Assembly (NCBI GenBank): GCA_040389905.1
Contig: JAZJZK010000030.1
Location: 1 to 64,000, forward strand
Length of the DNA stretch: 64,000 nucleotides
Origin: Gemmatimonadota bacterium
GTDB taxonomy: Bacteria > Gemmatimonadota > Gemmatimonadetes > Gemmatimonadales > Gemmatimonadaceae
Reading direction: 5' to 3'
Shown here one piece after another: positions 1 to 64,000 of the stretch. Position numbers and translations under genes: made by a program. The first letter of the stretch is position 1. Every line of letters starts with the position of its first letter. The notes below the pieces were generated by a model. It had not been told where the DNA came from. It saw only the letters and a list, made by a program, of their open reading frames with translations, and ran no database searches.

Positions 1-52
1 TGGGGGAGTTTGACCCGGCCACGGGTGGAGGAGTTTGAGGTGGCCACCGGGG
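1..52. mobile_element. Probable terminal end of an IS21-family insertion sequence (element lies outside the window)
   Basis: Two 25-bp-spaced copies of TGG(G/A)GGAGTTTGA-NNN-GGCCAC (1-22, 26-47), ending in CGGGG. Multiple sub-terminal repeats are typical of IS21 ends. It abuts the truncated helicase gene. Confidence 0.6.
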
Positions 53-2136
53 ATGCGAGCCAAATGGCCAACGTGTTTGCGAAAAGCGAACGCTTTCAAT
101 CGATGATCGATCGCTTGGGCCAGCCACAACAGCTAGATCGAGAAGAGCGTGTTCGGTTTCAGCGTCTCTGTATGGACCTCAACACCCTGGACGGTGTGCT
201 GACGCGAACCAAAAAGGCCGATGTCGCGCCGTTCGCCGTGCGTCAAGCGAAGTCAATCCACCTGAGTTTCACAGACGCGGAACGCGCCTTTTACGACGCC
301 GTGACCGCATTTTGCGCTGAGCGATACGTCGCAAGTGGCGGAAACGGTTTCGGAGCCATCACATACCAACGGCAGGTTTGCAGCAGCATTCCGGCTATGC
401 GAGAGCTGTTGCGGACGATTGCCGCTGAAGATGATCGAGAAACGATCGATGATGGGACGAGCTGGTACGAGGATGATTCCGAGCGCCGGTCACTAACGCC
501 TGCGGAGCAGGAGCTGCTCGACAATGCGATGACGGCCGCCCACGCCGTCGGGGACGTCGACGCAAAGTATCGCTGCTTTGAGGAACTCATCGTCAATCTC
601 ATCGACGATCAGCGCGTTGAGAGAATCATGGTGTTCTCGTTCTTTCGCCGCACCATTCGTTACTTGGAGCGTCGGCTTGGAAGTCGCTATCGAGTCGGCG
701 TAATCATGGGTGGCATGTCACTCGAGGAACGCGCAGAAGTCGTCGACAGCTTCAAAAAGGGTGAGATCCAAATACTCCTGGCTTCCGAGGTCGGCGGAGA
801 AGGGCTCGATTTTCAGTTCTGCAATGTGCTGGTGAACTACGACCTGCCATGGAATCCCATGCGTGTCGAGCAGCGCATCGGACGGTTGGACAGATACGGT
901 CAGCGGCACGAGAAGATATTGATCTACAATCTGCTCGTCGAGGACACCGTCGAGTCGCGCATCTTCGGGCGACTTTTCGAGCGCATCGAGCTGTTCAACG
1001 CGGCGATCGGCGATCTCGAGGCAATCCTTGGCGAGGCGGTCAGTGAACTGACCAAGGATGCCATGGATCTTCGACTCACCGCCGAGCAGCAGTCAGCGAA
1101 GGCCGAAAAGTTGGCGCAGCAGCTCATCCACAAGAAGCAGATCGAGGGACAGCTCGCCCAAGGCAAAGACGCCCTTCTTTCGAACGAGCAATACCTCCTC
1201 GATCGTTTTGGCGCACTTCAGCGAGGTCGCGCGTATCTGACGGCCGACGAGCTGGCGAACTTCTGCACGGAGGCGCTCGAGCGCCACTTTCCGCGTACGC
1301 GTATCACGCGAAGTGGGAGTCGCTGGTGGCTGCGCCCAGACTCAAAGTTCGCTGAGTACGTCCGTCGAGAGATTTATGGAGCTGGCGCCGACGGACATCT
1401 TCACCACGTGTCCCACGTTCTTCGCCCGCTCGTGCGCCTTCGGTCAGCTGCGGAGGCGGAGCAGGCGATCGGAATTACGTTCGAGGCGGACGAGGGCTTC
1501 GACGATCGTCAGCTGGAGCTGATGTCGCCGCAGCATCCGTACGTGCAAGCGCTCGTGCGGCGCAGTCAGGATGAATCCCTGAACCGACTGTCGGTGGCAC
1601 GCCTCCGGGTGGCGGCGTCAGCTGACCTGGACGTTGGATCGCACGCTCTTGTTCTTTACAAGATTCAATCGACGGGCCTCCGTCCTCTTCGCCGTCTGGA
1701 GGCGGTCGCCATTCCACTGGGCAGAGGCTCACCTGTGCGAATGCCGGCGGAGTGGCTCGGTCAGTTTCTCGAAGCGATGACGGACGCTGAACAACGTGAT
1801 CGGCCCGCGAGTGGGTCCGCTTTGGACCGGGCGCTTGAATCTGGAGATCAGCTGCTCGTCGACTCGGTGCAGAGCGAGCGTAACGAGATCGAGGGTCGGC
1901 AGAACGACTTGGTGCAATTGCGGCTTGCCAGCCTGCAGTTCGCTTTTGAACAGAAGCGGAATCGACTTCAACACGCTATATCGACAGTTGCGAACGCGGC
2001 GATCCAGCGATTGCGCCGTGGCGAACTGGCGAATGCGACGGCGCGTCATGAAGCTCAGGTTGCTGCGCTGAAGGCACAGAACAAGATTGCAGTCACCTAC
2101 GACCGTGTAGCGGTCGCCCTCCTCGATGTGGTTTAG
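10..2136 (+). pseudogene. SNF2/RapA-like SF2 helicase, C-terminal part only (N-terminal ATPase lobe missing, cut off by the IS end)
   Basis: HelicC motifs present: RIMVFSFFRRT, LLASEVGGEGLDFQ, NYDLPWNPMRVEQRIGRLDRYGQ. No Walker A or DExH motif. The first ~14 codons are read from the IS end. Confidence 0.8.
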
Positions 2137-2189
2137 GCACAAGACGACATGCGAGGCCGGTCAGATTTTACATTCACTTGGGGAACTGC

Positions 2190-5100
2190 GTGACTGACTA
2201 TCCTCTCCGGCATCTCTCAATTCGTGTTCCCTGGCATGACGCGGGGTGGAATGGGACAGTCTGCGGTGCTCCACACCTGAATGGTGCCTGCGCAAAGCTC
2301 AAGCGTATCGCGGGCGCGAAGAAGGATCACGCAGAACTGCTCGTGGCGGGCAGAAGCCTTAATGATCTTCCGCGTGAGCAATGGCCGTGTTGCGTCGACG
2401 AACGAGCCACGTTCATGGCGTCCTTCGAAATGGATCAGGTAAAGCGCCATGCGCTCGCCACAAAGAGCCCGAAGCACTATGGACACTTCAAGCCCACTTC
2501 GCAGCGCTACCCGGCATACTCCGCTGGCGTAGTCCCGTTTCGCTGGATGATGAGCGCCAACTGCCAAGCGCTCGGCGACAGCCTCGAGCTCGATGTTGAC
2601 GCTTCACGCGAGCCAGACTTGGGCTACGAGACCGGGTGGGTGCACGAGGCGCAGAATCAGACGTCGCTGCTACAGGGCTTTCGCGCGCACCTTCGGGAAG
2701 AAGCTTCTGTCTGCCTCTTCTATGCAAAACACGTCCCCTTTGTCGAGGGCACCGGCAGGATACTGATTGGGGCGGGGCGCCTCAAGAATATCTGTGGGCT
2801 CACTGAGTACGATCGAAGTGGCGACGGCATGCGCGGGATGCTTTGGGAGCGACCGATTCAGCATTCGATCAGGCCTACGGAGCAGGACGGCTTTCTGCTT
2901 CCGTATCACGAGCTGCTTCGCCGCGCCGAAGAGGACCCTTCGCTCGACTTGACGCCGTACGTCGCGCACGCTCCGACTGAGCACTGGGGCGAGTTCTCGT
3001 ATGGGAGCGAATTGGTTACGCACGACGGAGCGATTTCCGCCCTGCTCTCCATCGACACTGCTCTTGCGCGTATGCAAGCGGACCTCGGCATCGCGACCGG
3101 CGGGCAGAGACAATGGTTGCATGATGAGCTGGTGCGACTCTGGAAGGTACGCGGACCGTTCCCAGGACTGGGTGCGGTGCTCAGCTCCTTTGGACTATCG
3201 CGAGGCCTGTTCGTCGCTCACGCGTTACAGGAGCGCGCCGGCGAGAACGCGGACCCGTGGCAGGCAGTGGATGCGGCGTTTCGCGACCCGACCGCCACGC
3301 TGCCAAAGGAGCTACGGCGCGATCTTAAGGAACTGGCGCCGACCTGGAAAGGACTCTCGAAACAGAGGCGTAGTACGCTGCGTCTACTCAGTCGCTTTGA
3401 GTTGACCGCCGACCAGGCTGCTTATCTCTACGACGAAGGGTCGCGTGCCGACCAGGGTTGGAACGCGACAGATCGCGAGCTTCTCCAGAATCCGTATCGG
3501 ATCTACGAGGGCACTCGGCATGCGCCCGACGGCGTACATCTCCTGACGATTGATCGTGGGGTGTTCCCGGAAGACACTGTACGCCTCCTGCACCCGCTCG
3601 ATGAGCCGTCGCAGCTAGAATCCGCCGTCGATGTGCGCCGGATACGTGCTTTCACCATCCAGGTATTGGAAGAAGCAGCTGACTCGGGCCACACGCTGCA
3701 CTTCGTTGGGGCCCTCGCGTCAGCAATTCGCGATATTGCCGTCCGGCCCTCGTGTCCCACTACCGCCGATATGCTGGCTGCGGGAGTGGCGGAGATGCAC
3801 CCCGAAGTAGTCGCAGTTGAGATGGGCGGGCAAGTAGCACTTCAGCTCGACCGCTATCGAGCGATCCGCGACCTGATCAATAAGCAGGTCATGGGGCGCG
3901 TAGGTGGAGTGCGACACGCACTTACAAGAGACTGGGCAGCGCTACTAACGGAAAAGTTCGGTCCGGCAACCGATGCGGACGAGAAACGCGCGCGTGAAGA
4001 GAAGGCCAAGGCGCTTGCAGAACTCGCCGAGTCGCGCTTCTCAGTGTTGGCCGGGCCCGCAGGCGCCGGCAAGACGTCCGTGCTCGGCATCCTGTGTTCG
4101 CAAAAGGGGATTCTTGACGAGGGCCTGTTGCTGCTTGCACCTACCGGCAAGGCGCGCGTACGAATGCAGCAACTTGCCGGCGGAACTGGAACGCGTGCTC
4201 AAACAATCGCGCAGTTCGTCAACCAGAATGGACGGTACGATGGACGAGCAGGTCGGTATCATCTGAGCGATCGGCCGAAGGTCACGGGTTTCGGAACCGT
4301 AATTATTGATGAAGCATCGATGCTTACGGAGGACATGTTGGGCGCGGTAGTTGATGCCCTTCAGGGCGTGAAGCGCCTCATCCTTGTCGGTGATCCGGCG
4401 CAGCTCCCTCCCATCGGTGCGGGTCGTCCATTCGTTGACATTATTTCGAAGCTCCGCCCGCTCTCGGAACGATCGCAGGCGTCCAACACTACGCGAGGAT
4501 ATGCCGAACTCACGATTGAGCGGCGGCAGATCGGCGTCGAGCGTCCGGATCTTCGGCTTGCCCGATGGTTCAGTTCGGCGCCTCCCTCCGCCGGCGAGGA
4601 CGACGTGTTCTGCGCCGAGCTTGAAGAGCATCCGACCCTTCGCTTGGTGAGCTGGGCGAACCCGGAGGAGTTCCAGACGAAACTTCTTACTGTGTTGGCT
4701 GAGGAGTTGAATCTCTCCAGTGTGGACCATCAAAAAGACTTCGATCGCGAGGTGGGCGCCACACGTGTTGGTGACTTCGACTATTTCAACGCAACGCGCG
4801 ACGGCAAGATTGGTGCGGTACAGAAGGTTGAGGCGTGGCAAATCCTGAGCCCACTCCGGGGAATGCCGTTCGGCGTCAGCGACATCAATCGCCAAATCCA
4901 CGAGCGCTTCCGCTCACGCACGATCGAGTTCGCGACACGGCAATTCAATCGCTCCATTCCGAAGCCCTTAGGGACGGAGCGGATCGTTTATGGCGACAAG
5001 GTTATCAACCTCAGCAATCATCGGCGAGATGGTCGAAGGGTCTATCCTGCAGAAGGCGCGCTTGGATACCTGGCGAACGGGGAGGTGGGGGTGGTCGTGG

Positions 5101-5885
5101 GGCAGTGGAAGTCCAGGGGGTACCCGAAGATCCTGAAGGTCGAGTTCTCCTCGCAGGTCGGCTACACGTATGACTTCTACGGCAACGATTTTAGGGAAGA
5201 GGGCGACGCGGCGCTCGAGCTCGCCTATGCGCTAACCGTGCACAAGGCTCAGGGTAGCCAATTCGGACTGGTGATCCTCGTGCTGCCTGAGGGACATCCG
5301 ATCCTATCACGGGAGTTGATCTACACCGCGTTGACCCGACACCAGCATCGGGTTGTGGTCATGCATCAGGGCCCACGGAGTCTGCTGAAAGAGTTCACCT
5401 CGCCGCACCGTAGTGAAACGGCACGTCGGCGCACGAATCTCTTGTCCGACTGTGAAATGCTTGAGGTGCCGCAGCCGAAGGGGAGCATCTTCTTGCAGAA
5501 AGGACTGATTCATCGGACGCAGAAGGGACTGCCGGTACGGTCCAAGTCAGAATTGCTGATCGCGGAAGCACTGCAGTCGGCGGGAGTTGGCTTCGAGTAC
5601 GAGAAGGCGTTGACTCTTGCCGGCCAGACGCGCTATCCAGACTTCACGGTCGAAGACGAAATCTCTGGACGCACCATCTACTGGGAGCACTTGGGGATGC
5701 TCGACCGCCCGGACTACCGTGCGAGCTGGGAGAGGAAGCTCGCGTGGTACCGCTCGAACGGTATTCACCTGGTGAACGAAGCAGTGGAAGGCGCGCCGAT
5801 GCTCGTCGTCACAACGGATTCTGCGGAGAGCGGTCTGGATATGGTCGAGGTGGCGAGACTCATTCGTGAGGTTTGCGGTGGTTGA
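2190..5885 (+). CDS. RecD-like SF1B helicase with a large N-terminal domain and a C-terminal PD-(D/E)xK-like nuclease domain
   Basis: Walker A GPAGAGKT, LAPTGKAR, IIDEASM, LVGDPAQLPPIGAG, LAYALTVHKAQGSQF, YTALTR. C-terminus VRSKSE...YPDFTVED...YWEHLGML. GTG start at 2190 preferred (ORF track starts at 2178). Confidence 0.85.
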   Translation: MTDYPLRHLSIRVPWHDAGWNGTVCGAPHLNGACAKLKRIAGAKKDHAELLVAGRSLNDLPREQWPCCVDERATFMASFEMDQVKRHALATKSPKHYGHFKPTSQRYPAYSAGVVPFRWMMSANCQALGDSLELDVDASREPDLGYETGWVHEAQNQTSLLQGFRAHLREEASVCLFYAKHVPFVEGTGRILIGAGRLKNICGLTEYDRSGDGMRGMLWERPIQHSIRPTEQDGFLLPYHELLRRAEEDPSLDLTPYVAHAPTEHWGEFSYGSELVTHDGAISALLSIDTALARMQADLGIATGGQRQWLHDELVRLWKVRGPFPGLGAVLSSFGLSRGLFVAHALQERAGENADPWQAVDAAFRDPTATLPKELRRDLKELAPTWKGLSKQRRSTLRLLSRFELTADQAAYLYDEGSRADQGWNATDRELLQNPYRIYEGTRHAPDGVHLLTIDRGVFPEDTVRLLHPLDEPSQLESAVDVRRIRAFTIQVLEEAADSGHTLHFVGALASAIRDIAVRPSCPTTADMLAAGVAEMHPEVVAVEMGGQVALQLDRYRAIRDLINKQVMGRVGGVRHALTRDWAALLTEKFGPATDADEKRAREEKAKALAELAESRFSVLAGPAGAGKTSVLGILCSQKGILDEGLLLLAPTGKARVRMQQLAGGTGTRAQTIAQFVNQNGRYDGRAGRYHLSDRPKVTGFGTVIIDEASMLTEDMLGAVVDALQGVKRLILVGDPAQLPPIGAGRPFVDIISKLRPLSERSQASNTTRGYAELTIERRQIGVERPDLRLARWFSSAPPSAGEDDVFCAELEEHPTLRLVSWANPEEFQTKLLTVLAEELNLSSVDHQKDFDREVGATRVGDFDYFNATRDGKIGAVQKVEAWQILSPLRGMPFGVSDINRQIHERFRSRTIEFATRQFNRSIPKPLGTERIVYGDKVINLSNHRRDGRRVYPAEGALGYLANGEVGVVVGQWKSRGYPKILKVEFSSQVGYTYDFYGNDFREEGDAALELAYALTVHKAQGSQFGLVILVLPEGHPILSRELIYTALTRHQHRVVVMHQGPRSLLKEFTSPHRSETARRRTNLLSDCEMLEVPQPKGSIFLQKGLIHRTQKGLPVRSKSELLIAEALQSAGVGFEYEKALTLAGQTRYPDFTVEDEISGRTIYWEHLGMLDRPDYRASWERKLAWYRSNGIHLVNEAVEGAPMLVVTTDSAESGLDMVEVARLIREVCGG

Positions 5886-5939
5886 GAGTTACGTCCACGT
5901 GATTTCAACCTCCACCTCGTTGTCACAGAAGGAGCGCGG

Positions 5940-8057
5940 ATGAGGAACGGGTTCAAACGTGTTGAAATCATGCCACAAGCCGCAGCTGCGGGGGCGCGAT
6001 ATGGGAACGCGGTTGCGGGGCCCTTACTCGGACTAGTAGCGGCCTTGAAAAGCCATCCGGCGAGCAAGGGCGTGGACTACGAGACGTACACGCACGCCCG
6101 AGATCCTAAGTTCAGGACCGCACGTCTGACAGATTCCCTGCGCGCACTGATCTGGCAGCTCGATGGCGAGACGCTGCTCGTGTGGGACGTCGCGACCCAC
6201 GAGGAAGCGAAGCGACAGTCCGCTAGAAGCATCTGTCGCGTCAGCGCGCTCACCCAGAGCCTTGAGATCTGCATGGTCGACGAACGCGTGAGTGACACAG
6301 AGCGGAATACGAAAAGCGGTAGCCTTCGGCCGCTCGTTCCACCAAACGTCTCTGACGCCGACCTGCGTAGGATGGGCCTTTCTGACGACATGATAGCGGT
6401 GTCGCGCGGAATCACTGATTCCGAGTCCATCGAAGCATTGGCGCGGCTACTACCCGCCTGTCAGAAGCAGCTCTTGGCTGTCAGGATGCTGGCTGACGGC
6501 GAGTCGCCAGAGATCGTTTATCGCGAGGTCGCGGCGCTTCCAGACTACATCCCTGATCACACCGACTACACCAGCGCGCTGGTGCGCTCGATTCGTGACG
6601 GTCGGCTGGAGGTACTCGCTTCTGAAGAGCAGTTGTCAAATGCCCTGCTAATGCCTTGGGAGGCCTGGAAGTCCTTCCTGCTTCCCGAACAGCGATCGGT
6701 AGCTTATGCGCCAAGGTACAATGGACCAGTTCGGGTAACGGGTGGGCCGGGAACTGGAAAGACAGTCGTTGCAATCCATCGCGTTCGGGCACTGGTGGAC
6801 GGACTTGGGCTCCTACGCGTGGGACAGCCAATTCTGTTGACGACCTATGTCAAGACACTCGTGGATCAACTCGCAGAGATGACATCGGCGTTGCTCGGTG
6901 CGGAGTCGACTGGTTTGGTGCGAGTTGTTGGGATCGACAAGCTGGTGAGCGAGCTACTAAAGCACGGATTGCATTCGTCGCGCGGGTTTGCCGTACTAGA
7001 CGACGCCGGCATCGACTCCCGAATTGGGGCGATGCCGTACGACGCACAGCTGAACATGACCCCACAGGAGATCCGTAAGTTCTGGGAGAACGTGTTGCTG
7101 GCTATGGTCGTACCATCCTGGGACGAATATCAGCGCCTCCGAAAGCGCGTTCGCGGCGTCCGCAGCGTCAACCAGGGTCTCTTCACGCAGCTGGTCAGGT
7201 TGGCCGAGGCACTGGAAACGCAGCTCGTCAAAGAGCGAAAAACGACTTTCCTGCTGCGGGTGCGCGATTGCTTGGACCTGCCAGCGGTGGGCAATGTAGG
7301 GTACCAACACGTCGTCGTAGACGAAGCCCAAGACATGCACCCGTTGCACTGGCGGCTTCTTCGGCGACTGGTTCCGTCGCAACCAAACGACATCTTTCTG
7401 GTCGCTGATGCCGACCAGCGGCTCTACCGAACGCCATTCCCACTCGCGTACTGTGGCGTCGACGTCACGAACCGCACGAAGCGCCTCAAGAAGAGCTATC
7501 GCTGTAGCATGGCAATCCTCACCCTCGCGAATCGACTCTTGGAGGGAGTGCGAGCCGAAGATCCGGATGATGACGGGAGCGAGCGCGGAATAGCGGCTTC
7601 CTTGTTCAGTGGCCCGGAGCCACGACTCAGTGGGCTTGCCGACCACGCTGCCGAGTATGAAGGGTTGGCCAACCGCCTGCTGGAATGGCACACGAATGGG
7701 ATCGCGTGGCCAGAAATGCTAGTGATGTGTCCGACGAACGCGCGCTGCAGTGAAGTGGTTACGCGACTGGCAACTCGGGGCGTCCCGGCTGGCGCCGTCG
7801 GCACAGTAGGTGTACTGACCGGTTCCGTTCGCGTAATGACCATGTATCGGGCTAAGGGGATGGAAGCAAAGGTGGCTGCCGTCATTGGAGTCAGCGCAGC
7901 AGAAATGGGGACGGCAGGTTTCGCAGTAGATGAGCTGGAACGAAAGCGGCACGTGCTGTTCGTCGCGTGCACGCGCGCGCGTCAGGACCTCTACGTGTCT
8001 TGGTCCGGTGAGCGGAGCTCGCTGCTAGCGCCTCTCTTTCATGAAGATGGGGGTTGA
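5940..8057 (+). CDS. UvrD/Rep-like SF1A helicase with an N-terminal RelE/ParE-like domain
   Basis: VTGGPGTGKT, VVVDEAQD, ADADQRLY, KSYR, TMYRAKGME, LFVACTRAR. N-terminus RTARLTDSLRALIW...LLVWDVATHEEA resembles the RelE-like fold. Confidence 0.85.
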   Translation: MRNGFKRVEIMPQAAAAGARYGNAVAGPLLGLVAALKSHPASKGVDYETYTHARDPKFRTARLTDSLRALIWQLDGETLLVWDVATHEEAKRQSARSICRVSALTQSLEICMVDERVSDTERNTKSGSLRPLVPPNVSDADLRRMGLSDDMIAVSRGITDSESIEALARLLPACQKQLLAVRMLADGESPEIVYREVAALPDYIPDHTDYTSALVRSIRDGRLEVLASEEQLSNALLMPWEAWKSFLLPEQRSVAYAPRYNGPVRVTGGPGTGKTVVAIHRVRALVDGLGLLRVGQPILLTTYVKTLVDQLAEMTSALLGAESTGLVRVVGIDKLVSELLKHGLHSSRGFAVLDDAGIDSRIGAMPYDAQLNMTPQEIRKFWENVLLAMVVPSWDEYQRLRKRVRGVRSVNQGLFTQLVRLAEALETQLVKERKTTFLLRVRDCLDLPAVGNVGYQHVVVDEAQDMHPLHWRLLRRLVPSQPNDIFLVADADQRLYRTPFPLAYCGVDVTNRTKRLKKSYRCSMAILTLANRLLEGVRAEDPDDDGSERGIAASLFSGPEPRLSGLADHAAEYEGLANRLLEWHTNGIAWPEMLVMCPTNARCSEVVTRLATRGVPAGAVGTVGVLTGSVRVMTMYRAKGMEAKVAAVIGVSAAEMGTAGFAVDELERKRHVLFVACTRARQDLYVSWSGERSSLLAPLFHEDGG

Positions 8058-8855
8058 AAGCTGCGAAGGCCGCGTAACCCGAGTAGTCCCAGCAGGTGAT
8101 TCGCGTCAATTCGAGGAGCTTCTCGAGCGGGTAATAGCCAACCGCATGCTGGGCGCCACGAACAGACGGGGCTCGCGGTAACGCGAGAAAAGTCCCGCAG
8201 TTGGAGTCGAATTGCGACAGTGTAAGTCGGTTCCGACCACACGGAGGGCGTGCAACTCGTCGCGACTGAGACGGATCGCATCGGAAGGAGCGCCAGACTG
8301 CCGGTTCTCCCAATTCATCAACTGCTGGTATAGTGTCGTTCTGAGCCGAGTGGGCGCGCAACCGGGTCTACGGACGAACCGAGATCGCGAATCCGATGCC
8401 GCTAGGACTGCTCGCTCAGTATCAGGCTGCGACGCGTTGCGAAGCGGCGAATAACCATCGACTCTCGAGAACCCGCCACTGCTGGCCCTCTCTGCGGCAC
8501 ACTCAAGTTGCATAGCCATCGGTCAGTCTGGGATACAGCAGAAAACGCCTTCGGCTCGCCAATGGATCGCGCTATGTCATACCGAACGAGGTCCATCGTG
8601 TCCAGACGCCTTTGGTGACCGGGCCGAAAGGAATCGGAGCGACGCCCGCACGCCGGCGGCCGTTATTCGACGGAACAGCAAAATCAGCGCACGGAACACT
8701 GCCGGTCATGTTGACGCGCGCCGTGCTACTAGGCAAGTGAAGTACAAGGGGACTCGCGCGACAATGACTTGCAAACAGAGCCCTTCTGAGCATATTGACG
8801 CGTCGAGCGAAAACGCTCGGACCCCACCGACGCACGCGTCATCACGGAGCCGCTT

Positions 8856-9611
8856 GTGAATCGTCGACACACCGCCATCGCAACTGGCAAATCGCAGGCA
8901 CTCATCATCTACCTAATCGATGTCAGTGGGTCGATGAAAGACAAGTTTGAAACGGCCCAGAAAATTGACTATGTGAATCAAGCACTCGAGAACATGCTGA
9001 CCGTCATGGTTCAACGCAGCATGCGAGGTGAAGTCATTTCTCCGCGCTATCGCATAGCGATGGCGGCGTACGACCACACCGTTACGGACATCTTGGACGG
9101 TGTGCGCGACATTAACTGGCTGGTGGAGAAGGGTAATCCAACCCTGTTGCCTTCCAGAGGTACGACGGAGACGGCGCTCGCATTTCGCTGGGCTCGTGAC
9201 CTGCTCCGTGCGGAATTGCCTGCGATGAAGGGGTGTCCAGCACCGATGATCTGTCATCTCACCGACGCAGAGTTTACCGGTGAGGATCCACAGCCAATCG
9301 CCGAAGAGATCATGGCGATGGGTAACGATGATGGCGCCGTCTTGATTGAAAACATTTTTATGGCTCCCGGATTGACACGAGACCCGATAGGTGATTTGGG
9401 GCGATGGAAAGGTGTTTCCCGCGACCAGCTATCAAGCGACTATGGTCGTAAGCTCTGCGATATGTCCTCCTCTCTCCCAGAGACTTATGCTCGGATGATG
9501 GCTTCAGAGGGCTACGCACTCGAGGCTGGGCGGCCGATGCTCATTCCAGGCAGCGATAGCAACCTTATCGAACTCGCATTTACGCTTGGCGGTATCACCG
9601 GGGCGGGGTGA
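8856..9611 (+). CDS. vWA-domain protein (TerY-like)
   Basis: MIDAS motif LIDVSGSM, plus GTT and HLTD. First gene of an operon; overlaps the next ORF. Confidence 0.85.
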   Translation: MNRRHTAIATGKSQALIIYLIDVSGSMKDKFETAQKIDYVNQALENMLTVMVQRSMRGEVISPRYRIAMAAYDHTVTDILDGVRDINWLVEKGNPTLLPSRGTTETALAFRWARDLLRAELPAMKGCPAPMICHLTDAEFTGEDPQPIAEEIMAMGNDDGAVLIENIFMAPGLTRDPIGDLGRWKGVSRDQLSSDYGRKLCDMSSSLPETYARMMASEGYALEAGRPMLIPGSDSNLIELAFTLGGITGAG

Positions 9612-11785
9612 TGTGCGTGATAGAAACCGTAGTCGAGCCTGACGCAGACGAGTTTGAACTGCGGGCTTCACAGACCAGCGGAAGGAATCAGTTTGCATCG
9701 ATAACGCTCGCTGTGAAGGATCACGACCTTCGCGTACACCTCGGTTATCGGCGATGCTTGGTATTCGACGCGGATGATCGACCTGGTCAGGATGCCGGAG
9801 TGATAAAGGGTGACGCGACTCACGCGGTGGCCGTCATCGCGGATGGCGTGGGCCAGTCCTACTTCGGCAATTTGGCCTCCTCCTACCTGAGCGAATGGCT
9901 CTTATCGGTACTTTGGCAGCGACGACATAGTCCACCGACTGAGGAGGAGTTCGTGGTCTCGCTACGTGAACAGGAGAAAGTGTTTGCGCCTACGGTGGAC
10001 GACTGTTCTCATACTGTGCGAAGTCGGCTTCACCAGGCGGCACTCGATAGAGCGAGAGCCAAGGGCTCGCAGACCGTGTTCGCTGCGCTATTACTCGACG
10101 TGGTCACTGCTGAATGTCATCTGTATCAGGTCGGCGATGTTAAGGCAATTGTGTTTCTAGAAGACGGGAGCTCGCAAGACGTCGATTCGGATGCAGCGGG
10201 CCGCTGGTCGAGTAAGGGCAGGACTGCCCTTTGCCTTCGGCACACGAAGGTGTCAAGAGTCTCGCGAATCGTGCTAAAGACCGACGGCGCGTCAGCAGAC
10301 TGGGGCAGATCCACGAATGCACTCGCGAATGATGCCATTGCTTTCGACATGATGGCGGCGGCTTGCGCACCAGATGACGATGTCGCTGTTGCGCAAATTG
10401 CACTCGCGCGGGCAACCGTGCCAGCGGGGTCAATGCCTTCGACTGCGCCCTTAGTCGTCCGTCCTGCGCACTCGCTTGATGAACCAACCACTGTGCCGTC
10501 CGCGCCGCTTTCCGACTCCACTGAAGGTACGGAGGAGGAGCGCTGTGAACTCGAAAGAAGTGCGGCCGACTGTTCTGAAGTATCCGTGCAAGGTGACTAC
10601 AAACCGGTGGCGGGATGTGAGGAAGACACTGCTTCGGGAGATGAAGTCGCCCACATGTCGACGCAGCTAGGTGGAGGGGCGGAACTGGGAGGTAGCATAT
10701 CTGGGGAGGACGCGCGCGAGATTGAGCAGGCGTGTCCGCATTCAGACGCGAGCGCGGGAGCAGCGACCGCTGACCGACCTGAGGCCCACTCTACACCCTC
10801 ATCCACGCCGGAGGCTGCCGACGCCGAAACGAAGGGCGAGGCTTTTGAGTGCGGAGGTGCTCCCCTTGTCCCGCAGCCCGAGGCGAACTCGGATCCACGC
10901 GGCACCGGGGAGTATGAGAGCGAACCTTCTCGTCAGCAAATCGAAACGAATGTACGATCGGAGGCGGAAGGCGGTGAAGCGCACGCGCGCGACGGCGCGG
11001 CAGCACCAGCGTTGCCGCAGGCTCATGCAAGCGATCCAGAGTGTGCTCAGGAGCGCGCGAGTGAAGCTGCTGAGGATCTTGCGCGGCCTGCCGAACAATC
11101 GGAGGAGGACATCAAGTCAGACGCAGGCGTTGTTGACACAGCCGCTGTGTTCACGCAGGCTGATGCGAAAAGAGTTATTTCACAAGCGCTACTCGGGGCT
11201 CTCTTATGCCTCCTGATTTGGGTAACAACCAGCGCTCCAGGCAATTGGCAAGAATGGAGTGGCTTGCGGAAGATACCCGCTGCTGCCGTCGAGCCGCAGG
11301 GCAAGCCACCATTTCAGGAACCTCGCGATGTAAGGCCGGTTGACACTGAGCCGAGCGCGCCGCTGCCTGATACGACGATGCCGGAAGGCGGCATTGTCAG
11401 CGGAACGGAAGCAGGCGCGCTTCTAAGTGTAAGAGCCGTATCGCGACAGGAATGGTTAGCGAATGCTGGTGCGAGGGTTTCCGCCGAGCGCCAACTGGCT
11501 CTGGAACGGATGCCCGAAGCGATGCTGTTTGACATTGCAATTCGCGACAAGCGCGTTACGCATGTGAATGTGACTGCCGCTGATGGCATCGCTATCGATG
11601 CGGCGACTTTCGCGATAGGTGATTCTGGCAACGTGTTTGTTGCTGCCGTCATGCCGATCGAGGAGCGACGGTTGCAGCACGTGCGCATCAATCTGTTGAA
11701 TCAAGGCTCTACGATAGCGTCGAAGGGGTACACGCTTCGGAGAGGCGGAAAATATCGTCTCTCGGTCGCGGCACCGACAAACTAG
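9608..11785 (+). CDS. PP2C-like Ser/Thr phosphatase with acidic linker, transmembrane helix and C-terminal extra domain
   Basis: GQD, AVIADGVGQS, QVGD, KTDG and DDDVA motifs; ~250-aa E/A/S/P-rich linker; TM segment ALLGALLCLLIWVT. Confidence 0.8.
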   Translation: MMCVIETVVEPDADEFELRASQTSGRNQFASITLAVKDHDLRVHLGYRRCLVFDADDRPGQDAGVIKGDATHAVAVIADGVGQSYFGNLASSYLSEWLLSVLWQRRHSPPTEEEFVVSLREQEKVFAPTVDDCSHTVRSRLHQAALDRARAKGSQTVFAALLLDVVTAECHLYQVGDVKAIVFLEDGSSQDVDSDAAGRWSSKGRTALCLRHTKVSRVSRIVLKTDGASADWGRSTNALANDAIAFDMMAAACAPDDDVAVAQIALARATVPAGSMPSTAPLVVRPAHSLDEPTTVPSAPLSDSTEGTEEERCELERSAADCSEVSVQGDYKPVAGCEEDTASGDEVAHMSTQLGGGAELGGSISGEDAREIEQACPHSDASAGAATADRPEAHSTPSSTPEAADAETKGEAFECGGAPLVPQPEANSDPRGTGEYESEPSRQQIETNVRSEAEGGEAHARDGAAAPALPQAHASDPECAQERASEAAEDLARPAEQSEEDIKSDAGVVDTAAVFTQADAKRVISQALLGALLCLLIWVTTSAPGNWQEWSGLRKIPAAAVEPQGKPPFQEPRDVRPVDTEPSAPLPDTTMPEGGIVSGTEAGALLSVRAVSRQEWLANAGARVSAERQLALERMPEAMLFDIAIRDKRVTHVNVTAADGIAIDAATFAIGDSGNVFVAAVMPIEERRLQHVRINLLNQGSTIASKGYTLRRGGKYRLSVAAPTN

Positions 11786-11790
11786 CCACA

Positions 11791-13134
11791 TTGAGTGAAT
11801 TTGTGTCACAAAGATTTCGCCCAAAGCCTAACGATGTTCTCGAGCTGTTCGGAGAAGAGTACGTTGTGCAGGCGCATGCGGCATCTCCTAACTTAGTGCA
11901 CGCAGCAGAGGGGAAGGCCGCGCGTGTGTACAAGGTGCGAAGCGGCCAGGGAAGCATCTATGCTCTAAAGGTGTTCAAAGCTCAATTTCGCAATGCCGAG
12001 CTTGTTGAGATGGCGCTGCGACTTGGGGCACTCAAGCACGTCGAAGGTCTTCAAGCTGCCGAACGACGAGTGCTGACGGGTAGCGACGACGCAGTGGCGC
12101 GATTCGCGGAGCTTCAGTACGCGATGCTGATGCCTTGGGTTACAGGGATCACATTCAACGATCTGCTGATAGTAGCCGGTAAGGCCGGCCACCTGTATGA
12201 CACATCAAGTGCGCTGCGCTTCGGGCGACGCTTTCTGAGTGTCATGAGTGAAATCGAGAAGGCGCGCATTGTTCACGGGGACGTCGCACCCGGAAACGTT
12301 ATGCTGAACATGAAATCGGGGAGAGTAGAGCTGCTCGACCTGGAGGACATCTACATGCCAGGTCAGAGGGCGCCGGAGCAGCTCCCTGTGGCAACAGCTG
12401 GATACAATCACCCGGCACCTTCTCTTGGGAACAAATGGACGGCCTCCGCTGATAGGTACGCCACGGCAGTTCTCGCGGCGGAAATCCTCTTGCTTTCGGT
12501 TCCCGAGCTTGCAATCGAAGCGACCGATGCCGGCGTCTTCCTGGGAAACCGAACAACGGCGCAAGGCGAGTTGCGATTTGCCCGCTGCTCGCCAATACTC
12601 CGGTCAATCGCGCCTGAGTTCGCCAACAGATTTGAGCACGCGTGGAACGCGCAGTCTCTTGATGCATGTCCGCCCATCGCGGTGCTGCGGAATGCGTTGA
12701 ACGCGGCGCGGCTCAAGCCCGTTGCGCACCCGGAGAGCCCGTCTCCTTCGCAGGCTCAGGTGTCTTGGACTCCGAATGCAAGACAAAATCGGGTCGAGAG
12801 TCAGCACCTTGCCTCCGCGATTGGCACGCGCTCCGGTGCGCCCGTGCCGAGGCATGCAGGGGTCGAGTGGCGCCAAGCAAAAGAACCCGTTGCAGATAGT
12901 CTCAATACATCTGGAAGCGTCCCGATCGTGAACGTACCTTCTGCCGCACCTACCGTGTGGGCGCCTAGCGTGCCCGCCGCCGTCGCACCAACGCCTACTC
13001 CTGCAGTCGCGACGCCCGCTGTCGCACACAGCATCCCGACGCGCTACCGTTGGTGGGTGCCGGTCTCGATTGCACTCGTCTGGATTGCGCTGGTAGGCGG
13101 TGCGCTGGGCTGGTACCTTTCGACGGTGATGTAG
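11791..13134 (+). CDS. Ser/Thr protein kinase with Pro/Ala-rich tail and C-terminal TM anchor
   Basis: EGKAARVY, YALKVFK, HGDVAPGNV, LLDLED; C-terminal WWVPVSIALVWIALVGGALGWYL. Confidence 0.85.
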   Translation: MSEFVSQRFRPKPNDVLELFGEEYVVQAHAASPNLVHAAEGKAARVYKVRSGQGSIYALKVFKAQFRNAELVEMALRLGALKHVEGLQAAERRVLTGSDDAVARFAELQYAMLMPWVTGITFNDLLIVAGKAGHLYDTSSALRFGRRFLSVMSEIEKARIVHGDVAPGNVMLNMKSGRVELLDLEDIYMPGQRAPEQLPVATAGYNHPAPSLGNKWTASADRYATAVLAAEILLLSVPELAIEATDAGVFLGNRTTAQGELRFARCSPILRSIAPEFANRFEHAWNAQSLDACPPIAVLRNALNAARLKPVAHPESPSPSQAQVSWTPNARQNRVESQHLASAIGTRSGAPVPRHAGVEWRQAKEPVADSLNTSGSVPIVNVPSAAPTVWAPSVPAAVAPTPTPAVATPAVAHSIPTRYRWWVPVSIALVWIALVGGALGWYLSTVM

Positions 13135-13157
13135 TTCCCCCGCTCCGAGGCTTCGTC

Positions 13158-14954
13158 ATGATACGTTGCCGAAAGTGTGACCGCGAACTGGATTCTGCCT
13201 CAGCGGCTTGCGCTGGGTGCGGTACCGTGGTTCCTGCACCCGACGGCGGCGCAGTGTCTTGGCGACCGTTCAAGCCACGAACGAGTCCGCACACTATCGC
13301 TGGCGGCGATGCTGATCTGCGAGTCTCACCGTCTGCTCCAGGATCGTCCTTGAAAACAGTGATTCAGTCGGGAGGAGGCTACTCTCCGGGGCCGGACGCG
13401 TCCAAAAGTGCGCCTGTAGTGTCGAGTTCTCAAAAGGGCGACGCGCCAGCAGACGGGGTGCACTGGAAACCTCGCACTGCTCGCGCACACAATTCATCCT
13501 TGTTGTCAAAAGCCGACCCTCTCCCTGACGATGCGCCACCAGCGTCGCAGAAAGATGCATCATCTGGTAGTCGCGATAGTCTAAAGCCCAAGAATGACGG
13601 TGCGCCCCGCCAAGGCCTGAATGCCGCATCGTCCAATCGAGCGCCGAAGGGCCTATCCCTCAAGTCGCGCCGGATATTGCCGTGCGGTCACTCCCGTCAG
13701 TTACTTGATTTGGTAGACAGTGACTTCGACGTCGTGTGCCCTGATTGTTTCGGTCACTTCTTCGAGTATGCCTTTGTTCCGTACACCGTGTTCGTAGGTC
13801 TCTTCGCTGGCAGCTACTTTTGGCGCCCGCTTGCTTTGCAGAACATGCTGTTCGTGATTCTCGCCCTTTTTTGCATGTGCTATGTTGGGGCGATTCTGCG
13901 CCATCGGCGCAGTCGGCTTCTCACTGCAATGGCGGTGTTTGTGCCGGTTGCATTGCTAGTCTTGGAGCGAGCGGTTAGCGGCGAGATACGGCTCGACGTT
14001 GTAAGCGGTCGGTCATTCGTCGCTCTCAGCGTTCTCGCGCTGGTGCTGCTTGTCGCTTTCGGGCGAGGGGTAGGAACGATCTTGTCAGACCACGCGGAGA
14101 AGGGGGCGTTGCTCCTTTCGGTCACGCTGATACTTAGCATAGCCTCGTCGATTGTGAGCTTGGCGATGAACATAGGTGCCGCTGTGGTTCCCAGTTTGCA
14201 GTCGTATCCGAGTTTTGCCGCGCTACTCGGAATCCTCAACCGTATTCAGACCTATCGACTAGCAGCAGTCGTACTGGCTCTCGGAGTAGTTACGCTGTGG
14301 GCGGGAGGTCTCGCGGTGAACGACGCTAGGGAGAGTATTGGGACAGATCACAGGCCCCTTCAACACTCATTCTGGCAGGAAGTGCGTCGTCTTGCGTTGT
14401 TCTTCCGGCTTGTGGTGGTCCAGATAGTCCAAAGGGTGCTTCAGACTTTTCGGAAGACTCTCCATCATCTGATTGTGGCGGCCGCCAGTAGCCTTCGAGT
14501 GATCCTTCTCATCGCTAGCGCGACGGGTGTGTCCGTTGCGCTTTACCGAGTTGCCATGCTGACGGCTGCGATCTGGGAAAACGAGTTCTTCTTATTGCAA
14601 GACGCTTGGTCGCTACTCGGGCTGGCGTACTGGATCGGCGCCACGTGGGTCACCTGCTGGGCATTTATCGTAGTCGCATTTGTCGGAGATCTTCGGAACG
14701 AGGCGTCCGGCCTCCAGGCTCACGCGGTGCATACCTCGTTGATTATCAGATACAATTTCTTGAGATCCACGCCAATCTATTGGTTCTACCTGTCGTTGGT
14801 GATCTTCGCATCTTGGTTCCTGGTATCTGCGGCGCGGCTGTTCATTCACCCGGATGCGGGTATGCCGCTCGGGGTTGTGTTTGTGACATATTTGGTACTG
14901 GTAACGTCTTTCGGTGTTGTTTGGACACGAGGAATTGCGCCTACGAAGGCCTGA
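13158..14954 (+). CDS. Zinc-ribbon plus disordered region plus polytopic membrane protein
   Basis: ATG at 13158 after GAGG; N-terminal CRKC...CAGC; second Cys cluster CGH...CPDC; ~10 hydrophobic segments. Confidence 0.7.
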   Translation: MIRCRKCDRELDSASAACAGCGTVVPAPDGGAVSWRPFKPRTSPHTIAGGDADLRVSPSAPGSSLKTVIQSGGGYSPGPDASKSAPVVSSSQKGDAPADGVHWKPRTARAHNSSLLSKADPLPDDAPPASQKDASSGSRDSLKPKNDGAPRQGLNAASSNRAPKGLSLKSRRILPCGHSRQLLDLVDSDFDVVCPDCFGHFFEYAFVPYTVFVGLFAGSYFWRPLALQNMLFVILALFCMCYVGAILRHRRSRLLTAMAVFVPVALLVLERAVSGEIRLDVVSGRSFVALSVLALVLLVAFGRGVGTILSDHAEKGALLLSVTLILSIASSIVSLAMNIGAAVVPSLQSYPSFAALLGILNRIQTYRLAAVVLALGVVTLWAGGLAVNDARESIGTDHRPLQHSFWQEVRRLALFFRLVVVQIVQRVLQTFRKTLHHLIVAAASSLRVILLIASATGVSVALYRVAMLTAAIWENEFFLLQDAWSLLGLAYWIGATWVTCWAFIVVAFVGDLRNEASGLQAHAVHTSLIIRYNFLRSTPIYWFYLSLVIFASWFLVSAARLFIHPDAGMPLGVVFVTYLVLVTSFGVVWTRGIAPTKA

Positions 14955-15850
14955 TTGTGGCTCTTCGCGTGCGCGGCGACGTTAGATGGGGCGTCCACGT
15001 CCTTCAATCCCAAGCGCAACGAACAGCGCTGCTCGTGTCCCCTTGCTTTCGGTGTCAGAACGCGCTTTATGATCCGCGACTCTATCGTGATTTGCGGTTC
15101 ATCAGCGGATGGGATGTGCGCGCCAACAAGAGCCCTCGCTCTGTGTCCTGTTATCAATTGCGGCACCCCGTGCCCTTACGGCGGCATTCCTCAGCGGCGC
15201 CTTAGTCGGTGTCGGAGTCGAGTATCATCAGCAAATGCCAGCGGGTTATCCGGCAGGCGATGCGGCACTAACAGTCCATGCCATGGGTCGCCTCTTCCAG
15301 ATGCCAACTTGAGCGCCGTCAATGCGCTCACGTCCGTCCCATCAGCGCGCGGGCAGGTCGCCTACTGCGATTTGCGTACTGCGCTGCGCGATAGGCTACA
15401 GGGCCACCACTGCTAGCGACTCCGCTTGGTAATCGTGGAGAGGTGGTTGCCCGCCAAACGGGAACAAGTCCGCTCGGATCCCTCTTTTCCTCGCAGAAAC
15501 TGGTTGCGCGCTCGGTAGAGGAGGTGACAGGCATGTTGCACGAGATTGGCAGGCCGGCGCTGCTCGTCGCGTCCGAGCGTGATCGCGCGCGACGGGGCAC
15601 GAAGCGTTGGCCGAAACGAATCCACGAATGCCGCAAGCACATCCAACGTGCGCTTCTCGAAAACGTCCCCTTGAAGTGCCGAGACTAGCACCTCGAGAGC
15701 GCTGACACAACGGGCGAGTTGCACACCCCACTCCTATATTGATTGAGCCAACGTGTTGGAGCGGAGCTCGCCACATAGGCGATTCCAAGGGAGAGGAAGA
15801 CACGCCCAAATCTGAGCACGTCTGCATCTTGACCCTGAAATCTGGTAGCG

Positions 15851-16792
15851 ATGGTCAAGCGACCGATTTTCGACGCAATGGAAGAGTGGCGGGCGTACCG
15901 GGACGATCTTCAGGGTGCGAGCTACAGCACCTTCGAGAGCATCATGTCGCGGTACACTGCACAGTTCGCCTTCGGCAGCATACTCGGAGACCTCGCCGAG
16001 GCGGAACTGCCGAGTGTCGACTTTCCGGCTTGGTGGGCCGAGGCGCAGACGACCATGGGCGGCATGGTGGGCTCAGGTACTCTTAGCTGGCCGGTCGAAC
16101 GCCGCGCCCGTGTGGCGCTGCAACGACAATTGCTGATTGGAATGGCCGCAGGGGAGCCAAGCCTTCACGGGGTTGCGTATCTCGCATTCTATGCAGGCGG
16201 TCGATTCGACGATCAAATCCGCGCAGTGGTGGCACAGGTCGTAGAGCCGTTCCACCGTGATCTCACCATACTGCTTCAGCCGCATCTCCAATCAGAGAGG
16301 GTCCAGTCGCTCGGGGCGCAGGTCAGTCCGGCGGCAAGCAGTGCGGGCGCTGGAACCCGTCCGTCATTTGTCTCCGAGGAGCGAATAGCGGCTTTTCGCG
16401 CTCTAGACCAAAAGGCTGGCTTTGATCTCCGAAAGCTGATCAGTCTGTGTGACGAGGCCAACTGGTCGTTTCAGCGCGGGGCCTGGTATTCGGTGGCCTT
16501 TCTCACCAGGGCCTTGCTTGACCACATTCCACCTGCGTTCGGCCAGGAAACCTTCGCGCAGGTGGCGAGCAATGAGCCCGGTCGGTCGTTCAAGGATGCG
16601 GCAAGTGCTCTGCAGACGTTCGCCAGGAAGGTGGCAGACCTGCACCTACACTCCGGTCTTCGGGATCACGAGCTACTTCCGAACGAGTCTCAGGTCTACC
16701 ACGCTCCTGCGCTTGATCTTGTACTTGGAGAAGTCGAAAGGCGCCTAAATCAGCGCGCCACGCTCGCGTCTGCTTCCGCCGAGCCCACATGA
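15851..16792 (+). CDS. Hypothetical protein with a C-terminal HEPN-like helical domain
   Basis: 313-aa ORF; C-terminal FDLRKLISLCDE...RALLDH...RKVADLHLH (an R...H motif with longer spacing than canonical Rx4-6H). Confidence 0.55.
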   Translation: MVKRPIFDAMEEWRAYRDDLQGASYSTFESIMSRYTAQFAFGSILGDLAEAELPSVDFPAWWAEAQTTMGGMVGSGTLSWPVERRARVALQRQLLIGMAAGEPSLHGVAYLAFYAGGRFDDQIRAVVAQVVEPFHRDLTILLQPHLQSERVQSLGAQVSPAASSAGAGTRPSFVSEERIAAFRALDQKAGFDLRKLISLCDEANWSFQRGAWYSVAFLTRALLDHIPPAFGQETFAQVASNEPGRSFKDAASALQTFARKVADLHLHSGLRDHELLPNESQVYHAPALDLVLGEVERRLNQRATLASASAEPT

Positions 16793-17238
16793 GCCGAAAT
16801 ATATCCGCATCGCTTGTGACCGACGACGACGGCTACCTGGGCCGTGAGTGTCCTACGTGTCTCGGACGGTTCAAAGTTCGTGTCACCGACGGGGCGGCGG
16901 TGGTCGATTATTGTCCCTACTGCGCGCACGAAGGCGCTGATTGCTGGTGGACGCCTGAGCAGCTGGAATACTTGCAGGCGTTGGCGCTCGAGCAATTGCA
17001 ACCCGAAATTGATACCATGCTCGAAGGACTCGCTGGCAACAGCGGATTCCTGTCAATCTCCGTCGAGCGCTCTGTGCCGGAGCTACCGACGCAGCCGTCT
17101 GAGGAGGGTGGTCCCAGCGATGTCGTTTCGTTTTCCTGCTGTGGCGCGCAGGCGAAGATCGAATTGTCGCGCCTGCAGACCTTGAGCGGTGAACTGGCGC
17201 CTCCCACATGTGTCGCGTGCGGTATTCCAGCCACGTAG
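16789..17238 (+). CDS. Cys-rich zinc-binding hypothetical protein
   Basis: CPTC, CPYC, CC and CVAC motifs; ATGA overlap with the upstream gene. Confidence 0.65.
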   Translation: MSRNISASLVTDDDGYLGRECPTCLGRFKVRVTDGAAVVDYCPYCAHEGADCWWTPEQLEYLQALALEQLQPEIDTMLEGLAGNSGFLSISVERSVPELPTQPSEEGGPSDVVSFSCCGAQAKIELSRLQTLSGELAPPTCVACGIPAT

Positions 17239-17265
17239 CAAGGCCGCGCCCGCCGGCGAGCGTCG

Positions 17266-17287
17266 ACTGTCCATTCTACTGTCCATT
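17266..17287. repeat. Tandem 10-bp repeat ACTGTCCATT x2 (possible integrase arm-type site near the island border)
   Basis: Exact copies at 17266-17275 and 17278-17287, right after the last island gene. Confidence 0.4.
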
Positions 17288-17502
17288 GACACCAGCAGAC
17301 CTCAGCATTCCCGTGTTTGCAGCCCCGCAGATCGCGCGATCCTAGTGGGTAATTGCTGCAGGATGCTGTAGTTCAGCCTCCCCACCACATTCCGGTGGGG
17401 TGTGTGTATGCCCGATTCTTGTTTTACCGATCCGCCGGGTCGCGCTGCCGCTTTCAAGTGAATCGCAAGAAATGGCGACAGCGGCTTCAGGAGCCGATTT
17501 GA

Positions 17503-17587
17503 AACGGATGCGACGAAAAGAGCCGGATCAATAACCCCTTTGGAGTCATCGATCCGGCGGTTCCCGTCGCTGTCCGTGCTATCCGTT
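17503..17587. repeat. REP-like palindromic intergenic repeat (ACGGAT...ATCCGT type)
   Basis: AACGGAT...CCGGATC / GATCCGG...ATCCGTT inverted arms; shares ACGGATGCGACG with 36552-36563. Confidence 0.45.
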
Positions 17588-17653
17588 CCTCAATCGGTAT
17601 GACCCAGAACCCTCACCGCCCGCGACCGCGTCGAGGACGACGCAGGCCCAGGA

Positions 17654-18580
17654 TCACGAACAGGCTGGTCTGCCATGTGGCAACGCGATCGTGCAGTTCT
17701 TGACCGTTCCGTCCTGCGTAATCACCAGCTTCGCCGTCGCCGACCCATCGTACGTCACGACTTCGCGCCGAGTCGAAACCGTTGGCGCCTTACCCGAGTA
17801 GGTGAGCGTTGCTTTCATCGAACGAATCACCGTGCCGGCGGTCGGATACGTCGGCTTGCCGTTGGTGATGGGGATGATGATGCCGCTCGTCGTATCGCCG
17901 ATTACGCGCGCCACGGTAAACGTCCCGACGGTGTCCTTGCCCGTCGTCGATTCTGTTCCGCCTGACGTGCCGTTCACCGTGCGCTGCGTCGCGGTGCTCG
18001 TCAGACCGGTGACCGTCCGATCGCTGGTGCTCGAAACCGTCGTCACATTGCTGTCGCGGCGCGTCATGGTGCCCGAGACGACCACGTGCGTCTGCACGGA
18101 GTTGGTGGTGCTGTCCTGCGCCGCCTGCGCGGCGCCGGCGGCGTTCTTGTAGATGACTGTCTTGTTCACGGTGATGCCGTTGTGTGTCTCAGGCGCGCAC
18201 GTCACGACGCCCGTCGTCGCGGCAAAGGTGCACGTAGACGACGACGAGAACCCGCCGTGATCGAAGGGACGTCCACCGCCAATCGGGCCGCCGAGGAAGT
18301 CGTCGTGGAAGCCGCCACCCATGAAATCGTGTCCGCCGCCGAGTCCATCACCGAGTCCATTGGGACCGCGGTGCCCGCCGCGCATTCCTGGCATGAATGC
18401 ATCACCCATTGGACCGTTGCCGGCGGCAAAGCTGCTCGCCGCGGACTCGAAGCCGACGGGTGTCGTCAGGAACGCGGCATCGAGCAGATCGTTACCGCTC
18501 GAACCCGTAATCGACTCGGCGCATGCGGCAATGGCGAGCGCGGACGCCGCAAGCGTGATCATTCGTACAGTACGTGTCAT
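17654..18580 (-). CDS. Putative lipoprotein, Gly/Thr-rich
   Basis: Signal peptide with lipobox LAIAAC; ATG at 18580; strongly biased codon usage. Confidence 0.75.
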   Translation of the reverse strand: MTRTVRMITLAASALAIAACAESITGSSGNDLLDAAFLTTPVGFESAASSFAAGNGPMGDAFMPGMRGGHRGPNGLGDGLGGGHDFMGGGFHDDFLGGPIGGGRPFDHGGFSSSSTCTFAATTGVVTCAPETHNGITVNKTVIYKNAAGAAQAAQDSTTNSVQTHVVVSGTMTRRDSNVTTVSSTSDRTVTGLTSTATQRTVNGTSGGTESTTGKDTVGTFTVARVIGDTTSGIIIPITNGKPTYPTAGTVIRSMKATLTYSGKAPTVSTRREVVTYDGSATAKLVITQDGTVKNCTIALPHGRPACS

Positions 18581-18757
18581 CGAAGTGTCTCCGTGATCGC
18601 GGCCGCGTGCTGCGAGACCGTCCCGCATGCTCCATCAGCCGTACGGTTCCAAGACACAAGTGGGGAGCGACACCCTACGGTGCTCGCTCGCTGCCGCTGT
18701 CAAGCGCGGCCGAAGGCGCGCGGGCTGTCAAGCGAGCCGCCAGGCGAGCGGGCTCGC

Positions 18758-19291
18758 CTAAACAATCCATGGCGCGAGCGCCTCCCGCAACTGTTTCAGC
18801 GCGCGCCCCATGCGCGCTTCAACGCTCTTCACGGAGATGCCCAGCAACTCCGCGATCTCTCCATAGGTAAGGCCGCGTGTGCGATTCATCTCGAACACCT
18901 CGCGCTGCGGCTCCGACAGGCTCGCAATGGCTCGTTCCGCCGCGTGTTGCAGCTCCGAAGAGATCGCCCGCGCGTCGGCTGGTGGCGATTCGCTCGGGCC
19001 GCGGACGTACACCTCGCCTCGCTGGGCGGTGCGGGCCTGTCGCAGGCGATTGAGTGACCGGTTGCGCGTCGCTTGTTGGAGATACGCCCGGATCGGCCCC
19101 GTCAGCACCAGCGAATCGCGCCGGCGCCAGAGCTCGAGCATCACATCCTGTGCGATCTCTTCCGCCAGGGCACGCTCATTCAATAGACGTGTAGCGCTCA
19201 CCACGAGACCGGGATACTGTTCCCGGAAGATCGTGGCAAATGCCTCTTCGTCCCCGCCGCGAAGGCGGACCAGCAGTTCCGATTCTTCCAC
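18758..19291 (-). CDS. ECF sigma-70 factor (FecI-like)
   Basis: LAEEIAQDVMLELW region 2; LTYGEIAELLGISVKSVEARMGRA region 4; GTG start at 19291. Confidence 0.9.
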   Translation of the reverse strand: MEESELLVRLRGGDEEAFATIFREQYPGLVVSATRLLNERALAEEIAQDVMLELWRRRDSLVLTGPIRAYLQQATRNRSLNRLRQARTAQRGEVYVRGPSESPPADARAISSELQHAAERAIASLSEPQREVFEMNRTRGLTYGEIAELLGISVKSVEARMGRALKQLREALAPWIV

Positions 19292-19381
19292 ATGGGCTAT
19301 ATCGTTGCCCGCGAACGGTGACACAAGTGCCTTCAGGAAACTGCTGCATGGGGTATTCGCACACTTCCGTGTCTGACTGAC

Positions 19382-20464
19382 ATGCCCAACTCCACTCGCC
19401 CCGAAGACCAGCCCACTGAGCCCGACTGGGATGCGCTCGCGCGTCTCCTTTCTGGCGATGGAACGGCGGACGAGATCGCGGCCGCCGAACGGGACCTCAG
19501 GGCGAACGCGGAGCACGCCGCCTTCATCGACGTGCTGTCCGATGCGGTCAGGCGTCCCGATCCCGCTCCACCGACCGACGCGGAAGTGAACGTCGCGCTC
19601 GCTCGCGTTCTCGCGCGAAGTGCAGCGCTGGGTACGACAGCATCCGCGCCGGTGCCGACGCCTGTCGTTTCGCTCGACGCGTTCAGCTCACGTTGGGGCG
19701 GCGCGCGGCTTCGTGCGGCGGCGGCAATTCTGGTCGTGGTCGGTGCAGGCGTGGTCTGGCGCGCCGCACAAGGCCCAACTCCGGCCGGCGCCCCCCAACT
19801 CGCGCAGACACATTTTTCGACGGCAGTCGGCGGCCTCGATTCATTGAACCTTCCCGACGGCACTCGCGTCCTCCTCGGGCCCGGCAGCGACCTGACGCTG
19901 GCAGGCGGATTCGGCGGATCGTCGCGGGAATTGACCCTGCGCGGCGAGGCACGCTTCAACGTCCGGCACGACGAAGCGCATCCGTTCGTGGTGCACACCG
20001 CGGCCGCCACATTCCGCGACGTCGGGACTGTCTTTGCCATTCACAGCGATTCTGCCGATGGCTCGCGTATTGTCGTGACCGAGGGCGCGGTCGCGGTGCA
20101 AGGTGCCGCGGGGCGAGAAAGCGTGACGCTCGGCGCCGGTGACAAGGCGGCCATCACAAGCGGCGGTTCACTCGACGTGTCGCGCTCGGCTGCGACGAGT
20201 GACGACGTCGCGTGGACTACCGGACGGCTGATCTTCAACGACGCGCCAATGGCGCAGGTCGGTGCCGACCTCAAACGATGGTTCGGAATCGACCTTCGCG
20301 TCGATGAAAAAATGGCGTCGCGGAAAGTGCGCGTCGCGTTCGAGCGCGCCGATGCAGTGGAAGATGTGGGCCGGGTTCTTGCCGCCACGCTTGGTGGCGG
20401 TGTGCGGGTTGAGGGAACGACCATCACTATCGTCTCAGCGCCGACGGCACAGCCGCCGAAGTAA
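19382..20464 (+). CDS. fecR: FecR-family anti-sigma/transmembrane sensor
   Basis: Single TM; LPDGTRVLLGPGS, LRGEARFNV, PFVVHT, VGTVF, AWTTGRLIF motifs. Confidence 0.85.
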   Translation: MPNSTRPEDQPTEPDWDALARLLSGDGTADEIAAAERDLRANAEHAAFIDVLSDAVRRPDPAPPTDAEVNVALARVLARSAALGTTASAPVPTPVVSLDAFSSRWGGARLRAAAAILVVVGAGVVWRAAQGPTPAGAPQLAQTHFSTAVGGLDSLNLPDGTRVLLGPGSDLTLAGGFGGSSRELTLRGEARFNVRHDEAHPFVVHTAAATFRDVGTVFAIHSDSADGSRIVVTEGAVAVQGAAGRESVTLGAGDKAAITSGGSLDVSRSAATSDDVAWTTGRLIFNDAPMAQVGADLKRWFGIDLRVDEKMASRKVRVAFERADAVEDVGRVLAATLGGGVRVEGTTITIVSAPTAQPPK

Positions 20465-23025
20465 TGGCGTCGGCACATCGCCGGCGATTACGTTGTTTGT
20501 ACACAATGCGCATCCCTGACCCGATTCGCTGCATCACATTTGTGATGATGGCTGCCGTCATCGCCACCGCACCCGCCGCTGCCCAGCGCGGGTGCGATGA
20601 GCGTTCCGAGATGCCGGCGCCCGAAGGCGGATGGCAGGTCCCGCTGGAGCATCGGGTGTCGCTCAAGCTGCGTGATGTGTCCCTCCGCGACGCGCTCGAT
20701 CGCGTCACGGCGCTCTCCGGTGTCCAGCTCGCGTACTCGAGCGACCTGTTGCAACTCGACCAGCGTGTGTGCGTCACCGCCGATCGTGAGCCGGTGGGGT
20801 CGATTCTGACGCGGCTGCTCCGCACCTCGCCGGTTCACGTCCAGGTTGTTGCGGGACGAGTCGTCCTTGCTCCTGCCGTGCTCCGTACGGCGCCAGCCGA
20901 GACGGCGCGCGGGGTGAGCGTACTCGAGCGCGTCGTCGTGACGGGCAATGCCGTACCGTCGCCGAGGCGGCCGCTGACCATGGGCGTCGAGGTGATCGAC
21001 GGTGAAACGTTGCGACGCCAGGCACTCGGCTCCATGGCAGAACTGCTGGACGCCGCCGTTCCTGGAGTCTGGTCGTGGTCGCAATCGCCGTCGACGATGG
21101 TCGCCCAGTACGGCGGCATTCGCGGGGCAAGTTCGTTTTCGTCGAGCGCTCCAAAGATCTACGTCGACGGGATTGAAGTGGCGAATCCACTCATCGTCAC
21201 CCAGGTCAATCCCGACGTCATCGATCGCGTGGAAGTCATCCGGGGTCCGCAGGGTTCCGCGCTGTACGGCTCCGATGCGATCAGCGGCGTCGTCAACATC
21301 ATCACCCGGCACGATGGGGGCGCACTCGCGTCTCCGTCGATTCAGTTTCGCAGCGTGGCCGGCGCCGCGAATAGCGATTATGCGTCGAGCCTTGTCCCGA
21401 CGCACGAAGAACGCCTCAACGTGCGCCTCGGAACGAACATCAAGTCGGCGGGTCTCGCCGTCGCCTTCGGCCAGACGGGTGCGCTCTATCCGTCGTCGGA
21501 AAGCCGGCAGCTCACGGCCTCCACCGACGGACGGCTGGTTGCCTCGCGCATGACACTGAGCGGCTCGGCGCGGCTCTTCGACAAACGCGCCGGCATCGGA
21601 CAGAATCCGACGCTGCCGCTGCAACTCGCTCAACAGGGGCCCGGACCGAGCGCGCCCCCAGGTCCGTCGAGTTCCACCAACCAGCAGGTGCTTCAGGAAT
21701 ACACGCTGTCAACGAACGCCGCCGTTGCCACGGAAGGCGCGTGGACGCACACGATTCTCGCGGGCGTTGACGGATACCGCCTCAACCATCTGGGCGACTC
21801 CGCTGGTCCGTTTCCCATCGCGATCGATTCCGCGCTTCGCGCAGCACGCGGGAATGCGGACCGGTACACCGTGCGCGCGAGCAGCGTTGCGCATCTGGGC
21901 AACGACGGCCAGTCCGACGGAACACTGACACTCGGCATCGAACAATCCGTGTTACGGCAAGCGTCGACCGTGACGTCGAGAGAGAATGCGCCCGGGCAGC
22001 ACTATCCCATGGCTGTCGACAACCTCGTCGAGACATGGAATCACAACACCGGGCTGCTTTCGCAGCTCAACATGGCGTGGCGGAATTCGGTGTTCTTCGC
22101 CGGCGGACTGCGCCTCGAACGGAACGACAGCTTCACGGGGTCGAATCGGTATCCGCTGCTGCCAATGGCCGGAGTTGCTGTGGTTCGCGGTATTGGCGAG
22201 GCCGAGTTGAAGTGGCGCGCAGCATACGGCAAAGGCATTCGTCCACCGCTGACGCCGGCGCGTGGTGTGGCGTCCGGCTACGCTGGCGGGCTTCAGAATT
22301 CGCAACTCAACAATGTGCTTCCAGCGCTCGATCCCGAGGTGCAGTCCGGCTTCGAGGGCGGCATGGAGCTCTATCTTGGCCGCACCCTCACGCTCCAATT
22401 GACGCGCTTCGATCAACTGGCGACGGGACTCATCCAGAACGTCGCGATTGGGGTCGACACGTTCTCCCGCGGCGCGCTGACTGAGCGACGCGTCCGGTAC
22501 CAATATCAGAACGTGGGCGAGATCAGCAACACGGGTTGGGAAATACAGGGCAATGCCACACAGGGCGCTTTCTCACTTGCGAGCTCCCTCAGCTCCGTCG
22601 ACAGCCGAGTGCGGGCGACGGCGCTCGGGTATAACGGTGACCTCCGTACCGGCGATCGGATGCTCGCCGTTCCTGCTCGGACCGGAAGCGCAACGCTGTC
22701 ATATCTGGGAGATTCGTGGTTCGCGTCGCTCGGCGCCAATCGCGCGTGGGACTGGGTCAACTACGACCGCGTGGCCCTCACCGAGTCCTATATCTCGTCG
22801 AGTGGGCCACCCATGCGCGACCAGAGTGGAGCGTACTTGCGCTCGTACTGGAAGAAGTATGATGGCGACACGCACGTGCGAATCACCGCGTCGCGCGATC
22901 TCTCACGTGGCGTCGCACTCCTCTTCATTGGTGATAACCTGCTGGGGGGCCAACTTGGCGAACCAGACAACGTGACGATCCGGCCCGGTCGCACCATCAC
23001 TGGCGGAGTTCGGGCGTCGTTCTAG
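20464..23025 (+). CDS. TonB-dependent receptor with N-terminal signalling (STN) domain
   Basis: VVVTG TonB-box-like motif; plug IDRVEVIRGPQGSALYGSDAISGVVNIIT; C-terminal Phe. Exact start uncertain (20464-20545). Confidence 0.9.
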   Translation: MASAHRRRLRCLYTMRIPDPIRCITFVMMAAVIATAPAAAQRGCDERSEMPAPEGGWQVPLEHRVSLKLRDVSLRDALDRVTALSGVQLAYSSDLLQLDQRVCVTADREPVGSILTRLLRTSPVHVQVVAGRVVLAPAVLRTAPAETARGVSVLERVVVTGNAVPSPRRPLTMGVEVIDGETLRRQALGSMAELLDAAVPGVWSWSQSPSTMVAQYGGIRGASSFSSSAPKIYVDGIEVANPLIVTQVNPDVIDRVEVIRGPQGSALYGSDAISGVVNIITRHDGGALASPSIQFRSVAGAANSDYASSLVPTHEERLNVRLGTNIKSAGLAVAFGQTGALYPSSESRQLTASTDGRLVASRMTLSGSARLFDKRAGIGQNPTLPLQLAQQGPGPSAPPGPSSSTNQQVLQEYTLSTNAAVATEGAWTHTILAGVDGYRLNHLGDSAGPFPIAIDSALRAARGNADRYTVRASSVAHLGNDGQSDGTLTLGIEQSVLRQASTVTSRENAPGQHYPMAVDNLVETWNHNTGLLSQLNMAWRNSVFFAGGLRLERNDSFTGSNRYPLLPMAGVAVVRGIGEAELKWRAAYGKGIRPPLTPARGVASGYAGGLQNSQLNNVLPALDPEVQSGFEGGMELYLGRTLTLQLTRFDQLATGLIQNVAIGVDTFSRGALTERRVRYQYQNVGEISNTGWEIQGNATQGAFSLASSLSSVDSRVRATALGYNGDLRTGDRMLAVPARTGSATLSYLGDSWFASLGANRAWDWVNYDRVALTESYISSSGPPMRDQSGAYLRSYWKKYDGDTHVRITASRDLSRGVALLFIGDNLLGGQLGEPDNVTIRPGRTITGGVRASF

Positions 23026-23123
23026 ACTTCCTCGGCGGCGAGACGCATTGAAACGCATGGCGCTTCGATGACGTATTTGAGAAAAAGCGTTCCGCTTGCC
23101 CGAGTGAAACTTCGACCCCCGTC

Positions 23124-23804
23124 ATGATGCAAGAAGCAGGTACTCCCGCGCAGGCAGTTCAGTCAACCGCTAGCAAGACGGGGCAGGTGACGTCGGCGCC
23201 CGCGGGAACTCCGAGCGCAGTCTACAAGGCGTTTCGGGAGCAACGGAGCGAGCTGAAATCCCAGCTCGAAAATCTGGAAGAGAAGCGGTCGGAAATCCGG
23301 CGAGAGATGCGGACGGAAGGAATCAACGCCGTGGACAAGTCCGGGTTGGAGACGCGCATTGTCGAGATCGACAAGCGAATTGCGGACGTCGAAAAACAAG
23401 TTGCGGTCGCGGAATCAAATGTCTCGCAGGCTGCCGGCGTTCCCGGCGCGATCGTCGAGCCACCGCGCTACGTGCGGCAGGGTCCGCCCGAAGAGGTCTT
23501 CGTGTTGGGTGGCTTGTTCATCGTCGTCGTGCTGCTGCCGCTCACGATTGCGTACGCGCGCAGGATCTGGCGCCGCGGCGCGGCGGCGGCCATCGCGTTC
23601 CCACAGGAGCTCGCGGATCGGTTGAGCCGGCTCGACCAGGCGGTCGATTCGATTGCGGTCGAGGTCGAGCGCATCGGTGAAGGGCAGCGTTTCGTCACGC
23701 GCGTGATGTCCGAGACCGGGAAGTCGCTTGGCGCCGGGGCTGCACGCCCGCTCGACCTGAGCATCGGCGAGAAAGCACGCATTCCGCGCGAAGGGGAACG
23801 CTGA
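23124..23804 (+). CDS. Coiled-coil membrane hypothetical protein
   Basis: Coiled coil, one TM, C-terminal AVDSIAVEVERIGEGQRFVT. Confidence 0.75.
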   Translation: MMQEAGTPAQAVQSTASKTGQVTSAPAGTPSAVYKAFREQRSELKSQLENLEEKRSEIRREMRTEGINAVDKSGLETRIVEIDKRIADVEKQVAVAESNVSQAAGVPGAIVEPPRYVRQGPPEEVFVLGGLFIVVVLLPLTIAYARRIWRRGAAAAIAFPQELADRLSRLDQAVDSIAVEVERIGEGQRFVTRVMSETGKSLGAGAARPLDLSIGEKARIPREGER

Positions 23805-24559
23805 GCGCAGCCGTCGCGCTCGCGGCGAGGGGTGTAACCTGCACCTACGGGCGCACCACCGCGCTCGCCGATATTTCGCTGGAGGTCGCGGCGGGATCCG
23901 CCGTCGCACTCGTCGGCGAAAGTGGTTCTGGAAAGACGACACTCCTTCGGTGTTTCAACCGGATGGTCGTGCCCCTGTCGGGCGACGTAATCATCGGCGA
24001 AGTTCGCGTCGGCGACGAGGGTGTCGAGGAACTCCGGCGCCGCGTTGGTTATGTCCCGCAGAACGGAGGCTTGCTCCCCCATTGGCGCGTGCTGCGCAAT
24101 GTGTCGCTCGTGCCTTCGCTGCTTGGCAGCGCCCACGCCGATGCCGACGCGCGTGCGGCCCTCGACCAGGTCGGCCTCGACCCCGTTCGTTTCGGTGACC
24201 GCTTTCCACATGAGCTCTCCGGCGGTCAGCGCCAACGTGTGGCGATCGCGCGAGCGCTCGCGTCGCGGCCGGGTGTGGTTCTCCTGGATGAGCCGTTCGG
24301 GGCGCTCGATGCGATCACGCGGAGCGAAGTGCAGGGCGCGTTCGCGGAAATGCGCCATGCGTTGGAGACGACCACGCTCCTCGTGACCCACGATCTCGCG
24401 GAGGCCGCGCGACTTGCCGACGAGATCGTGGTGATGCGGAACGGCGTCATCGAGCAGCGGGGCACCCTGGGCGATCTTCGCGACACACCGGCGACGCCGT
24501 ACGTGCGGGCACTCGTCGAACGGGCGGAAGCGTCCGTAGCTGGACTGGTGTCGGCGTGA
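23801..24559 (+). CDS. Osmoprotectant ABC transporter ATP-binding subunit
   Basis: Walker A GESGSGKT lies in frame upstream of the ORF-track ATG (23963); LSGGQRQR, LLDEPFGALD. Probable CTG start at 23801. Confidence 0.9.
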   Translation: MSAAVALAARGVTCTYGRTTALADISLEVAAGSAVALVGESGSGKTTLLRCFNRMVVPLSGDVIIGEVRVGDEGVEELRRRVGYVPQNGGLLPHWRVLRNVSLVPSLLGSAHADADARAALDQVGLDPVRFGDRFPHELSGGQRQRVAIARALASRPGVVLLDEPFGALDAITRSEVQGAFAEMRHALETTTLLVTHDLAEAARLADEIVVMRNGVIEQRGTLGDLRDTPATPYVRALVERAEASVAGLVSA

Positions 24560-26154
24560 AGAAGAACAATGCGATGACGGCGCTCGTCTGCGTGCTCGTC
24601 TGCGTGAGCAACGGCGGGGTCGCCGCGCAGGTCCCTCGCGGCGCACCAACGCCCATCGTGATTGCGTCAAAGCCCTTTGGCGAGTCGTACCTGCTCTGCG
24701 AAATGTTCGCACAACTGCTCGAAGCTCGAGGCATCGAGGTCGAGCGCCGGCCGGGACTGGGCGCAACGGAAATCGCCGTCAGCGCACTGCGCACCGGAGC
24801 GATCGACGTGTATCCCGAATACACGGGGACAGGGCTCGTGGCGGTGCTGCACGATACGCTCACCGATTCGCTCGCCGCAGATCCCCGACGAGTATTTGCG
24901 CGGGTGTCCACCGAGTTTCCACGACGGTTCGGACTCCATTGGGCTCCGCCACTCGGTTTTCAGAACACGTATGCGATCGCTGTCACGCGTCCCACAGCTG
25001 ACCGTTACCATTTGCGGACGCTGAGCGACCTCGCGCGCGCCGCCCCACAGTTGACGGCGGGATTCACGGCGGACTTTATCGGTCGGCCGGATGGGCTCGT
25101 GGGGCTGCGTCGAGTGTACGGCCTCGCGCTCAAAGCGGTGCGGCCGCTGGCGCCGGCGGTGAAGTACCAGGCATTGGCGACTGGGGCAGTCGACGTCGTC
25201 GATGGCTACTCGACAGACGGATTGCTCGCCAAGTACGACCTCGTAGTCCTTGCGGACGACCGGCACTTTTTCCCTCCGTACGAGGCGGCTGCTCTTGTGT
25301 CCCGGCGCGTGGGCGCTGCGCGACCCGACGTCATGGGAACGCTCGCGGAATTGAGTGGGCGACTCGACGAGGACACGATGCGACGGCTCAATCGGCGCGT
25401 CGAGGTAGATGGCGTCGCCGTCGCTGTGGTGGCCGCCGGCGCGCTGCGGGATCTCCGGCTCATCGGCGGCGTCACCGCGCCATCGCTCGCATCGGAGAAT
25501 CCGTCTGATTCCTTTCCTGGATACCTGATCGCGCAACGTTCGCAGATTCTGTCGCTCGCGCTCCGGCACTTAGTGCTTGTCCTGGTCGCGCTCTTTGCGG
25601 CCATCGCGATCGGAGTACCAATCGGTCTCGCGCTCGAGCGGTCGCGCGCGCTGGCAGAACCGGTGATCCGCGTGCTGGGCATGATTCAGACGATTCCGAG
25701 CATCGCCCTTCTCGCGTTCATGATTCCATTTCTCGGCGTCGGCGTCGTTCCGGCGATCGTCGCCCTGTGGCTGTACGCGCTGCTGCCGATTGTCCGGGGC
25801 ACGTTCAACGGGGTTCGCGACGCCGACCCGGACGCCGTCGAGGCAGCTGAGGCATTGGGCATGACCGCTCTGCAGCGCCTGATGCAGGTTCGGCTGCCGC
25901 TCGCGGCGCCCGTGATCATGGCGGGGATCCGCACGGCGGCGGTGATCACAGTCGGGACGGCGACGCTTGCGGCGTTCATCGGGGCGGGGGGGCTGGGAGA
26001 GCCGATCGTCGCGGGGCTGTCACTTGCGGATTCGAGGATGGTGCTATCGGGGGCGCTTCCGGCGGCGCTACTCGCACTCCTCGTCGACGGGGGGCTCGCG
26101 GTGGCAGAAAGAGTGGTGGCGCCGGCGCACCTCCGTTCGTCCGCTCGGCTTTGA
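24556..26154 (+). CDS. Fused glycine-betaine/osmoprotectant ABC substrate-binding protein and permease
   Basis: SKPFGES, IDVYPEYTGT, DDRHFFPPY, QTIPSIALL, EAAEALGM, AAFIGAGGLG. Confidence 0.9.
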   Translation: MKKNNAMTALVCVLVCVSNGGVAAQVPRGAPTPIVIASKPFGESYLLCEMFAQLLEARGIEVERRPGLGATEIAVSALRTGAIDVYPEYTGTGLVAVLHDTLTDSLAADPRRVFARVSTEFPRRFGLHWAPPLGFQNTYAIAVTRPTADRYHLRTLSDLARAAPQLTAGFTADFIGRPDGLVGLRRVYGLALKAVRPLAPAVKYQALATGAVDVVDGYSTDGLLAKYDLVVLADDRHFFPPYEAAALVSRRVGAARPDVMGTLAELSGRLDEDTMRRLNRRVEVDGVAVAVVAAGALRDLRLIGGVTAPSLASENPSDSFPGYLIAQRSQILSLALRHLVLVLVALFAAIAIGVPIGLALERSRALAEPVIRVLGMIQTIPSIALLAFMIPFLGVGVVPAIVALWLYALLPIVRGTFNGVRDADPDAVEAAEALGMTALQRLMQVRLPLAAPVIMAGIRTAAVITVGTATLAAFIGAGGLGEPIVAGLSLADSRMVLSGALPAALLALLVDGGLAVAERVVAPAHLRSSARL

Positions 26155-26454
26155 GTACGCTACGCCGGACATCAGATGTGACAGGTGCCCAGTGATCAGC
26201 CGCAGCGAACGGAGCAACAGGGGGTGTGGCGTAAGCAGTGCGATGCACCTGATCGCCACACCCCCTGAGAACCTGCAGGCTGCGGCTGACTACTGAGCAC
26301 CTGTCTCATCTGATGTCGGAGCATAACAGTGGTGACCCAGGTGCCGGTCCTTCACTCGCCTGCAAGCGGAAGTACCGGCGGCTTCACCTCGCATTGCTCG
26401 CACACTGTGACCACGTTTATCTGGCCACAGACTGCACCCTAACCTGCTGTTCAC

Positions 26455-28104
26455 ATGAGCCTCGACCCCCACGCCGGCGAGCTACCCGCGCAGGCTAAGC
26501 TCGCGAACGTCCCACGTCTCGTCTCGGCGTACTATACCGAGCGCCCCGATCCGAGCGTCCGGGCACAGCGTGTGAGCTTCGGGACCTCTGGCCACCGCGG
26601 CTCGGCGTTCAATTGCGCGTTCAATGAGTGGCACATCCTCGCGATCACCCAGGCCATTTGCGAGTATCGCGCGACGCAGGGCACGAACGGTCCGCTCTTC
26701 CTCGGCATCGATACGCACGCGCTGTCGGAGCCGGCATATGCCAGTGCGCTCGAAGTCCTCGCTGCCAACGGCGTCGACGTGATGATTGATTCGCGGTCGG
26801 GGTTCACCCCCACGCCAGCGGTATCGCATGCGATTCTCGCGTACAATAAGAATCGCGTCTCCGGCCTTGCGGATGGAATTGTCGTGACGCCGTCGCACAA
26901 TCCGCCGGAGGACGGCGGCTTCAAGTACAACCCGCCGAACGGCGGGCCTGCGGACACGAGCGCCACCGGCTGGATTCAGGAGAAGGCGAATGCGTTCATC
27001 GCCGGCGGCCTCCGGGACGTGCGACGCATGCCGTTCGACCGAGCGAAGCGCTCGGCAACGACGCACCAACACGACTACGTCAATGCGTACGTCGCAGACT
27101 TGCCGAGCGTGATCGATCTCGACGTCATCCGCGAATCGAGTTTGACGCTTGGCGTCGATCCGCTGGGGGGTGCGGGTGTCGCGTATTGGGGAGAGATCGC
27201 GGAGCGCTACAAGTTGCCGCTGACTGTCGTGAGTGATGCGGTCGATCCCACCTTCAGGTTCATGAGCCTCGATTGGGACGGCCGCATCCGCATGGACTGT
27301 TCGTCTCCATACGCGATGCAGCGGTTGATCGGCTCGCGCGAATCGTACGATGTGGCTTGGGCGTGCGACACGGACCACGACCGGCACGGGATCGTCGCGC
27401 GAAGTACGGGTCTCCTCAATCCCAACCACTACCTCGCGGTCAGCAGCTCGTACCTCTTCGCCAATCGCCCGCAGTGGTCGCCCACCGCGGGCATCGGCAA
27501 GACCATCGTGAGCAGCAGCATGATCAACCGCGCTGCTGAACAAATCGGCCGCCGCGTATTGGAGGTGCCCGTCGGCTTCAAGTGGTTTGTCGACGGTCTC
27601 ATGACCGGAGCACTCGGCTTTGTCGGCGAGGAGAGCGCGGGCGCAACGTTCCTCCGTCGCGACGGAACGGTCTGGACGACCGACAAGGACGGCCTGATCC
27701 TTGGACTTCTAGCCGCGGAGATGACCGCCGTGACGGGAAAGGATCCGGGACAGCTCTATACCGACCTTACCGAACGTCTCGGTGCTCCAGTATACGAGCG
27801 GATCGACGCTCCGGCGACTCCGGAGCAGAAGGCGGTACTCGCCAGGCTTTCGCCCGCCGATGTTTCGGCGTCGGAGCTCGCGGGGGAACCAATCACGAGC
27901 CGAATGACGACGGCGCCTGGGAATGGTGCCTCGATTGGCGGCCTGAAGGTCGAGACGCGCGACGGCTGGTTCGCTGCACGACCATCGGGCACCGAAGATG
28001 TCTACAAACTCTACGCCGAGAGCTTCCTCGGTGAGTCGCACCTGCGCCAGATCCAGAGTGAAGGGCAGGAGATCATACAGCGCGCTTTCAACGCCCAGAA
28101 ATGA
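26455..28104 (+). CDS. pgm: Phosphoglucomutase
   Basis: FGTSGHRGS, TPSHNPP, DTDHDR, GEESAG, RPSGTEDVYKLYAES. Confidence 0.97.
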   Translation: MSLDPHAGELPAQAKLANVPRLVSAYYTERPDPSVRAQRVSFGTSGHRGSAFNCAFNEWHILAITQAICEYRATQGTNGPLFLGIDTHALSEPAYASALEVLAANGVDVMIDSRSGFTPTPAVSHAILAYNKNRVSGLADGIVVTPSHNPPEDGGFKYNPPNGGPADTSATGWIQEKANAFIAGGLRDVRRMPFDRAKRSATTHQHDYVNAYVADLPSVIDLDVIRESSLTLGVDPLGGAGVAYWGEIAERYKLPLTVVSDAVDPTFRFMSLDWDGRIRMDCSSPYAMQRLIGSRESYDVAWACDTDHDRHGIVARSTGLLNPNHYLAVSSSYLFANRPQWSPTAGIGKTIVSSSMINRAAEQIGRRVLEVPVGFKWFVDGLMTGALGFVGEESAGATFLRRDGTVWTTDKDGLILGLLAAEMTAVTGKDPGQLYTDLTERLGAPVYERIDAPATPEQKAVLARLSPADVSASELAGEPITSRMTTAPGNGASIGGLKVETRDGWFAARPSGTEDVYKLYAESFLGESHLRQIQSEGQEIIQRAFNAQK

Positions 28105-29225
28105 AAGACCTCACGACTCTCGACGCATTGGACACTCCCGCCCTCGTCGTGGACCTCGACCGCATGGAGCGGAATCTCGCGCGCGCGGCGAGCTACGCTG
28201 CGGAACACGGCCTCGCCCTGCGGCCGCACGTGAAGACGCACAAGTCGTCGCGCGTTGCGTCGCAGCAGATCGCGCTCGGCGCCGTCGGCGTGACGTGTGC
28301 GACGCCCAATGAGGCGCTCGTGATGTCGCAGGTGGCCAATGACATCCTCGTCGCGTACCCGCCCGTTGGTGGAGGACGTGCTGCCAGGCTCGCCGCGCTT
28401 CCGTCCAACGTGCGGCTCACCGTCGCCCTTGATTCAGAGCGTGCGGCAGCCGACATGGCCGCAGCAGCCGAAGCCGCCGCCAGAACAGTTCACGTGTATG
28501 TCGAGCTCGATCTCGGCATGCATCGCGTGGGGTTGCCCGTCGTCGCCGACGCGATCGCACTCGCGAAGCGGGTGCGCAGGGAACCCTCGCTCGAATTCGC
28601 GGGAATCATGTTCTATCCCGGGCACGTCCGCGAGTCGGTCGGCGACCAGGACGCCAAGCTGCACGAGCTTAGGGCATCGCTCCGCACGGCCATCGCCGCC
28701 TTTGTAGCGGAAGGCGTCGCGCCAACGGTCGTGAGTGGCGGCTCGACACCGACGCTCTGGCGGACGCACGAAATCGATGGCGTCACCGAGTTTCGGCCGG
28801 GAACCTACGTCTACAACGATCGGACGACGGCCGCCGTCGGCGCGTGTGGTTGGGACGACTGCGCGCTCACCGTGCTCGCCACCGTGGTGTCGACCGCTGT
28901 TCCGGGCCAGGCGGTGATCGACGCCGGCACCAAGGCACTTGGCCGGGAACCGGTGCGTGGTGCCGCCGGAGAAGGGTTCGGCCAACTGCTCGAGCATCCG
29001 GAGGTCGTTGTCGAGCGGATGTCCGAGGAGCACGGCGTGCTGGACTTGTCGAAGAGTGACTGGCGCCCGCAGGTCGGCGAACGGGTTCACGTCATTCCGA
29101 ACCATGTCTGTATCGTCGTGCACCTCAACGACGTGGCATATGGGGTCCGCCACGGGGGCGTGGAGACGAGCTGGCGGATCGATGCCCGCGGGCGCGGCGA
29201 GGACCCACGCCTTCTGTCGCACTGA
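28101..29225 (+). CDS. PLP-dependent D-threonine aldolase / DSD1-like alanine-racemase-fold enzyme
   Basis: TPALVVDL, LRPHVKTHK, SGGSTP, RPGTYV, SEEHG, IPNHVC. Confidence 0.9.
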   Translation: MKDLTTLDALDTPALVVDLDRMERNLARAASYAAEHGLALRPHVKTHKSSRVASQQIALGAVGVTCATPNEALVMSQVANDILVAYPPVGGGRAARLAALPSNVRLTVALDSERAAADMAAAAEAAARTVHVYVELDLGMHRVGLPVVADAIALAKRVRREPSLEFAGIMFYPGHVRESVGDQDAKLHELRASLRTAIAAFVAEGVAPTVVSGGSTPTLWRTHEIDGVTEFRPGTYVYNDRTTAAVGACGWDDCALTVLATVVSTAVPGQAVIDAGTKALGREPVRGAAGEGFGQLLEHPEVVVERMSEEHGVLDLSKSDWRPQVGERVHVIPNHVCIVVHLNDVAYGVRHGGVETSWRIDARGRGEDPRLLSH

Positions 29226-29381
29226 CTGAAGGGAAGGGCCTGCACCGGCGGTTCGACGCCGTTCCGATGCCATGTGACAATCGTCACTTGCATGTGGCGC
29301 GAGATGGACCATCCTTAACACCATCGCTACTCGAGCGTCGTATCAGGCATCGAGTGGGGTTTCCTCCGAGAGAGAGAGCGC

Positions 29382-30974
29382 ATGACCATCCCGGAAGCAA
29401 CCGTCCCGAATTCGACAGAAGATCCGAATGTCGACGCGGACGGAGCCGGCGACGATTTCGCCGAGCCAACGGCCGAGGTTGAGGCGCCGCGCTCGCGCCG
29501 GGCGCTGTTCGCCGCCGGAGCCGCCGTCCTCGCCGCGTCGATGGCGCCGCGCTCGGCCCGCGCGCAAGGCCTGAAGAAGCCCAAGCCGGTCACCGGTACT
29601 CCCAACATCCCGAACGAGATGCCCGTCGCGCCCGTGGAATGGGCAAGCGACACGATGCGGTTGCTGCGACGGATCACGTATGGTGTGACCGACGCAGACG
29701 TCGCGGCGGTGAAGAAGTACGGCTATCGCGGCTACCTCGAGCGGCAGCTCGACTACACGAATATCGACGATTCCGCCACCCAGGCGTTCATCGCCGCGAA
29801 GTACCCGTTGCTCACGCAGACGAACACCGAACTGTTTGCGGCGAATGCGGCAACAGTCGAACAACAGCTCCAGCAGGCGACGCTCTATCGCGCGGCGTTC
29901 TCCAACCGCCAGTTGTACGAGCGCATGGTCGAATTCTGGTCCGACCATTTCAATATCTCGATCGACAAGGTCGGCTACCTGAAAGCGACGGACGATCGCG
30001 ACGTCATCCGCAAATACGCTCTCACGACGTTCCCGAAGCTGCTCATGGCGAGCGCGAAGAGCGGGGCCATGATGTCCTACCTGGACCAGAACGCGAGTCG
30101 AGTGGGATCGCCGAACCAGAACTACGCGCGCGAGATCATGGAGTTGCACACGCTCGGCGTCGACGGTGGCTATACGCAGAATGATGTCGCCGAACTCTCG
30201 CGCGTGCTGACCGGGTGGACGATTGCCGGGCGCGGTGATTTCAGCTTCAACGCGAACATCCACGACTGGACGACGAAGACGGTGATGACGCTCAAGATTC
30301 CAGCGGGTGCGCCCTCGCAGGGGTCCGCGGGAATCCTGGAGGGAGAGCAGGTCATCGCGTATCTCTTGGCGCATGAAAACACGGCAACGTTCATCAGCAC
30401 CAAGATGTTGCGGTGGTTCCTCAGCTACGACCCAACCGATGCCCAGGTGGCGGACGTCGTCGCGGTGTACAAGAGCACCGGTGGCGACATCAAGGCGATG
30501 ATTCGCACGATCTTGAACTCCGCGTGGCTGCGCGCAGCACCGATGAAGTTCAAACGGCCATTTCACCTCATCGCGTCAGCGTTGCGCACGACGACACCGA
30601 CGGTCACGAACGTCGCGGGCGTCAACAATCAGCTTCTGACCACAGGGCAACAGCTCTTCAACTGGGATACGCCTGACGGCTATCCCGACAAGGTCGAATA
30701 CTGGGCGGGCAATCTCATGACTCGGTGGAATTTCGCCGCGTACTACACGGCGCTAGCGGCGGGTGAAACCATCTTCGACGTCAATGCATTCATGAAGGGC
30801 AATACGGCCGATACCACAATTGCCGAGATCGACAAGCGTCTCTTCGCAAGTGAGATCGACCCCGCGTTGCGAACATCGCTGACGACGTATCTCAAGGCGC
30901 AGACCTACAGCGCGGCTCGTGTGCGCGAGACGCTTGCACTCGCGATGAGCGCGAACTCCTTCCAGTGGTATTGA
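29382..30974 (+). CDS. DUF1800 family protein (Tat-like leader)
   Basis: SRRALF; QLYERMVEFWSDHF, YLDQ, PNQNYAREIMELHTLG. Confidence 0.9.
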   Translation: MTIPEATVPNSTEDPNVDADGAGDDFAEPTAEVEAPRSRRALFAAGAAVLAASMAPRSARAQGLKKPKPVTGTPNIPNEMPVAPVEWASDTMRLLRRITYGVTDADVAAVKKYGYRGYLERQLDYTNIDDSATQAFIAAKYPLLTQTNTELFAANAATVEQQLQQATLYRAAFSNRQLYERMVEFWSDHFNISIDKVGYLKATDDRDVIRKYALTTFPKLLMASAKSGAMMSYLDQNASRVGSPNQNYAREIMELHTLGVDGGYTQNDVAELSRVLTGWTIAGRGDFSFNANIHDWTTKTVMTLKIPAGAPSQGSAGILEGEQVIAYLLAHENTATFISTKMLRWFLSYDPTDAQVADVVAVYKSTGGDIKAMIRTILNSAWLRAAPMKFKRPFHLIASALRTTTPTVTNVAGVNNQLLTTGQQLFNWDTPDGYPDKVEYWAGNLMTRWNFAAYYTALAAGETIFDVNAFMKGNTADTTIAEIDKRLFASEIDPALRTSLTTYLKAQTYSAARVRETLALAMSANSFQWY

Positions 30975-30984
30975 GGCAGCGGCA

Positions 30985-32298
30985 ATGACGACCGACCTGC
31001 ACGACGAGGATTGCGGGTGTCCTGAGTACCGCGAGTTGACGCGACGGCAGTTCGTCGGCGCCGCGGGTGGCACCATGGGTGCGATGGCCGCGAGCTATTA
31101 CCCCGCGTGGTTGCCAAAGGTGGTGTTGGCCGAGACGTATGCGGGCGCGCGCGATGTGTTGCTGTCCGTGTTCATGCGTGGCGGAGCGGACGGCCTCTCC
31201 CTGTGCGTGCCCTTTGGCGATGCGTCCTACTACACGGGGCGCTCGACGATTGCGGTGCCGCGCCCTGACGCTGCCGGCAACACGGCGACCAAGGGCATCG
31301 CGCTCGACAACTTCTTCGCGTTTCCGCAGGCGATGTCCGGCCTCATGACCGCGTACACCGCGAAGGACCTGCTGATCGTTCATGCGACGGGTCAGTTCAA
31401 TAATTCGCGTTCGCACTTCGACGCGCAGCGGTACATGGAGGTCGGGAAGCCGCTGGACCCGACGCTCGTGACGGGTTGGTTGGGTCGCCATCTCGCGAGT
31501 GTGCCACCCCTTCGGAGCAACGCACCGTTGCGCGCGCTGGGCCTCTCCAACGGCCTGCCCAAGTCACTGGTGGGCGCGCCGAAGACGCTGCCGATCTCGA
31601 ATCCAGCGAACTTTGCCCTCAGCGGCACCGCGGCGACGGCGGCCTCGCGACTCGCATTTCTCGCCTCGGACTTCGCGACCGCCAGCGAGCCGGTGCATTC
31701 CTCGGCACTCGACGCGACCAACACGGTGGCGTTGCTGCAAGCCGTCGGCATTGCGGCATACAAGCCAGCAAATGGCGCGGTCTATCCAACAACGAATTTC
31801 GGCAATGCGCTCAAGTCTGTCGCCGCGTTGATCAAGGCAGATATCGGGATCGAGGCGGCGCAGGTGGACATCGGCGGTTGGGATACGCATTCGGCGCAAG
31901 ACCCGCTCGCCGGCTCCATGTTCCGCACGATGCAGGATTTCTCGAACTCGCTCGCGGCGTTCTATCTGGACTGCGTCACCACGGCGACGACCAATGGTGT
32001 CACCGCTGTCGCCGTGTCCGAATTCGGGAGGAATGCGAAGGAAAACGGGAGTGCCGGCACCGATCACGGGCGAGGCACGGTGATGTTTGCCATGGGGAAG
32101 AACATCGCCGGCGGTCGCGTGATGGTGAATAACTGGCCCGGCCTAGCGATTCAGAATCTCGAGAACGGGCAAGATCTCAAGGTGACGATCGACTACCGCG
32201 ACATTCTCGCGGAAATCGTCAAGAACCGGCTGGACAACGCGGCGCTCGACGTGGTGTTCCCGGGCTGGAATACGACGATCCGCGGGGCGACGCGATAA
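30985..32298 (+). CDS. DUF1501 family protein (Tat-like)
   Basis: TRRQF; MRGGADGL, SRSHFDAQ, GGWDTH, SEFGR, GTDHG. Confidence 0.9.
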   Translation: MTTDLHDEDCGCPEYRELTRRQFVGAAGGTMGAMAASYYPAWLPKVVLAETYAGARDVLLSVFMRGGADGLSLCVPFGDASYYTGRSTIAVPRPDAAGNTATKGIALDNFFAFPQAMSGLMTAYTAKDLLIVHATGQFNNSRSHFDAQRYMEVGKPLDPTLVTGWLGRHLASVPPLRSNAPLRALGLSNGLPKSLVGAPKTLPISNPANFALSGTAATAASRLAFLASDFATASEPVHSSALDATNTVALLQAVGIAAYKPANGAVYPTTNFGNALKSVAALIKADIGIEAAQVDIGGWDTHSAQDPLAGSMFRTMQDFSNSLAAFYLDCVTTATTNGVTAVAVSEFGRNAKENGSAGTDHGRGTVMFAMGKNIAGGRVMVNNWPGLAIQNLENGQDLKVTIDYRDILAEIVKNRLDNAALDVVFPGWNTTIRGATR

Positions 32299-32329
32299 TC
32301 CGCATTGACGAGGAACCGCAAGAAGCATT

Positions 32330-32393
32330 TACCACAGAGGACACAGAGGACTGCGTACTCTCTTCTCCGTGACCTCTGTGTCCTCTGTGGTTA
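32330..32393. repeat. REP-like palindrome (ACCACAGAGGACACAGAGG...CCTCTGTGTCCTCTGTGGT)
   Basis: Long perfect inverted arms between convergent genes; may also act as a terminator. Confidence 0.7.
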
Positions 32394-32408
32394 ATGCAGT
32401 TCCGTTCT

Positions 32409-33026
32409 CTACTGAACCGTCACGATCCCAGTCATCTCGGGATGCGTCGGACAGGTGAATGCGAAATCCCCCGAACTGGGAAACGAGACCGTGAAGTACT
32501 TGGACGTACTCACGGGGATGTAGGCTGGCGAGCCCGTCTTCGTCGCGAACTGCACGTCGTGCCCGATGCCATCGAAGCCCAGCGCGAACACGAGTGAGCC
32601 ACCCTTTTGGACGGTCACGAAGTTGGGACTGAAGGCGCGACCGACAGTAAAAATCGTATCTATTTTCTCGGAAGGAACTGGGTTGGCAACCGTCAACCCA
32701 TAGCTGCCCGCGATTCCGGAAATCGTGGCCGAGATCTGCACTTGCCCATTCGCCACGCCCGTCACTTTTCCATTTTGGTCCACGGTTGCGACGGCATTCG
32801 CACTCGAGCTCCAAACGAATGTGCCCGGAGTGGCGATTGGCGCCCCCGCCGCATCCGTCGCGGCCGCGATCAACTGCACGGCCTGGCCGGGCTGAATCGT
32901 GGTCACCGTGCCCGTGATCGTGACCTTGGCGACGACGCGTTGCGGCGTCGTCGTCGTGCCTTGGTCACCGCCACAGCCCGCAGCGAATGCGAGCGCGACG
33001 ACGAGTGTGATGTGGCGTGGGCGCAT
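32409..33026 (-). CDS. Lipoprotein with Ig-like (Big_2) and cupredoxin domains
   Basis: Lipobox AAGC; VWSSSANAVATVDQNGKVTG; type-1 copper ligands H...CPTHPEM. Confidence 0.85.
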   Translation of the reverse strand: MRPRHITLVVALAFAAGCGGDQGTTTTPQRVVAKVTITGTVTTIQPGQAVQLIAAATDAAGAPIATPGTFVWSSSANAVATVDQNGKVTGVANGQVQISATISGIAGSYGLTVANPVPSEKIDTIFTVGRAFSPNFVTVQKGGSLVFALGFDGIGHDVQFATKTGSPAYIPVSTSKYFTVSFPSSGDFAFTCPTHPEMTGIVTVQ

Positions 33027-33219
33027 AACGGATCGTGGATTGCTGGAAGCGGCGTGAACAAATGGGTCAACTTCCTGTGCGACGTGCCGCATTCGCGAAC
33101 GTTACTGTTGGCGCAGGGCAGAGGAAAGGCAACCGAGACACTTGGAGTTGTGTGTGTGCGTGGGCATCTTTCGTGGCGGCCGGGCGACCGCACGGCTGAG
33201 GTCCTCCGTCAGTTACTTC

Positions 33220-33699
33220 ATGCCGAACGCTACCCGCCAAACTCAATCTGCCCCGCCGCACGATCCCATGGCGGCAGTGCGTGCCTGCGCCGACGCCATG
33301 TACCGTGGCGCGATGGAATGCTGCCGACAACATGATCGTGCCGCGAAAATATCCGGCGCCGAAGAACCCGAGCTCGAGCACAAGCACCTCGACGCGCTGT
33401 GCGCCATGTGTGATGGCTCGCTCGGCGAGTTGACGGACGCGTATACCGCCGCGGCGGCGCACGTCCATCCGGACCGCGACGAAGCCTGGTGGCACAAGGC
33501 GAATGCGCTCTGGCACGCTAGCCGCGAGTACGCGCGGCGCCATGCCGGTTGCGACCGCCTCGCCAAGGGCGTCTCGAGCAAGCATAGCCCGGAAAACCTC
33601 AAAGCCATGCAATTGGAGTACGAGTTGGAGGCATCATCGCTGTTGGCGCTCAAGCACGCCGCCACGGTGTACCAGAAAACGCGGCCTGGTCTGATCTGA
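33220..33699 (+). CDS. Hypothetical helical protein
   Basis: ATG at 33220; coupled to the next gene by a TGATG overlap. Confidence 0.65.
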   Translation: MPNATRQTQSAPPHDPMAAVRACADAMYRGAMECCRQHDRAAKISGAEEPELEHKHLDALCAMCDGSLGELTDAYTAAAAHVHPDRDEAWWHKANALWHASREYARRHAGCDRLAKGVSSKHSPENLKAMQLEYELEASSLLALKHAATVYQKTRPGLI

Positions 33700-34277
33700 T
33701 GGCAGCAAGGAAACGATCCGGTACCACGTCGACATCGGCGAAGCGGCCGAGCAAAGCAGTGAAGACGAAGGCGAAGCGAGTCGCAAAGCGGGGCATCCTC
33801 GCTCGCTATCCATGGAAGGAAGACCCCAACCCGTACGTCGAGTTGCGGACGTCCTCGATCCAGGGCACCGGCGCATTCGCCACCCGCGCGATCAAGAAAG
33901 GCACGCGGATCATTGAGTATCTTGGGCAGCGTATTTCCTGGCGGACTGCGGACAAACGGTACGATGACGACAAGATGGGGCGTCATCACACCTTTCTCTT
34001 CACCGTCGATGACAAGGTCTGCATCGACGGCGCGGTGAAGGGGAATGCGGCGCGCTTTCTCAACCACTCGTGCGACGGCAATTGCGAGGCGATCAACGAC
34101 CGGAAGCGCATTTTCATCGACGCCCGGCGGAACATCAAGGCGGGCGAGGAGCTGCTGTACGACTACCAGTACGAACGAACCGACGAGCACACGGAAGAAG
34201 ACGAGAAGTTCTACGCATGCCGGTGCGGTGCGAAGAAATGCCGGGGATCCATCCTCGCACCGAAATCGACAAGCTGA
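33699..34277 (+). CDS. SET-domain protein-lysine methyltransferase with post-SET motif
   Basis: GTGAFA, ARFLNHSC, GEELLYDY, CRCGAKKCRG. Confidence 0.92.
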   Translation: MAARKRSGTTSTSAKRPSKAVKTKAKRVAKRGILARYPWKEDPNPYVELRTSSIQGTGAFATRAIKKGTRIIEYLGQRISWRTADKRYDDDKMGRHHTFLFTVDDKVCIDGAVKGNAARFLNHSCDGNCEAINDRKRIFIDARRNIKAGEELLYDYQYERTDEHTEEDEKFYACRCGAKKCRGSILAPKSTS

Positions 34278-34281
34278 CGCG

Positions 34282-35169
34282 ATGTCGTCCGTGACGATGC
34301 GCGCACTGCTCGCCGAGTCGATCGACTACGCGGGTCTGTTCCCGCCGGCGGCGCAGTCGATGCGCGCGGTCGTTGCGAACTACGATGCGTACCGGCGCTC
34401 GACGGATGCGTGGGCATTGGGGCGACTGATCGTCCCCGCCGTGCGCCTCACCGAGTTGTGGGAACGCGGGTCCCAGCTCGAGCGGGGCCACGGGCCAACA
34501 TGGCGCGTGAGCGCGGTCAGTGGTGGCGATGTGGCGAAGGACTCCGAACAGATCGCCGCCTTCAACGCGGTGGCGGACGGAGCGATGCTCGTTGACGTTG
34601 CCGAGGTGCGCGCGAGCTCCGTGGCGGAAATTCGCGCCGTGACACGCGCATTCGCCGAATTCTCGTCGGTGTTCATCGAGATCCCATTGACGCACGAGCT
34701 GCCGACGCTCCTCGATGCCATCGTCAGCGGAGGCGCAAAGGCAAAGATTCGCGCCGGTGGGACCGTGCAAGATGCATTTCCATCGCCCGTCGACGTTGGG
34801 CGCTTTCTCCGCGGATGCGTCGAGCGAGCATTGCCCTTCAAGGCCACGGCGGGACTGCATCATCCGCTGCGTGGCGCGTATCCGCTGACGTATGAGCGCA
34901 ACGCGGCGTGCGCAACGATGTTCGGCTTTCTCAACATGTTGCTTGCCGCGTCACTCGCGCGCGCCGGTGCCGACGAGTCCACAATCATCGAGATGCTGGG
35001 CGAGAGCGATCGCGCAGCCCTCACGTTCGATGACGAGGGCGCGACGTGGCGTGGAATGCGCATTCCACGCGTGGCCATCGCAGACACGCGCACGAAGTCG
35101 TGCTTGTCCTTCGGCTCGTGCTCCTTTCGTGAGCCCCTCGATGAACTTCTCACGCTGGGCATGCTGTGA
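34282..35169 (+). CDS. Conserved hypothetical protein coupled to fahA
   Basis: IDYAGLFPPA, FKATAGLHHP, GFLN, SFGSCSFREP; overlaps the fahA start. Confidence 0.8.
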   Translation: MSSVTMRALLAESIDYAGLFPPAAQSMRAVVANYDAYRRSTDAWALGRLIVPAVRLTELWERGSQLERGHGPTWRVSAVSGGDVAKDSEQIAAFNAVADGAMLVDVAEVRASSVAEIRAVTRAFAEFSSVFIEIPLTHELPTLLDAIVSGGAKAKIRAGGTVQDAFPSPVDVGRFLRGCVERALPFKATAGLHHPLRGAYPLTYERNAACATMFGFLNMLLAASLARAGADESTIIEMLGESDRAALTFDDEGATWRGMRIPRVAIADTRTKSCLSFGSCSFREPLDELLTLGML

Positions 35170-36506
35170 CACGAACGGCGCTTGACGAAACGCGCATCGC
35201 GGGACTCGTCTCGTGGGTTGAATCTGCACAGGATTCCGCGAGTGATTTTCCGATTCAAAACCTGCCGCTCGGCATGTTCAGCGTCGAGCGTGCAACGTGT
35301 CGCCCATGTGTCGCCATTGGCGATCAGGTGCTGGACCTGTGCGCGGCTGAACAGCAGGGGCTCCTGAGCGACGCCCTGGGCTCAACGGTCTGGGAGTGCG
35401 CACGCGGTGGATCCCTCAATGCGCTCCTGCACGAAGGACGCGCGGCGATCTCCGCGCTTCGCGTCCGGGTGAGCGAACTCCTTCGCGCCGACACGCACGT
35501 GGGCGTCCGCGCAAAGGCGATGCGCTCGGCGTTGCTGAAACCGGCTGCATCGGTGAACCTTGGCCTTCCGTCGCGCGCCGGCGACTACACCGATTTCTAC
35601 GCGTCGATCCATCACGCCACGAACGTCGGGAGCATGTTTCGTCCGGACAACCCGCTGCTTCCCAACTACAAGTGGGTGCCAATCGGGTATCATGGTCGCG
35701 CGTCGTCGCTGGTTCCCAGCGGTTCCCTGATTGCGCGCCCGAGTGGACAGACGCGCGACGAGACTGCGGCCGCTCCCGCGTTCGGGCCGACGCGACGGCT
35801 CGACTATGAACTCGAAGTGGGGGCGATCATTGCAGGCGGAAATGCACGGGGTCGCGCGATCCCGATAGCCGACGCGGAGTCGTTCGTCGCCGGTTTGTGT
35901 CTGGTGAACGACTGGTCGGCGCGCGACGTGCAGGCGTGGGAATACCAACCGCTCGGGCCATTCCTCGCGAAGAATTTTGCTACCACCGTTTCGCCGTGGC
36001 TCGTTACGCTCGATGCGCTGTCGCCCTTCCGTTCTCCCGCGTTCGCGCGCGCCGAGGGTGATCCGGCGCCGCTGCCGTACCTGGACAGTGATGACAACGC
36101 GCGCGCCGGAGGCTTCGACATCAGTCTCGAAGTGCTCCTCTCGTCCGCGAGAATGCGCGCGGAGCAGGTTGCGCCGATGCGCGTGACTATCGGGAACTTC
36201 ACGACGATGTACTGGACGGTCGCGCAGCTGGTCACGCACCACGCGAGCAACGGATGCAACCTCGTCGCCGGTGACCTCATCGCCAGCGGAACGGTGAGCG
36301 GCGCGGAGAAAGAGTCGCGCGGCTGTCTTCTCGAGCGAACGTGGCGCGGTACCGAGCCGCTCACGTTGCCCAGTGGTGAAACGCGCACGTTTCTCGAGGA
36401 TGGCGACGAGGTAATCCTTCGTGGCTGGTGCGAGCGGGACGGGTATCGCCGGATCGGATTTGGGGAATGTCGTGGTATCGTCATTCCGGCCGAACTCCCC
36501 CGCTAA
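35166..36506 (+). CDS. fahA: Fumarylacetoacetase
   Basis: FPIQNLP, DYTDFYAS, GYHGRASS, LDYELE, NDWSARDVQAWEYQPLGPF. Confidence 0.95.
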   Translation: MTRTALDETRIAGLVSWVESAQDSASDFPIQNLPLGMFSVERATCRPCVAIGDQVLDLCAAEQQGLLSDALGSTVWECARGGSLNALLHEGRAAISALRVRVSELLRADTHVGVRAKAMRSALLKPAASVNLGLPSRAGDYTDFYASIHHATNVGSMFRPDNPLLPNYKWVPIGYHGRASSLVPSGSLIARPSGQTRDETAAAPAFGPTRRLDYELEVGAIIAGGNARGRAIPIADAESFVAGLCLVNDWSARDVQAWEYQPLGPFLAKNFATTVSPWLVTLDALSPFRSPAFARAEGDPAPLPYLDSDDNARAGGFDISLEVLLSSARMRAEQVAPMRVTIGNFTTMYWTVAQLVTHHASNGCNLVAGDLIASGTVSGAEKESRGCLLERTWRGTEPLTLPSGETRTFLEDGDEVILRGWCERDGYRRIGFGECRGIVIPAELPR

Positions 36507-36633
36507 ACGTCGCTGCTGAGCCAACTATCCGTAGATTGAAGAGCGGATTTCACGGATGCGACGGAACGACCAGATCGTGCTCATCGAGCATCAGGAAGCT
36601 TCCGTGCAGATCCGTCTGACCCGCTCCTAAATC

Positions 36634-36776
36634 CAATGCTGTTCAGTGAGGCTGTCGTCCCGAGCGAAGTCGAGGGATCTGCACTTGCCGCCTGTATGCG
36701 GGGTGCAGACCCTTCGACTCGCTTCGCTCGCTCAGGGTGACAATCATAGCCATGCCCGCCTAACTGAACAGCATTG
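36634..36776. mobile_element. 143-bp MITE with 19-bp terminal inverted repeats and a 10-bp target-site duplication
   Basis: TIRs CAATGCTGTTCAGT(G/T)AGGC at 36634-36652 and 36758-36776 (1 mismatch); CTCCTAAATC duplicated at 36624-36633 and 36777-36786; internal REP-like hairpin 36653-36742. Confidence 0.85.
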
Positions 36777-36795
36777 CTCCTAAATCCATGAGTGC

Positions 36796-38211
36796 ATGAC
36801 GTCACGATTGACACTGCGCGGCGGAGCAGCATCAGGGAGCGGATCTCGCCTGTGGCTTGGCGTGTTCCTCGTACTCAACGCCTGCGGCGGCGGACTGCAG
36901 GTTCCCGAGCCGGGGCTCGAGCCACGCGCCGGCCCAGTGCTCCCGCCAGCGGAGCCAGCGGTCATCGCGCTCCCGATTTCCATTTCACTGGGCAAGATTC
37001 GCAGTGCGCTCTCCGCGCAGTTTCCTGCGGGCGACTCGCTGACGCAGGCGCAATGCGTGTCATTGGGTGGTGCCGTGTGTCACCAATACGTGTACCGGCG
37101 CGACTCACTCGAGCTGCACATGAGTGGCGATCGCATCGACCTGCTTGCGCGGTTGCGCTATCGCGGGCGCGTTGCGCTGGGTGGCGTGGCGGGACTCGCG
37201 AGCTGCGGCTATGCACCGGAGTCGATGAAGCGCGCTGAATTGCGCGCCGCGACCGCGCTGTACTGGCGGAACGATTGGCGGCTCGCGTCGCGCAACACGT
37301 CACTTGGCGTGACGCTGCCGGATCCCTGTCAGGTGACACTGCTCAAGGTCGACGCGACTCCCTTGATGAAGCGGATCGTCGATGGCCAGGCGGAGCGGTT
37401 GAAGCAGCAGCTCGACAGCGTGATTCCGGCGCTCGCGGATCTGCGTCCGTCGGCCGACTCACTGTGGCGCGCACTGCTCAAGCCCATCGCGCTCGATTCT
37501 GCCAGCACGGTGTGGCTCTCGATGAATCCCGAGAACGTCGCGCTCGCACGCCCACTCGGCCGCGGCGATGCGTTGACGACCGCCGTCGTCATCACGGCTC
37601 GGCCGAAAGCGGTGATTGGCGCGGCGCCCGCCAGGGATCGTCGCGCGCTCCCCACACTTGGTCTTGCCACGACGGCGAGCGGTATCCACGTGCCGGTCGA
37701 CATCGAATTGCCATTCCTGTCACTCAGCGCGCGAGTGACGCAGTTGATGAAGGGCGAGATTCCCGAGGCGAACGTCACCGTGGACAGCGTACGGATCTGG
37801 GGCGTCGCTGACACGATGGTGGTCCGCGTATCCGTGCGTGGCACCGTCAACGGTGACCTCTTCGCACTCGGCCGCGTGCAATACGATTCGGTGAACCGGC
37901 ACCTGCTCGTCTCGGATCTCAAGTACACGTTGGCAAGCGACAGTCGAATGAGCCGCTTCAAGGCCACGATCGGCTCGTATCGAATCAAACGGGCGCTCGA
38001 TCAGGCGACGGGGCACGGGCAACTCGATATCGGCACGCAGCTGGACTCGCTGCGCCGGCAACTCACGGCGCAGCTCAATCGGCCATTGGCACCAGGTGTG
38101 TCCGTGAGCGGCAGCGTGAATGACATCCGTATCTCGCGGCTCGCGACGTCGAACACCGCCTTCGTGCTGCGTGTCGTACTCGACGGGGCTGCCAGGCTCC
38201 TTGTTCAATAG
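36796..38211 (+). CDS. Lipoprotein, DUF4403-like
   Basis: Lipobox LNAC; long beta-rich ORF with strong codon bias. Confidence 0.65.
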   Translation: MTSRLTLRGGAASGSGSRLWLGVFLVLNACGGGLQVPEPGLEPRAGPVLPPAEPAVIALPISISLGKIRSALSAQFPAGDSLTQAQCVSLGGAVCHQYVYRRDSLELHMSGDRIDLLARLRYRGRVALGGVAGLASCGYAPESMKRAELRAATALYWRNDWRLASRNTSLGVTLPDPCQVTLLKVDATPLMKRIVDGQAERLKQQLDSVIPALADLRPSADSLWRALLKPIALDSASTVWLSMNPENVALARPLGRGDALTTAVVITARPKAVIGAAPARDRRALPTLGLATTASGIHVPVDIELPFLSLSARVTQLMKGEIPEANVTVDSVRIWGVADTMVVRVSVRGTVNGDLFALGRVQYDSVNRHLLVSDLKYTLASDSRMSRFKATIGSYRIKRALDQATGHGQLDIGTQLDSLRRQLTAQLNRPLAPGVSVSGSVNDIRISRLATSNTAFVLRVVLDGAARLLVQ

Positions 38212-38218
38212 AGCAGCG

Positions 38219-38424
38219 AACTGACGTACGAGGTACCCGGAACCGTGTACCCGGACTGGCATCCAACCCAAGAAGAGCCATCGACACGGTCGATCGCATC
38301 GACCCGACGCCAAACGCCGTCCCGAGGTTCGAGGACGGCGTTCTTCGTGACACCACTCTCGATGGCTCCTTTTGGCCGTTATGCCAGTCAGGGTACCGGA
38401 GCCCGGGTCCTTCGTACGTCTGTT
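38219..38424. repeat. ~206-bp long palindromic repeat / MITE-like element, copy 1
   Basis: Ends AACTGACGTACGAGG...TTCGTACGTCTGTT; homologous to 49240-49451. Confidence 0.8.
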
Positions 38425-38426
38425 AG

Positions 38427-39347
38427 TTACCGCCTGACGGAGTCGGGTACCACGCCAGCCGGGTAGGGAACCGGCTCTTTCGTCAGCCCCTTCACCTTGA
38501 TCGACTGGCCGATCTTGATGCGGTCGCCCACAATGCCGTTGAGTGCCCGCACCGCTTCGGGCGTGGTGTTGTACATCTTCGCCACGGACGCAAGCGCCTG
38601 TCCGGGCCGCACCGTGTGGTACCACTCGCGACGACCATTGTGGATGGCCACCAGACGGGCGCGATCCTTCGCGCGTCGCGCTTCGCGACGTTGCCAGCCG
38701 ACCGCACGCAGGCTGCCGTACTTCTTGGCGACGGCGGCAAGCAATTTGTCCGCGTCGGCCGACGCGCCGGACGGGATGCCAAGCGTCAATGTGCCGGCCG
38801 GAGCCCGAATCCGAACGGCGCGCGACAACCACATGAGCGTACGCGCTGGCGTAACCATGGCCAGCGTGTCGATCGGCCAGTCGCGCTGATCGAATGTTGG
38901 GGGTGCGTCCGCAGGGCTGAGTGGATCGCGCGGTTGCAGCCCGAGATAGAGCAGGCGACCGCCAACGGGATGCGTCGAATCCGGGCTCGCATCGGTGAGG
39001 ACGAGCAGCCCGCGTGTGGGCCGAAAATAGTCCACTGCGGGCCGCTGCCACACGCTGACCTCCGCGAGAATCCGCTCGCCGGACTTGAGCGCGCTGAGTC
39101 GCAGTTCCCGTTCCGTGAAGACGCGCGCGTCCCTCGGATCCGACCGCACGGCGTGATACGCGATTTGTACGACGATCAGGAGTGCGGCGAGACCGACGCA
39201 CCAGCCGAGGTACTTGAGCCAGACCGGGTAGGCTCCGCGCCGTCTGCGACGACGGTTTCGGCGGGGCATGACGTCCCAGTTGGGCAGGTTGCTGGTGTCG
39301 CCTGTCCAGACGCCATCGGTTTGGATTGGGATCGGTGCATTGCTCAC
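38427..39347 (-). CDS. Membrane-anchored LysM-domain protein
   Basis: N-terminal TM; C-terminal HTVRPGQALASVAKMYNTTPEAVRALNGIVGDRIKIGQSI. Confidence 0.88.
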   Translation of the reverse strand: MSNAPIPIQTDGVWTGDTSNLPNWDVMPRRNRRRRRRGAYPVWLKYLGWCVGLAALLIVVQIAYHAVRSDPRDARVFTERELRLSALKSGERILAEVSVWQRPAVDYFRPTRGLLVLTDASPDSTHPVGGRLLYLGLQPRDPLSPADAPPTFDQRDWPIDTLAMVTPARTLMWLSRAVRIRAPAGTLTLGIPSGASADADKLLAAVAKKYGSLRAVGWQRREARRAKDRARLVAIHNGRREWYHTVRPGQALASVAKMYNTTPEAVRALNGIVGDRIKIGQSIKVKGLTKEPVPYPAGVVPDSVRR

Positions 39348-39531
39348 GCGATTCTGTATGGGAAGAACAGTGCCGCGGCGTCAGCCGAACCACGCAACTT
39401 GTGATGTAACAAATGTTGCAGAAGAGCTTGTCATAAGCTGTAACCCTTGTTACCCTCAGTGCACTACCGTTGGTGCCGTTTTCCCACGTGCGCCTGCCTC
39501 GGCCCGTCGTTCTGCATGACCGGAGGCTCGT

Positions 39532-40404
39532 ATTCGCGTCGTCCCGATAGCCCGCCAGCTCGCGGTTGCAGTTGTTGCCGCGGCCACCGTCGTGTTCACC
39601 GCGTCGCAGGTGCACCCCGTTTTTCTCGGGCAAGCGCCCGTGGCAGGTCGGGTGCTCGCGGCCGCGTACCTGGAGTCGTCCGCCGTGCGTGCGCCATGGC
39701 TCAGCCTCCCAGAGGCGCTGGCCCTTCGACACCCGCAATTCCAGCGAGATGTCAACGCCTTCGCGTCGGATCTCCGGCGCACGGGGCGTATCGACCCCGA
39801 CCGAGCTGATTCCATCGCCCAGGTGGCGGTGCGGGAAGCGTACCACCGTCGCGTCCCGCCGGCGCTTGTGCTCGGCGTGATGCTCACCGAGAACGACGCA
39901 TTCAAGTCGAAGGCACGCTCGAACGTCGGGGCGCTTGGACTCATGCAGATCATGCCACGACTGTGGGCTCCGAACCTCGGACCGATCCTTGGCCGGAATC
40001 TTCGCGACGATGAGACGAACGTAAGGTACGGCGTCTATATCCTGAAGCATTTCGCGAAGCGCACCGCCGATACACTCGATGCCGACGACCTGACACGCGA
40101 CGCGTTGCTCAGTTACAACGGGTGCGTGCGCGGATCGAATACGCCGGACTGCAAGGCGTACCCGAAGAAGGTCCAGCGCCACGTGGAGCGAAGCGCGCTC
40201 GCCTCGTGTGATGGCAGGCCGTTCCTGGATTGTGTGGCACTCCCACTGTGGGCAGCTGTTCGGGATACCACGCCACCGCCGATGCCCTCGGCGGCGATTG
40301 CGAGCGCGTTGCCCGTGGTGTCGACAGACCGCGAGCGCGCGACCGGACGCGCCGCGCCATTCGCCGGGCGACTAGGACACTGGCTGACTGTACGCGGCAA
40401 CTAA
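39532..40404 (+). CDS. Lytic transglycosylase (SLT domain)
   Basis: LVLGVMLTEN, SNVGALGLMQIMP, ALLSYNG. Probable ATT start at 39532 (ORF track gives GTG 39592). Confidence 0.88.
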   Translation: MRVVPIARQLAVAVVAAATVVFTASQVHPVFLGQAPVAGRVLAAAYLESSAVRAPWLSLPEALALRHPQFQRDVNAFASDLRRTGRIDPDRADSIAQVAVREAYHRRVPPALVLGVMLTENDAFKSKARSNVGALGLMQIMPRLWAPNLGPILGRNLRDDETNVRYGVYILKHFAKRTADTLDADDLTRDALLSYNGCVRGSNTPDCKAYPKKVQRHVERSALASCDGRPFLDCVALPLWAAVRDTTPPPMPSAAIASALPVVSTDRERATGRAAPFAGRLGHWLTVRGN

Positions 40405-40464
40405 GCGATCCCCCAGACGGCTAAAGCGCGGCAGTTTCCGTCAAGCGAGCGTCAGCGAGCGGCT

Positions 40465-41265
40465 TCACTTGATCGGCTCCACTCTCGTCTGAACGGTTTG
40501 CTTCACGCCCATCTGCATGTTCTGCGGCATCATCGTGACCTTCGTGGTCACGTCATCCGTCGACGTTCCGCCGAGGTAGCTGCCGCGCGCCGTGACGAAG
40601 AAGGTGCCTGTTCCAGAGCTCACCAGATCGACGTTGAGCGAGTTGGCTTGCATGTTTCCGCCACCCGACGCGCTCGAGGTGGTGGTGCGCCGAATGCGAA
40701 AGGCCTTCTGTCCAGCAACGACGGTATCCCCGGTCACCTTGTAACTTGATACGGTCGTGCGGTCCATCTGCATGCCCTGCATTGTCACCTTGCCCGTCGT
40801 GGTATCGGACCATGACGCCCCGTTGGCGAGGTTCGAGCGGACTGATGGGACCAACCGCACGACGCCGTCGGTGAATTGCTCCATCATCGGATCCATTCTC
40901 GTGCCACTCCGAGAGGAATAGAACCTCCCCGTGGGGGACATCAACGTCGTGAATTTCGCGCCATTGAGCTCGCTCATGTCCGAAGGCACGCCGGTGGTCA
41001 TTTGCACGGCGATCGAGTCGAGCACCATGTTCGCCGTCACTGTGTCACGCGTGCGCTTGTTCAGGTCGACGGTGACGAACTGTCGCATCTCCACGTCGAA
41101 ATCGGCGTTCCCGAAGGGGCTGGTCTGCGTGGCCTTCGTGTTCATCGTGATCTTGTAGCGCGATGTGCCCATCGCGTACTCGAAGCCCTGTGCCCGTAGG
41201 GACGTTCCGCTGAGGAGCATCCCCACCGCAAGAGGAAGTGGCGCGAGAATCCGCAAAGACGGCAT
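40465..41265 (-). CDS. Secreted hypothetical protein
   Basis: Signal peptide MPSLRILAPLPLAVGMLL...LRAQ; Thr/Met-rich beta content. Confidence 0.7.
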   Translation of the reverse strand: MPSLRILAPLPLAVGMLLSGTSLRAQGFEYAMGTSRYKITMNTKATQTSPFGNADFDVEMRQFVTVDLNKRTRDTVTANMVLDSIAVQMTTGVPSDMSELNGAKFTTLMSPTGRFYSSRSGTRMDPMMEQFTDGVVRLVPSVRSNLANGASWSDTTTGKVTMQGMQMDRTTVSSYKVTGDTVVAGQKAFRIRRTTTSSASGGGNMQANSLNVDLVSSGTGTFFVTARGSYLGGTSTDDVTTKVTMMPQNMQMGVKQTVQTRVEPIK

Positions 41266-41415
41266 GTGTACCTGGCTCCAGTTGGGGGACGACTCAGCAG
41301 ATTCGCCGGCGTTCATCTTCATACGCGCTATCGCGCTGAATGTTACCGAGTTGCAAGCTGGCATGAGGCCACTCGTCGAGTAGGTTGCACTGCCTCCACC
41401 CTCCCACAATACGAC

Positions 41416-41958
41416 ATGACAGACGCGACCGCCGCGCAACCGTTCCCCAGTGACGAAGTACTGATCGAACGACTTCATGACGACGTCGTCATTCCGCGCC
41501 GCGCGACAGCGGGGTCGGCAGGGCAGGATCTCCACGCCTATTTGCGAGGCCGATCGGTTCGCACGTCAGATGGCACGCAACAGTCCGACGTGCCGGCGTC
41601 CGAGCTGGATGGGAGTTGGGGAGTGACCCTCCAGCCGCGAGAGATGGCCCTCATCCCCCTTGGATTTCGCACGCGTATGCCACACGGAATCGAAGCGCAA
41701 ATCCGGCCGCGCAGTGGTCAAGCATTCAAGAACGCGCTGACCGTTCCGAACGCGCCCGGGACCATCGACGCCGACTATGCGGAGGAGTGGATGGTGATTG
41801 TACGAAACGATGCTCCGGTTGCGCGGCGGATCATCCACGGGGAACGGATCGCGCAGGTGGTCTTCGCGCGTTATGCGATGCCGGCGTTCGTTGACGGCTC
41901 CGTTTCCCGCACGACCGAAAGGGAAGGGGGTTTTGGAAGCACAGGGACGGGACGCTGA
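41416..41958 (+). CDS. dut: dUTP diphosphatase
   Basis: SAGQDL, QIRPRSG, NAPGTIDADY, GERIAQ, REGGFGSTG. Confidence 0.95.
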   Translation: MTDATAAQPFPSDEVLIERLHDDVVIPRRATAGSAGQDLHAYLRGRSVRTSDGTQQSDVPASELDGSWGVTLQPREMALIPLGFRTRMPHGIEAQIRPRSGQAFKNALTVPNAPGTIDADYAEEWMVIVRNDAPVARRIIHGERIAQVVFARYAMPAFVDGSVSRTTEREGGFGSTGTGR

Positions 41959-41963
41959 AACAA

Positions 41964-41997
41964 AGAGCGGCAGAGCCCGCGAAGGCTCTGCCGCTCT
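41964..41997. terminator. Intrinsic terminator hairpin, probably bidirectional
   Basis: Perfect 14-bp stem AGAGCGGCAGAGCC / GGCTCTGCCGCTCT just after dut; T-rich tail on the minus strand. Confidence 0.85.
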
Positions 41998-41999
41998 CT

Positions 42000-42138
42000 A
42001 TCGTCAACGTGGTCCCAGCCCTGTTACCTGGTGCTCACGAAAACGAAACCGGACCGCAAGACCGCCGATCCGCGTAAACCGTTGAAAGTTAACGGGTTAC
42101 GGTGATCTTGCTGGTCCGAGGCTGACTAGACAATTGAT
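42000..42138 (-). ncRNA. Displaced 3' half of a putative structured small RNA (integration target)
   Basis: Nested inverted repeats CGGACC/GGTCCG, GCAAGA/TCTTGC and CGTAAACCGTT/AACGGGTTACG; ends at the terminator; homologous to 48285-48350. Confidence 0.5.
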
Positions 42139-42329
42139 GAAGTTCAAACTCATTCCATAATCATTACAAGAGGGAATAAGAGGGTTTAATATGATATGAT
42201 TTTGGTTCTAAACCATTGTCAAACAATAACTTATTGCAATTCGAAGTAAACATTTTGTTGGGATACGGCAAGCTCTAGGAACATTCTGAGGGATTCATGT
42301 ACAGCAGATCGTACACGACAAAGTGTAAC

Positions 42330-42358
42330 TTGACAAATGTACATAAATGCTATATATT
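42330..42358 (+). promoter_or_regulatory. Sigma70 promoter of the integrase (probably leaderless)
   Basis: TTGACA (42330-42335), 17-nt spacer, TATATT (42353-42358); ATG at 42365 falls at the expected start site; no SD. Confidence 0.7.
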
Positions 42359-42364
42359 TAGCAC

Positions 42365-43561
42365 ATGCCAAGAAAGAAGACACGTCACCACCGACCGAAG
42401 AACGGGGCAACGTTTTATGTAAACCGTCGATTTCCGCAATACGGCGTTCCACGGCTGTGCCGGTCAAGCGGCACAAACGACGAAAAGGTGTTTGACGACA
42501 TCCAACGCCTGCTCGACCAACTCGGACAATTGGGAAGTCCGGAGGCAGCAAAGATCATCCAAGGGATTCACAAGAAGCGACTTACCTTCGTCGATGCCCT
42601 TGGCGCGCACCAAGGTGAAGGCCGTCAGGGCATTATCAGGCTCGCTGAAGATGATGCTCCCATTGACGAGCGGTCCTTCCAAGCTTGGCTGGCAGTGCAC
42701 GACGTAACCCAAAGCACTCGAACTTCATACAGGAACGCCTTCAAAGCGCTGGAAAAATTCGTGAAATCCGGCGACACGATGAAATCGCTTCCCGCCGTGC
42801 TCGGGCGGTATCGGGATGACTGTGTGAAGCTCGGGAGGAACCGTAGGGCCTTCGACATCGCGCTCGCTGTCGCGCAGGCATGGGTCAAAAAAACAATCGG
42901 CCCGGCCTCAATGCCCTACCGCGACGTGCGGCTCGTCCAGCGGTTCAACGACAAGCCCGATGCCCGAAAGAGCAAGTACTTCAGCCCCCGTGACATCATG
43001 AATATTGCGCAGAGGCTCCCGGCACCGCTGGATGACGTCCTCTTCGCGACCGCATCTTATGGAACCAATCCGAAAGAGTATTTCAGCGACGGGTTCACGG
43101 TGACACCGGATGGCGTTGAAATTCATGGAGAGAAATCCAAGCACCGGAAGCGCATAGTTCCGCTCCTTCGAAATTTTCCGCCCGTAATACCGCCAGCATG
43201 GATCAATTATCGAAGATGGTGGCGGTATGTGACAATGGCATCAAATGGAGAGATGCTTCCTGACGATGCAAGGAAGTCATTTGCGCGCTGGATGTCAGAG
43301 GCGGGTATCCCCTTCAACCGCGCCGAACAATATCAAGGTCACGCTGAAACCACGCAGACGGCGACGTATTTCTATCACGTTGCGACGGCGGGACAATTGA
43401 GAACAGATGGGCTGCTCCTCAACGATTGGATCAAAAAGAACCTTGAGCAGGAGCCCCCGAATCCAGCTGGGCGAGTCATAGCAATTCGCCCGCGCGACGC
43501 AAAATACGAAAAGGGGATGCTGGTCCGGCCGCCGAAGCGAGCGTTGTGGCGGGAGGAATAG
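42365..43561 (+). CDS. Tyrosine recombinase/integrase, divergent catalytic motifs
   Basis: STRTSYRNAF core-binding helix; YGTNPKEY (box I), GEKSKHRKRIVPL, PDDARKSFARW (box II), QGHA, TATY; adjacent to the att repeat. Confidence 0.8.
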   Translation: MPRKKTRHHRPKNGATFYVNRRFPQYGVPRLCRSSGTNDEKVFDDIQRLLDQLGQLGSPEAAKIIQGIHKKRLTFVDALGAHQGEGRQGIIRLAEDDAPIDERSFQAWLAVHDVTQSTRTSYRNAFKALEKFVKSGDTMKSLPAVLGRYRDDCVKLGRNRRAFDIALAVAQAWVKKTIGPASMPYRDVRLVQRFNDKPDARKSKYFSPRDIMNIAQRLPAPLDDVLFATASYGTNPKEYFSDGFTVTPDGVEIHGEKSKHRKRIVPLLRNFPPVIPPAWINYRRWWRYVTMASNGEMLPDDARKSFARWMSEAGIPFNRAEQYQGHAETTQTATYFYHVATAGQLRTDGLLLNDWIKKNLEQEPPNPAGRVIAIRPRDAKYEKGMLVRPPKRALWREE

Positions 43562-43621
43562 GTGAAAGCCGAGCAACCCCTTTCATCATTAATTCCACCT
43601 GAACTGTAGAGGCGACCACAA

Positions 43622-44098
43622 GTGCCGGAATTAAGTGTTTATCGCGGCGCAGTGTACTGGATGATTTCTGATTATGGATATCAAACCTTGAACGAACCGG
43701 GCGACGCGGATAATGATATTCGCTTTCAATGCACCGCTAAGTCAGGGCGCTCCTATCGATCCCAATTTCTGCTATATCCAATCCAGCGCATTGCTAGAGT
43801 TGTCATTCATTTTGACCTGAGATATCACCCGAACCGAAGACTGTTCTTTGCGGAGGTAGTGCACCGTCTCAATGATTCCGTCGCTGTGCTCGGACATTTT
43901 GAATTTCACTGGGATTCCGGTCAGACGAGTTTCGTCTTTGGTGCCGAGGTGACGGACCCTGATCCCGAAACATTTGCGACGATGATGAATCGCTGTGCTT
44001 ACGCCATTGAGGTATGGGAGGCGGCGTCAGGATTCTTTAGCGGCAGACTCGGTGCGGACGGTGTCGTGTCCGTCGCTCAGATGTTGACAGAAGTCTAA
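43622..44098 (+). CDS. Hypothetical protein, possible YbjN/T3SS-chaperone-like fold
   Basis: 158-aa ORF; EVVHRLND...GHFEFHWDSGQTSF resembles the YbjN pattern. Confidence 0.5.
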   Translation: MPELSVYRGAVYWMISDYGYQTLNEPGDADNDIRFQCTAKSGRSYRSQFLLYPIQRIARVVIHFDLRYHPNRRLFFAEVVHRLNDSVAVLGHFEFHWDSGQTSFVFGAEVTDPDPETFATMMNRCAYAIEVWEAASGFFSGRLGADGVVSVAQMLTEV

Positions 44099-44189
44099 TG
44101 GGAATATCATATCATTTTGTTGCCGGAATCCCGAAAGCAGAAGGGATATTTTGGCGGTCGTATGCTTGGTCGGAATGCTGAATGATCCT

Positions 44190-44429
44190 TCAGAGTTCCG
44201 GCAGGAAATACGCTATCGGTTTTCGGTACGCCACGGCCAAATCGCAAAGTTCCACAGGGTCAATTCGAATTTCTCCCTGTTCGATCTTCGAAATGCGGCC
44301 TTGTGTAGTTCCGAGCCGTCCCGCGACCTGTACCTGAGTCAACCCAGCAGCCAAGCGGGCTTCACGGAGTTTGCGGAGCATCTCCCGGTATCGCGGATCG
44401 TGAATTGACCGGGGTTTTCGAGCGGGCAC
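44190..44429 (-). CDS. XRE-family HTH transcriptional regulator
   Basis: LREARLAAGLTQVQVAGRLGTTQGRISKIEQGE. Confidence 0.9.
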   Translation of the reverse strand: MPARKPRSIHDPRYREMLRKLREARLAAGLTQVQVAGRLGTTQGRISKIEQGEIRIDPVELCDLAVAYRKPIAYFLPEL

Positions 44430-44543
44430 GGGCGGGTCGGTGAAGGACCCGCTGAAGATTTATTCCGTTTGCGAATACTCCGAATAAGAATAATATTGCG
44501 GGCCGCTCGTGGTTCACTCCGCACCCCTCCAACACTCCACACA

Positions 44544-44816
44544 ATGCCACGCACCATCATCGCACTCGCCTTCACGATGGCAGCCTGTGCGAATTCATCT
44601 CGCCGAGAAGTTCAAGTTGACCAAATCACGGCGGCCTGCGAAACGAGGGAGCAGCTCAAGGCGTATCAAGGGTTCCACCGCATCAATGATGGCTGCGACT
44701 TCCTTGGGCTGAGTAGCGGCACAGTCACCGGGAAGCTTGCGGACCAAGGCGACACCTGGGCGAAGGTTGAGATAGGTGGTCGGACTGTCTACGTAAGCCG
44801 AAGCGCAATTCACTAA
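44544..44816 (+). CDS. Small lipoprotein with an SH3-like C-terminus
   Basis: [15 protein letters not shown] lipobox; [17 protein letters not shown]. Confidence 0.6.
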
Positions 44817-45550
44817 CCCACAACCGGCAAGTTCTCATGAAGAAATGCCCATGGTGTGCGGAGGAAATACAAGATGCAGCAATCCTGTGTCGATATTGTG
44901 GGCAAAGTACACTTCCGCAGAATATGCCGCCGAGTCCCGCGACCACGGCAAGTACAACAACGGCTTCCGATCACCAACCTGCCCCGGAGTACCCAGCAGA
45001 TCCAGATAGCGTGAAACGCCGGCTGGGAGAGTTCGGTGGATCAATCGCAGGGGAATGCCGTGCATGCACGTACAAGGGTCAGATCGGAGTGGACACTACG
45101 AACATCGGACCCTTCGCCGGATTGGGCCTTCCTGTGTTTTTCTTTGCGTGGACGTCTCTTGGACTTTTCATGTCGCTATTCCTTGGAGCGTTGACATCCA
45201 TCGTCATGATTCTGGTCAAAGGCACCAAGGTTGTAACGTGCCCTCAGTGTGATCGCGCCAGCACTGTCGCAGTACATGTTTCGCACTATGCTATTCCAAT
45301 AGACGCGTTAGCCCGTACGCCAAGTGCCAGATCATAGCTGGTCAGGGGCATTGTTGAACCAACCGATTGCCGGGAACCTTGCGGACCAAGGCGACACTTG
45401 GGCGAAGGTTGAAATAGGTGGACGGACCGTGTACGTAAGCCGAAGCGCAATTCACTAACCCACGACCGGCAAGTTCTCATGAAGAAATGCCCGTGGTGTG
45501 CGGAGGAAATACAAGATGCAGCAATCCTGTGTCGATATTGTGGGCAAAGT
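44728..45550 (+). repeat. 181-bp direct duplication (44728-44908 and 45370-45550)
   Basis: Ungapped near-identical copies 642 bp apart, covering the lipoprotein 3' end, the spacer and the first 24 codons of the zinc-ribbon genes. Confidence 0.92.
44837..45337 (+). CDS. Zinc-ribbon (UPF0547-like) membrane protein, copy A
   Basis: [23 protein letters not shown]-terminal CRAC-hydrophobic hairpin-CPQC. Confidence 0.8.
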
Positions 45551-45895
45551 TCCCGACCGCAAGACATGCCATCCACGCATCCCTCGGTAGCGGCAGGGAT
45601 GGCCACGGGCATACGCGATGCCACAGGCAAACTGAATTGGAACAAAGTAGCAGAGCAAATGACACGGTGTATCCATTGCCAGTCAATGGACACTGGGGTC
45701 AAGTACACCCTCTGGCATTGGCTCGTCGGAATCGGCTGGTTCCCGATCGGAACCGTATTCGCCATGTTGTTTCCAGCACGGCGCTGCAATGAATGCGGGA
45801 AGTGTTTCGGTCCAGCATACGAAGGAATGAAGACAGTGGTCACCCTTTCGCTGATTTGCCTATCCTTGCTCGCCATCTTCATATTCGTCATTTGA
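45479..45895 (+). CDS. Zinc-ribbon (UPF0547-like) membrane protein, copy B
   Basis: Identical N-terminus; different C-terminus CIHC-hydrophobic-CNEC plus a terminal TM. Confidence 0.8.
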
Positions 45896-46086
45896 TGATA
45901 TGAAGCGAGGCCCCAAGGCAGACGGTCTTTTTCTTAGTGGCCAAAGACGCTGGAGAAAGCCTCATGGTGCGCGCCGGATAAAACAATATCGGAGCCATAT
46001 TGTTATGCTGGACGCCTTCCGCCAACCACCGACAAATCCCGGCATCGCTCCTATTTATGGATTGACCCATAAATTGGAGAATTATC

Positions 46087-46305
46087 ATGCAGGATCAATT
46101 ACTTACGACAGCAGAAGTGTGCGAAATATTCCGTTGCAGCGAGCGTAGTGTTAACAGGATGGTGGCGGATGGAATTCTGAACCCTCTGCGTTTGCGGGGG
46201 CTGGTTCGTTTTCGGCAGTCGGAACTCGATGAATTGATTGAGGCGCTTGACTTGAACCCGGATGAATGTCAGTGCGATGGCCAGTGTGAATGCGTGAAAG
46301 AGTAG
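46087..46305 (+). CDS. Excisionase-like MerR/AlpA-type HTH protein
   Basis: LLTTAEVCEIFRCSERSVNRMVADGILNPLRLRGLVRFRQSELDELI; GGAG SD. Confidence 0.85.
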   Translation: MQDQLLTTAEVCEIFRCSERSVNRMVADGILNPLRLRGLVRFRQSELDELIEALDLNPDECQCDGQCECVKE

Positions 46306-46387
46306 TGCAGGTCACAGGCCCTTGATCCAACTAAAAACGTTCAACCGCTGTCTGCCACGTCGGTCTCTCATGCAGGTACAAAAGTGA

Positions 46388-46427
46388 AAAGCTCCCCATC
46401 CGGCTTTGCTGCCGGGGGGAGCCTTTT
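46388..46427. terminator. Possible bidirectional terminator between xis and the polymerase gene
   Basis: AAAAGCTCCCC...GGGGAGCCTTTT hairpin with A/T tails. Confidence 0.55.
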
Positions 46428-46503
46428 GTATCACAAATAGCTTACCTGAACACTATAAAGGGTAACGGAAGAAGTTATGATATTGTTGGGCGCCCTTTCC
46501 ACT

Positions 46504-47928
46504 TCATAGCTGTTCCCCCTTCAACCTCAATCCAATATCAAAGGCAAATGCCTGAATGGATGATTTACTGAGTGAGTGTTCAAGAAACGCTATATCAAAC
46601 GGTTCTTTCGAGATCCATCCGTCATGCATTGGTACAAGAATATCTGAACGGTTGGCACAGCATATGTTCAACGCCCAAGCTTCGTATCCCAGCATGATGA
46701 AGGACAAGAGTCTCTTGCGGGGGTAATTCTTGCCGTCTGATTTCCGCAGGGGGTGAATCTTTCCGGCAGCGTTCCTGACATGGGTGAATCTCCTTCCCGT
46801 TCGAACCCTGTGGGCATTTATGAGTGTTTTCCTTGCTGACCGAATTTCGAGTTGAATCATGTGATAATACGGGTCGGCTAGGATGCGCTCGGCTCCCAAT
46901 TGTCCGGCAATGTCTACAAGCGTGGAGTATTTTCGATGTGAGGAACGACGGACTCCAAAGAAGGCTGCCAAGATTACTATTTTCACCTTGTCCTTCGAAA
47001 TCATCCATCTCCCGGAAAGCTCCTGCTGTCTTTCGGACAAGTGTGTGAGATAGTCACGAATGACGCACACGGGCCTGCCATAGTGTTTCCCAAGGCTGAA
47101 GAACAGTGATGGATGACATGCGTTGAAGTCATAGTTCCACCAGCCAGTATCTTTATACAGTTTCGCTCGTGCGCCCCGCTCCATGCGTTGAAGGGAACAT
47201 TCCCCGAGTCCCATGAGCCGCCCGGGGCCAGTGTGCGGCTCGCTCTCGGGTTTGAAGTCATGGTATAGGTTCGGGACGCCCCCCGCGACGCGAATCCATT
47301 GGCGGACCTTGTACAGCGAACGCAGCCCTTCCACGGACTGGTTCGACGCTCGCGATGCCTTCGCTGCGATTTCTGCCTCAAAATCAGCAATCAGCGTGTC
47401 CACCCGCTGCGTGTCAAACGGAATCACGGATGGAACACTGAATTGAAAAAATGATGTCCGGAGAATGCCATCAGCGGGGAAGTGCTGTGCGCCCGATTCC
47501 CACGCAATGCTAGCGGTCTTGTCCCGCCAACAATCTGTAAGGAGTATCTCGACAGGGCGGCACAGAAAATATGCTTTTGTATATCGCCCCTCCTCGTACC
47601 CGTCGTCCCCATCCGGGAAATGCCACAGATTCCGGAGATACTTCTTGTAGTCTGACTCGCTGCCCCCAAGATGTTTCCTCAACCTGCGTTCGATGAAGCT
47701 CGACCCACGGGCGATTTGCGGTCCAATATGGTGTGCTGCCAAAGCGGATGGGATTGGGTGCGTGTGCGGGCGGGAGAGGAAGTACGACATGTTCAGATAC
47801 TTCACGAGATGTCGCACTTTCCGATCTATTTCCCGCTGTCGCTTCATCTGGGCGCGTACGTGGGCCTCCACGAAAGCGTCAAGCTCGGGGAGTCGCAGTC
47901 GTGGTGCTGCTTCGAGAACAGTGGACAT
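46504..47928 (-). CDS. Stand-alone family-A/T7-like (TV-Pol-like) nucleotidyl polymerase
   Basis: GRL...SLQRM...R pre-motif, motif A YDFNACHP, motif B KDKVKIVILAAFFG, LLSFIMLGYEA, motif C VPMHDGWI; no exonuclease or helicase domain seen. Confidence 0.75.
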   Translation of the reverse strand: MSTVLEAAPRLRLPELDAFVEAHVRAQMKRQREIDRKVRHLVKYLNMSYFLSRPHTHPIPSALAAHHIGPQIARGSSFIERRLRKHLGGSESDYKKYLRNLWHFPDGDDGYEEGRYTKAYFLCRPVEILLTDCWRDKTASIAWESGAQHFPADGILRTSFFQFSVPSVIPFDTQRVDTLIADFEAEIAAKASRASNQSVEGLRSLYKVRQWIRVAGGVPNLYHDFKPESEPHTGPGRLMGLGECSLQRMERGARAKLYKDTGWWNYDFNACHPSLFFSLGKHYGRPVCVIRDYLTHLSERQQELSGRWMISKDKVKIVILAAFFGVRRSSHRKYSTLVDIAGQLGAERILADPYYHMIQLEIRSARKTLINAHRVRTGRRFTHVRNAAGKIHPLRKSDGKNYPRKRLLSFIMLGYEAWALNICCANRSDILVPMHDGWISKEPFDIAFLEHSLSKSSIQAFAFDIGLRLKGEQL

Positions 47929-47958
47929 AAAAAAACCTCATACGGTTAGGGTATGAGG
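47929..47958 (-). terminator. Terminator/attenuator hairpin directly before the polymerase start codon
   Basis: Minus strand reads CCTCATAC-CCTAACC-GTATGAGG-TTTTTTT-ATG; the GAGG SD lies inside the stem. Confidence 0.7.
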
Positions 47959-48250
47959 AGCCGTCGTACTGAATGTGCTTCGCTGATAGGGGTTACTCCC
48001 GATCGTTCCAGCCGCTCGCTACGTCGCCTCCAACATGGTTACCATTGCACAAAGCATCATTCGGGCAAAATCGTCAAGGGGTCTTCAATCCCGCCAATTC
48101 AAAACATGATTTTGAGCTTGAAGGGACGGATGCACCCCGACGAGCGGGAACTATCAATACTAGAAACGACGAGAGCGACAGCAGGCCCGATGCCAACTGT
48201 CGCTCTCTGTCATTGTGACGGTTTCCGGCCCTGTGCACAGGAATCCGTAC

Positions 48251-48400
48251 ATCAATGTTTCGGACTAGCTCAAGGCCAATCCTACGTAAGCCGTTGAAAG
48301 TTATAAGCTTACGGTGACCCTGAAAAGCCGAAAATGACTAGACAATTGATCACCTCCTTCGTTTCGGGGTTGTACTTGAGGGCGAACGGAATCTCATACT
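48251..48400 (-). ncRNA. Putative chimeric structured RNA at the right att (host 5' half plus element-supplied 3' half) containing AAGGAGGTGATC
   Basis: Perfect 12-nt SD at 48348-48359, followed by nested stems ATCAA/TTGAT, TTTCGG/CCGAAA, TCAGGGTCA/TGGCCTTGA, CGTAAGC/GCTTACG. The 5' end is not determined. Confidence 0.5.
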
Positions 48401-48478
48401 CAAATTGAAACGTAGAGTTCCTTGGCGCAAGCGTCAGCGGAGAATTTCCGAGCGCGCCCAAGAGCTCAACTGGAGCAC

Positions 48479-49231
48479 ATGCCGAACAAATCGATCTCCG
48501 CGTTGAAAGCCGACGCCAGAAGCTATTGGACGCTCAGCCGCTCTCATCGCTACAGTCTGCTGTTTGCGTTGCCGCTGCTGCTCCTCTACGAGTTCCTCGA
48601 AGCCGTTGCACCCGTGCGAGAGCGCGGCGGCGTGGTGCGGAATGGCGCGGATGTCGTGCTCACGGGCTTGTCCACCTGGCTGATCGGCCCGCGCGGACCC
48701 CTGGTCTTCATGGGGATCGTGATCGGCGTATCGCTCTGGCTCATTTATCGAGATCGCGGCGCGGGCCGCGTTCGCGTCAGCATGTTCGGTGCGATGTTTG
48801 GCGAATCGGTCGTGCTCGCGCTTGTCTTCGGGCTGGTCGTCGGCATGGTGACCGTCCAGGTCCTTGGTCCCTTGCGCGCGTTGGCGGCTGGCGGCGCGGT
48901 GCCCGGATCCTCTATCGCGCGACTCACGCTGTCGCTCGGCGCGGGGCTGTATGAGGAGCTGCTGTTTCGCGTCGTCATCGTGGCGCTGCTGGCTAATGCG
49001 TTCCGCTTGCTCGGCGCCGGGCGCCTCTCGGCCGGCATCGTGGCCACAGTCATCGGCGCGTTGCTCTTCTCGGCGTTTCACTATATCGGCGCACTGGGCG
49101 ATCCGTTTACGCTCGAGTCGTTTGTGTTCCGCGCTATTGCCGGGCTGGCGTTTAGCGCACTGTATCTCACGCGTGGTTTCGGCATTACCGCGTGGACGCA
49201 CGCGCTCTATGACGTGGCGGTACTGATGTAG
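48479..49231 (+). CDS. CPBP (CAAX/Abi) intramembrane metalloprotease
   Basis: GLYEELLFR, LFSAFHY, AWTHALYD; GGAG SD before ATG 48479. Confidence 0.9.
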   Translation: MPNKSISALKADARSYWTLSRSHRYSLLFALPLLLLYEFLEAVAPVRERGGVVRNGADVVLTGLSTWLIGPRGPLVFMGIVIGVSLWLIYRDRGAGRVRVSMFGAMFGESVVLALVFGLVVGMVTVQVLGPLRALAAGGAVPGSSIARLTLSLGAGLYEELLFRVVIVALLANAFRLLGAGRLSAGIVATVIGALLFSAFHYIGALGDPFTLESFVFRAIAGLAFSALYLTRGFGITAWTHALYDVAVLM

Positions 49232-49239
49232 GTCCCTTC

Positions 49240-49451
49240 AACAGACGTACGAGGTACCCTGAACCTGGTACCCGGATTGGCATCCAACCCAGAGGAGCCA
49301 TCGACACGTTCGATGGCATCCTACGCTCCGCAGGGGCCAGCTTGGGCCGCGTGTGAGGCAAGACGTTCGTAGTGCGACACAGCCATCTATGGCTCCTCTC
49401 GGCAAGCGGGCCAGTCCGGATACCAACGTCCTGGTACCTCGTACGTCAGTT
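49240..49451. repeat. ~212-bp long palindromic repeat / MITE-like element, copy 2
   Basis: AACAGACGTACGAGGTACC...GGTACCTCGTACGTCAGTT; homologous to 38219-38424; sits between convergent genes. Confidence 0.8.
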
Positions 49452-49471
49452 GTATGGTTTCGGCGAGGGTT

Positions 49472-50338
49472 CTAGAGCTTCCCTCTCAGCATTGAAGAGA
49501 ACAGCTCGACGGCTCGCGGATCCGAACTCTGTCCCAGTTGGTACAGCGCCGCGACGCGAGCATCGCGATGCGGATTCGACTTCGCAATGTCGAGCAGCGT
49601 CGGCACCGAATCTTCGTACTTGTCGCGCTGCCGCACCAATCCGTTGACTGCTTCACGCCGAATCGCGCGCGTGGCCTCGTCGGTGTTCGCCTCAGGCGGC
49701 AGCGTGTTCGCCGCGGCGCGCGCCAATAGATCGCTCGCGCGCCGGCGATATTTGAGCAGCTTCGTCGAGTCCTTGGCGATGGACTCCAACACCTGCCAAC
49801 GTGGTGTCGAGTCGAGCAGGATCAGCGGCATGAAGGCCTGAGACGATGTGCGTCCGTCCCCCGCACGCGCGAGCGCCTGGAAGTATGCGCCCGCTTCTGC
49901 CGCCGAGACAGTGCCAAGGTCCTGGACGGTATCGCCGAGCGTTGGCAGCGGTCCGACTGCGATCTTGATCCAGCTCGCCGTGCCGTCGACCATCCGCACG
50001 ATGGCGCGCAGAGGACCCTTCTCACACGGCGCGATGCGCGTATCCCATGGCTCGGTCGTCAGCAGCATCACACCGTCGTAGGACGTGTAGCTGTACGAAT
50101 CAGAGCTGTAGGAGATGTTGCTGAAGCTGTTGATGCCCTCGAAGAATCGCGTATTCGGCCCGCCCAGCCCGTCGCTGTACGACGTCTTGCCATCGCCGCA
50201 GACCTCGGGACGCGTGCGCGCCGAGAAGGCCACGGTACGGGTTCCTGCCGCGCGCAGGCGTTCGGCCAGTGGCCGCTGCGCCTGCGCGATACTTGGAGCG
50301 ATGAGGAGCGCGAGTGCGAACCCTGTTGCCGGCCGCAT
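49472..50338 (-). CDS. Secreted HEAT-repeat protein
   Basis: Signal peptide; C-terminal DARVAALYQLGQSSDPRAV. Confidence 0.8.
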   Translation of the reverse strand: MRPATGFALALLIAPSIAQAQRPLAERLRAAGTRTVAFSARTRPEVCGDGKTSYSDGLGGPNTRFFEGINSFSNISYSSDSYSYTSYDGVMLLTTEPWDTRIAPCEKGPLRAIVRMVDGTASWIKIAVGPLPTLGDTVQDLGTVSAAEAGAYFQALARAGDGRTSSQAFMPLILLDSTPRWQVLESIAKDSTKLLKYRRRASDLLARAAANTLPPEANTDEATRAIRREAVNGLVRQRDKYEDSVPTLLDIAKSNPHRDARVAALYQLGQSSDPRAVELFSSMLRGKL

Positions 50339-50346
50339 GATCGACC

Positions 50347-52020
50347 TCACGGGTTGAGGATGTCGAGGAGGATCTGTTTGACTCTCGGGTCTTTGCGCTG
50401 GCCCAGCCACAGGATCGCCTTCTTCCGCAACTCCGTGTTCTTCTCATTCTTGGCAATCTGAATGAGTTTGTCGGTCGCTTCGGTTTCGCGGCGTTCCTTG
50501 TAGACGTAGAGCATCTGGTCCTGCATCTCCACATCGCCACTGAAGTCGTCGTACAGGCTGAGAAGGTCCTTGAGCTCGCTGCCCTGACCGGCTTGGTAGA
50601 GCGCCTGCTTTCGGACAGCGATCTCCTGATTCTTGTCGCGCGCGATACCCAGTAGCCAGGTACTCCGATCCGGCGTCTTGAGATTCGCGAAGCTTCGGAT
50701 GACCGCTTCACGCAATTCGGGACTTGCCGTCTTGTTGAACAGTCCGCGCAGGTAGTCGGCTTCGTCACCACTGCGGCGGCCATTGGCGATGGAATAGATC
50801 GCGCGAGCGCGCAGGTCGGTGGGCACATTGGTCTGCTCGGCGAAGCGACGGAGTGACGCACGCGCCGACGGACTACCGTGCTGCGACAACGCGTTCAGCG
50901 CACGGTCACGCATGTCGGCGTCGCCGGTGGAGAAGAGAATCGAGTCGAGCGCCCGCGCTGCGCGTTCCGTCTTTACAGACGACAGCCACTGGATGGACTC
51001 GCGACGCACTTCGGCATTCGGATCGGTGCTGGCGACGCGCAGCAGGATGTCCGCGCGCTCTTCCTCCTTCGTTTGCGCGACCATGTAGACGGCGCGCTTG
51101 CGCAATCGCACGGAGCATTCGTCGGTGCGCGCCAGCAGTTTCTGGAGCACGGGAATGACCTGATCCGGATCCATCTGGACGATGCCGTTCAGCGCGGTGA
51201 GGCGCATGTCGTCATCATCGGTTGGGCAGCGATTCTCGTTTCGGAGCGTCGTGGCCCCCCTGGCAATTTCCGAGGCAGCGTCGCTGTCCCCGCGCCGCGC
51301 CTGCTCTGAAATGATGCTCGCGCGGAGCTGCTTGGCATCGTTCAGCGTATTTGCCTTCGGGTAGCGCGTCGTCTGCCGGTCGAGGGCAAGCACAGCGGCC
51401 CTCAGCTCACTGGGGCTGCCGCTCTTGAAGAGCGCATATGCGCGATAGTAGAGCGCGTCCGGTGCGAACTCGGAGTCCGGATACCGCTCGGACACCGTGG
51501 CAAAGATGGTCGCGGCCTTCTTGTAGTCGCCGTCCGTCAGGGCAGAGCGACCGAGGCGATAGAGCGAGTCCGCCGCGTCGACCGGGCGTGCGCTGCGTGG
51601 AGCGGGAAGCACCGGCGCAGGAACGTTGTAGCTCGCAGGGTTGGCGTAGCCGCGCGGTTCGTAGTCGAAGAAACCCGCGCGGTCACCGGCATCGAAGCCG
51701 GCGATCATCGCATTGTTCGCGATCGAGGTCGTCAGCCCGCTCAGCAGGTGTTGGCCGCCGGCCATTGCAAGATCGGCGTTCAGGTTGTTGAGCAGGTGCT
51801 GGCCACCCGCCAGCGCCAGGTCGGCGTTGATCGTGGTGAGCAGGTGCTGGCCGGCGTTCATCGCCATATCGGCCGACATCAGCGTGTGCGCCGTCGTCGC
51901 GGTCGTGACGTTGGTAACGATGTCCGCCACCTTGGGCGTGACAATGGTGACGGTCTGCTGCGCACCGGCGACAGCGCCGGACACCAGCAGAATCGATGAA
52001 ACGAAAGTGAGTGTGCGCAT
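50347..52020 (-). CDS. Secreted TPR plus HEAT-repeat protein
   Basis: Signal peptide; YfiO/BamD-like TPR (YPDSEFAPDALYY); multiple HEAT repeats. Confidence 0.85.
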   Translation of the reverse strand: MRTLTFVSSILLVSGAVAGAQQTVTIVTPKVADIVTNVTTATTAHTLMSADMAMNAGQHLLTTINADLALAGGQHLLNNLNADLAMAGGQHLLSGLTTSIANNAMIAGFDAGDRAGFFDYEPRGYANPASYNVPAPVLPAPRSARPVDAADSLYRLGRSALTDGDYKKAATIFATVSERYPDSEFAPDALYYRAYALFKSGSPSELRAAVLALDRQTTRYPKANTLNDAKQLRASIISEQARRGDSDAASEIARGATTLRNENRCPTDDDDMRLTALNGIVQMDPDQVIPVLQKLLARTDECSVRLRKRAVYMVAQTKEEERADILLRVASTDPNAEVRRESIQWLSSVKTERAARALDSILFSTGDADMRDRALNALSQHGSPSARASLRRFAEQTNVPTDLRARAIYSIANGRRSGDEADYLRGLFNKTASPELREAVIRSFANLKTPDRSTWLLGIARDKNQEIAVRKQALYQAGQGSELKDLLSLYDDFSGDVEMQDQMLYVYKERRETEATDKLIQIAKNEKNTELRKKAILWLGQRKDPRVKQILLDILNP

Positions 52021-52029
52021 GGTCGTTGT

Positions 52030-52836
52030 TTACTCGGTGCCGGCCGACGCGGAGACGCCGGCAGGAATGGTGGAACGAAGCTTCGGAAGCACGTTGCGCT
52101 TTTCGAGCGACTGGTTGATTGCGTCGAGATCGGTGCGGCGGCCGTCGGCCGCGTACTGTGAGAGTTGCATGAGGATGAGCTCGAGGTCCTCGAGCAGCCG
52201 CGTAATTGCTGGGTCGTCTCCGCGCCGAGTGGCGAGCAACAGACGCGTGGTGCCGAGCAACTCACGCGAGAGGGAGGCGAACTGTGCGTCGACCCGAGCA
52301 TCGCCTCCGGAGCGCGCCTGCGCGCGGAAACCAGTGAGGAGCACTTCGGTGCGCGTCAGATGCTCGACGACCGCGAGACGGTACGCGGTCTGGTCGGCAC
52401 TCCGGTCGCTGGCCGACTGCGACGCCGCCGAGCCACCCTTTGGCGCGCGTTGCGCGAGTTCTCGGCGCACGTTCGTTGGTGGGCGCGACGCCGGACCAGG
52501 GCCATAAGAAGCAGCAGACGGTCCGTTCGAGGCGGCGGGCACATTCGAATCGGTTCCGGTGGCAGGTGCTACCGGATTTGCCGTTGCGACGGTGCTCGAT
52601 GTGGCCGGCTGTTCTTTCGACGCCCGCCCGATTGCGATGCCGACGACGAGCACCGCGGCGATCCCGGCGGCCGCCGAGATCCAGCGCTGGCCCTGGCGTG
52701 CGGCTGCGATGGGGGCTGCGGCGGCCTCGGCGCGTGCGCGGCTGATCGCCTCCCACATCGCTTCGCGCGGCACCACCGGCGGCACGTTGTAGGTGCGCTT
52801 CGCGTCATTGATCAGATCATCGAATTCGTCGTTCAT
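52030..52836 (-). CDS. Putative membrane anti-sigma factor
   Basis: Overlaps the ECF gene; PREAMWEAI followed by one TM. Confidence 0.7.
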   Translation of the reverse strand: MNDEFDDLINDAKRTYNVPPVVPREAMWEAISRARAEAAAAPIAAARQGQRWISAAAGIAAVLVVGIAIGRASKEQPATSSTVATANPVAPATGTDSNVPAASNGPSAASYGPGPASRPPTNVRRELAQRAPKGGSAASQSASDRSADQTAYRLAVVEHLTRTEVLLTGFRAQARSGGDARVDAQFASLSRELLGTTRLLLATRRGDDPAITRLLEDLELILMQLSQYAADGRRTDLDAINQSLEKRNVLPKLRSTIPAGVSASAGTE

Positions 52837-53378
52837 GCGGTCGAATCTCCTGCAAAGAGTGCGAGCGCGGCGCGCAGCTTGGCGCGGGCGTCGAACAACC
52901 GGGCCTTCGAGGTCCCCACCGGAATGCCGAGCGTGCCGGCGATTTCTTCGTGCGTGTATCCCTCGACGTCGTGCATTACGAACACCGGCTTGAGCTTGAC
53001 GGACAAAGCATCGATGGAGGCGTGCAGCCGTTCGCGCAGATCGTGTGGCGCGGTGCGGACACCGGTCGCCGGCAGCTCACCGGCGTCATCGATCGACGTC
53101 GAGCGTGCACGGAGTCGCGTGACCGACCGCATCCCGTTGAGCGAGACGCTCGTCGCGATGGTGTGCAGCCAGGTGGCGAGTGACGCGTCGCCGCGATACT
53201 GCGAAAGCCGGCCGAATGCACGAATGAACGTCTCCTGAGTGAAGTCCTGCGCCAGATCCGCATCCCCAGCAAGCCGGTAGGCCAACCGGTACACGCGCTC
53301 CACGTGCGCGTCGTACAACGCACGCTCCGCTTTGTCGTCGCCGGCGAGACATCGAGCTACGAGCTGCTTATCGGTCAC
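52833..53378 (-). CDS. ECF sigma-70 factor
   Basis: LAQDFTQETFIRAF, TWLHTIA, GYTHEEIAGTLGIPVGTSKARL. Confidence 0.93.
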   Translation of the reverse strand: MTDKQLVARCLAGDDKAERALYDAHVERVYRLAYRLAGDADLAQDFTQETFIRAFGRLSQYRGDASLATWLHTIATSVSLNGMRSVTRLRARSTSIDDAGELPATGVRTAPHDLRERLHASIDALSVKLKPVFVMHDVEGYTHEEIAGTLGIPVGTSKARLFDARAKLRAALALFAGDSTA

Positions 53379-53595
53379 GTTGCCGTCAGGTGGCGTTCAG
53401 GCATTGTGCTTCGTAGACACAGATGGTGTGGGAAGGGTTGGGTTGTCGCGGCGCTCACTCGGGGTGACAACCTTACAATCACGTTTCAACACGACCACGA
53501 ACGAGCAAACGCTACTGGCCGCCATCCGCAATTGGAGAACCGCCCGCTACCTTTCATGGTTCTGCACTCTCTCTCGCACCAGTTCAGCACTCGAA

Positions 53596-55038
53596 ATGCC
53601 TTTCGCCCGTCTCAAGATTCATCCCGATCTCCTCCGCGGCACCAGGGAGCTTGGATTCACACGAGCCACGCCAATTCAGGAGCAGGCCATTCCCCCCGCC
53701 ATGGAGGGACGTGACGTCCTGGCCTGTGCCATGACGGGAAGCGGGAAGACAGCCGCATTTCTGCTGCCCATCCTGCACCGGCTCATGGGGAAGCCGCGCG
53801 GAACGACGCGCGCCCTGGTTTTGACGCCCACGCGTGAGCTCGCGGCACAGATCGAGGAACACCTCAGACAGCTGGCCGTTCACACGCCGCTGTCGGGTGC
53901 CGCCGTTTTCGGCGGCGTGGGTATGGGCCCGCAGGAGCACGCGTTTCGCACCGGAGTTGACGTTCTCATCGCGACGCCGGGTCGGCTCCTCGATCACTTC
54001 AAGCAGCCGTACGCCAAGCTCTCCGGCCTCGAGGTTCTCGTGCTCGACGAGGCCGACCGCATGCTGGACATGGGCTTCCTGCCGGACATCAAGCGCGTCC
54101 TCAAGCATCTGCCCGCGAAACGCCAGACGCTCTTCTTTTCGGCGACGATGCCCGGTCCGATCATGGGACTCACGAAGGAACTGCTGCACAATCCGGCGCT
54201 GATCAACCTCGAGCGGAAGTCGGCGCCAGCGGTCGGAATCCGGCAAGCCGTGTACGCGGTGCGCGAGGAGCTGAAGCCGGCCCTGTTCGTCGAATTGATG
54301 CGCCGAGGCGACATCGGTAGCGTCATCGTGTTCACGCGGACGAAGCATCGCGCGAACCGGCTCGCGGATTACCTCGCCAGCGAAGGCATTCCGAACGCCA
54401 AGATTCACGGCAATCGCTCGCAGGCGCAGCGGACCGAGGCGCTCGACGGGTTCAAGACAGGCCGCTACCGCTGCCTCGTCGCCACGGACATCGTGGCGCG
54501 CGGCATCGACGTCGAGCAACTCGAGCACGTCGTGAACTTCGATGTCCCGCATCTTCCGGAGGACTACATCCACCGGGTTGGTCGCACGGCACGTGCGGAC
54601 GCGACTGGCGATGCCTTTACCTTCGTATCGCCCGACGAGGAGACGGATCTCGCCGCGATCGAGCGGGCCATCTCGAAACGGCTACCGCGCGTCGTCGTTT
54701 CTGGTTTCGACTATGCGAGCAAGCCCAAACAGCGATTCGAGGTGCCCATTGCCGAGCGGATCGCCGAAATCCGGGCGCGCAAGGCGGAAGAGCGGAAGCG
54801 CGCGAAGGAAAAGGCGGAACGTCGGGCGGCCCACGGTGGCGGCGGTGCCGCAGCGCCAAAATCGCCGGCTGCAAGACCCGCGGCATCGCCCTCCCGAGCG
54901 CCGCATGGACCCAGAGCGCAGACCGCGGCTCCAAGCACGGCGAATGCCGACCCGCGTCGACGCCAGGGCAGCGGCCGGCGGCGAGGTGGAAGCCGCCCCG
55001 GGGGTCCCTCGTCCGGAGGTGGAAGCCCAAGCAGGTAG
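53596..55038 (+). CDS. rhlE: DEAD-box RNA helicase (RhlE-like)
   Basis: TPIQ, TGSGKT, PTRELA, DEAD, SAT, ARGID, HRVGRTAR; basic C-terminal tail. Confidence 0.9.
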   Translation: MPFARLKIHPDLLRGTRELGFTRATPIQEQAIPPAMEGRDVLACAMTGSGKTAAFLLPILHRLMGKPRGTTRALVLTPTRELAAQIEEHLRQLAVHTPLSGAAVFGGVGMGPQEHAFRTGVDVLIATPGRLLDHFKQPYAKLSGLEVLVLDEADRMLDMGFLPDIKRVLKHLPAKRQTLFFSATMPGPIMGLTKELLHNPALINLERKSAPAVGIRQAVYAVREELKPALFVELMRRGDIGSVIVFTRTKHRANRLADYLASEGIPNAKIHGNRSQAQRTEALDGFKTGRYRCLVATDIVARGIDVEQLEHVVNFDVPHLPEDYIHRVGRTARADATGDAFTFVSPDEETDLAAIERAISKRLPRVVVSGFDYASKPKQRFEVPIAERIAEIRARKAEERKRAKEKAERRAAHGGGGAAAPKSPAARPAASPSRAPHGPRAQTAAPSTANADPRRRQGSGRRRGGSRPGGPSSGGGSPSR

Positions 55039-55140
55039 TGATCTGCTCTGTTTTCGCGCTGTGCCCGATCCGATACTGTACGTCGCAGCCGAGAACACAG
55101 GAAGGGCAACCCGAAGCGTCGTATCGCCTTTTACTTCGGA

Positions 55141-56301
55141 ATGACTATGGACGTGGTAAACCGCCTCACCGGCCAACGAGTGCTTGTGGTGGACGACTCG
55201 CGAGCCATTCGCGCGTTTCTGCTCGAGTTGCTCGAGCCACATGTCAAGACGGTCAGCATCGCGGCCGACGGCGCTGAGGCGAAAACCGCCTTCGGCAGCG
55301 GCGGAGCGTTTGACCTGTTGCTGCTCGACCTCGTCCTTCCGGACATCGACGGCATGGAACTCCTTCGCGAGCTCCGGCGACGGGATACGGATTGCGCGAT
55401 CGTGATGATTACCGGGGCCGGCGGGGTGAGTTCCGCCACGGCCGCGGTGCTGGACGGCGCTGACGGCTACATCGAAAAGCAGCACCTCACGACGGCAGGT
55501 GAGAACGCGCAATTCTTCTACGCGCTTGCGCAGGCGGTCGAGCATCGCGCTGGCATGGTCGCGGCCAGGCGCCTCGAAGCCATGAAGGCCGATTTCTACT
55601 CGATGATTACGCATGATCTCCGGAACCCCGCCGGCAACGTGCTCGTCTCGTTGAAGATGTTGCTCTCCGGCAAAGCGGGTCCTCTGGAGGGCAAGCAGGC
55701 GAGTCTCGTGCAGCTGGCATACCGGTCGGCTGAGAAATTCGTGAACCTGATCAACGACTACCTCGACTATGCGAAGATCGACGCCGGCTATTTGCGACTC
55801 GATCCAGCGGATGCGGACCTCGGTGAAGTCGTGCGCGATTCAGTCGAGCAGGCTCGCACCCAGGCGGACCTGAAGCGCCAGGCCATTACGCTCGACTGTC
55901 CGCCGTCGATCCCCGCGTTCGTGGATGCCACCAAGCTGGAGCAGGTGCTCGACAACCTCATATCGAACGCCATCAAGTACACACCGGAAGACGGGTCGAT
56001 CGCGGTCAACGTGGCGATCGCGGACGAAATGGCGATCATCTCCGTATCGGACACCGGCAGCGGCATAGCGCCGGAGAACCTTGGCAACCTCTTCTCGAAG
56101 TATCATCGCGTGCCGGGCCAGCAGGTTGCGCAGATACGCGGTACCGGGCTGGGACTGCTGATCATCAAGGAGATCGTCGAAGCCCACGGCGGCAACGTGC
56201 GCGCAGAGTCGGATGGCATTGCGGGCCATGGCAGCACCTTCACCGTCGAGCTGCCGCTGCGCGCGAATGCCACAGTTCCCTCCGAGTCATCCGCCGCGTA
56301 G
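55141..56301 (+). CDS. Hybrid response regulator-histidine kinase (REC-HisKA-HATPase)
   Basis: VLVVDD, LLDLVLPDIDG, THDLRNP, NLISNAIKY, DTGSGI, GTGLGL. Confidence 0.93.
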   Translation: MTMDVVNRLTGQRVLVVDDSRAIRAFLLELLEPHVKTVSIAADGAEAKTAFGSGGAFDLLLLDLVLPDIDGMELLRELRRRDTDCAIVMITGAGGVSSATAAVLDGADGYIEKQHLTTAGENAQFFYALAQAVEHRAGMVAARRLEAMKADFYSMITHDLRNPAGNVLVSLKMLLSGKAGPLEGKQASLVQLAYRSAEKFVNLINDYLDYAKIDAGYLRLDPADADLGEVVRDSVEQARTQADLKRQAITLDCPPSIPAFVDATKLEQVLDNLISNAIKYTPEDGSIAVNVAIADEMAIISVSDTGSGIAPENLGNLFSKYHRVPGQQVAQIRGTGLGLLIIKEIVEAHGGNVRAESDGIAGHGSTFTVELPLRANATVPSESSAA

Positions 56302-56306
56302 GCGCG

Positions 56307-56762
56307 ATGGAGGCACTCCTGTTCACAGTCGATGAGCGCCGCTGCGCGATTCCGCTTGCACGGGTCGCGGAAGTGGTGCCCGCCGTGAACGTCCAGGCGG
56401 TGCCAGACTCGCCGGACATCCTGGAAGGCGTCGTCAACGTGCGAGGTGAGATCCTGCCGGTCCTGTCGCTGCGGTCCCGGCTGGGATTTGCCCCGCGCGC
56501 CGTCGCATCGACCGAATATCTGATCATCGTCCACGCGGCTTCGCGGCGCGTCCTCTTCCGAAGCGATACTGCACCGGAGATCGCGGCGCTGCCGGAGCCA
56601 GACGCCATCGATCCAGCGTTCGAGGGCATGGATCGCGCGCTCGCGGGCGTCATCCCGCTGCCAGACGGCCTCGCGCTGCTGCAGGACGTCGACGCGTTCA
56701 TGGCCACAGTTGGTAGTGCAGCGCTCGCGGCCGCCGACGCGGAACATGCGGCGCACGCATGA
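56307..56762 (+). CDS. cheW: CheW-like adaptor
   Basis: AIPLARVAEVV, GVVNVRGEILPVL. Confidence 0.85.
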   Translation: MEALLFTVDERRCAIPLARVAEVVPAVNVQAVPDSPDILEGVVNVRGEILPVLSLRSRLGFAPRAVASTEYLIIVHAASRRVLFRSDTAPEIAALPEPDAIDPAFEGMDRALAGVIPLPDGLALLQDVDAFMATVGSAALAAADAEHAAHA

Positions 56763-58273
56763 TCGCACCTGCCGCAGACCCGCCGGCGCGATGGAGTAAC
56801 CCCGCTTTCGAGCGAGTCGTGCGCCTCGCTGGCACGAAAGCGGGCCTCACCTTTCCGGACAACCGACGCGAAATCACCGAAGCGGCTCTGCGTCGCGCCA
56901 TGCTCCACATCGGGATCAGTGACCCGGTTGCGTTCGCCGACCGCGTCACCTCCGACGTGGACGCATACGCGACGGCGCTCACTGAGCTGACCGTTGGCGA
57001 GACGTACTTCTTTCGCGACCCGGGGCAGTGGGACCTCATTCGGAGGATCCTCGTCCCCTCACTGCTCGAGCAGCATCCGGATGGACACGGTGTGCGCGCC
57101 TGGAGCGCCGGCTGCGCGAGCGGCGAAGAAGCGTACAGCCTCGCCATCGTCCTTTCGGAGTCGGGATGCATTCGCCCCTCCGTTGTCGGCACAGACCTCT
57201 GCGAGCACCGCCTCGGTCGCGCGGCCCGCGGCGTTTACACCAAGTGGTCGATGCGCGGCGTGGACGATGTGACGCGCCACCGGTATTTCACGGAGTCGGC
57301 GCAAAATTTTCACCTGCGCCCCGAGTTTCGCGACGTCCAATTTCGGCAGCTCAACCTCGCGGAGCAGGGCTATGGCGCCCCGGGCCAGGCGCTATCGGAG
57401 CTGGATCTGATCCTGTGTCGCAATGTGCTCATCTATATCGATCCGCCAACGGTCGCGGATATCTTCACGCGGCTTGTCGATGCGCTCCGTGAGGGTGGGT
57501 GGCTGATGATCGCCGCATCCGACCCACAGCCGGATCCGGAGCTTCCGCTGGAAGTCGTCGTGACGGATTCCGGGTTGTTGTTTCGCAAGAATTCGTCGTG
57601 TGCGGGGCGCCATTCGCTGCCGGATCTCACGGCAATCACGTCCGCCGCGCCTGCGGTGGCAGCGCCACCGCCGAGACGATTCTCCCTGACACCAACTCGG
57701 CCCGCCGCCCGCATCGCTCCAGCACCGCCTGCGCGCGTGATCCCTCCGCCGCGCGCTCCGGACACCGCGGTCGGCCCTCTCGAGGCATACCGCGCCGGCA
57801 AGTACACTGACGCCATCGCTATGGCCGAGGCACGCGTTCGGGCAGAGCGAGACGATGCCGCGACGTGGATCGTGCTGGCACGCGCGAATGCGAATCGTGG
57901 GGACCTCGATGCGGCCGCGAGGGCCTGCGCCTTCGGCATTGCCCGGCATCCCGGCGCGGCGGAACTGTACATCGTGGAGAGCGCGATCGAGACGCAGCGT
58001 GAGCGTTACGCCGCGGCGGCGGAGGCTGCGCGCCGCGCCCTGTACATCGATCGCGGGCTGGTCGTGGCGCATCTCGCATTGGGCACCGCATTGCTTCGGC
58101 TGGGTGACTCGGCCGCGGCGGACCGCGCACTCCGTGCGGCTGAGCGTGGGCTCGTCGCACTGGGTCACTCCGAGGTTGTGCCCGCCAGCGACGGTGCGCT
58201 CGCGCAGCCGCTCCTGAACGTCGTGCGCGCACATCGCGCCATGCTCGAACGCCGAGGTGACAATGGCGGATGA
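56759..58273 (+). CDS. cheR: CheR methyltransferase with C-terminal TPRs
   Basis: VGETYFFRD, WSAGCASGEEAYS, DLILCRNVLIY; TPR-like C-terminus. Confidence 0.92.
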   Translation: MIAPAADPPARWSNPAFERVVRLAGTKAGLTFPDNRREITEAALRRAMLHIGISDPVAFADRVTSDVDAYATALTELTVGETYFFRDPGQWDLIRRILVPSLLEQHPDGHGVRAWSAGCASGEEAYSLAIVLSESGCIRPSVVGTDLCEHRLGRAARGVYTKWSMRGVDDVTRHRYFTESAQNFHLRPEFRDVQFRQLNLAEQGYGAPGQALSELDLILCRNVLIYIDPPTVADIFTRLVDALREGGWLMIAASDPQPDPELPLEVVVTDSGLLFRKNSSCAGRHSLPDLTAITSAAPAVAAPPPRRFSLTPTRPAARIAPAPPARVIPPPRAPDTAVGPLEAYRAGKYTDAIAMAEARVRAERDDAATWIVLARANANRGDLDAAARACAFGIARHPGAAELYIVESAIETQRERYAAAAEAARRALYIDRGLVVAHLALGTALLRLGDSAAADRALRAAERGLVALGHSEVVPASDGALAQPLLNVVRAHRAMLERRGDNGG

Positions 58274-58751
58274 CGGACAAGTCATCCTCGACCGCCGAAC
58301 GCGCGAACTCGCTCGGCCGGTGCAAGCGTCCACCCGGAGAGCGGGGCGGCTCGTCGTGCACTTCACCCTCGGTGGCGAACGGCTTGTCATCGAGGCGAAG
58401 TGGCTGCTTGGCGTGGCGAAGATCGCGACGCTAGCGTCGCTCCCGGGCTCCGAACCGCCGGTGCGCGGGGTCACCGTCTGGCGCGGCGACCTCCTGACCG
58501 TGCTCGATATCAGGCCTGTCCTCGGCATTTCAACCGCTGCGTTGAGCGATATGACCCGCGTTCTCGTCGTCGGCGAGCGACGCGCGCGCTTCGGCCTGCT
58601 CGTCGACGCGGTGGGTGAGGCCGTAGACCTTTCGGACGTCGGGCTCCTGCCGACGCCCGCGAATTCGATGTCCCGCGAATACCTGATCGGTGTGACCGCG
58701 GATGCCGGGCTCGTGCTCGACGGCGCCCGGCTTCTGCAACTCTTCGACTGA
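58263..58751 (+). CDS. cheW: Second CheW-like adaptor
   Basis: [12 protein letters not shown]-terminus; [21 protein letters not shown]. Confidence 0.85.
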
Positions 58752-58761
58752 GGAACTGCTC

Positions 58762-60231
58762 GTGCGTGGTTCGATCATTCAGAAAATCGTCATGGGGTTC
58801 GGGGGCGTCTTGCTCCTTGCGCTGGTGATAGCCGCCGTGGGCATTACCGCGCTCAACCGTGAGACAAAGTCGAACGAGACGATCGCAGGCCAGGTGCTCG
58901 TCGATGACGTCCTCGCCAGCAGCGCGGAATCACATTTCCTGCGTGCGGATCAAAACTTCCTGCGCGCGCTGCTCGAACCCGGGGAGTCGCGCTACCGCGC
59001 GGCTGTGGACGCCGAGATCAAGGCATCCTACTCGGACATCGCGACGCTGCACGATTCCGTTGATGACGAGGAGGCAAAGCGTATCTGGGCGGGGGTCGAT
59101 ACCGACCTGCACGCCTGGCATGCCGCCACTGAGCGCGCCGTCGCCAGTGCGGTGGCCGGCAAGCGCGACGAGGCGCTCGCGATTCGCAATCGGGATGTTC
59201 TGCCGCTCGTCGAACGCGTCGAAGCCGACCTCACCAAAGGCGTCAAGATCGAACAAACGCAGACCAAGCGCACGATTGAAACCGCACAAGCCAGCATCCG
59301 TTTCGCGACTCAGGCGCTCTGGGTCGTGGCACTGCTGACCTTGCTCGCAGGCGTGGTCTTCTCGTACCTCGTGACGCAATCCATCACGAAACCGCTTCGC
59401 GAATCGACCGGGGTGCTCGCGACGAGTTCCGCTGAAATCCTCGCAGCGACATCAGAACAAGCCAGCGGCGCGAACGAGTCCATGGCCGCAGTGGCGCAAA
59501 CGGCGGCGACGGTGGATCAGGTCGCGCAGACCACGGAACAGGCGGCACAACGCGCACGCAGCGTGGCCGAGGGTTCACAGCGGGCGATGGAGGTGAGCCG
59601 AAATGGTCGCGCGGCGGTCGATGCGTCCATCGCCGTGATGGGGCGCGTCGTAGAGCAGGTGGACTCCATGCGTTCCGGAATCCGTGCCCTCTCCGAACAG
59701 GCCGAACTCATCCGAGGTATCACGACGACCGTGGATGATATCGCCGAACGCTCCAACCTCCTCGCGTTGAATGCGGCGATCGAGGCGGCCCGTGCTGGCG
59801 AGGAGGGGCGTGGCTTCGCCGTGGTCGCCGGTGAGATTCGGAGTCTCGCGGAGCAGTCCAAACGGGCAACCGTCGAGGTTCGCGGCATTCTGGGCGACAT
59901 CCAACGCGCTGCCGCGTCCGCAGTGTCCGTGGCGGAGGAGGGGGCAAAGCAAGCGAGCGAGAGCGCCCGCACGGTCACGGAGGCCGGGGAGACCATTCGC
60001 CAACTCGGTGAAACGATGAGCGATGCCTCGCAGGCCGCCGCGCAGATCGCCGCGTCCGCGGGCCAGCAGGCGACCGGCATGGCGCAGATTCGTCAGGCGA
60101 TGCGCAACATCCGCGAGGTCACCCAGCAGAATCTGGTGGCGACCCAGCAGACAGAGCGCGCCGCCAAGGATCTCGCGACCATCGGCAGCACGCTGATCTC
60201 GATGGTTGGCGGCCGGTCGAAGGGCGACTAG
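58762..60231 (+). CDS. Methyl-accepting chemotaxis protein
   Basis: Two TMs with a 4-helix sensor; [34 protein letters not shown]. Confidence 0.93.
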
Positions 60232-62447
60232 TGAGCAAGCCGGGGCTCGCCGCTCGGCTGCGCGCCGCCTTTCTGGGTGACTTGGAGGAGCAACTCGCGT
60301 CCCTCAACGTCGCGCTGCTGTCGCTCGAGCACGATGCGACGAATCCGGAACCGTTGAAGGCGGTGTTTCGCGTCATGCACACGTTGAAGGGGGCGGCGCA
60401 TGCCACGGACCAGCCACTCGTGCAGCGCGCGTGTCATCATCTGGAGGCGCTCCTGGTGGAGGCGCGCGAAGGCCGCACGGTGCTCGGAACATATCAATTT
60501 AAATTGTTATTTGCCGCCGCAGATGCACTGTCCGACACCGCGGCGCAACTCGCCGCGGGAAACGACCTGTCGGAGGACAGTGCGATTGGCCGGCTCGTTC
60601 TCCGGCTGGAGGGAAGGGAAGAGCCCGCCGAGGAGACGAGCGCGCCTCCTGTCGCCGAGCCCGTCGCGATTCCGCCTCAAGCGCCGGCACACGCACCGGA
60701 AGGTGTCGTGCAGCCAGCTGGCGCCGCACCCGCCCCGGCTGCAGCGCCTGCGGAAGGAGCAGTCCGCGTTGCTGCAGACAAGCTGGACAACCTTTTGTCC
60801 GAGGTCGGGCGGCTGCTGGCGACCCGAGCGCGCATCGGCGAGCACGCATCGACCGCCTCGAGCATTCAGGACGCTGTCCACGACGCACATGCCACGATTC
60901 GACGCCTGCTCGCTCGCCACGGCGCGCGCCTCCCCGCCGACGTGGGCGATGCAATTCGGGAAGTCGAACTGGGGCTCAGGGAGGCGAGTGTACAGGCGGG
61001 GTCCGTCGCCACGAATGCACTCGGCGATGTCCGGGAGTTGGCGGAAGTGGGTGATGCGCTCGCCGACAGTGTCCGCCGAGTACGCATGCTCCCATTTTCC
61101 AGCGCGTGCGAACCGCTGCCGCGGCTGGTTCGGGATGTCGGCTCGGAAACAGGCAAGCCAGCGCGGCTCGTGGTAAGTGGGGGTGACGTCGAAGCGGATC
61201 GGCCGGTACTCGATGCGCTGAAGGACTCGCTGCTGCACCTCGCGCGCAACGCTATCGATCACGGCATCGAACCTTCCGCGGAACGAGCGGCGCTCGGCAA
61301 GGCGGCGGTGGCGACGGTGACGGTGAAGGCTGCGCTGCATGGCGAGCGGCTGACCGTCACGGTGTCCGACGATGGCGCCGGTCTCGACGTTGGCGCCATT
61401 CGCGCGAAGCTTCACCAGCAGGGGCGGGAGGTGCCGGAGGACGACGCGGATGTCGTTCGCGCGCTCTTCGAATCGGGCTTCTCGACGCGATCCGTGACCA
61501 CGACGATCTCCGGCCGAGGGGTTGGTTTGGATGCTGTCGAGGCCGCGATGCTGCGGGTGCGTGGGAGCGTGTCCGTTTCCTGGGTGCGAGGTCAGGGCAC
61601 GACGTTCACCCTGGAGTGCCCACTCACACTGGCCGCCATCCGTGCGGTACTGGTCCGGAGCTCTGGCCAGTCGCTCGCCCTTCCGACATCGAACGTCGAA
61701 CAGCTGGTACGTATCAAGGCCTCGGATGTCCGGCGAGCGGAGGGCCGTGACGTCATCCTTACCGGTTCGGTGCCCATTCCACTTGTTTCGCTCGCGACCG
61801 TGCTTGGCCCGCCATTCACGGCGGCTCCGCACGCGGACATTTTTCCGGCCCTGATCGTCAGCGCTGGTGAGCGGCGCGTTGCACTGGTCGTGGACGCGGT
61901 GGAGACCGAACAGGAACTGATCATTCGCCCGATCCCGCGCGGCCAATCGTCCATGCCGCACGTGAGTGGCGGCGCCCTGCTCGGAACAGGCCAACTCGTC
62001 ATCGTGCTCAACCCGGTGTCGCTCGTGCACTCCGCGCTCGGCAGCAGGCTCTCGTCAGGTGTGACGGCGGGCGCGCGGAAGCAATTGCGCGTCATTGTCG
62101 TGGACGATTCCATGACCACGAGAGCACTCGAGCAGGGTGTGCTCGAGGCAGCGGGCTATCAGGTGACGACGGCGGTCGACGGCCTGGATGCATGGCGACA
62201 AATTCAAGAGTTTGGCGCGGACCTCGTGGTGTCGGACATCGAGATGCCGAACATGGACGGCCTATCGCTCTGCCGAACAATCAGAGCTTCAGCGCAGTTC
62301 GCGAATCTGCCGGTCGTGCTCGTGACATCGCTCGACAGTCCCGAGGATCGCGCTCGCGGCATGTCCGCTGGGGCGGACGCATACGTCGGCAAGGCGTCGG
62401 CGGGACAGGCGGGCCTCCTCAATACCGTGCGGGAACTCCTCGCGTGA
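60231..62447 (+). CDS. cheA: CheA-REC hybrid kinase
   Basis: Hpt HTLKGAA, HLARNAIDHGIE, SGRGVGLD, CheW domain, C-terminal REC (VVDDS, VSDIEMP). Confidence 0.93.
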   Translation: MSKPGLAARLRAAFLGDLEEQLASLNVALLSLEHDATNPEPLKAVFRVMHTLKGAAHATDQPLVQRACHHLEALLVEAREGRTVLGTYQFKLLFAAADALSDTAAQLAAGNDLSEDSAIGRLVLRLEGREEPAEETSAPPVAEPVAIPPQAPAHAPEGVVQPAGAAPAPAAAPAEGAVRVAADKLDNLLSEVGRLLATRARIGEHASTASSIQDAVHDAHATIRRLLARHGARLPADVGDAIREVELGLREASVQAGSVATNALGDVRELAEVGDALADSVRRVRMLPFSSACEPLPRLVRDVGSETGKPARLVVSGGDVEADRPVLDALKDSLLHLARNAIDHGIEPSAERAALGKAAVATVTVKAALHGERLTVTVSDDGAGLDVGAIRAKLHQQGREVPEDDADVVRALFESGFSTRSVTTTISGRGVGLDAVEAAMLRVRGSVSVSWVRGQGTTFTLECPLTLAAIRAVLVRSSGQSLALPTSNVEQLVRIKASDVRRAEGRDVILTGSVPIPLVSLATVLGPPFTAAPHADIFPALIVSAGERRVALVVDAVETEQELIIRPIPRGQSSMPHVSGGALLGTGQLVIVLNPVSLVHSALGSRLSSGVTAGARKQLRVIVVDDSMTTRALEQGVLEAAGYQVTTAVDGLDAWRQIQEFGADLVVSDIEMPNMDGLSLCRTIRASAQFANLPVVLVTSLDSPEDRARGMSAGADAYVGKASAGQAGLLNTVRELLA

Positions 62448-63568
62448 TCCGGGTGCTCGTAGCGGAGGATTCGCACGCGGTCCGGCTGTTCCTCATCTCT
62501 CTGCTCGAGAGTGATGCGGAAATTCAGGTCGTGGGACAGGTGGCGGACGGGCAGTCAGCCGTGGACTCCGTGCGTCTGCTCCGGCCGGACGTGATCACGA
62601 TGGACATCCATATGCCGAAGCTGGACGGGCTCGAGGCAACTGCCCGGATCATGCACGAGGTGCCGACGCCCATTGTCGTCGTGTCCTCGACCGTGGATGC
62701 GAGGGACGTCGCGTCGTCGTTCGATGCGATGAAGGCGGGGGCGCTCGTCGCCTTACCGAAGCCTGGTGCGAGCTCGGACCGGCAGGCCGAGTACGACCGC
62801 CAGAACTTTGTGTCGACGGTGAAGGCGATGTCGAAGGTGAAGGTGGTGCGGCGGTGGAGCGGCGCGTTCAATACGGTGCCACCGCGGGGGCCCCCCCCCG
62901 GTTTGAAAGGTACGGCGACGTCGGCCGACTTCCATCATCATTTCACCGCAGACGGAAGCATTGGAACGCCCAGTTCCGCCGCCCGCTCGAGCGCATCGGC
63001 TCGCCGGTTGCCCGCCGCCCTCATTGCCATCGCGGCATCTACTGGCGGCCCGAGTGCGCTCCAGCGCGTGCTGTCCGCGCTACCTGGGACCTTTCCCGCG
63101 CCCATCATTCTTGTCCAGCACATAGCCCGGGGCTTCCTGCCAGGCTTCGCCGCCTGGCTGGATTCCGAGTGCGTCTTGCGCGTGAAGGTTGCCGAAGCAC
63201 TCGAGCCTCTGCTCGCGGGAACGGTCTACGTGGCTCCAGATGACCACCACCTCGGCGTGTCGGCCAGCCGGCGGGTGCAGCGCATCAGCGGAGACCCAGT
63301 GAATGGCTTCTGTCCCTCCGCGAGCGTGTTGTTTCAGTCCGCGGCCGACGCGTACGGCGCGTCGCTGGTGAGTGTCATTTTGACAGGCATGGGTAGCGAC
63401 GGAGTGTCCGGCCTGAGGCGCGTCAAGGCGAGAGGCGGGTACGTGATCGCGCAGGATGAGGCGACGTCGCTGATCTACGGGATGCCTGGCGAAGCGCTCA
63501 TTGCCGGGGTTACCGACGTGATGCTTCCGATCGATGAGATCGCGGACCACCTGCTGACACTGGTCTGA
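62444..63568 (+). CDS. cheB: CheB methylesterase
   Basis: N-terminal REC; ASTGGP, VQHI, ILTGMGSDG, YGMP; GTG start overlapping the cheA stop. Confidence 0.93.
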   Translation: MIRVLVAEDSHAVRLFLISLLESDAEIQVVGQVADGQSAVDSVRLLRPDVITMDIHMPKLDGLEATARIMHEVPTPIVVVSSTVDARDVASSFDAMKAGALVALPKPGASSDRQAEYDRQNFVSTVKAMSKVKVVRRWSGAFNTVPPRGPPPGLKGTATSADFHHHFTADGSIGTPSSAARSSASARRLPAALIAIAASTGGPSALQRVLSALPGTFPAPIILVQHIARGFLPGFAAWLDSECVLRVKVAEALEPLLAGTVYVAPDDHHLGVSASRRVQRISGDPVNGFCPSASVLFQSAADAYGASLVSVILTGMGSDGVSGLRRVKARGGYVIAQDEATSLIYGMPGEALIAGVTDVMLPIDEIADHLLTLV

Positions 63569-64000
63569 CTTCGAAATCGGCGGTCAGCAGACGGGGCAGC
63601 AGCAGCGCGCTCTGTCAGTGGATACCAAATTCTGACATGCTGACTGCCGCGGCCGTCGCGTGGAAAATCTGTTAATAAGCTACTTCATTATGCAGCTTGT
63701 AAGTCAATAGCGCATTAATCTTACGCGCATATCACATTTCTGACCATGTGTCGTCAGGCGGTCAGTTCGCGAGTTGGAGACGCCCGCCGCGACCGACCGC
63801 CGAACGGCCGTTGGCCGATTTCCGACAGCCGACACCTCCGATGGCGCGCGCTCAAGGCCGTATCGCCAAGGTCACGTAGTACCGCCATTCTCGCGCGACT
63901 GGATCGTCGATGGCCCTCGCGAATCCGGTCAGAATGTCTATGTCAGGCGTGCCAAGCGCGGCGACCGCCGGCACGCGCTCGCGGAACTCCAACCCGTAGC

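Follow-up and report, generated by a model that had tools for sequence, protein, structure and literature searches.

What kind of mobile element would rely on a stand-alone family-A polymerase as its only candidate replication gene? This question is raised by a 6.2-kb island within a 64,000-nucleotide stretch of a Gemmatimonadota genome (contig JAZJZK010000030.1, hereafter the window), which a first-pass annotation of the sequence had read as a possible new, little-described element class. The features of the locus are collected in Table 1.

Table 1. Features of the island and its flanks (window positions; strand as + or -, a dot where none applies).
Feature	Position	Strand	Basis
Host dut, left flank	41416..41958	+	Pfam dUTPase
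Displaced host 3' part of target unit: ORF, long hairpin, second hairpin, terminator	41958..42138	-	R1 match, E 4e-32
14-codon ORF in displaced host part	42089-42133	-	
attL core, 16 bp	42123..42138	.	One of two genome copies
AT-rich spacer, 34% G+C; likely attP arm, candidate origin	42139..42364	.	
Sigma70-like promoter for integrase	42330-42358		11/12 consensus match
Tyrosine integrase, atypical	42365..43561	+	Pfam, PHROG, model
158-aa ORF	43622..44098	+	No family match
XRE-family HTH, likely repressor	44190..44429	-	HTH_31 E 9e-13, HTH_3 E 2e-12, above cut-off
90-aa protein, lipoprotein-like N-terminus, weak SH3 match	44544..44816	+	SH3_3 E 0.02
Zinc-ribbon membrane protein 1, cargo	44837..45337	+	Zn_ribbon_3 E 2e-4; hydropathy peak 2.3
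201-bp internal duplication of 44728-44928, 93%	45370..45570	+	
Zinc-ribbon membrane protein 2, cargo	45479..45895	+	DZR E 1.5e-5; hydropathy peak 3.0
Excisionase-like HTH_17 protein	46087..46305	+	HTH_17; TIGR01764 above cut-off
Hairpin between A and T runs, convergent xis/pol; likely bidirectional terminator	46387..46427	.	Sequence, local fold
TV-Pol-like minimal family-A polymerase, 474 aa	46504..47928	-	
8-bp hairpin and T-run burying likely pol ribosome-binding site before ATG	47936..47958	-	
Element-borne replacement 3' part: completes ORF, long hairpin, terminator	48155..48334	-	Alignment to displaced copy
Completed 14-codon ORF	48301-48345	-	
attR core, 16 bp; spans SD spacer and TTG start of small ORF	48335..48350	.	
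Host promoter, leader, extended Shine-Dalgarno of target unit	48351..48420	-	GGAAC-N17-GTA and alignments
Host CPBP (Rce1-like) gene, right flank	48479..49231	+	Family match

Boundaries, empty site and target

The island is a real integrated mobile element. It ends on each side with the same perfect 16-bp core, as first annotated, and a search of the 5.08-Mb genome with 0 or 1 mismatch locates it nowhere else. The homology between the ends extends far beyond the 16 bp originally described: the core lies within a 66-nt ungapped repeat (77% identity), itself part of ~185 nt of gapped homology. G+C content is 0.53 within the island vs. 0.64 in each flank. The empty site that the first-pass annotation proposed to look for is present and exact in relatives (in G747, 66/66 bases, the core, then 19/20), and the 66 nt preceding the core in the displaced copy are identical to the empty site of that genome. 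The CPBP gene on the right occurs in 54/61 genomes searched.

The island was found in none of the 54 other genomes of the genus. The additional hits of the pattern in G151 and G368 fell by chance in unrelated sequence, and the corresponding regions of G005, G750 and G747 include the target unit with no integrase or polymerase match, so that a second island at this target was not found. One DNA run contains the stretch, and no RNA run with it was listed. In contigs from this DNA run, a possible source of the stretch, both att sites are crossed and the attP/attB joint is absent; since contigs drop rare variants, this result is uninformative on excision or copy number. No convincing arm-type repeats were detected, with one shared 9-mer only.

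The target had been described as a structured RNA, and an RNA-like unit with hairpin and terminator is indeed what the core interrupts. Across 47/54 genus genomes, an unannotated unit combines a promoter, an extended Shine-Dalgarno (SD), a 14-codon ORF, a hairpin and a terminator, and adjoins dut in relatives L010, L012, L018 and L099; it is likely a conserved small-RNA/short-ORF gene. Its promoter pattern (GGAAC-N17-GTA, 23/29 units examined) is one which we take to be ECF-sigma-like. Neither Rfam at gathering level nor ARAGORN reported anything in the window, and the target is thus not a known tRNA, tmRNA, 6S or SRP RNA by these tools. The long hairpin does not appear in the RNAalifold structure computed from a MAFFT alignment.

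At the left end, the displaced host part retains a stable hairpin (-37.2 kcal/mol, z -5.0) and now lacks SD and promoter, with no GGAGG upstream of the core. At the right end, the host promoter and SD are joined to a ~180-nt diverged copy supplied by the island, and the restored unit matches R1 over 48163-48391 (E 9e-34), with a hairpin of -28.1 kcal/mol (z -3.95) and a terminator region at z -5.0. This tail copy would restore the split gene, which the island apparently has to do. ORF length and hairpin are kept in the replacement and the peptide is not, which suggests that what counts at the target is the RNA, or its being translated, rather than the peptide. The unit and its rebuilding by a long diverged island copy are new, and the unit itself represents a second lead, being conserved in the genus, unannotated, and endowed with an unusually long anti-16S match ahead of its short ORF.

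Integrase and accessory genes

The integrase annotated at the left end was confirmed by PHROG 1 (E 7e-7), a Pfam Phage_integrase match under the cut-off (E 7.5e-5), and a structural model matching XerA and lambda Int. This model includes arm-binding, core-binding and catalytic domains, the N-terminal three-stranded sheet being the likely arm-binding part. The description of the enzyme as atypical also holds: N235 stands at the first catalytic Arg and D300 at the HxxR His, while K257, R303, H326 and Y335 are retained, leaving the R-K-H-R-H/W-Y set incomplete. Within the integrase clade, the first Arg is found in 5/15 members and the His in 2/15. An integrase without the first catalytic Arg, as in most of its clade, is a new observation, and would be of mechanistic interest if proven active.

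These same substitutions, together with the lack of the island in other genus genomes, could instead point to a trapped island, i.e., one integrated once, whose integrase is now inactive and whose genes persist without selection. We regard this as very unlikely: all ORFs are intact, the cores are perfect, and 10 of the 15 clade members lack the Arg, four of them beside tRNA genes, which indicates a clade trait rather than decay of this copy.

The remaining genes largely agree with the initial reading, including an XRE repressor and an excisionase-like HTH protein supported by above-cut-off matches, and small membrane cargo in the form of two zinc-ribbon proteins with hydrophobic stretches, the second of which owes its start to the 201-bp duplication. 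When the main ORFs of the element were scanned against Pfam and PHROG, none matched a capsid, relaxase, primase or helicase family, and the sole terminase match was a weak HTH-level TerS hit (E 0.0017) on the Xis-like protein; barring this match, the reported absence of such genes stands. No P-loop was seen in element ORFs of at least 40 aa, and no helicase, P-loop gene or co-oriented ORF adjoins the polymerase gene in the element. The hairpin before this gene is a possible attenuator, and no conserved hairpin was seen at this position in 15 homologous loci. Three further ORFs (114 aa at 47953-48297, 82 aa at 45900-46148, 50 aa at 48309-48461) had no family support and were not counted as genes.

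The polymerase, its homologues and a proposed mechanism

The large minus-strand gene, to which family-A polymerase motifs had been ascribed, matches no PHROG, NCBIfam or PADLOC family and Pfam only at E 0.24, and PDB sequence searches with the protein or its profile returned no polymerase. A confident structural model nevertheless predicts a family-A core with thumb, palm and fingers (residues 146-474, the range aligned on Pol I structures), including a thumb, ahead of the palm, in which two helices (residues 173-189 and 196-215 of the model) run anti-parallel. No exonuclease match was found and no nuclease domain is fused to this core. The N-terminal domain (about residues 1-140) is modelled as alpha/beta, and its weak winged-helix matches make it a likely winged-helix domain. 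Across the family, the beta-hairpin Arg R237 is conserved in 124/124 sequences, as is the palm Asp D267 (D436 in 123/124), and the fingers K316 is invariant. At the position four residues ahead of this Lys, the five most frequent residues do not include Arg. The strict RxxxK motif is missing, and we therefore call the enzyme a variant of TV-Pol. The steric-gate Glu is absent as well.

The enzyme had been called PolA/T7-like. By model comparison the PolA-like fold stands, whereas the T7 half of the label does not, as the structure resembles DNA Pol I more than T7 RNA polymerase, and its closest kinship is not with T7 or mitochondrial RNA polymerase. That the protein is a miniature single-subunit RNA polymerase, transcribing element genes from promoters recognized by its N-terminal domain, is highly improbable in our view.

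Homologues of the polymerase adjoin tyrosine or serine recombinases, restriction operons or plasmid RepA. Overall, a resolvase, lambda-type integrase or transposase neighborhood characterizes the window and 10/17 homologue loci, and the homologue neighbors scanned included no primase or helicase family. The first-pass annotation had proposed to look for loci that encode homologues of both integrase and polymerase, and G102 is one: beside tRNA-Leu it has the polymerase and an integrase that belongs to the clade, matching the clade profile at E 3e-18. A fixed pairing is not supported: 14 family genomes have an integrase match and five a polymerase match, with no overlap, and homologues also occur with serine recombinases and on RepA plasmids, so the pairing is modular. 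One homologue island (L141) includes TerS-like and scaffold-like matches. Single-protein searches for related loci found no relative, tblastn of the polymerase against phages returned nothing, and a pattern scan of viral contigs yielded four loci that all lie outside the family.

Some of these neighborhoods would fit anti-phage or anti-restriction cargo in a small defense island, the polymerase making, e.g., a nucleic-acid signal or an abortive product on infection. Type I restriction-modification operons adjoin it in 4/17 loci, a remnant in L041 lies beside an AAA_21/DUF3226 pair, and pipolins are reported to be defense islands (PMC11551731). This role seems quite unlikely to us, as no PADLOC match was obtained, the nearest recurring neighbors are core mobility genes (recombinases, Xis/AlpA-type HTHs, Rep), and the restriction neighborhood has already been explained as an integration hot spot (PMC2579912).

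A less remote alternative is an accessory, primer-dependent enzyme for gap filling or lagging-strand synthesis, which would help a separate Rep or repair recombination or transfer intermediates of an island that does not replicate itself. Consistent with this, the polymerase lies directly upstream of repA (RepA_C) on small plasmids that already have their own Rep (by 10 bp in pW9NP1 and 48 bp in L056), it has been exchanged between tyrosine, serine and resolvase elements, CcPol on its own does no more than extend primers, and divPolA2 has been proposed to act in repair (PMC11348598). Conversely, no other gene of the bounded island qualifies as a replication candidate, both in L037 and in the window, where the original statement to this effect is upheld, and the polymerase combines a dedicated, likely DNA-binding N-terminal domain with the lack of a steric-gate Glu. 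On balance we find an accessory role rather unlikely.

Our best explanation, to which we assign an even chance, is an integrase-inserted 6.2-kb element with a target-restoring tail, whose predicted TV-Pol-like polymerase likely both initiates and elongates DNA strands on the circle after excision. It builds on demonstrated boundaries, empty site, replacement tail, predicted fold and conserved catalytic residues. The tyrosine integrase likely recombined the 16-bp core into the target gene; upon relief of XRE repression, Xis and Int may then excise the circle, in which the AT-rich left arm would meet the right arm upstream of the polymerase gene. There, the winged-helix-like domain could bind element DNA and the exonuclease-free core prime or extend synthesis, with unwinding presumably left to host helicase and SSB. 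Given that the element has no transfer genes, it would depend on a helper phage or on DNA uptake to spread.

A bolder version, doubtful when taken as a whole, would make the winged-helix and minimal PolA fusion a one-protein initiator recognizing its own origin and priming without helicase, primase or SSB partner, such elements being 6-8-kb family-A counterparts of pipolins. The island would then also replace a stress-type host gene for a ribosome-binding RNA/peptide with an allele of its own, and the integrase clade would work without the canonical first Arg.

Comparison with known systems

Several known systems resemble the island in part. Phage satellites (PICI/P4/PLE) differ in that no primase-helicase/Rep or helper-hijacking genes were found here. 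The divPolA2 of tailed phages (PMC11348598) is likewise an exonuclease-free divergent PolA with an uncharacterized N-terminal domain, but is phage-borne and beside a PolB; the family profile had no match on its reference genome MG592441, a weak negative. Pipolins (piPolB; PMC5695915, PMC11551731) are also integrase islands with their own polymerase as hallmark, and also take plasmid forms, but theirs is a family B enzyme with shown primer-independent synthesis, whereas ours is family A and predicted from sequence and model. CcPol-MP/PolA-SSB primases of SCCmec similarly place a family-A polymerase on an integrative element, and CcPol is reported to be the one TV-Pol assayed biochemically and the one whose primase activity has been demonstrated (PMC7581432, PMC10061031). 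CcPol has no TV-Pol N-terminal domain, depends on an OB-fold partner, and is encoded next to a helicase and a large serine recombinase, while no partner or helicase was identified in the island.

At the target, Islander-type tRNA/tmRNA islands (PMC4383910) share the splitting of a gene by a tyrosine integrase, its restoration by island sequence, and a displaced fragment marking the other end. Here, the target is neither tRNA nor tmRNA, and the replacement is long (~180 nt) and diverged, with the peptide changed and the fold kept. The sRNA CC2171 (Rfam RF01867) resembles the target in its extended SD, near-identical start context, similar length and terminal terminator, and nothing else in the genome matches it better than the restored unit. 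Scores reach 19-27 bits vs. a gathering threshold of 75, and the internal structure differs; the search also responds weakly in 10/14 control genomes.

The closest counterparts are the helicase-free elements described in 2008, in which TV-Pol accompanies a lambda-type integrase, resolvase or transposase and is predicted to copy the element (Iyer, Abhiman and Aravind; PMC2579912). TV-Pol enzymes bear either an N-terminal TV-PolN domain or a C-terminal D5 helicase, and these elements have the TV-PolN subset. Shared features include a stand-alone minimal family-A core of 400-600 aa with no nuclease domain, the beta-hairpin Arg, two palm Asp and an extra N-terminal domain, as well as recombinase neighbors, restriction hot spots and the absence of a helicase. 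The island polymerase differs in lacking the Arg of RxxxK and in its alpha/beta, winged-helix-like N-terminal domain where TV-PolN is all-helical, and the island itself in its non-tRNA RNA/short-ORF target and its integrase without the first catalytic Arg. Ma-LMM01 ORF030, which we infer to be the protein named in the 2008 paper, aligns to our polymerase (probability 96.7%) as the sole match in that genome, also lacks RxxxK, and has transposases beside it. Because such elements were described in 2008, the proposal of a new class is not supported, and the sequence comparison suggests instead a variant of the predicted helicase-free TV-Pol class. For this class, the island offers a small and intact test case, with exact boundaries and an identified empty site, in which priming, origin binding and excision are open to separate assays.

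The island and its empty site

The island, a genuine and well bounded feature in a host that is probably a Gemmatimonadota bacterium, is flanked by the perfect 16-bp repeat that the first-pass annotation had read as att sites. Even with one mismatch allowed, this repeat has no further copy in the genome (5.08 Mb). The G+C content of the island is 0.53 vs. 0.64 in each flank. Its genes encode an integrase, a 158-aa orphan, an XRE protein (the likely repressor) and an excisionase-like HTH, along with two membrane proteins that carry zinc ribbons, a small protein resembling a lipoprotein and, on the minus strand, a product of 474 aa, so that the earlier list of integrase, XRE, excisionase-like HTH, small membrane cargo and large minus-strand gene stands. 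In agreement with what was claimed there, family scans of the island genes returned no capsid, relaxase, primase or helicase; every island ORF of at least 40 aa lacks a P-loop. The two membrane proteins, otherwise different, share the same zinc-ribbon start through a recent 201-bp duplication, which looks like cassette-style cargo capture.

The empty dut-CPBP site sought in relatives was found in genome G747 (66 identical bases left of the core, the core itself, and 19/20 positions on the right), and among the loci listed only a short unit likewise separates dut from CPBP in L010, L018 and L012 (G012, unpublished). Because the polymerase had no match in the 54 other genus genomes (0/54), the island is a recent and rare insertion.

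Features of the window and of related loci
Feature	Location	Strand	Description
Island	42123-48350		
Integrase	42365-43561	+	
Polymerase	46504-47928	-	474 aa
Target unit	48351-48420 and 41958-42138	-	GGAAC-N17-GT promoter-like pattern, short leader, extended SD, TTG-started ORF, long hairpin, terminator
Displaced host 3' part	41958-42138		lacks SD and promoter
Replacement 3' part	48155-48334		island right end
201-bp duplication	44728-44928 and 45370-45570		shared by two zinc-ribbon membrane protein genes
Hairpin and T-run	47936-47958		buries likely polymerase ribosome-binding site
REP-like inverted repeat	49234-49457 and 38219-38424		69 BLAST matches in genome
Family genome G220	L037		8-kb island at tRNA-Ser; 42-bp repeat, two tyrosine integrases
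Family genome G102			tRNA-Leu, window-clade integrase (E 3e-18), Xis, XRE, cargo, polymerase; near end only mapped
Family genome G066	L039:927-13567		island in split Mg-chelatase (comM-like) gene; large serine recombinase, polymerase, 1,193-aa protein without family match
G350 (unpublished), G171			polymerase fragments
Plasmid pW9NP1	L047:37-2497		polymerase homologue
Small RepA_C plasmid	L056:5706-8231		polymerase homologue; 10.9-kb contig, 77-bp terminal repeat
Aquisalimonas lutea island	L141:3697-11107		7.4 kb at tRNA-Asn, 53-bp repeat; integrase, ECF sigma factor, TerS-like, scaffold-like, shortened polymerase homologue
Ma-LMM01 ORF030	L075:3747-5267		annotated hypothetical; full motif set of polymerase family

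A conserved target unit and its apparent restoration

The structured-RNA target of the first-pass annotation likewise holds, in that the insertion site is a conserved unit with a long hairpin and terminator, predicted to be transcribed as RNA. This unannotated unit recurs at loci L002-L030, L041, L093, L095, L097 and L099, and a sequence model matched it in 47/54 other genus genomes, with two copies on one contig solely in the window's genome. Its promoter-like pattern, presumably ECF-sigma-like, occurs in 23/29 units examined, and SD plus ORF in 26/29 relative loci (one is truncated at the SD, two lack both). Of these 26 ORFs, 21 are 14 codons long, one runs to 15 and two to 21 codons, and two are truncated at the locus edge. 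An exact core pattern was found in 83/400 family genomes vs. four control matches. The unit falls below every Rfam threshold, its nearest family being CC2171 (19-27 bits vs. a threshold of 75), a distant likeness whose search also gives weak matches in 10/14 control genomes; the available portion of bioRxiv 2022.01.24.477521 describes CC2171 as an expressed sRNA and identifies no role. Our literature search found no paper on the target unit. From sequence, we infer that it would encode a small RNA, and we regard it as a candidate new sRNA/sORF family.

The 16-bp core spans the SD spacer and start codon of the target ORF. The host's own 3' part has been displaced beyond the left end of the island, and alignment to this copy identifies the right end as its diverged replacement, in which the ORF still has 14 codons with an altered peptide and a terminator closes the tail. 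The long hairpin folds at -28.1 kcal/mol (z -3.95) in the replacement and -37.2 kcal/mol (z -5.0, both from mononucleotide shuffles) in the host copy; in a hand comparison of the folds, the replacement has both bases exchanged in about four pairs and a weaker upper stem. RNAalifold, given a plain MAFFT alignment, missed the long hairpin, so that its covariation is not established.

Integrase with a reduced catalytic set

The integrase, predicted by modelling to adopt a lambda Int/XerA-type fold, retains K257, R303, H326 and Y335 but carries N235 at the first catalytic Arg position and D300 at that of the HxxR His. It was first described simply as atypical. Within its 15-member clade (L077-L090, L098) the first Arg is present in five and the HxxR His in two, leaving 10/15 and 13/15 without them. 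Several members adjoin tRNA-Gln, -Asn or -Leu genes. Four Arg-less members adjoin tRNA genes, which suggests, at the level of gene neighbourhood, that the clade may be functional. That the island is trapped in place seems to us quite improbable.

A polymerase in changing company

The steric-gate Glu acts as the gate in family-A polymerases, and its position holds His in 109/124 polymerase homologues. Genomic context, this loss of Glu and the primase activity of the SCCmec polymerase CcPol-MP (available portions of PMC10061031 and PMC7581432) support our leading proposal, to which we give about even odds: XRE would control excision of the island by Int and Xis, and the element's polymerase would bind element DNA and start or extend synthesis with the assistance of a host helicase. 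A miniature RNA polymerase is the reading to which we give least credence.

A polymerase profile matched 5/400 family genomes, the G171 fragment lying in a low-G+C island adjoining the same RNA target unit as in the window. Two pattern scans gave family loci in 9/25 and 9/51 (six of the latter nine duplicates), and a divergent family member, used as query against plasmids, matched two from Polaromonas. Across 17 non-redundant loci (two fragments left out), a recombinase flanks the polymerase in ten (one weak) and RepA_C lies nearby in four. Among the neighbours scanned at these loci, a subset chosen by a longest-ORF rule, no primase, D5 or DnaB family was matched, and an AAA ATPase without family assignment occurs at three loci. 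An accessory gap-filling enzyme is a possible, though doubtful, alternative to priming or extension of element DNA. Type I restriction genes occur near the polymerase at 4/17 loci, and a role as defence cargo appears unlikely.

The expected co-occurrence of polymerase and integrase was borne out in part: G102 combines a window-clade integrase with the polymerase, whereas the 14 integrase-matched family genomes do not overlap the polymerase-matched ones (0/14), in a single-protein query that missed G102. Given these varied recombinase, RepA_C and restriction neighbours and this lack of overlap, the polymerase module is recurrent, yet freely recombined.

Homologues also reside on small RepA_C plasmids (additionally L046 and L053), directly upstream of repA in two, and the L056 contig is probably circular. 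The L141 island has a satellite-like layout, and copies of Ma-LMM01 ORF030 (97-100% identical) occur in nine Microcystis phage records. The hairpin preceding the window polymerase was not seen in polymerase homologues; attenuator-controlled plasmid rep genes bury the ribosome-binding site in a similar hairpin.

The suggestion of a little-described new element class is not supported, such a class, that of helicase-free TV-Pol elements, having been predicted already in 2008 (Iyer et al., 2008; PMC2579912). New in the window copy are an unannotated target, whose long replacement preserves the structure, and the reduced catalytic set of the integrase. Restoration of a split target, as would occur here, is the rule known for tRNA and tmRNA islands, as set out in the available portion of PMC4383910.

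Follow-up and report, generated by a model that had tools for sequence, protein, structure and literature searches.

Which gene does the mobile element in this stretch of DNA interrupt, and what does it leave in its place? The window analysed here, 64,000 nt of contig JAZJZK010000030.1 from the Gemmatimonadota assembly GCA_040389905.1, carries an exact 16-bp direct repeat at 42123–42138 and 48335–48350 (plus strand), and these two copies are the only ones in the genome, which bears out the att core and insertion proposed in a preliminary description of the locus. In our view the element probably lies between core copies placed at the start codon of an rre-type mini-mRNA gene, and its right end appears to rebuild the RNA architecture of that gene with a mostly different peptide.

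The element and its flanks

The element spans 6.2 kb, carries an integrase and an excisionase-like gene, and has a GC content of 52.6% as compared with 63.5–63.9% in the flanks. Integrase catalytic residues, an excisionase, a direct repeat, an empty site in relatives and an atypical composition, the properties of an integrative element, are all present. The divergent tyrosine integrase (42365–43561, plus strand) is matched by PF00589 with an E-value of 7.5e-5, below the cut-off, and by phrog_1 with 7e-7; residues K257, R303, H326 and Y335 are invariant in three homologues, while the first catalytic Arg is not evident. A sigma70-like promoter (11/12; 42330–42358, plus strand) ends 7 nt upstream of the integrase ATG, and the integrase mRNA is predicted to be leaderless. 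Recombination would be of the Campbell type, within the core; among the contigs of one sequencing run containing the element, possibly the run from which this DNA derives, no att joint of a circular or excised form was found.

Profile matches identify an XRE-type HTH regulator (44190–44429, minus strand) and an excisionase-like HTH_17 protein (46087–46305, plus strand; PF12728, E 1e-12; phrog_66). A 474-aa protein (46504–47928, minus strand) gave no match in sequence searches of Pfam and PDB; Atlas structure rows relate it to DNA_pol_A clusters with TM values of 0.50–0.53, and its predicted fold partly resembles family A DNA polymerases, making it a possible candidate replicase. The RNA gene is flanked by two host genes: dut (dUTPase; 41416–41958, plus strand; PF00692, E 1e-17), which is convergent with it, and a CPBP/Rce1-like protease gene (48422–49231, plus strand; PF02517), which is divergent from it and whose true start is probably further in.

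The interrupted gene and its relatives

The Shine-Dalgarno sequence (SD) of the target, at 48348–48359 on the minus strand, is an exact 12-nt complement of the 3′ tail of the genome's own 16S rRNA, as first described. The 12-bp duplex amounts to −22.2 kcal/mol, and the longest 16S match upstream of ORFs of at least 100 aa in the same genome is 11 nt; such a long SD points to ribosome binding, as had also been proposed. An ORF had been overlooked: a TTG start 6 nt past AAGGAGGT opens a 14-codon ORF in the host half and in the element half alike. The left core copy covers the start codon and codons 2–4. The displaced host ORF (TTG, 14 codons, MSSQPRTSKITVTR; 42089–42133, minus strand; CM R1 positions 48–220, 173 bits) is now without SD and without the host promoter, whereas the restored ORF (TTG, 14 codons, MSSHFRLFRVTVSL; 48301–48345, minus strand) follows the SD and carries an anti-SD heptamer at 48313–48319.

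Two overlapping promoter-like motifs lie at 48397–48430 on the minus strand, TTGCGC-17-CAATTT (48430–48402) and GGAAC-17-GTA (48421–48397), the latter of which we take to be ECF-like. A generic promoter scan missed both, but they are conserved in 29/33 and 28/33 genus loci, respectively, and in at most 2 in shuffles. The 5′ end of the RNA is expected near the GTTCGCCC leader. Judged from these signals, the gene is a stand-alone unit with its own promoter and terminator, and its product, about 220 nt long, is likely an rre-type mini-mRNA.

The gene appears to be conserved and single-copy in the host. CM matches are present in 46 of 55 genus genomes, with the gene split solely in GCA_040389905.1, and the exact motif occurs in 71 of 151 family genomes and 64 of 201 phylum genomes, as against 0 and 1 for a reversed control. 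An ORF of 11–22 codons is found at all 66 Gemmatimonadota loci (14 codons at 48), and the SD match extends over 11–15 nt, a range that leaves out bases 5′ of AAGGAGG. Conservation extends to the start, for which the search pattern itself required TTG or GTG, and to the stop at codon 15, where the 14-codon ORFs make use of each stop codon (TAA 34, TGA 8, TAG 6). Pattern matches in GTDB have an ORF of at most 27 codons in 114 of 120 cases and include the 14-codon Bradyrhizobium and 18-codon Rhodobacterales types.

By its sequence, the target matches the rre mini-mRNAs, and Rfam CC2171 belongs to the same class. The rre genes were described once before, in Alphaproteobacteria, as the small mRNAs rreB and rreR (Hahn et al. 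2016, RNA Biol 14:1353, PMC5711450), and the class proves common in Gemmatimonadota. Target and rreB/rreR are alike in a stand-alone unit with a terminator, predicted for the target to yield a small transcript, in an SD reaching the start codon and in a non-AUG start followed by Ser, and they may be alike in an SD–ORF pairing; the rreB ORF also has 14 codons, and the rreB 5′ primer in the Hahn supplement matches our search pattern. This likeness is one of sequence, whereas 30S binding and translation are known for rreB. The target differs by its phylum, by a complementarity of 12 nt instead of 16–17 nt, by TTG in place of GTG and by a peptide without similarity to theirs past the N-terminus; a predicted leader–loop contact and tandem promoter motifs, which the Hahn paper does not mention, and service as an att site are further features of the target. 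As in rre genes, the extended SD leads straight into a short ORF with a non-AUG start (TTG, 14 codons), but the at least 16 nt of complementarity of Hahn's search is reached neither here (12 nt) nor in the 66 loci (11–15 nt).

The best match in the genome to the Caulobacter sRNA model CC2171 (RF01867) is the target locus, with 19.1 bits against a cut-off of 75; 12 of 13 other homologous loci score 18–36 bits, and it is probably the SD that accounts for most of these low scores. Of 20 alphaproteobacterial pattern loci, nine pass the cut-off. CC2171 and the target have the 5′ SD–start motif in common, but their 3′ structures differ. Expression of CC2171 has been demonstrated by Northern blot in Methylorubrum (10.1101/2022.01.24.477521), and the literature covered treats it as a non-coding sRNA.

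For rreB, 30S binding and co-sedimentation, weak translation and start-codon-dependent decay have been shown; 20-fold overexpression left growth unaffected, and the authors concluded that ribosome recruitment is not a major function and that the role of rre genes is 'elusive' (PMC5711450). These last results weaken the earlier proposal of a pure SD decoy, an RNA that sequesters 30S in bulk and whose ORF is incidental. The 12-bp duplex with the 16S tail, the co-sedimentation of rreB with 30S and the conserved GGAAC-17-GTA motif, which suggests stress induction if its sigma type is what we presume, are in line with a decoy; conservation of start and stop, with synonymous turnover of the stop, is not, and we consider a decoy improbable.

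ARAGORN on the window and Rfam at the gathering level returned nothing, in agreement with the reported absence of tRNA or tmRNA hallmarks. The 6S-like RNA also suggested there, an RNA polymerase decoy, would be compatible with the high degree of structure and a length near 220 nt, and as RF00013 detects no 6S in the entire 85% complete genome, the role is free. However, the same model, searched without a positive control within the phylum, has no match in the region at E ≤ 10 or in 13 homologous loci at E ≤ 5, the closing 5′–3′ stem with a central bubble is absent here and not conserved, and the ORF is conserved; the probability of a 6S RNA is close to negligible. Rfam Ms_IGR-5 (RF02471) has six weak matches elsewhere and none at the locus.

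Folding of the host and element halves

On the minus strand, the displaced host half comprises a hairpin P2 (42050–42118), in which codons 5–14 are paired with the strand 3′ of the stop codon, a hairpin P3 (41999–42046, ends approximate) with the loop AGGGC at 42018–42022, and a terminator hairpin (41964–41997), a 14-bp perfect inverted repeat with two-sided changes at 7 of 13 pairs that is likely common to the RNA gene and dut. The element half has its own P2 with compensatory changes (48258–48333), P3 (48211–48256, ends approximate) with the same loop AGGGC at 48228–48232, and a terminator hairpin recognized by inverted repeat and folding (48171–48207), all on the minus strand. A GCCCT in the 5′ leader (48379–48383, minus strand) is the predicted partner of the P3 loop. 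The order of promoter-like motifs, 12-nt SD, TTG, 14 codons, stop, P2, P3 and terminator is the same in both halves and in relatives.

All 14 stem words listed in the preliminary description are found where it placed them, and the equivalent stems that it assigned to the element copy at 48251–48334 stand; its extent does not, as a second hairpin and the element's own terminator carry the copy on to about 48170. The long hairpin with an internal bubble is not supported: its outer GGTGATCA/TGAGCACC stem has a pair probability of about 0.001 and costs 4.6 kcal/mol to force, and none of 50 homologues pairs the SD with that region beyond shuffles (z < −2). The minus strand folds better than expected by chance (z −7.6 for the host half and −5.6 for the restored gene, as compared with −2.0 for the restored plus strand), confirming the strand preference. 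Among homologues, two-sided changes are seen at 25 of 57 pairs of the consensus structure (0/500 shuffles), a structure taken from the very alignment on which it is tested: for the close clade RNAalifold returned the SD:anti-SD fold instead of P2, which was obtained with the 5′ 64 columns kept unpaired. Partner swaps destabilised P2 in 98% of 1544 divergent pairs. As first proposed, the minus strand of the target carries a gene for a structured RNA, and a conserved one, and the element 3′ half can form the same stems.

Host and element 3′ halves share only 54% identity, and the element version retains the ORF length, anti-SD, stems and terminator but no more than 3 of 11 residues past the core. 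Retention of the frame in the element carries little weight by itself, since 14 random substitutions leave an open frame and stop in 24% of trials. The element P2 forms a duplex of −30.8 with its own 3′ strand and of −18.2 with the host strand, and its stability is matched by 7 of 1000 random variants of equal divergence. The replacement tail is predicted to fold like the host tail despite strong divergence, which hints that the shape of the RNA outweighs the peptide in importance.

The peptide could nevertheless be the functional product, as a small protein or a nascent-chain effector, the element version being tolerated or inactive. The ORF keeps its length and the position of its stop, S2 is found in 48/48, I/V10 in 44/48 and R14 in 34/48 through three synonymous codons, pN/pS is 0.62 over 230 non-independent close pairs, and Hahn et al. 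reported peptides conserved at the clade level (PMC5711450). On the other hand, the element keeps the stems with few of the residues, and codon 9 varies between R, K, L and W with a third-base G in 50/50, a constraint at the RNA level; the synthetic RreB and RreR peptides lacked both structure and mutual sequence similarity (PMC5711450). We judge a peptide function unlikely.

Stems could also be retained as protein-binding palindromes or as a folded single-stranded DNA recombination site, as the preliminary description envisaged. Folded single-stranded att sites exist, such as integron attC and CTX attP, and the element does retain stems adjoining the att core. But fold, ORF and promoter motifs are kept in 45 other genus genomes in which the gene is unsplit, P2 includes hardly any of the core and folding is strand-biased, which leaves a DNA-level role exceedingly improbable.

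A possible switch, and rre genes as insertion sites

For a mini-mRNA whose fold is preserved, the following course can be envisaged. By analogy with rreB, the RNA would bind 30S tightly through its SD, with weak initiation at the non-AUG codon and start-codon-dependent turnover. P2 seems to leave the SD accessible; by translating the ORF, a ribosome would open P2 and release the anti-SD in codons 9–11 for pairing with the SD, and the RNA would therefore act as a self-limiting, ribosome-sensing switch. The SD:codon 9–11 helix is 97.4% paired (346 cells, 50 rows) as compared with 22–54% when slid, yet the switch is unproven because the helix shows zero two-sided changes across the 50 rows. When single sequences are folded, 44 of 48 loci prefer P2 and just 3 the SD:anti-SD helix; for the restored RNA, P2 enters the MFE structure only if the SD region is kept open. 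More tentatively, rre-type RNAs may be cross-phylum ribosome-sensing switches, likely under an ECF stress promoter, that function in 30S engagement and refolding and not through the peptide, and they may be important enough for unrelated mobile elements, a tyrosine-integrase island in Gemmatimonadota and a prophage in Brevundimonas, to target their ribosome-binding site while leaving a complete-looking RNA.

Type I toxin mRNAs resemble the target in their strong SD, internal anti-SD and 5′–3′ contact, and a leader-peptide attenuator could be considered as the RNA, after insertion, points toward the element's 474-aa gene. However, the host peptides are short, mostly hydrophilic and not transmembrane-like, and an attenuator would have nothing to attenuate because dut, in convergent orientation, is what mostly follows in the empty state (24 of 30 genus loci); either role is very improbable.

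If the switch reading holds, the window offers a swap performed by nature that singles out what the RNA needs, namely a long SD, a non-AUG start, a frame of 14 codons, an anti-SD in codons 9–11, P2, a leader–loop pseudoknot and a terminator. The swap yields a short list of mutations testable in culturable hosts (CC2171 of Caulobacter/Brevundimonas, rreB of Bradyrhizobium). An RNA rebuilt by a mobile element with a different peptide speaks, in evolutionary terms, for the importance of the gene and for a fold that may outweigh the product.

Islands at tRNA/tmRNA, icd and the sRNA genes ryeB and ryeE resemble the element in having a tyrosine integrase that adjoins the displaced 3′ fragment and in reconstituting the target; at icd of E. 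coli the duplication restores the 3′ end with the ORF length unchanged (PMC3603311; PMC12884075). Here, in contrast, a mini-mRNA is targeted, the replacement shares 54% identity and contains compensatory pairs, and about 170 nt are replaced because the crossover falls at the start codon. As with tRNA-targeting islands, selection on the element would keep the host RNA working. The rre genes thereby add a class of att targets, and island finders would score such sites as intergenic.

No second element was found inside the RNA gene across the phylum genomes and loci searched. The 16-bp core occurs in 63 GTDB stretches, and none of the 13 matches listed (SD-bearing or 14-codon) is a displaced fragment, because all 13 had the SD; in G010, a 1-kb gap between the RNA gene and dut has neither a duplicated core nor an integrase match. 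A single-protein GTDB scan gave no relative, and distant integrases in 9 of 300 family genomes and at 10 metagenome loci do not adjoin an rre motif. Four recombinase queries found nothing within 3 kb of 48 mostly Caulobacteraceae loci (0/48); the serine recombinase of G338 has no relatives in GTDB, and the G338 left-junction probe gave, besides G338, chance matches only. In the literature covered, with most subscription journals outside it, we found neither the occurrence of rre genes in Gemmatimonadota nor their use as att sites reported. An independent insertion into such a gene is that of a Brevundimonas-type prophage, lodged in the SD of a CC2171 gene, and relatives of the integrase adjoin tRNA 3′ duplications in 3 of the 9 regions fetched.

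An island in a predicted mini-mRNA gene

An exact 16-bp direct repeat (42123-42138 and 48335-48350), with no other copy in the genome, encloses 6.2 kb of 52.6% GC between flanks of 63.5-63.9%; the enclosed genes include a divergent tyrosine integrase, an XRE regulator and an excisionase-like gene. By its sequence, the window holds a real gene-restoring island whose predicted target is a Gemmatimonadota rre-like mini-mRNA gene. As the preliminary description had claimed, the minus strand at 48348-48359 carries a 12-nt Shine-Dalgarno (SD) sequence, an exact complement of the genome's own 16S tail; this 12-mer occurs three times in the genome, in the target gene, the 16S gene and one further place. 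A TTG located 6 nt downstream of AAGGAGGT starts a 14-codon ORF both in the displaced host half at the left core (MSSQPRTSKITVTR) and in the element half at the right core (MSSHFRLFRVTVSL). The dut gene adjoins the RNA gene in 24/30 genus loci and 6/30 family loci. Upstream, a sigma70-like motif is kept in 29/33 genus loci and an overlapping GGAAC-17-GTA motif, presumably an ECF-like promoter, in 28/33, with at most 2 in shuffles for either, both patterns having been defined only after some of the sequences had been viewed.

Target restoration is described as ordinary for islands in the available portions of two reports (PMC12884075, PMC3603311). Occupancy of rre-type genes by mobile elements is rare: the RNA gene is occupied in 1 of 46 genus genomes, that of the window, and no occupied site was found among 48 loci, mostly from Caulobacteraceae. 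Relatives of the integrase are distant (24-28% identity) and present in 9/300 family genomes. As three of the nine regions fetched carry duplicated tRNA ends beside the integrase and none carries the rre motif there, the target of the window element is likely a switch away from tRNA sites.

Several other features were observed in and around the element. The 474-aa product of a gene at 46504-47928 (minus strand) shows motifs and a predicted fold like those of polymerase A but has no Pfam match; the likely SD of the gene sits in a hairpin of 8 bp, with a T run after it, immediately 5' of the ATG (47936-47958), an arrangement that we take to resemble attenuated plasmid rep genes. A 201-nt direct repeat (93%; 44728-44928 and 45370-45570) resembles a duplicated cassette; it covers the tail of an SH3-like ORF together with the beginnings of two zinc-ribbon membrane-protein genes. 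Two promoter-like sites (9/12 each) are found at the left end, one (42308-42336, minus strand) aimed at the displaced 3' half and the other (42134-42161, plus strand) overlapping the core and aimed into the element. After the CPBP protease gene, 49234-49457 forms a long imperfect inverted repeat, REP/MITE-like, with many copies in the window genome and in other contigs of X1, the sequencing run holding the element.

The replacement half and its predicted fold

After the core, the two halves are 54% identical. Because the host half is closer to 15 relatives (58-79% identity) than the element half is (42-65%), the left half is assigned on sequence as native and the right one as brought by the element. 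The element half retains the ORF length, the anti-SD (a heptamer in codons 9-11 able to pair with the SD), the loop of the second hairpin, P3, and a terminator; its peptide retains just 3/11 residues, and chance survival of frame and stop alone is 24%. P2 is the hairpin of the ORF with the strand after its stop. For the element ORF, this pairing reaches -30.8 with the 3' strand of the element and -18.2 with that of the host; for the host ORF, it reaches -35.2 with the host strand and -24.2 with the element strand. Only 7/1000 equally diverged random variants match the element P2 stability. The earlier proposal that the replacement half folds the same way is a prediction, since P2 is missing from the MFE structure of the restored RNA when folding is unconstrained and appears only with the SD region held open.

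All 14 stem words listed in the preliminary description are present. The long outer stem that it drew around the SD has a pair probability of about 0.001, and in 0/50 sequences does the SD pair there above shuffles at z<-2, so the suggested 6S-like shape fails with it. Folding z-scores are -7.6 for the displaced half and -5.6 for the restored gene, and -2.0 for the plus strand. In the close clade, 25/57 pairs of P2, P3 and the terminator show two-sided changes, mostly in P3 and the terminator, a level reached by 0/500 shuffles; the tested structure came from the same alignment, and the sequences are related and hence not independent. Swapping 3' strands between ORFs less than 60% identical, an alignment-free comparison, makes P2 less stable in 98% of 1544 pairs (mean loss 10.9 kcal/mol); the own strand is the single best partner in just 8/50.

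Codons 9-11 are able to pair with the SD in 97.4% of 346 cells, against 22-54% once slid, and at codon 9 the third position is always G (50/50) despite the varying residue. As equilibrium folding favours P2 in 44/48 loci, we only infer a candidate ribosome-sensing switch, in which P2 would compete with the helix between the SD and codons 9-11. A leader-to-loop contact averages 4.52 bp, versus 4.16 for permuted partners (6/5000); L143 and L146-148 offer compensated cases, and several loci lack the contact.

Distribution and relation to rre and CC2171

A covariance model built on 17 sequences, both window halves among them, matches 46/55 genus genomes, and only the window genome has a full and a 5'-truncated copy together. 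The exact SD-start pattern is found in 71/151 family and 64/201 phylum genomes (reversed control, 0 and 1), tallies that take in the unpublished G012, G073, G174 and G402; G012 was excluded from every alignment. Each of 66 distinct loci, counted without G012, the window genome, one coding-region match, duplicates and truncated loci, has an ORF of 11-22 codons; in 48 of them it has exactly 14 codons, ending in TAA (34), TGA (8) or TAG (6). The exchange of one stop codon for another at an unchanged position indicates selection for terminating there. A subtype with 20-22 codons (L149, L152, L157, L163-L165, L168, L019) was noted, several of whose loci carry TGGGC within the ORF, a possible partner of the leader GCCC. 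Two genomes have two copies each, G005 (contigs C197 and C107) and G059 (C168), the latter apparently identical, inverted and 4 kb apart.

In GTDB the SD-start pattern has an estimated 4600 matches. Among the 120 listed, 114 have an ORF of at most 27 codons and 17 are assigned to Gemmatimonadota (16 from the title), most others being Alphaproteobacteria by title; they include ORFs of 14 (Bradyrhizobium) and 18 codons (Rhodobacterales), the same as in rreB and rreR according to the accessible part of Hahn et al. (PMC5711450). There, rreB is shown to bind 30S, to be translated weakly and to decay in a start-codon-dependent manner; overexpression is reported without effect on growth, only Alphaproteobacteria are named, and the SD complementarity is given as 16-17 nt, longer than the 12 nt of the window. 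CC2171 (Rfam RF01867), whose expression is confirmed in Methylorubrum in the available part of a report (10.1101/2022.01.24.477521), belongs to the rre class, because 9/20 alphaproteobacterial loci exceed its cut-off; the best match in the window genome is the target locus, yet at just 19 bits. By analogy, the window gene would work like an rre gene, and we do not claim formal membership. The RNA class is already known; our search of literature listings found no report of its occurrence in Gemmatimonadota or of its use as an att site. A 65-codon phage gene in IMG/VR also opens with an extended SD and TTG-TCT as in rre genes (L271, L277, L279, L281, L282, L286, L288, L290, L293, L294, L296).

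A prophage in a CC2171 gene

The 44-kb viral record G338 opens on host-type DNA that shares 80% identity, over 412 nt, with the region lying upstream of the CC2171 gene of Brevundimonas intermedia; at its end, 91 nt match that gene itself at 90% identity. G338 (C1 ends; L305:1-520, L302/L292 end) is read as a prophage that interrupts a Brevundimonas-type CC2171 gene at its extended SD, and next to this gene lies what we take to be a flaF-like gene. At the left junction stand the host leader, part of the SD and a 13-codon ORF with an ATG start, its peptide beginning MSH; at the right junction SD and ORF are intact and adjoin a large serine recombinase, a tyrosine integrase being located at the other end. 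A repeat of 10 bp at the SD is not significant by itself, given an unrelated match of 11 bp.

In G337 (L276), an anti-SD and the gene of a T7-like RNA polymerase directly follow a host-type rre leader, SD and GTG. This may be a further prophage junction within the start region of an rre gene; a search for the second end found none. The right-end layout of G338 recurs in G339 (L295), beside a T7-like RNA polymerase.

Follow-up and report, generated by a model that had tools for sequence, protein, structure and literature searches.

The integrative element and its target

The window, i.e. the whole stretch of 64,000 nucleotides of Gemmatimonadota DNA that was analysed, carries a polymerase gene that sits in a 6,212-bp integrative element with an integrase, an excisionase and 16-bp direct repeats; in a relative, its insertion site is empty (Table 1). 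The repeats bracket the 6,212 bp measured from core to core, the GC content between them is 52.5% compared to 63–65% in the flanks, and the empty site with one core was found in a genome of the same genus (G009, locus L004). Besides the polymerase, the element encodes a tyrosine recombinase, an Xre regulator, an excisionase and four small cargo ORFs; no helicase, SSB or structural gene was recognized among its ORFs with Pfam and PHROGs. An excision joint did not occur in the contigs of the one DNA sequencing run that contains the element, and contigs drop rare forms; no RNA run containing it was listed.

Table 1. Features of the integrative element, its target and the polymerase gene (positions in the window).
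Feature	Coordinates	Strand	Basis or remark
Displaced 3' portion of the interrupted host gene, with the end of the short ORF, a long hairpin and a terminator	41964..42138	minus	
Left 16-bp direct repeat (att core)	42123..42138	plus	only 2 copies in the genome
Tyrosine recombinase (integrase), subfamily without the first catalytic Arg	42365..43561	plus	PF00589 E 7.5e-5 (below cut-off); phrog_1 E 7e-7
158-aa ORF	43622..44098	plus	no family match (Pfam, PHROGs, NCBIfam, PADLOC among the searches)
Xre-type HTH regulator	44190..44429	minus	HTH_31 E 9e-13
Small signal-peptide-like ORF, cargo	44544..44816	plus	weak SH3 match (E 0.02)
Two zinc-ribbon membrane ORFs (44837–45337, 45479–45895), cargo	44837..45895	plus	
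HTH_17 excisionase-like gene	46087..46305	plus	HTH_17 E 1e-12; phrog_66
Hairpin between the converging excisionase and polymerase genes	46377..46431	either	z −3.5
Polymerase gene, minimal family-A fold, TV-Pol-like, 474 aa	47928..46504	minus	ORF call, predicted fold, profile match
Motif C, H435-D436-G437; D436 = Pol I D882	46618..46626	minus	profile alignment to Pol I
Motif B, K316...F324-G325	46954..46983	minus	profile alignment to Pol I
Motif A, D267-F-N-A-C-H272; D267 = D705, H272 at the E710 position	47113..47130	minus	by register
GRL hairpin, R237 = Pol I R668	47215..47223	minus	profile alignment; 121/121
N-terminal domain (about residues 1–140), weakly winged-helix-like; conserved H55, T117-K118-x-Y120	47509..47928	minus	
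8-bp hairpin with T7 run abutting the polymerase ATG	47929..47958	minus	3' arm holds the only SD-like GAGG
Diverged, element-borne replacement copy of the target 3' part; restores 14-codon ORF, hairpin, terminator	48173..48334	minus	
Right 16-bp direct repeat (att core)	48335..48350	plus	only 2 copies in the genome

The integrase gene has a promoter with an 11/12 match to sigma-70. Together with four relatives of 27–29% identity (L127–L130), the enzyme forms an odd subfamily that lacks the first catalytic Arg and the His of HxxR and keeps the Lys, the second Arg, Gly-His and the Tyr. Decay of this particular integrase was considered and rejected, as all four relatives are also devoid of the first Arg. 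Within the cargo region, a 201-bp duplication (44728–44928 and 45370–45570, 93% identical) comprises the last part of the SH3-like gene together with the zinc-ribbon start of a membrane ORF; the two membrane ORFs that share this start differ in their C-termini, giving a cassette-like arrangement.

Two hairpins flank the polymerase gene. The one facing both the excisionase and the polymerase gene is a probable two-way terminator. The other is terminator-like and hides the Shine-Dalgarno sequence of the polymerase, which suggests low or regulated expression and a possible expression brake. Among five loci folded, a hairpin of this kind was seen in the window and in one further locus (L017), there about 30 nt before the start.

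The element is inserted into a conserved small host gene between dut and a Rce1-like gene, matched in 36 of 54 other genomes of the genus. In the target locus of roughly 230 nt, a perfect Shine-Dalgarno sequence is followed by a short ORF with a TTG start, which overlaps with a long hairpin, and there is also a terminator (41964–42138 and 48173–48400 on the minus strand of the window; L086–L110). The ORF is exactly 14 codons long in 20 of the 22 loci, among which are the window and the unpublished G012. Since the element brings along a full, diverged 3' replacement that keeps the 14-codon frame, the RNA or peptide of the target seems to matter to the host, as this arrangement suggests. A tRNA as target was rejected, there being no tRNA in the window. 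6S RNA was rejected as well: Rfam gave no match for the target at gathering level, and the sub-threshold candidates for 6S RNA were on other contigs in 4 of 5 genomes. No paper on the target gene was found in the open-access literature. The original prediction had named the att hairpin as a possible template of the polymerase. This idea is not borne out: the hairpin belongs to the conserved host gene, which the element disrupts and supplies anew, so that there is nothing to connect it, as a template, with the polymerase. Just outside the element, in the intergenic region after the Rce1-like gene (49234–49457), an inverted repeat of 48 nt (79%) is present, within which another of 17 nt is nested.

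Catalytic residues of the polymerase

The predicted family-A-like polymerase corresponds to an intact ORF of 474 aa. It contains the PolA motifs in the expected order: G236-R237-L238, S245-L-Q247, D267-F-N-A-C-H272, K316...F324-G325 and H435-D436-G437. Searches with the protein in Pfam, PHROGs, NCBIfam and PADLOC provided no useful family name, and neither did the PDB by sequence and by profile nor phage records by sequence; the Pfam PolA model PF00476 did not match. A word search returned five close relatives, and a profile search 2,595 representatives at E≤0.001 (50% clustering).

All residue counts refer to an alignment of 121 full-length relatives (400–560 aa) out of 152 retrieved, which share about 20–35% identity. 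R237 is present in 121/121 sequences and D267, K316 and E416 in 120/121 each, followed by D436 (119/121), N386 (118/121) and G437 (116/121). At such low identity, the near-invariance of R237, D267, K316 and D436 argues for kept catalysis in the family. Judged by the profile matches and the conservation in relatives, the polymerase motifs are not a product of chance.

An hhalign-type profile alignment to Pol I (88.7%, E 2.6e-6) equates R237 with R668, K316 with K758 and D436 with D882 and puts G325 after Y766. Motif A is shifted by a few residues in this alignment, and the register of His272 with Glu710 is absent from it. The assignments of His272 to Glu710 and of D267 to D705 come instead from the five-residue count from the catalytic Asp and from the boundary between strand 264–268 and helix 271–282 in the structural model. 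By this count, the Glu710 position is occupied by His in 98/121 relatives and by Glu in none (0/121), and Cys precedes it at 271 in 97/121. Motif C reads HDG and not HDE, the Gly being shared by 116/121. Both substitutions had been noticed in the original prediction. The loss of the Glu is indeed present, but it is not peculiar to this protein: His and HDG are family-wide and common to MAP_030 of the phage Ma-LMM01, discussed below.

Further positions of Pol I are altered as well. The Arg of motif B (RxxxK, R754 in Pol I), four residues before the Lys, occurs in 3/121 relatives and is Lys in the window protein. The equivalent of F762 is gone in the family, with Leu, Ile, Asn or Thr at this position. 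At the position of Y766, which is Tyr in 68/121 relatives, the window protein has Phe. The T7 RNAP residue at the Y766 position is Y639, and its change to Phe relaxes the choice of sugar. No conserved Asp was found in the fingers at 292 or 298 (28/121 and 17/121, in an uncertain alignment register). The window copy departs from the aligned relatives at three positions, with Leu at K/R297 (basic in 115/121), Phe at H410 (His in 107/121) and Leu at Q/T413 (Q or T in 89/121). It may be weakened by partial decay.

E710 and F762 are the residues of Pol I named as excluding ribonucleotides; CcPol is described as keeping both and as priming with dNTPs (PMC7581432). Both positions are replaced across the family of the window protein, and relaxed or RNA-primer synthesis is for this reason somewhat favoured. 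The loss of Glu710 is nevertheless no proof of RNA synthesis, because His is itself bulky and is described as the steric gate of PolD, an enzyme of unrelated fold (PMC7708050), and because T7 RNAP has Gly (Gly542) and not a bulky residue at the aligned gate position. His272 could be a substitute steric gate.

Predicted fold and N-terminal domain

The AlphaFold2 model of the polymerase has a pLDDT of 93 and a pTM of 0.92. All PDB matches listed by Foldseek are family-A DNA polymerases, the best with an E value of 8.7e-8. A structure search independent of Foldseek (VIA) gave Z 15.5 for Pol nu (rmsd 3.8, 286 residues aligned), Z 14.7 for Klenow (rmsd 4.0, 287 aligned) and Z 10.6 for T7 RNAP (rmsd 4.6, 303 aligned). 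The comparison with Klenow and T7 RNAP accordingly recovered a predicted PolA palm, with family-A DNA polymerases as the best of the listed matches. Given by the extent of the PolA match, the polymerase core covers about residues 157–474. In the model, D267 lies at the end of strand 264–268 and D436 in the turn between strands 430–434 and 437–440; by implication of the fold match, the two catalytic Asp would lie side by side.

Inside the range aligned to PolA, the model has an antiparallel thumb of two helices (173–189 and 196–215), and in a global alignment to Pol I the thumb ends with a gap of 9 residues. A shorter thumb helix is tied to de novo initiation in the account of Rice 2023 (PMC10061031). 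The likeness between the 9-residue gap and the shorter helix of de novo primases is suggestive only.

The N-terminal domain is alpha/beta in the model. Modelled alone, residues 1–150 reached a pLDDT of 85, and their matches are weak and mostly to winged-helix regulators (MarR, ArsR, PadR, TubR), with Z of about 4, Foldseek E>0.2 and Atlas TM<0.5. A DNA-binding role of winged-helix type is plausible for this model. The predicted absence of an exonuclease domain could be corroborated: the PolA match is confined to the core, and what precedes it gives weak helical or winged-helix matches. No exonuclease fold is among the structure matches listed for the N-terminal domain, although absence from such a list is weak alone. 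In the aligned relatives, no column within residues 1–199 exceeds 48% Asp/Glu, and neither the domain scans nor the structure search found a fused or linked nuclease domain.

Relatives and their surroundings

Full-length homologs were found in 3 of 400 genomes of the same family and matches of any kind in six, one of them the unpublished G666. This patchy spread is typical of mobile DNA. The search for loci confirmed 0 of 100 stretches from viral contigs, 1 of 598 from metagenomes and 23 of 78 from genomes, the confirmed genome loci belonging mostly to a more distant betaproteobacterial clade. The neighbour survey covered 182 ORFs (minimum 100 aa) lying up to about 5 kb from the gene at 23 loci, leaving out L065 and L078 (near duplicates), L071 (no called ORF) and L081 (no such neighbour). 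A Tyr or Ser recombinase lies near the gene in 9 of these 23 loci and a plasmid Rep gene in 4, and several contain IS or type I restriction genes. One SF2 helicase and one AAA ATPase are among the 182 ORFs; a D5-type helicase or primase family is not, many of the loci being short.

Two complete Polaromonas plasmids carry the polymerase gene beside their own RepA_C, in agreement with their description (PMC6015842), and for that reason a role of the gene as initiator of these small plasmids was rejected. Altogether, plasmids with the gene also encode an initiator of their own, RepA_C or Rep3, so that the polymerase is not the main one. Directly upstream of the gene, an SSB-like ORF occurs on betaproteobacterial plasmids (phrog_378, E 3e-5 and 6e-3, in two of four ORFs tested; NF046043 below cut-off). 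These upstream ORFs code for about 125 aa (L061:1384–1752, L077:530–904, L023:5669–6049, L022:6828–7205). An SSB-like ORF of this kind and the polymerase possibly represent a PolA-SSB pair outside Bacillota.

On the coding strand after the gene, a CCT-rich pyrimidine tract was found in 12 of 27 loci and in 0 of 136 control ORFs, a comparison that pools related loci and in which the controls are often coding. The tract, rich in CCT or CCTGCCT, lies within the first 150 nt past the stop codon in L061, L062, L066–L068, L074–L077, L081 and L023. It is a candidate priming or origin site in these relatives. The corresponding region of the window scored 20/30 and was counted as lacking the tract.

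The host assembly, which is 85% complete, gave no polA match, compared to 30 of 30 other genomes of the phylum with one; the missing polA is probably an assembly gap.

Proposed function and alternatives

At a probability of about one half, we consider the polymerase to be a primase or primer-polymerase for the replication of the element itself. On the excised circle, the N-terminal domain would bind a site on the element, and the two-aspartate palm would lay down a short primer de novo or extend one briefly. Host helicase, SSB and replicase would finish the copying; these would have to come from the host because the element encodes none.

Several observations speak for such a role: the PolA fold with near-invariant catalytic residues in 121 relatives, the homology to MAP_030, which lies beside two transposase genes as in the 2008 description of TV-Pols, the precedent of CcPol, and the location of relatives on mobile DNA, on betaproteobacterial plasmids with the SSB-like gene upstream. 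The pyrimidine tract after the gene adds a candidate priming site in relatives. On the other side, the open-access literature yielded no activity data for this clade and no paper on its His gate or N-terminal domain. The element is without helicase or SSB, D5-type helicases and primases are missing among the neighbours surveyed, and the window has no pyrimidine tract. Plasmid relatives have their own Rep, the Arg of RxxxK is gone, the window copy shows its three deviations, and the contigs contain no excision joint. Of the earlier reading, which had invoked synthesis of RNA or DNA primers, priming stands as the most likely function that we infer, whereas the loss of Glu710 is no sign of RNA.

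Alternatively, the enzyme could be a DNA polymerase of low fidelity that depends on a primer and does not start de novo; it would fill gaps or mend ends when the mobile element recombines, is transferred or undergoes damage repair. Its core is closest to Pol nu, Pol theta and Klenow, recombinases and transposases are frequent near the relatives, and the element has no SSB partner. Conservative site-specific recombination, in turn, requires no DNA synthesis, and the fused putative DNA-binding domain as well as the tract downstream of the gene in relatives suggest an action directed to a site. CcPol by itself, as described in PMC10061031, only extends primers, a behaviour that would fit gap filling. 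On balance we regard this explanation as unlikely.

The original prediction already contained a small single-subunit RNA polymerase. A further proposal is accordingly a miniature DNA-dependent RNA polymerase of this type or a dedicated RNA primase on a PolA fold, whose winged-helix-like domain would read a promoter of the element and whose Cys-His would replace the gate. The equivalents of E710, F762 and E883 are all replaced, and the invariant E416 falls, by residue count, in the register of D787 of T7 RNAP. In the VIA search, the whole model could be aligned to yeast mitochondrial RNAP over 384 residues (Z 10.6, rmsd 5.4) and to N4 mini-vRNAP over 395 (Z 6.8), and the N-terminal domain alone matches residues 422–669 of mtRNAP at Z 3.8, which is noise level. 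The RNAP Z scores are, however, 4–5 units below those for PolA, and the match of the family profile to T7 RNAP is not significant. The slot of the specificity loop comprises 26 residues in the window protein (family median 22, maximum 39) compared to 54 in T7 RNAP and 31 in Pol I. T7 RNAP moreover has Gly and not a bulky residue at the gate, and the integrase of the element is served by a sigma-70 promoter. A promoter-specific mini RNA polymerase is quite improbable because the specificity loop is missing; with a core closer to family-A DNA polymerases than to RNAPs, this part of the prediction has lost ground.

A loss of catalysis or ongoing decay of the window copy, or a role restricted to DNA binding as initiator or regulator, is also quite doubtful. 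The three deviations at otherwise conserved positions, the missing partner genes and the Shine-Dalgarno sequence hidden in the terminator-like hairpin would agree with it. The full-length ORF is, however, intact and retains all near-invariant catalytic residues (R237, R254, D267, K316, N386, E416 and D436), and R300, one turn from position 297, could compensate for the loss there.

Very unlikely, finally, is an accessory or defence enzyme whose product, a nucleic-acid signal or something toxic, has nothing to do with the replication of the element. Type I restriction-modification genes (L079, L080, L082) or a TIR-domain gene (L068) often share an island with the relatives, and PolA-SSB primases are considered for a role in defence by Rice 2023 (PMC10061031), but there is no PADLOC match and no fixed effector partner across 23 loci, and such islands are generic insertion hot spots (PMC2579912).

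Comparison with known systems

Minimal, nuclease-free domains of the A family were described as TV-Pols by Iyer, Abhiman and Aravind in 2008 (PMC2579912). According to this work, a subset has an N-terminal domain and lies beside integrases, resolvases or IS605 transposases, with phage Ma-LMM01 listed. The Arg of RxxxK was named as highly conserved, a conserved Asp in the fingers was among the TV-Pol traits, the N-terminal TV-PolN was predicted to be all-helical, and the minimal A-family enzymes were proposed to be prim-pols bridging Pol I and T7 RNA polymerase (PMC2579912). The main text of the 2023 PolA reclassification contains no mention of TV-Pol (PMC10201439).

In Ma-LMM01 the family profile finds one ORF, MAP_030 (L125, 22746–24266), which adjoins two transposase genes and is distinct from the PolA of the phage. 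It has a DxxxCH motif A and an HDG motif C, lacks the Arg of motif B and matches the family in hhalign with 97% (E 9e-11). From its gene context, MAP_030 is probably the Ma-LMM01 TV-Pol of the founding paper. The His and HDG features were then very probably already present in a founding TV-Pol. In GenBank MAP_030 is a hypothetical protein, yet it is a clear member of the group in a cultured phage and an accessible protein for assays.

By the fold searches and this match, both the PolA palm and the predicted link to TV-Pols hold. The window protein resembles TV-Pols in its minimal thumb, Arg hairpin, two-Asp palm and fingers, in the lack of a nuclease, in its size within the range of 400–600 aa, and in an extra N-terminal domain on a mobile element with a lambda-type integrase. 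It differs by the absence of the RxxxK Arg, which is likewise gone in MAP_030, by an N-terminal domain that appears alpha/beta and winged-helix-like instead of all-helical, and by the absence of a D5 helicase. We call the protein TV-Pol-like and do not claim strict membership, because the Arg named as defining is absent. Going by the model, the polymerase is a structurally well supported variant of the enzyme type proposed in 2008 and not a new kind.

CcPol, a TV-Pol, is described as priming de novo with an SSB-like partner (PMC7581432, PMC10061031). CcPol-MP and the PolA-SSB primases (SCCmec, Bacillota) likewise combine an exonuclease-poor A-family core with an integrative element, and the proven de novo priming of CcPol-MP is a mechanistic precedent; an SSB-like gene also lies upstream in some plasmid relatives of the window protein. 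In contrast to the window element, the PolA-SSB primases have an adjacent OB-fold SSB partner and a helicase gene, and CcPol contains exonuclease remnants where the window protein has its own N-terminal domain. CcPol, the one assayed TV-Pol that was found, keeps the sugar gate of Pol I, whereas the His-gate clade replaces both excluding residues. With 2,595 representatives this clade is a large one, and no model in Pfam, PHROG, NCBIfam or PADLOC covers the members tested. Its choice between NTPs and dNTPs bears on the 2008 proposal of a prim-pol bridge, and a small self-priming A-family enzyme could be a useful reagent. The window element provides a neat, bounded 6.2-kb test case, although other copies may be better suited for an assay than that of the window. 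A mini RNAP, if true, would stand between DNA Pol I and the T7-type RNAPs as an extant intermediate and represent a family with thousands of unannotated genes on mobile elements.

With E. coli Pol I and Klenow the window protein shares the polymerase fold and the equivalents of R668, D705, K758 and D882. It is devoid of the 3'-5' and 5'-3' exonucleases of Pol I, and E710, R754, F762 and E883 are replaced. With the T7-like, mitochondrial and N4 RNAPs it has in common the superfamily fold, a non-acidic gate and third residue of motif C and an N-terminal non-nuclease domain; compared to these, it is half the size, has no specificity loop, carries His in place of Gly542 and reaches lower structural scores. 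The ColE2-type Rep primases combine a DNA-binding domain with a priming enzyme, act at a site beside their own gene and leave the extension of the primer to host enzymes. Their catalytic domain has the unrelated AEP fold, and their likeness to the window protein is a functional analogy.
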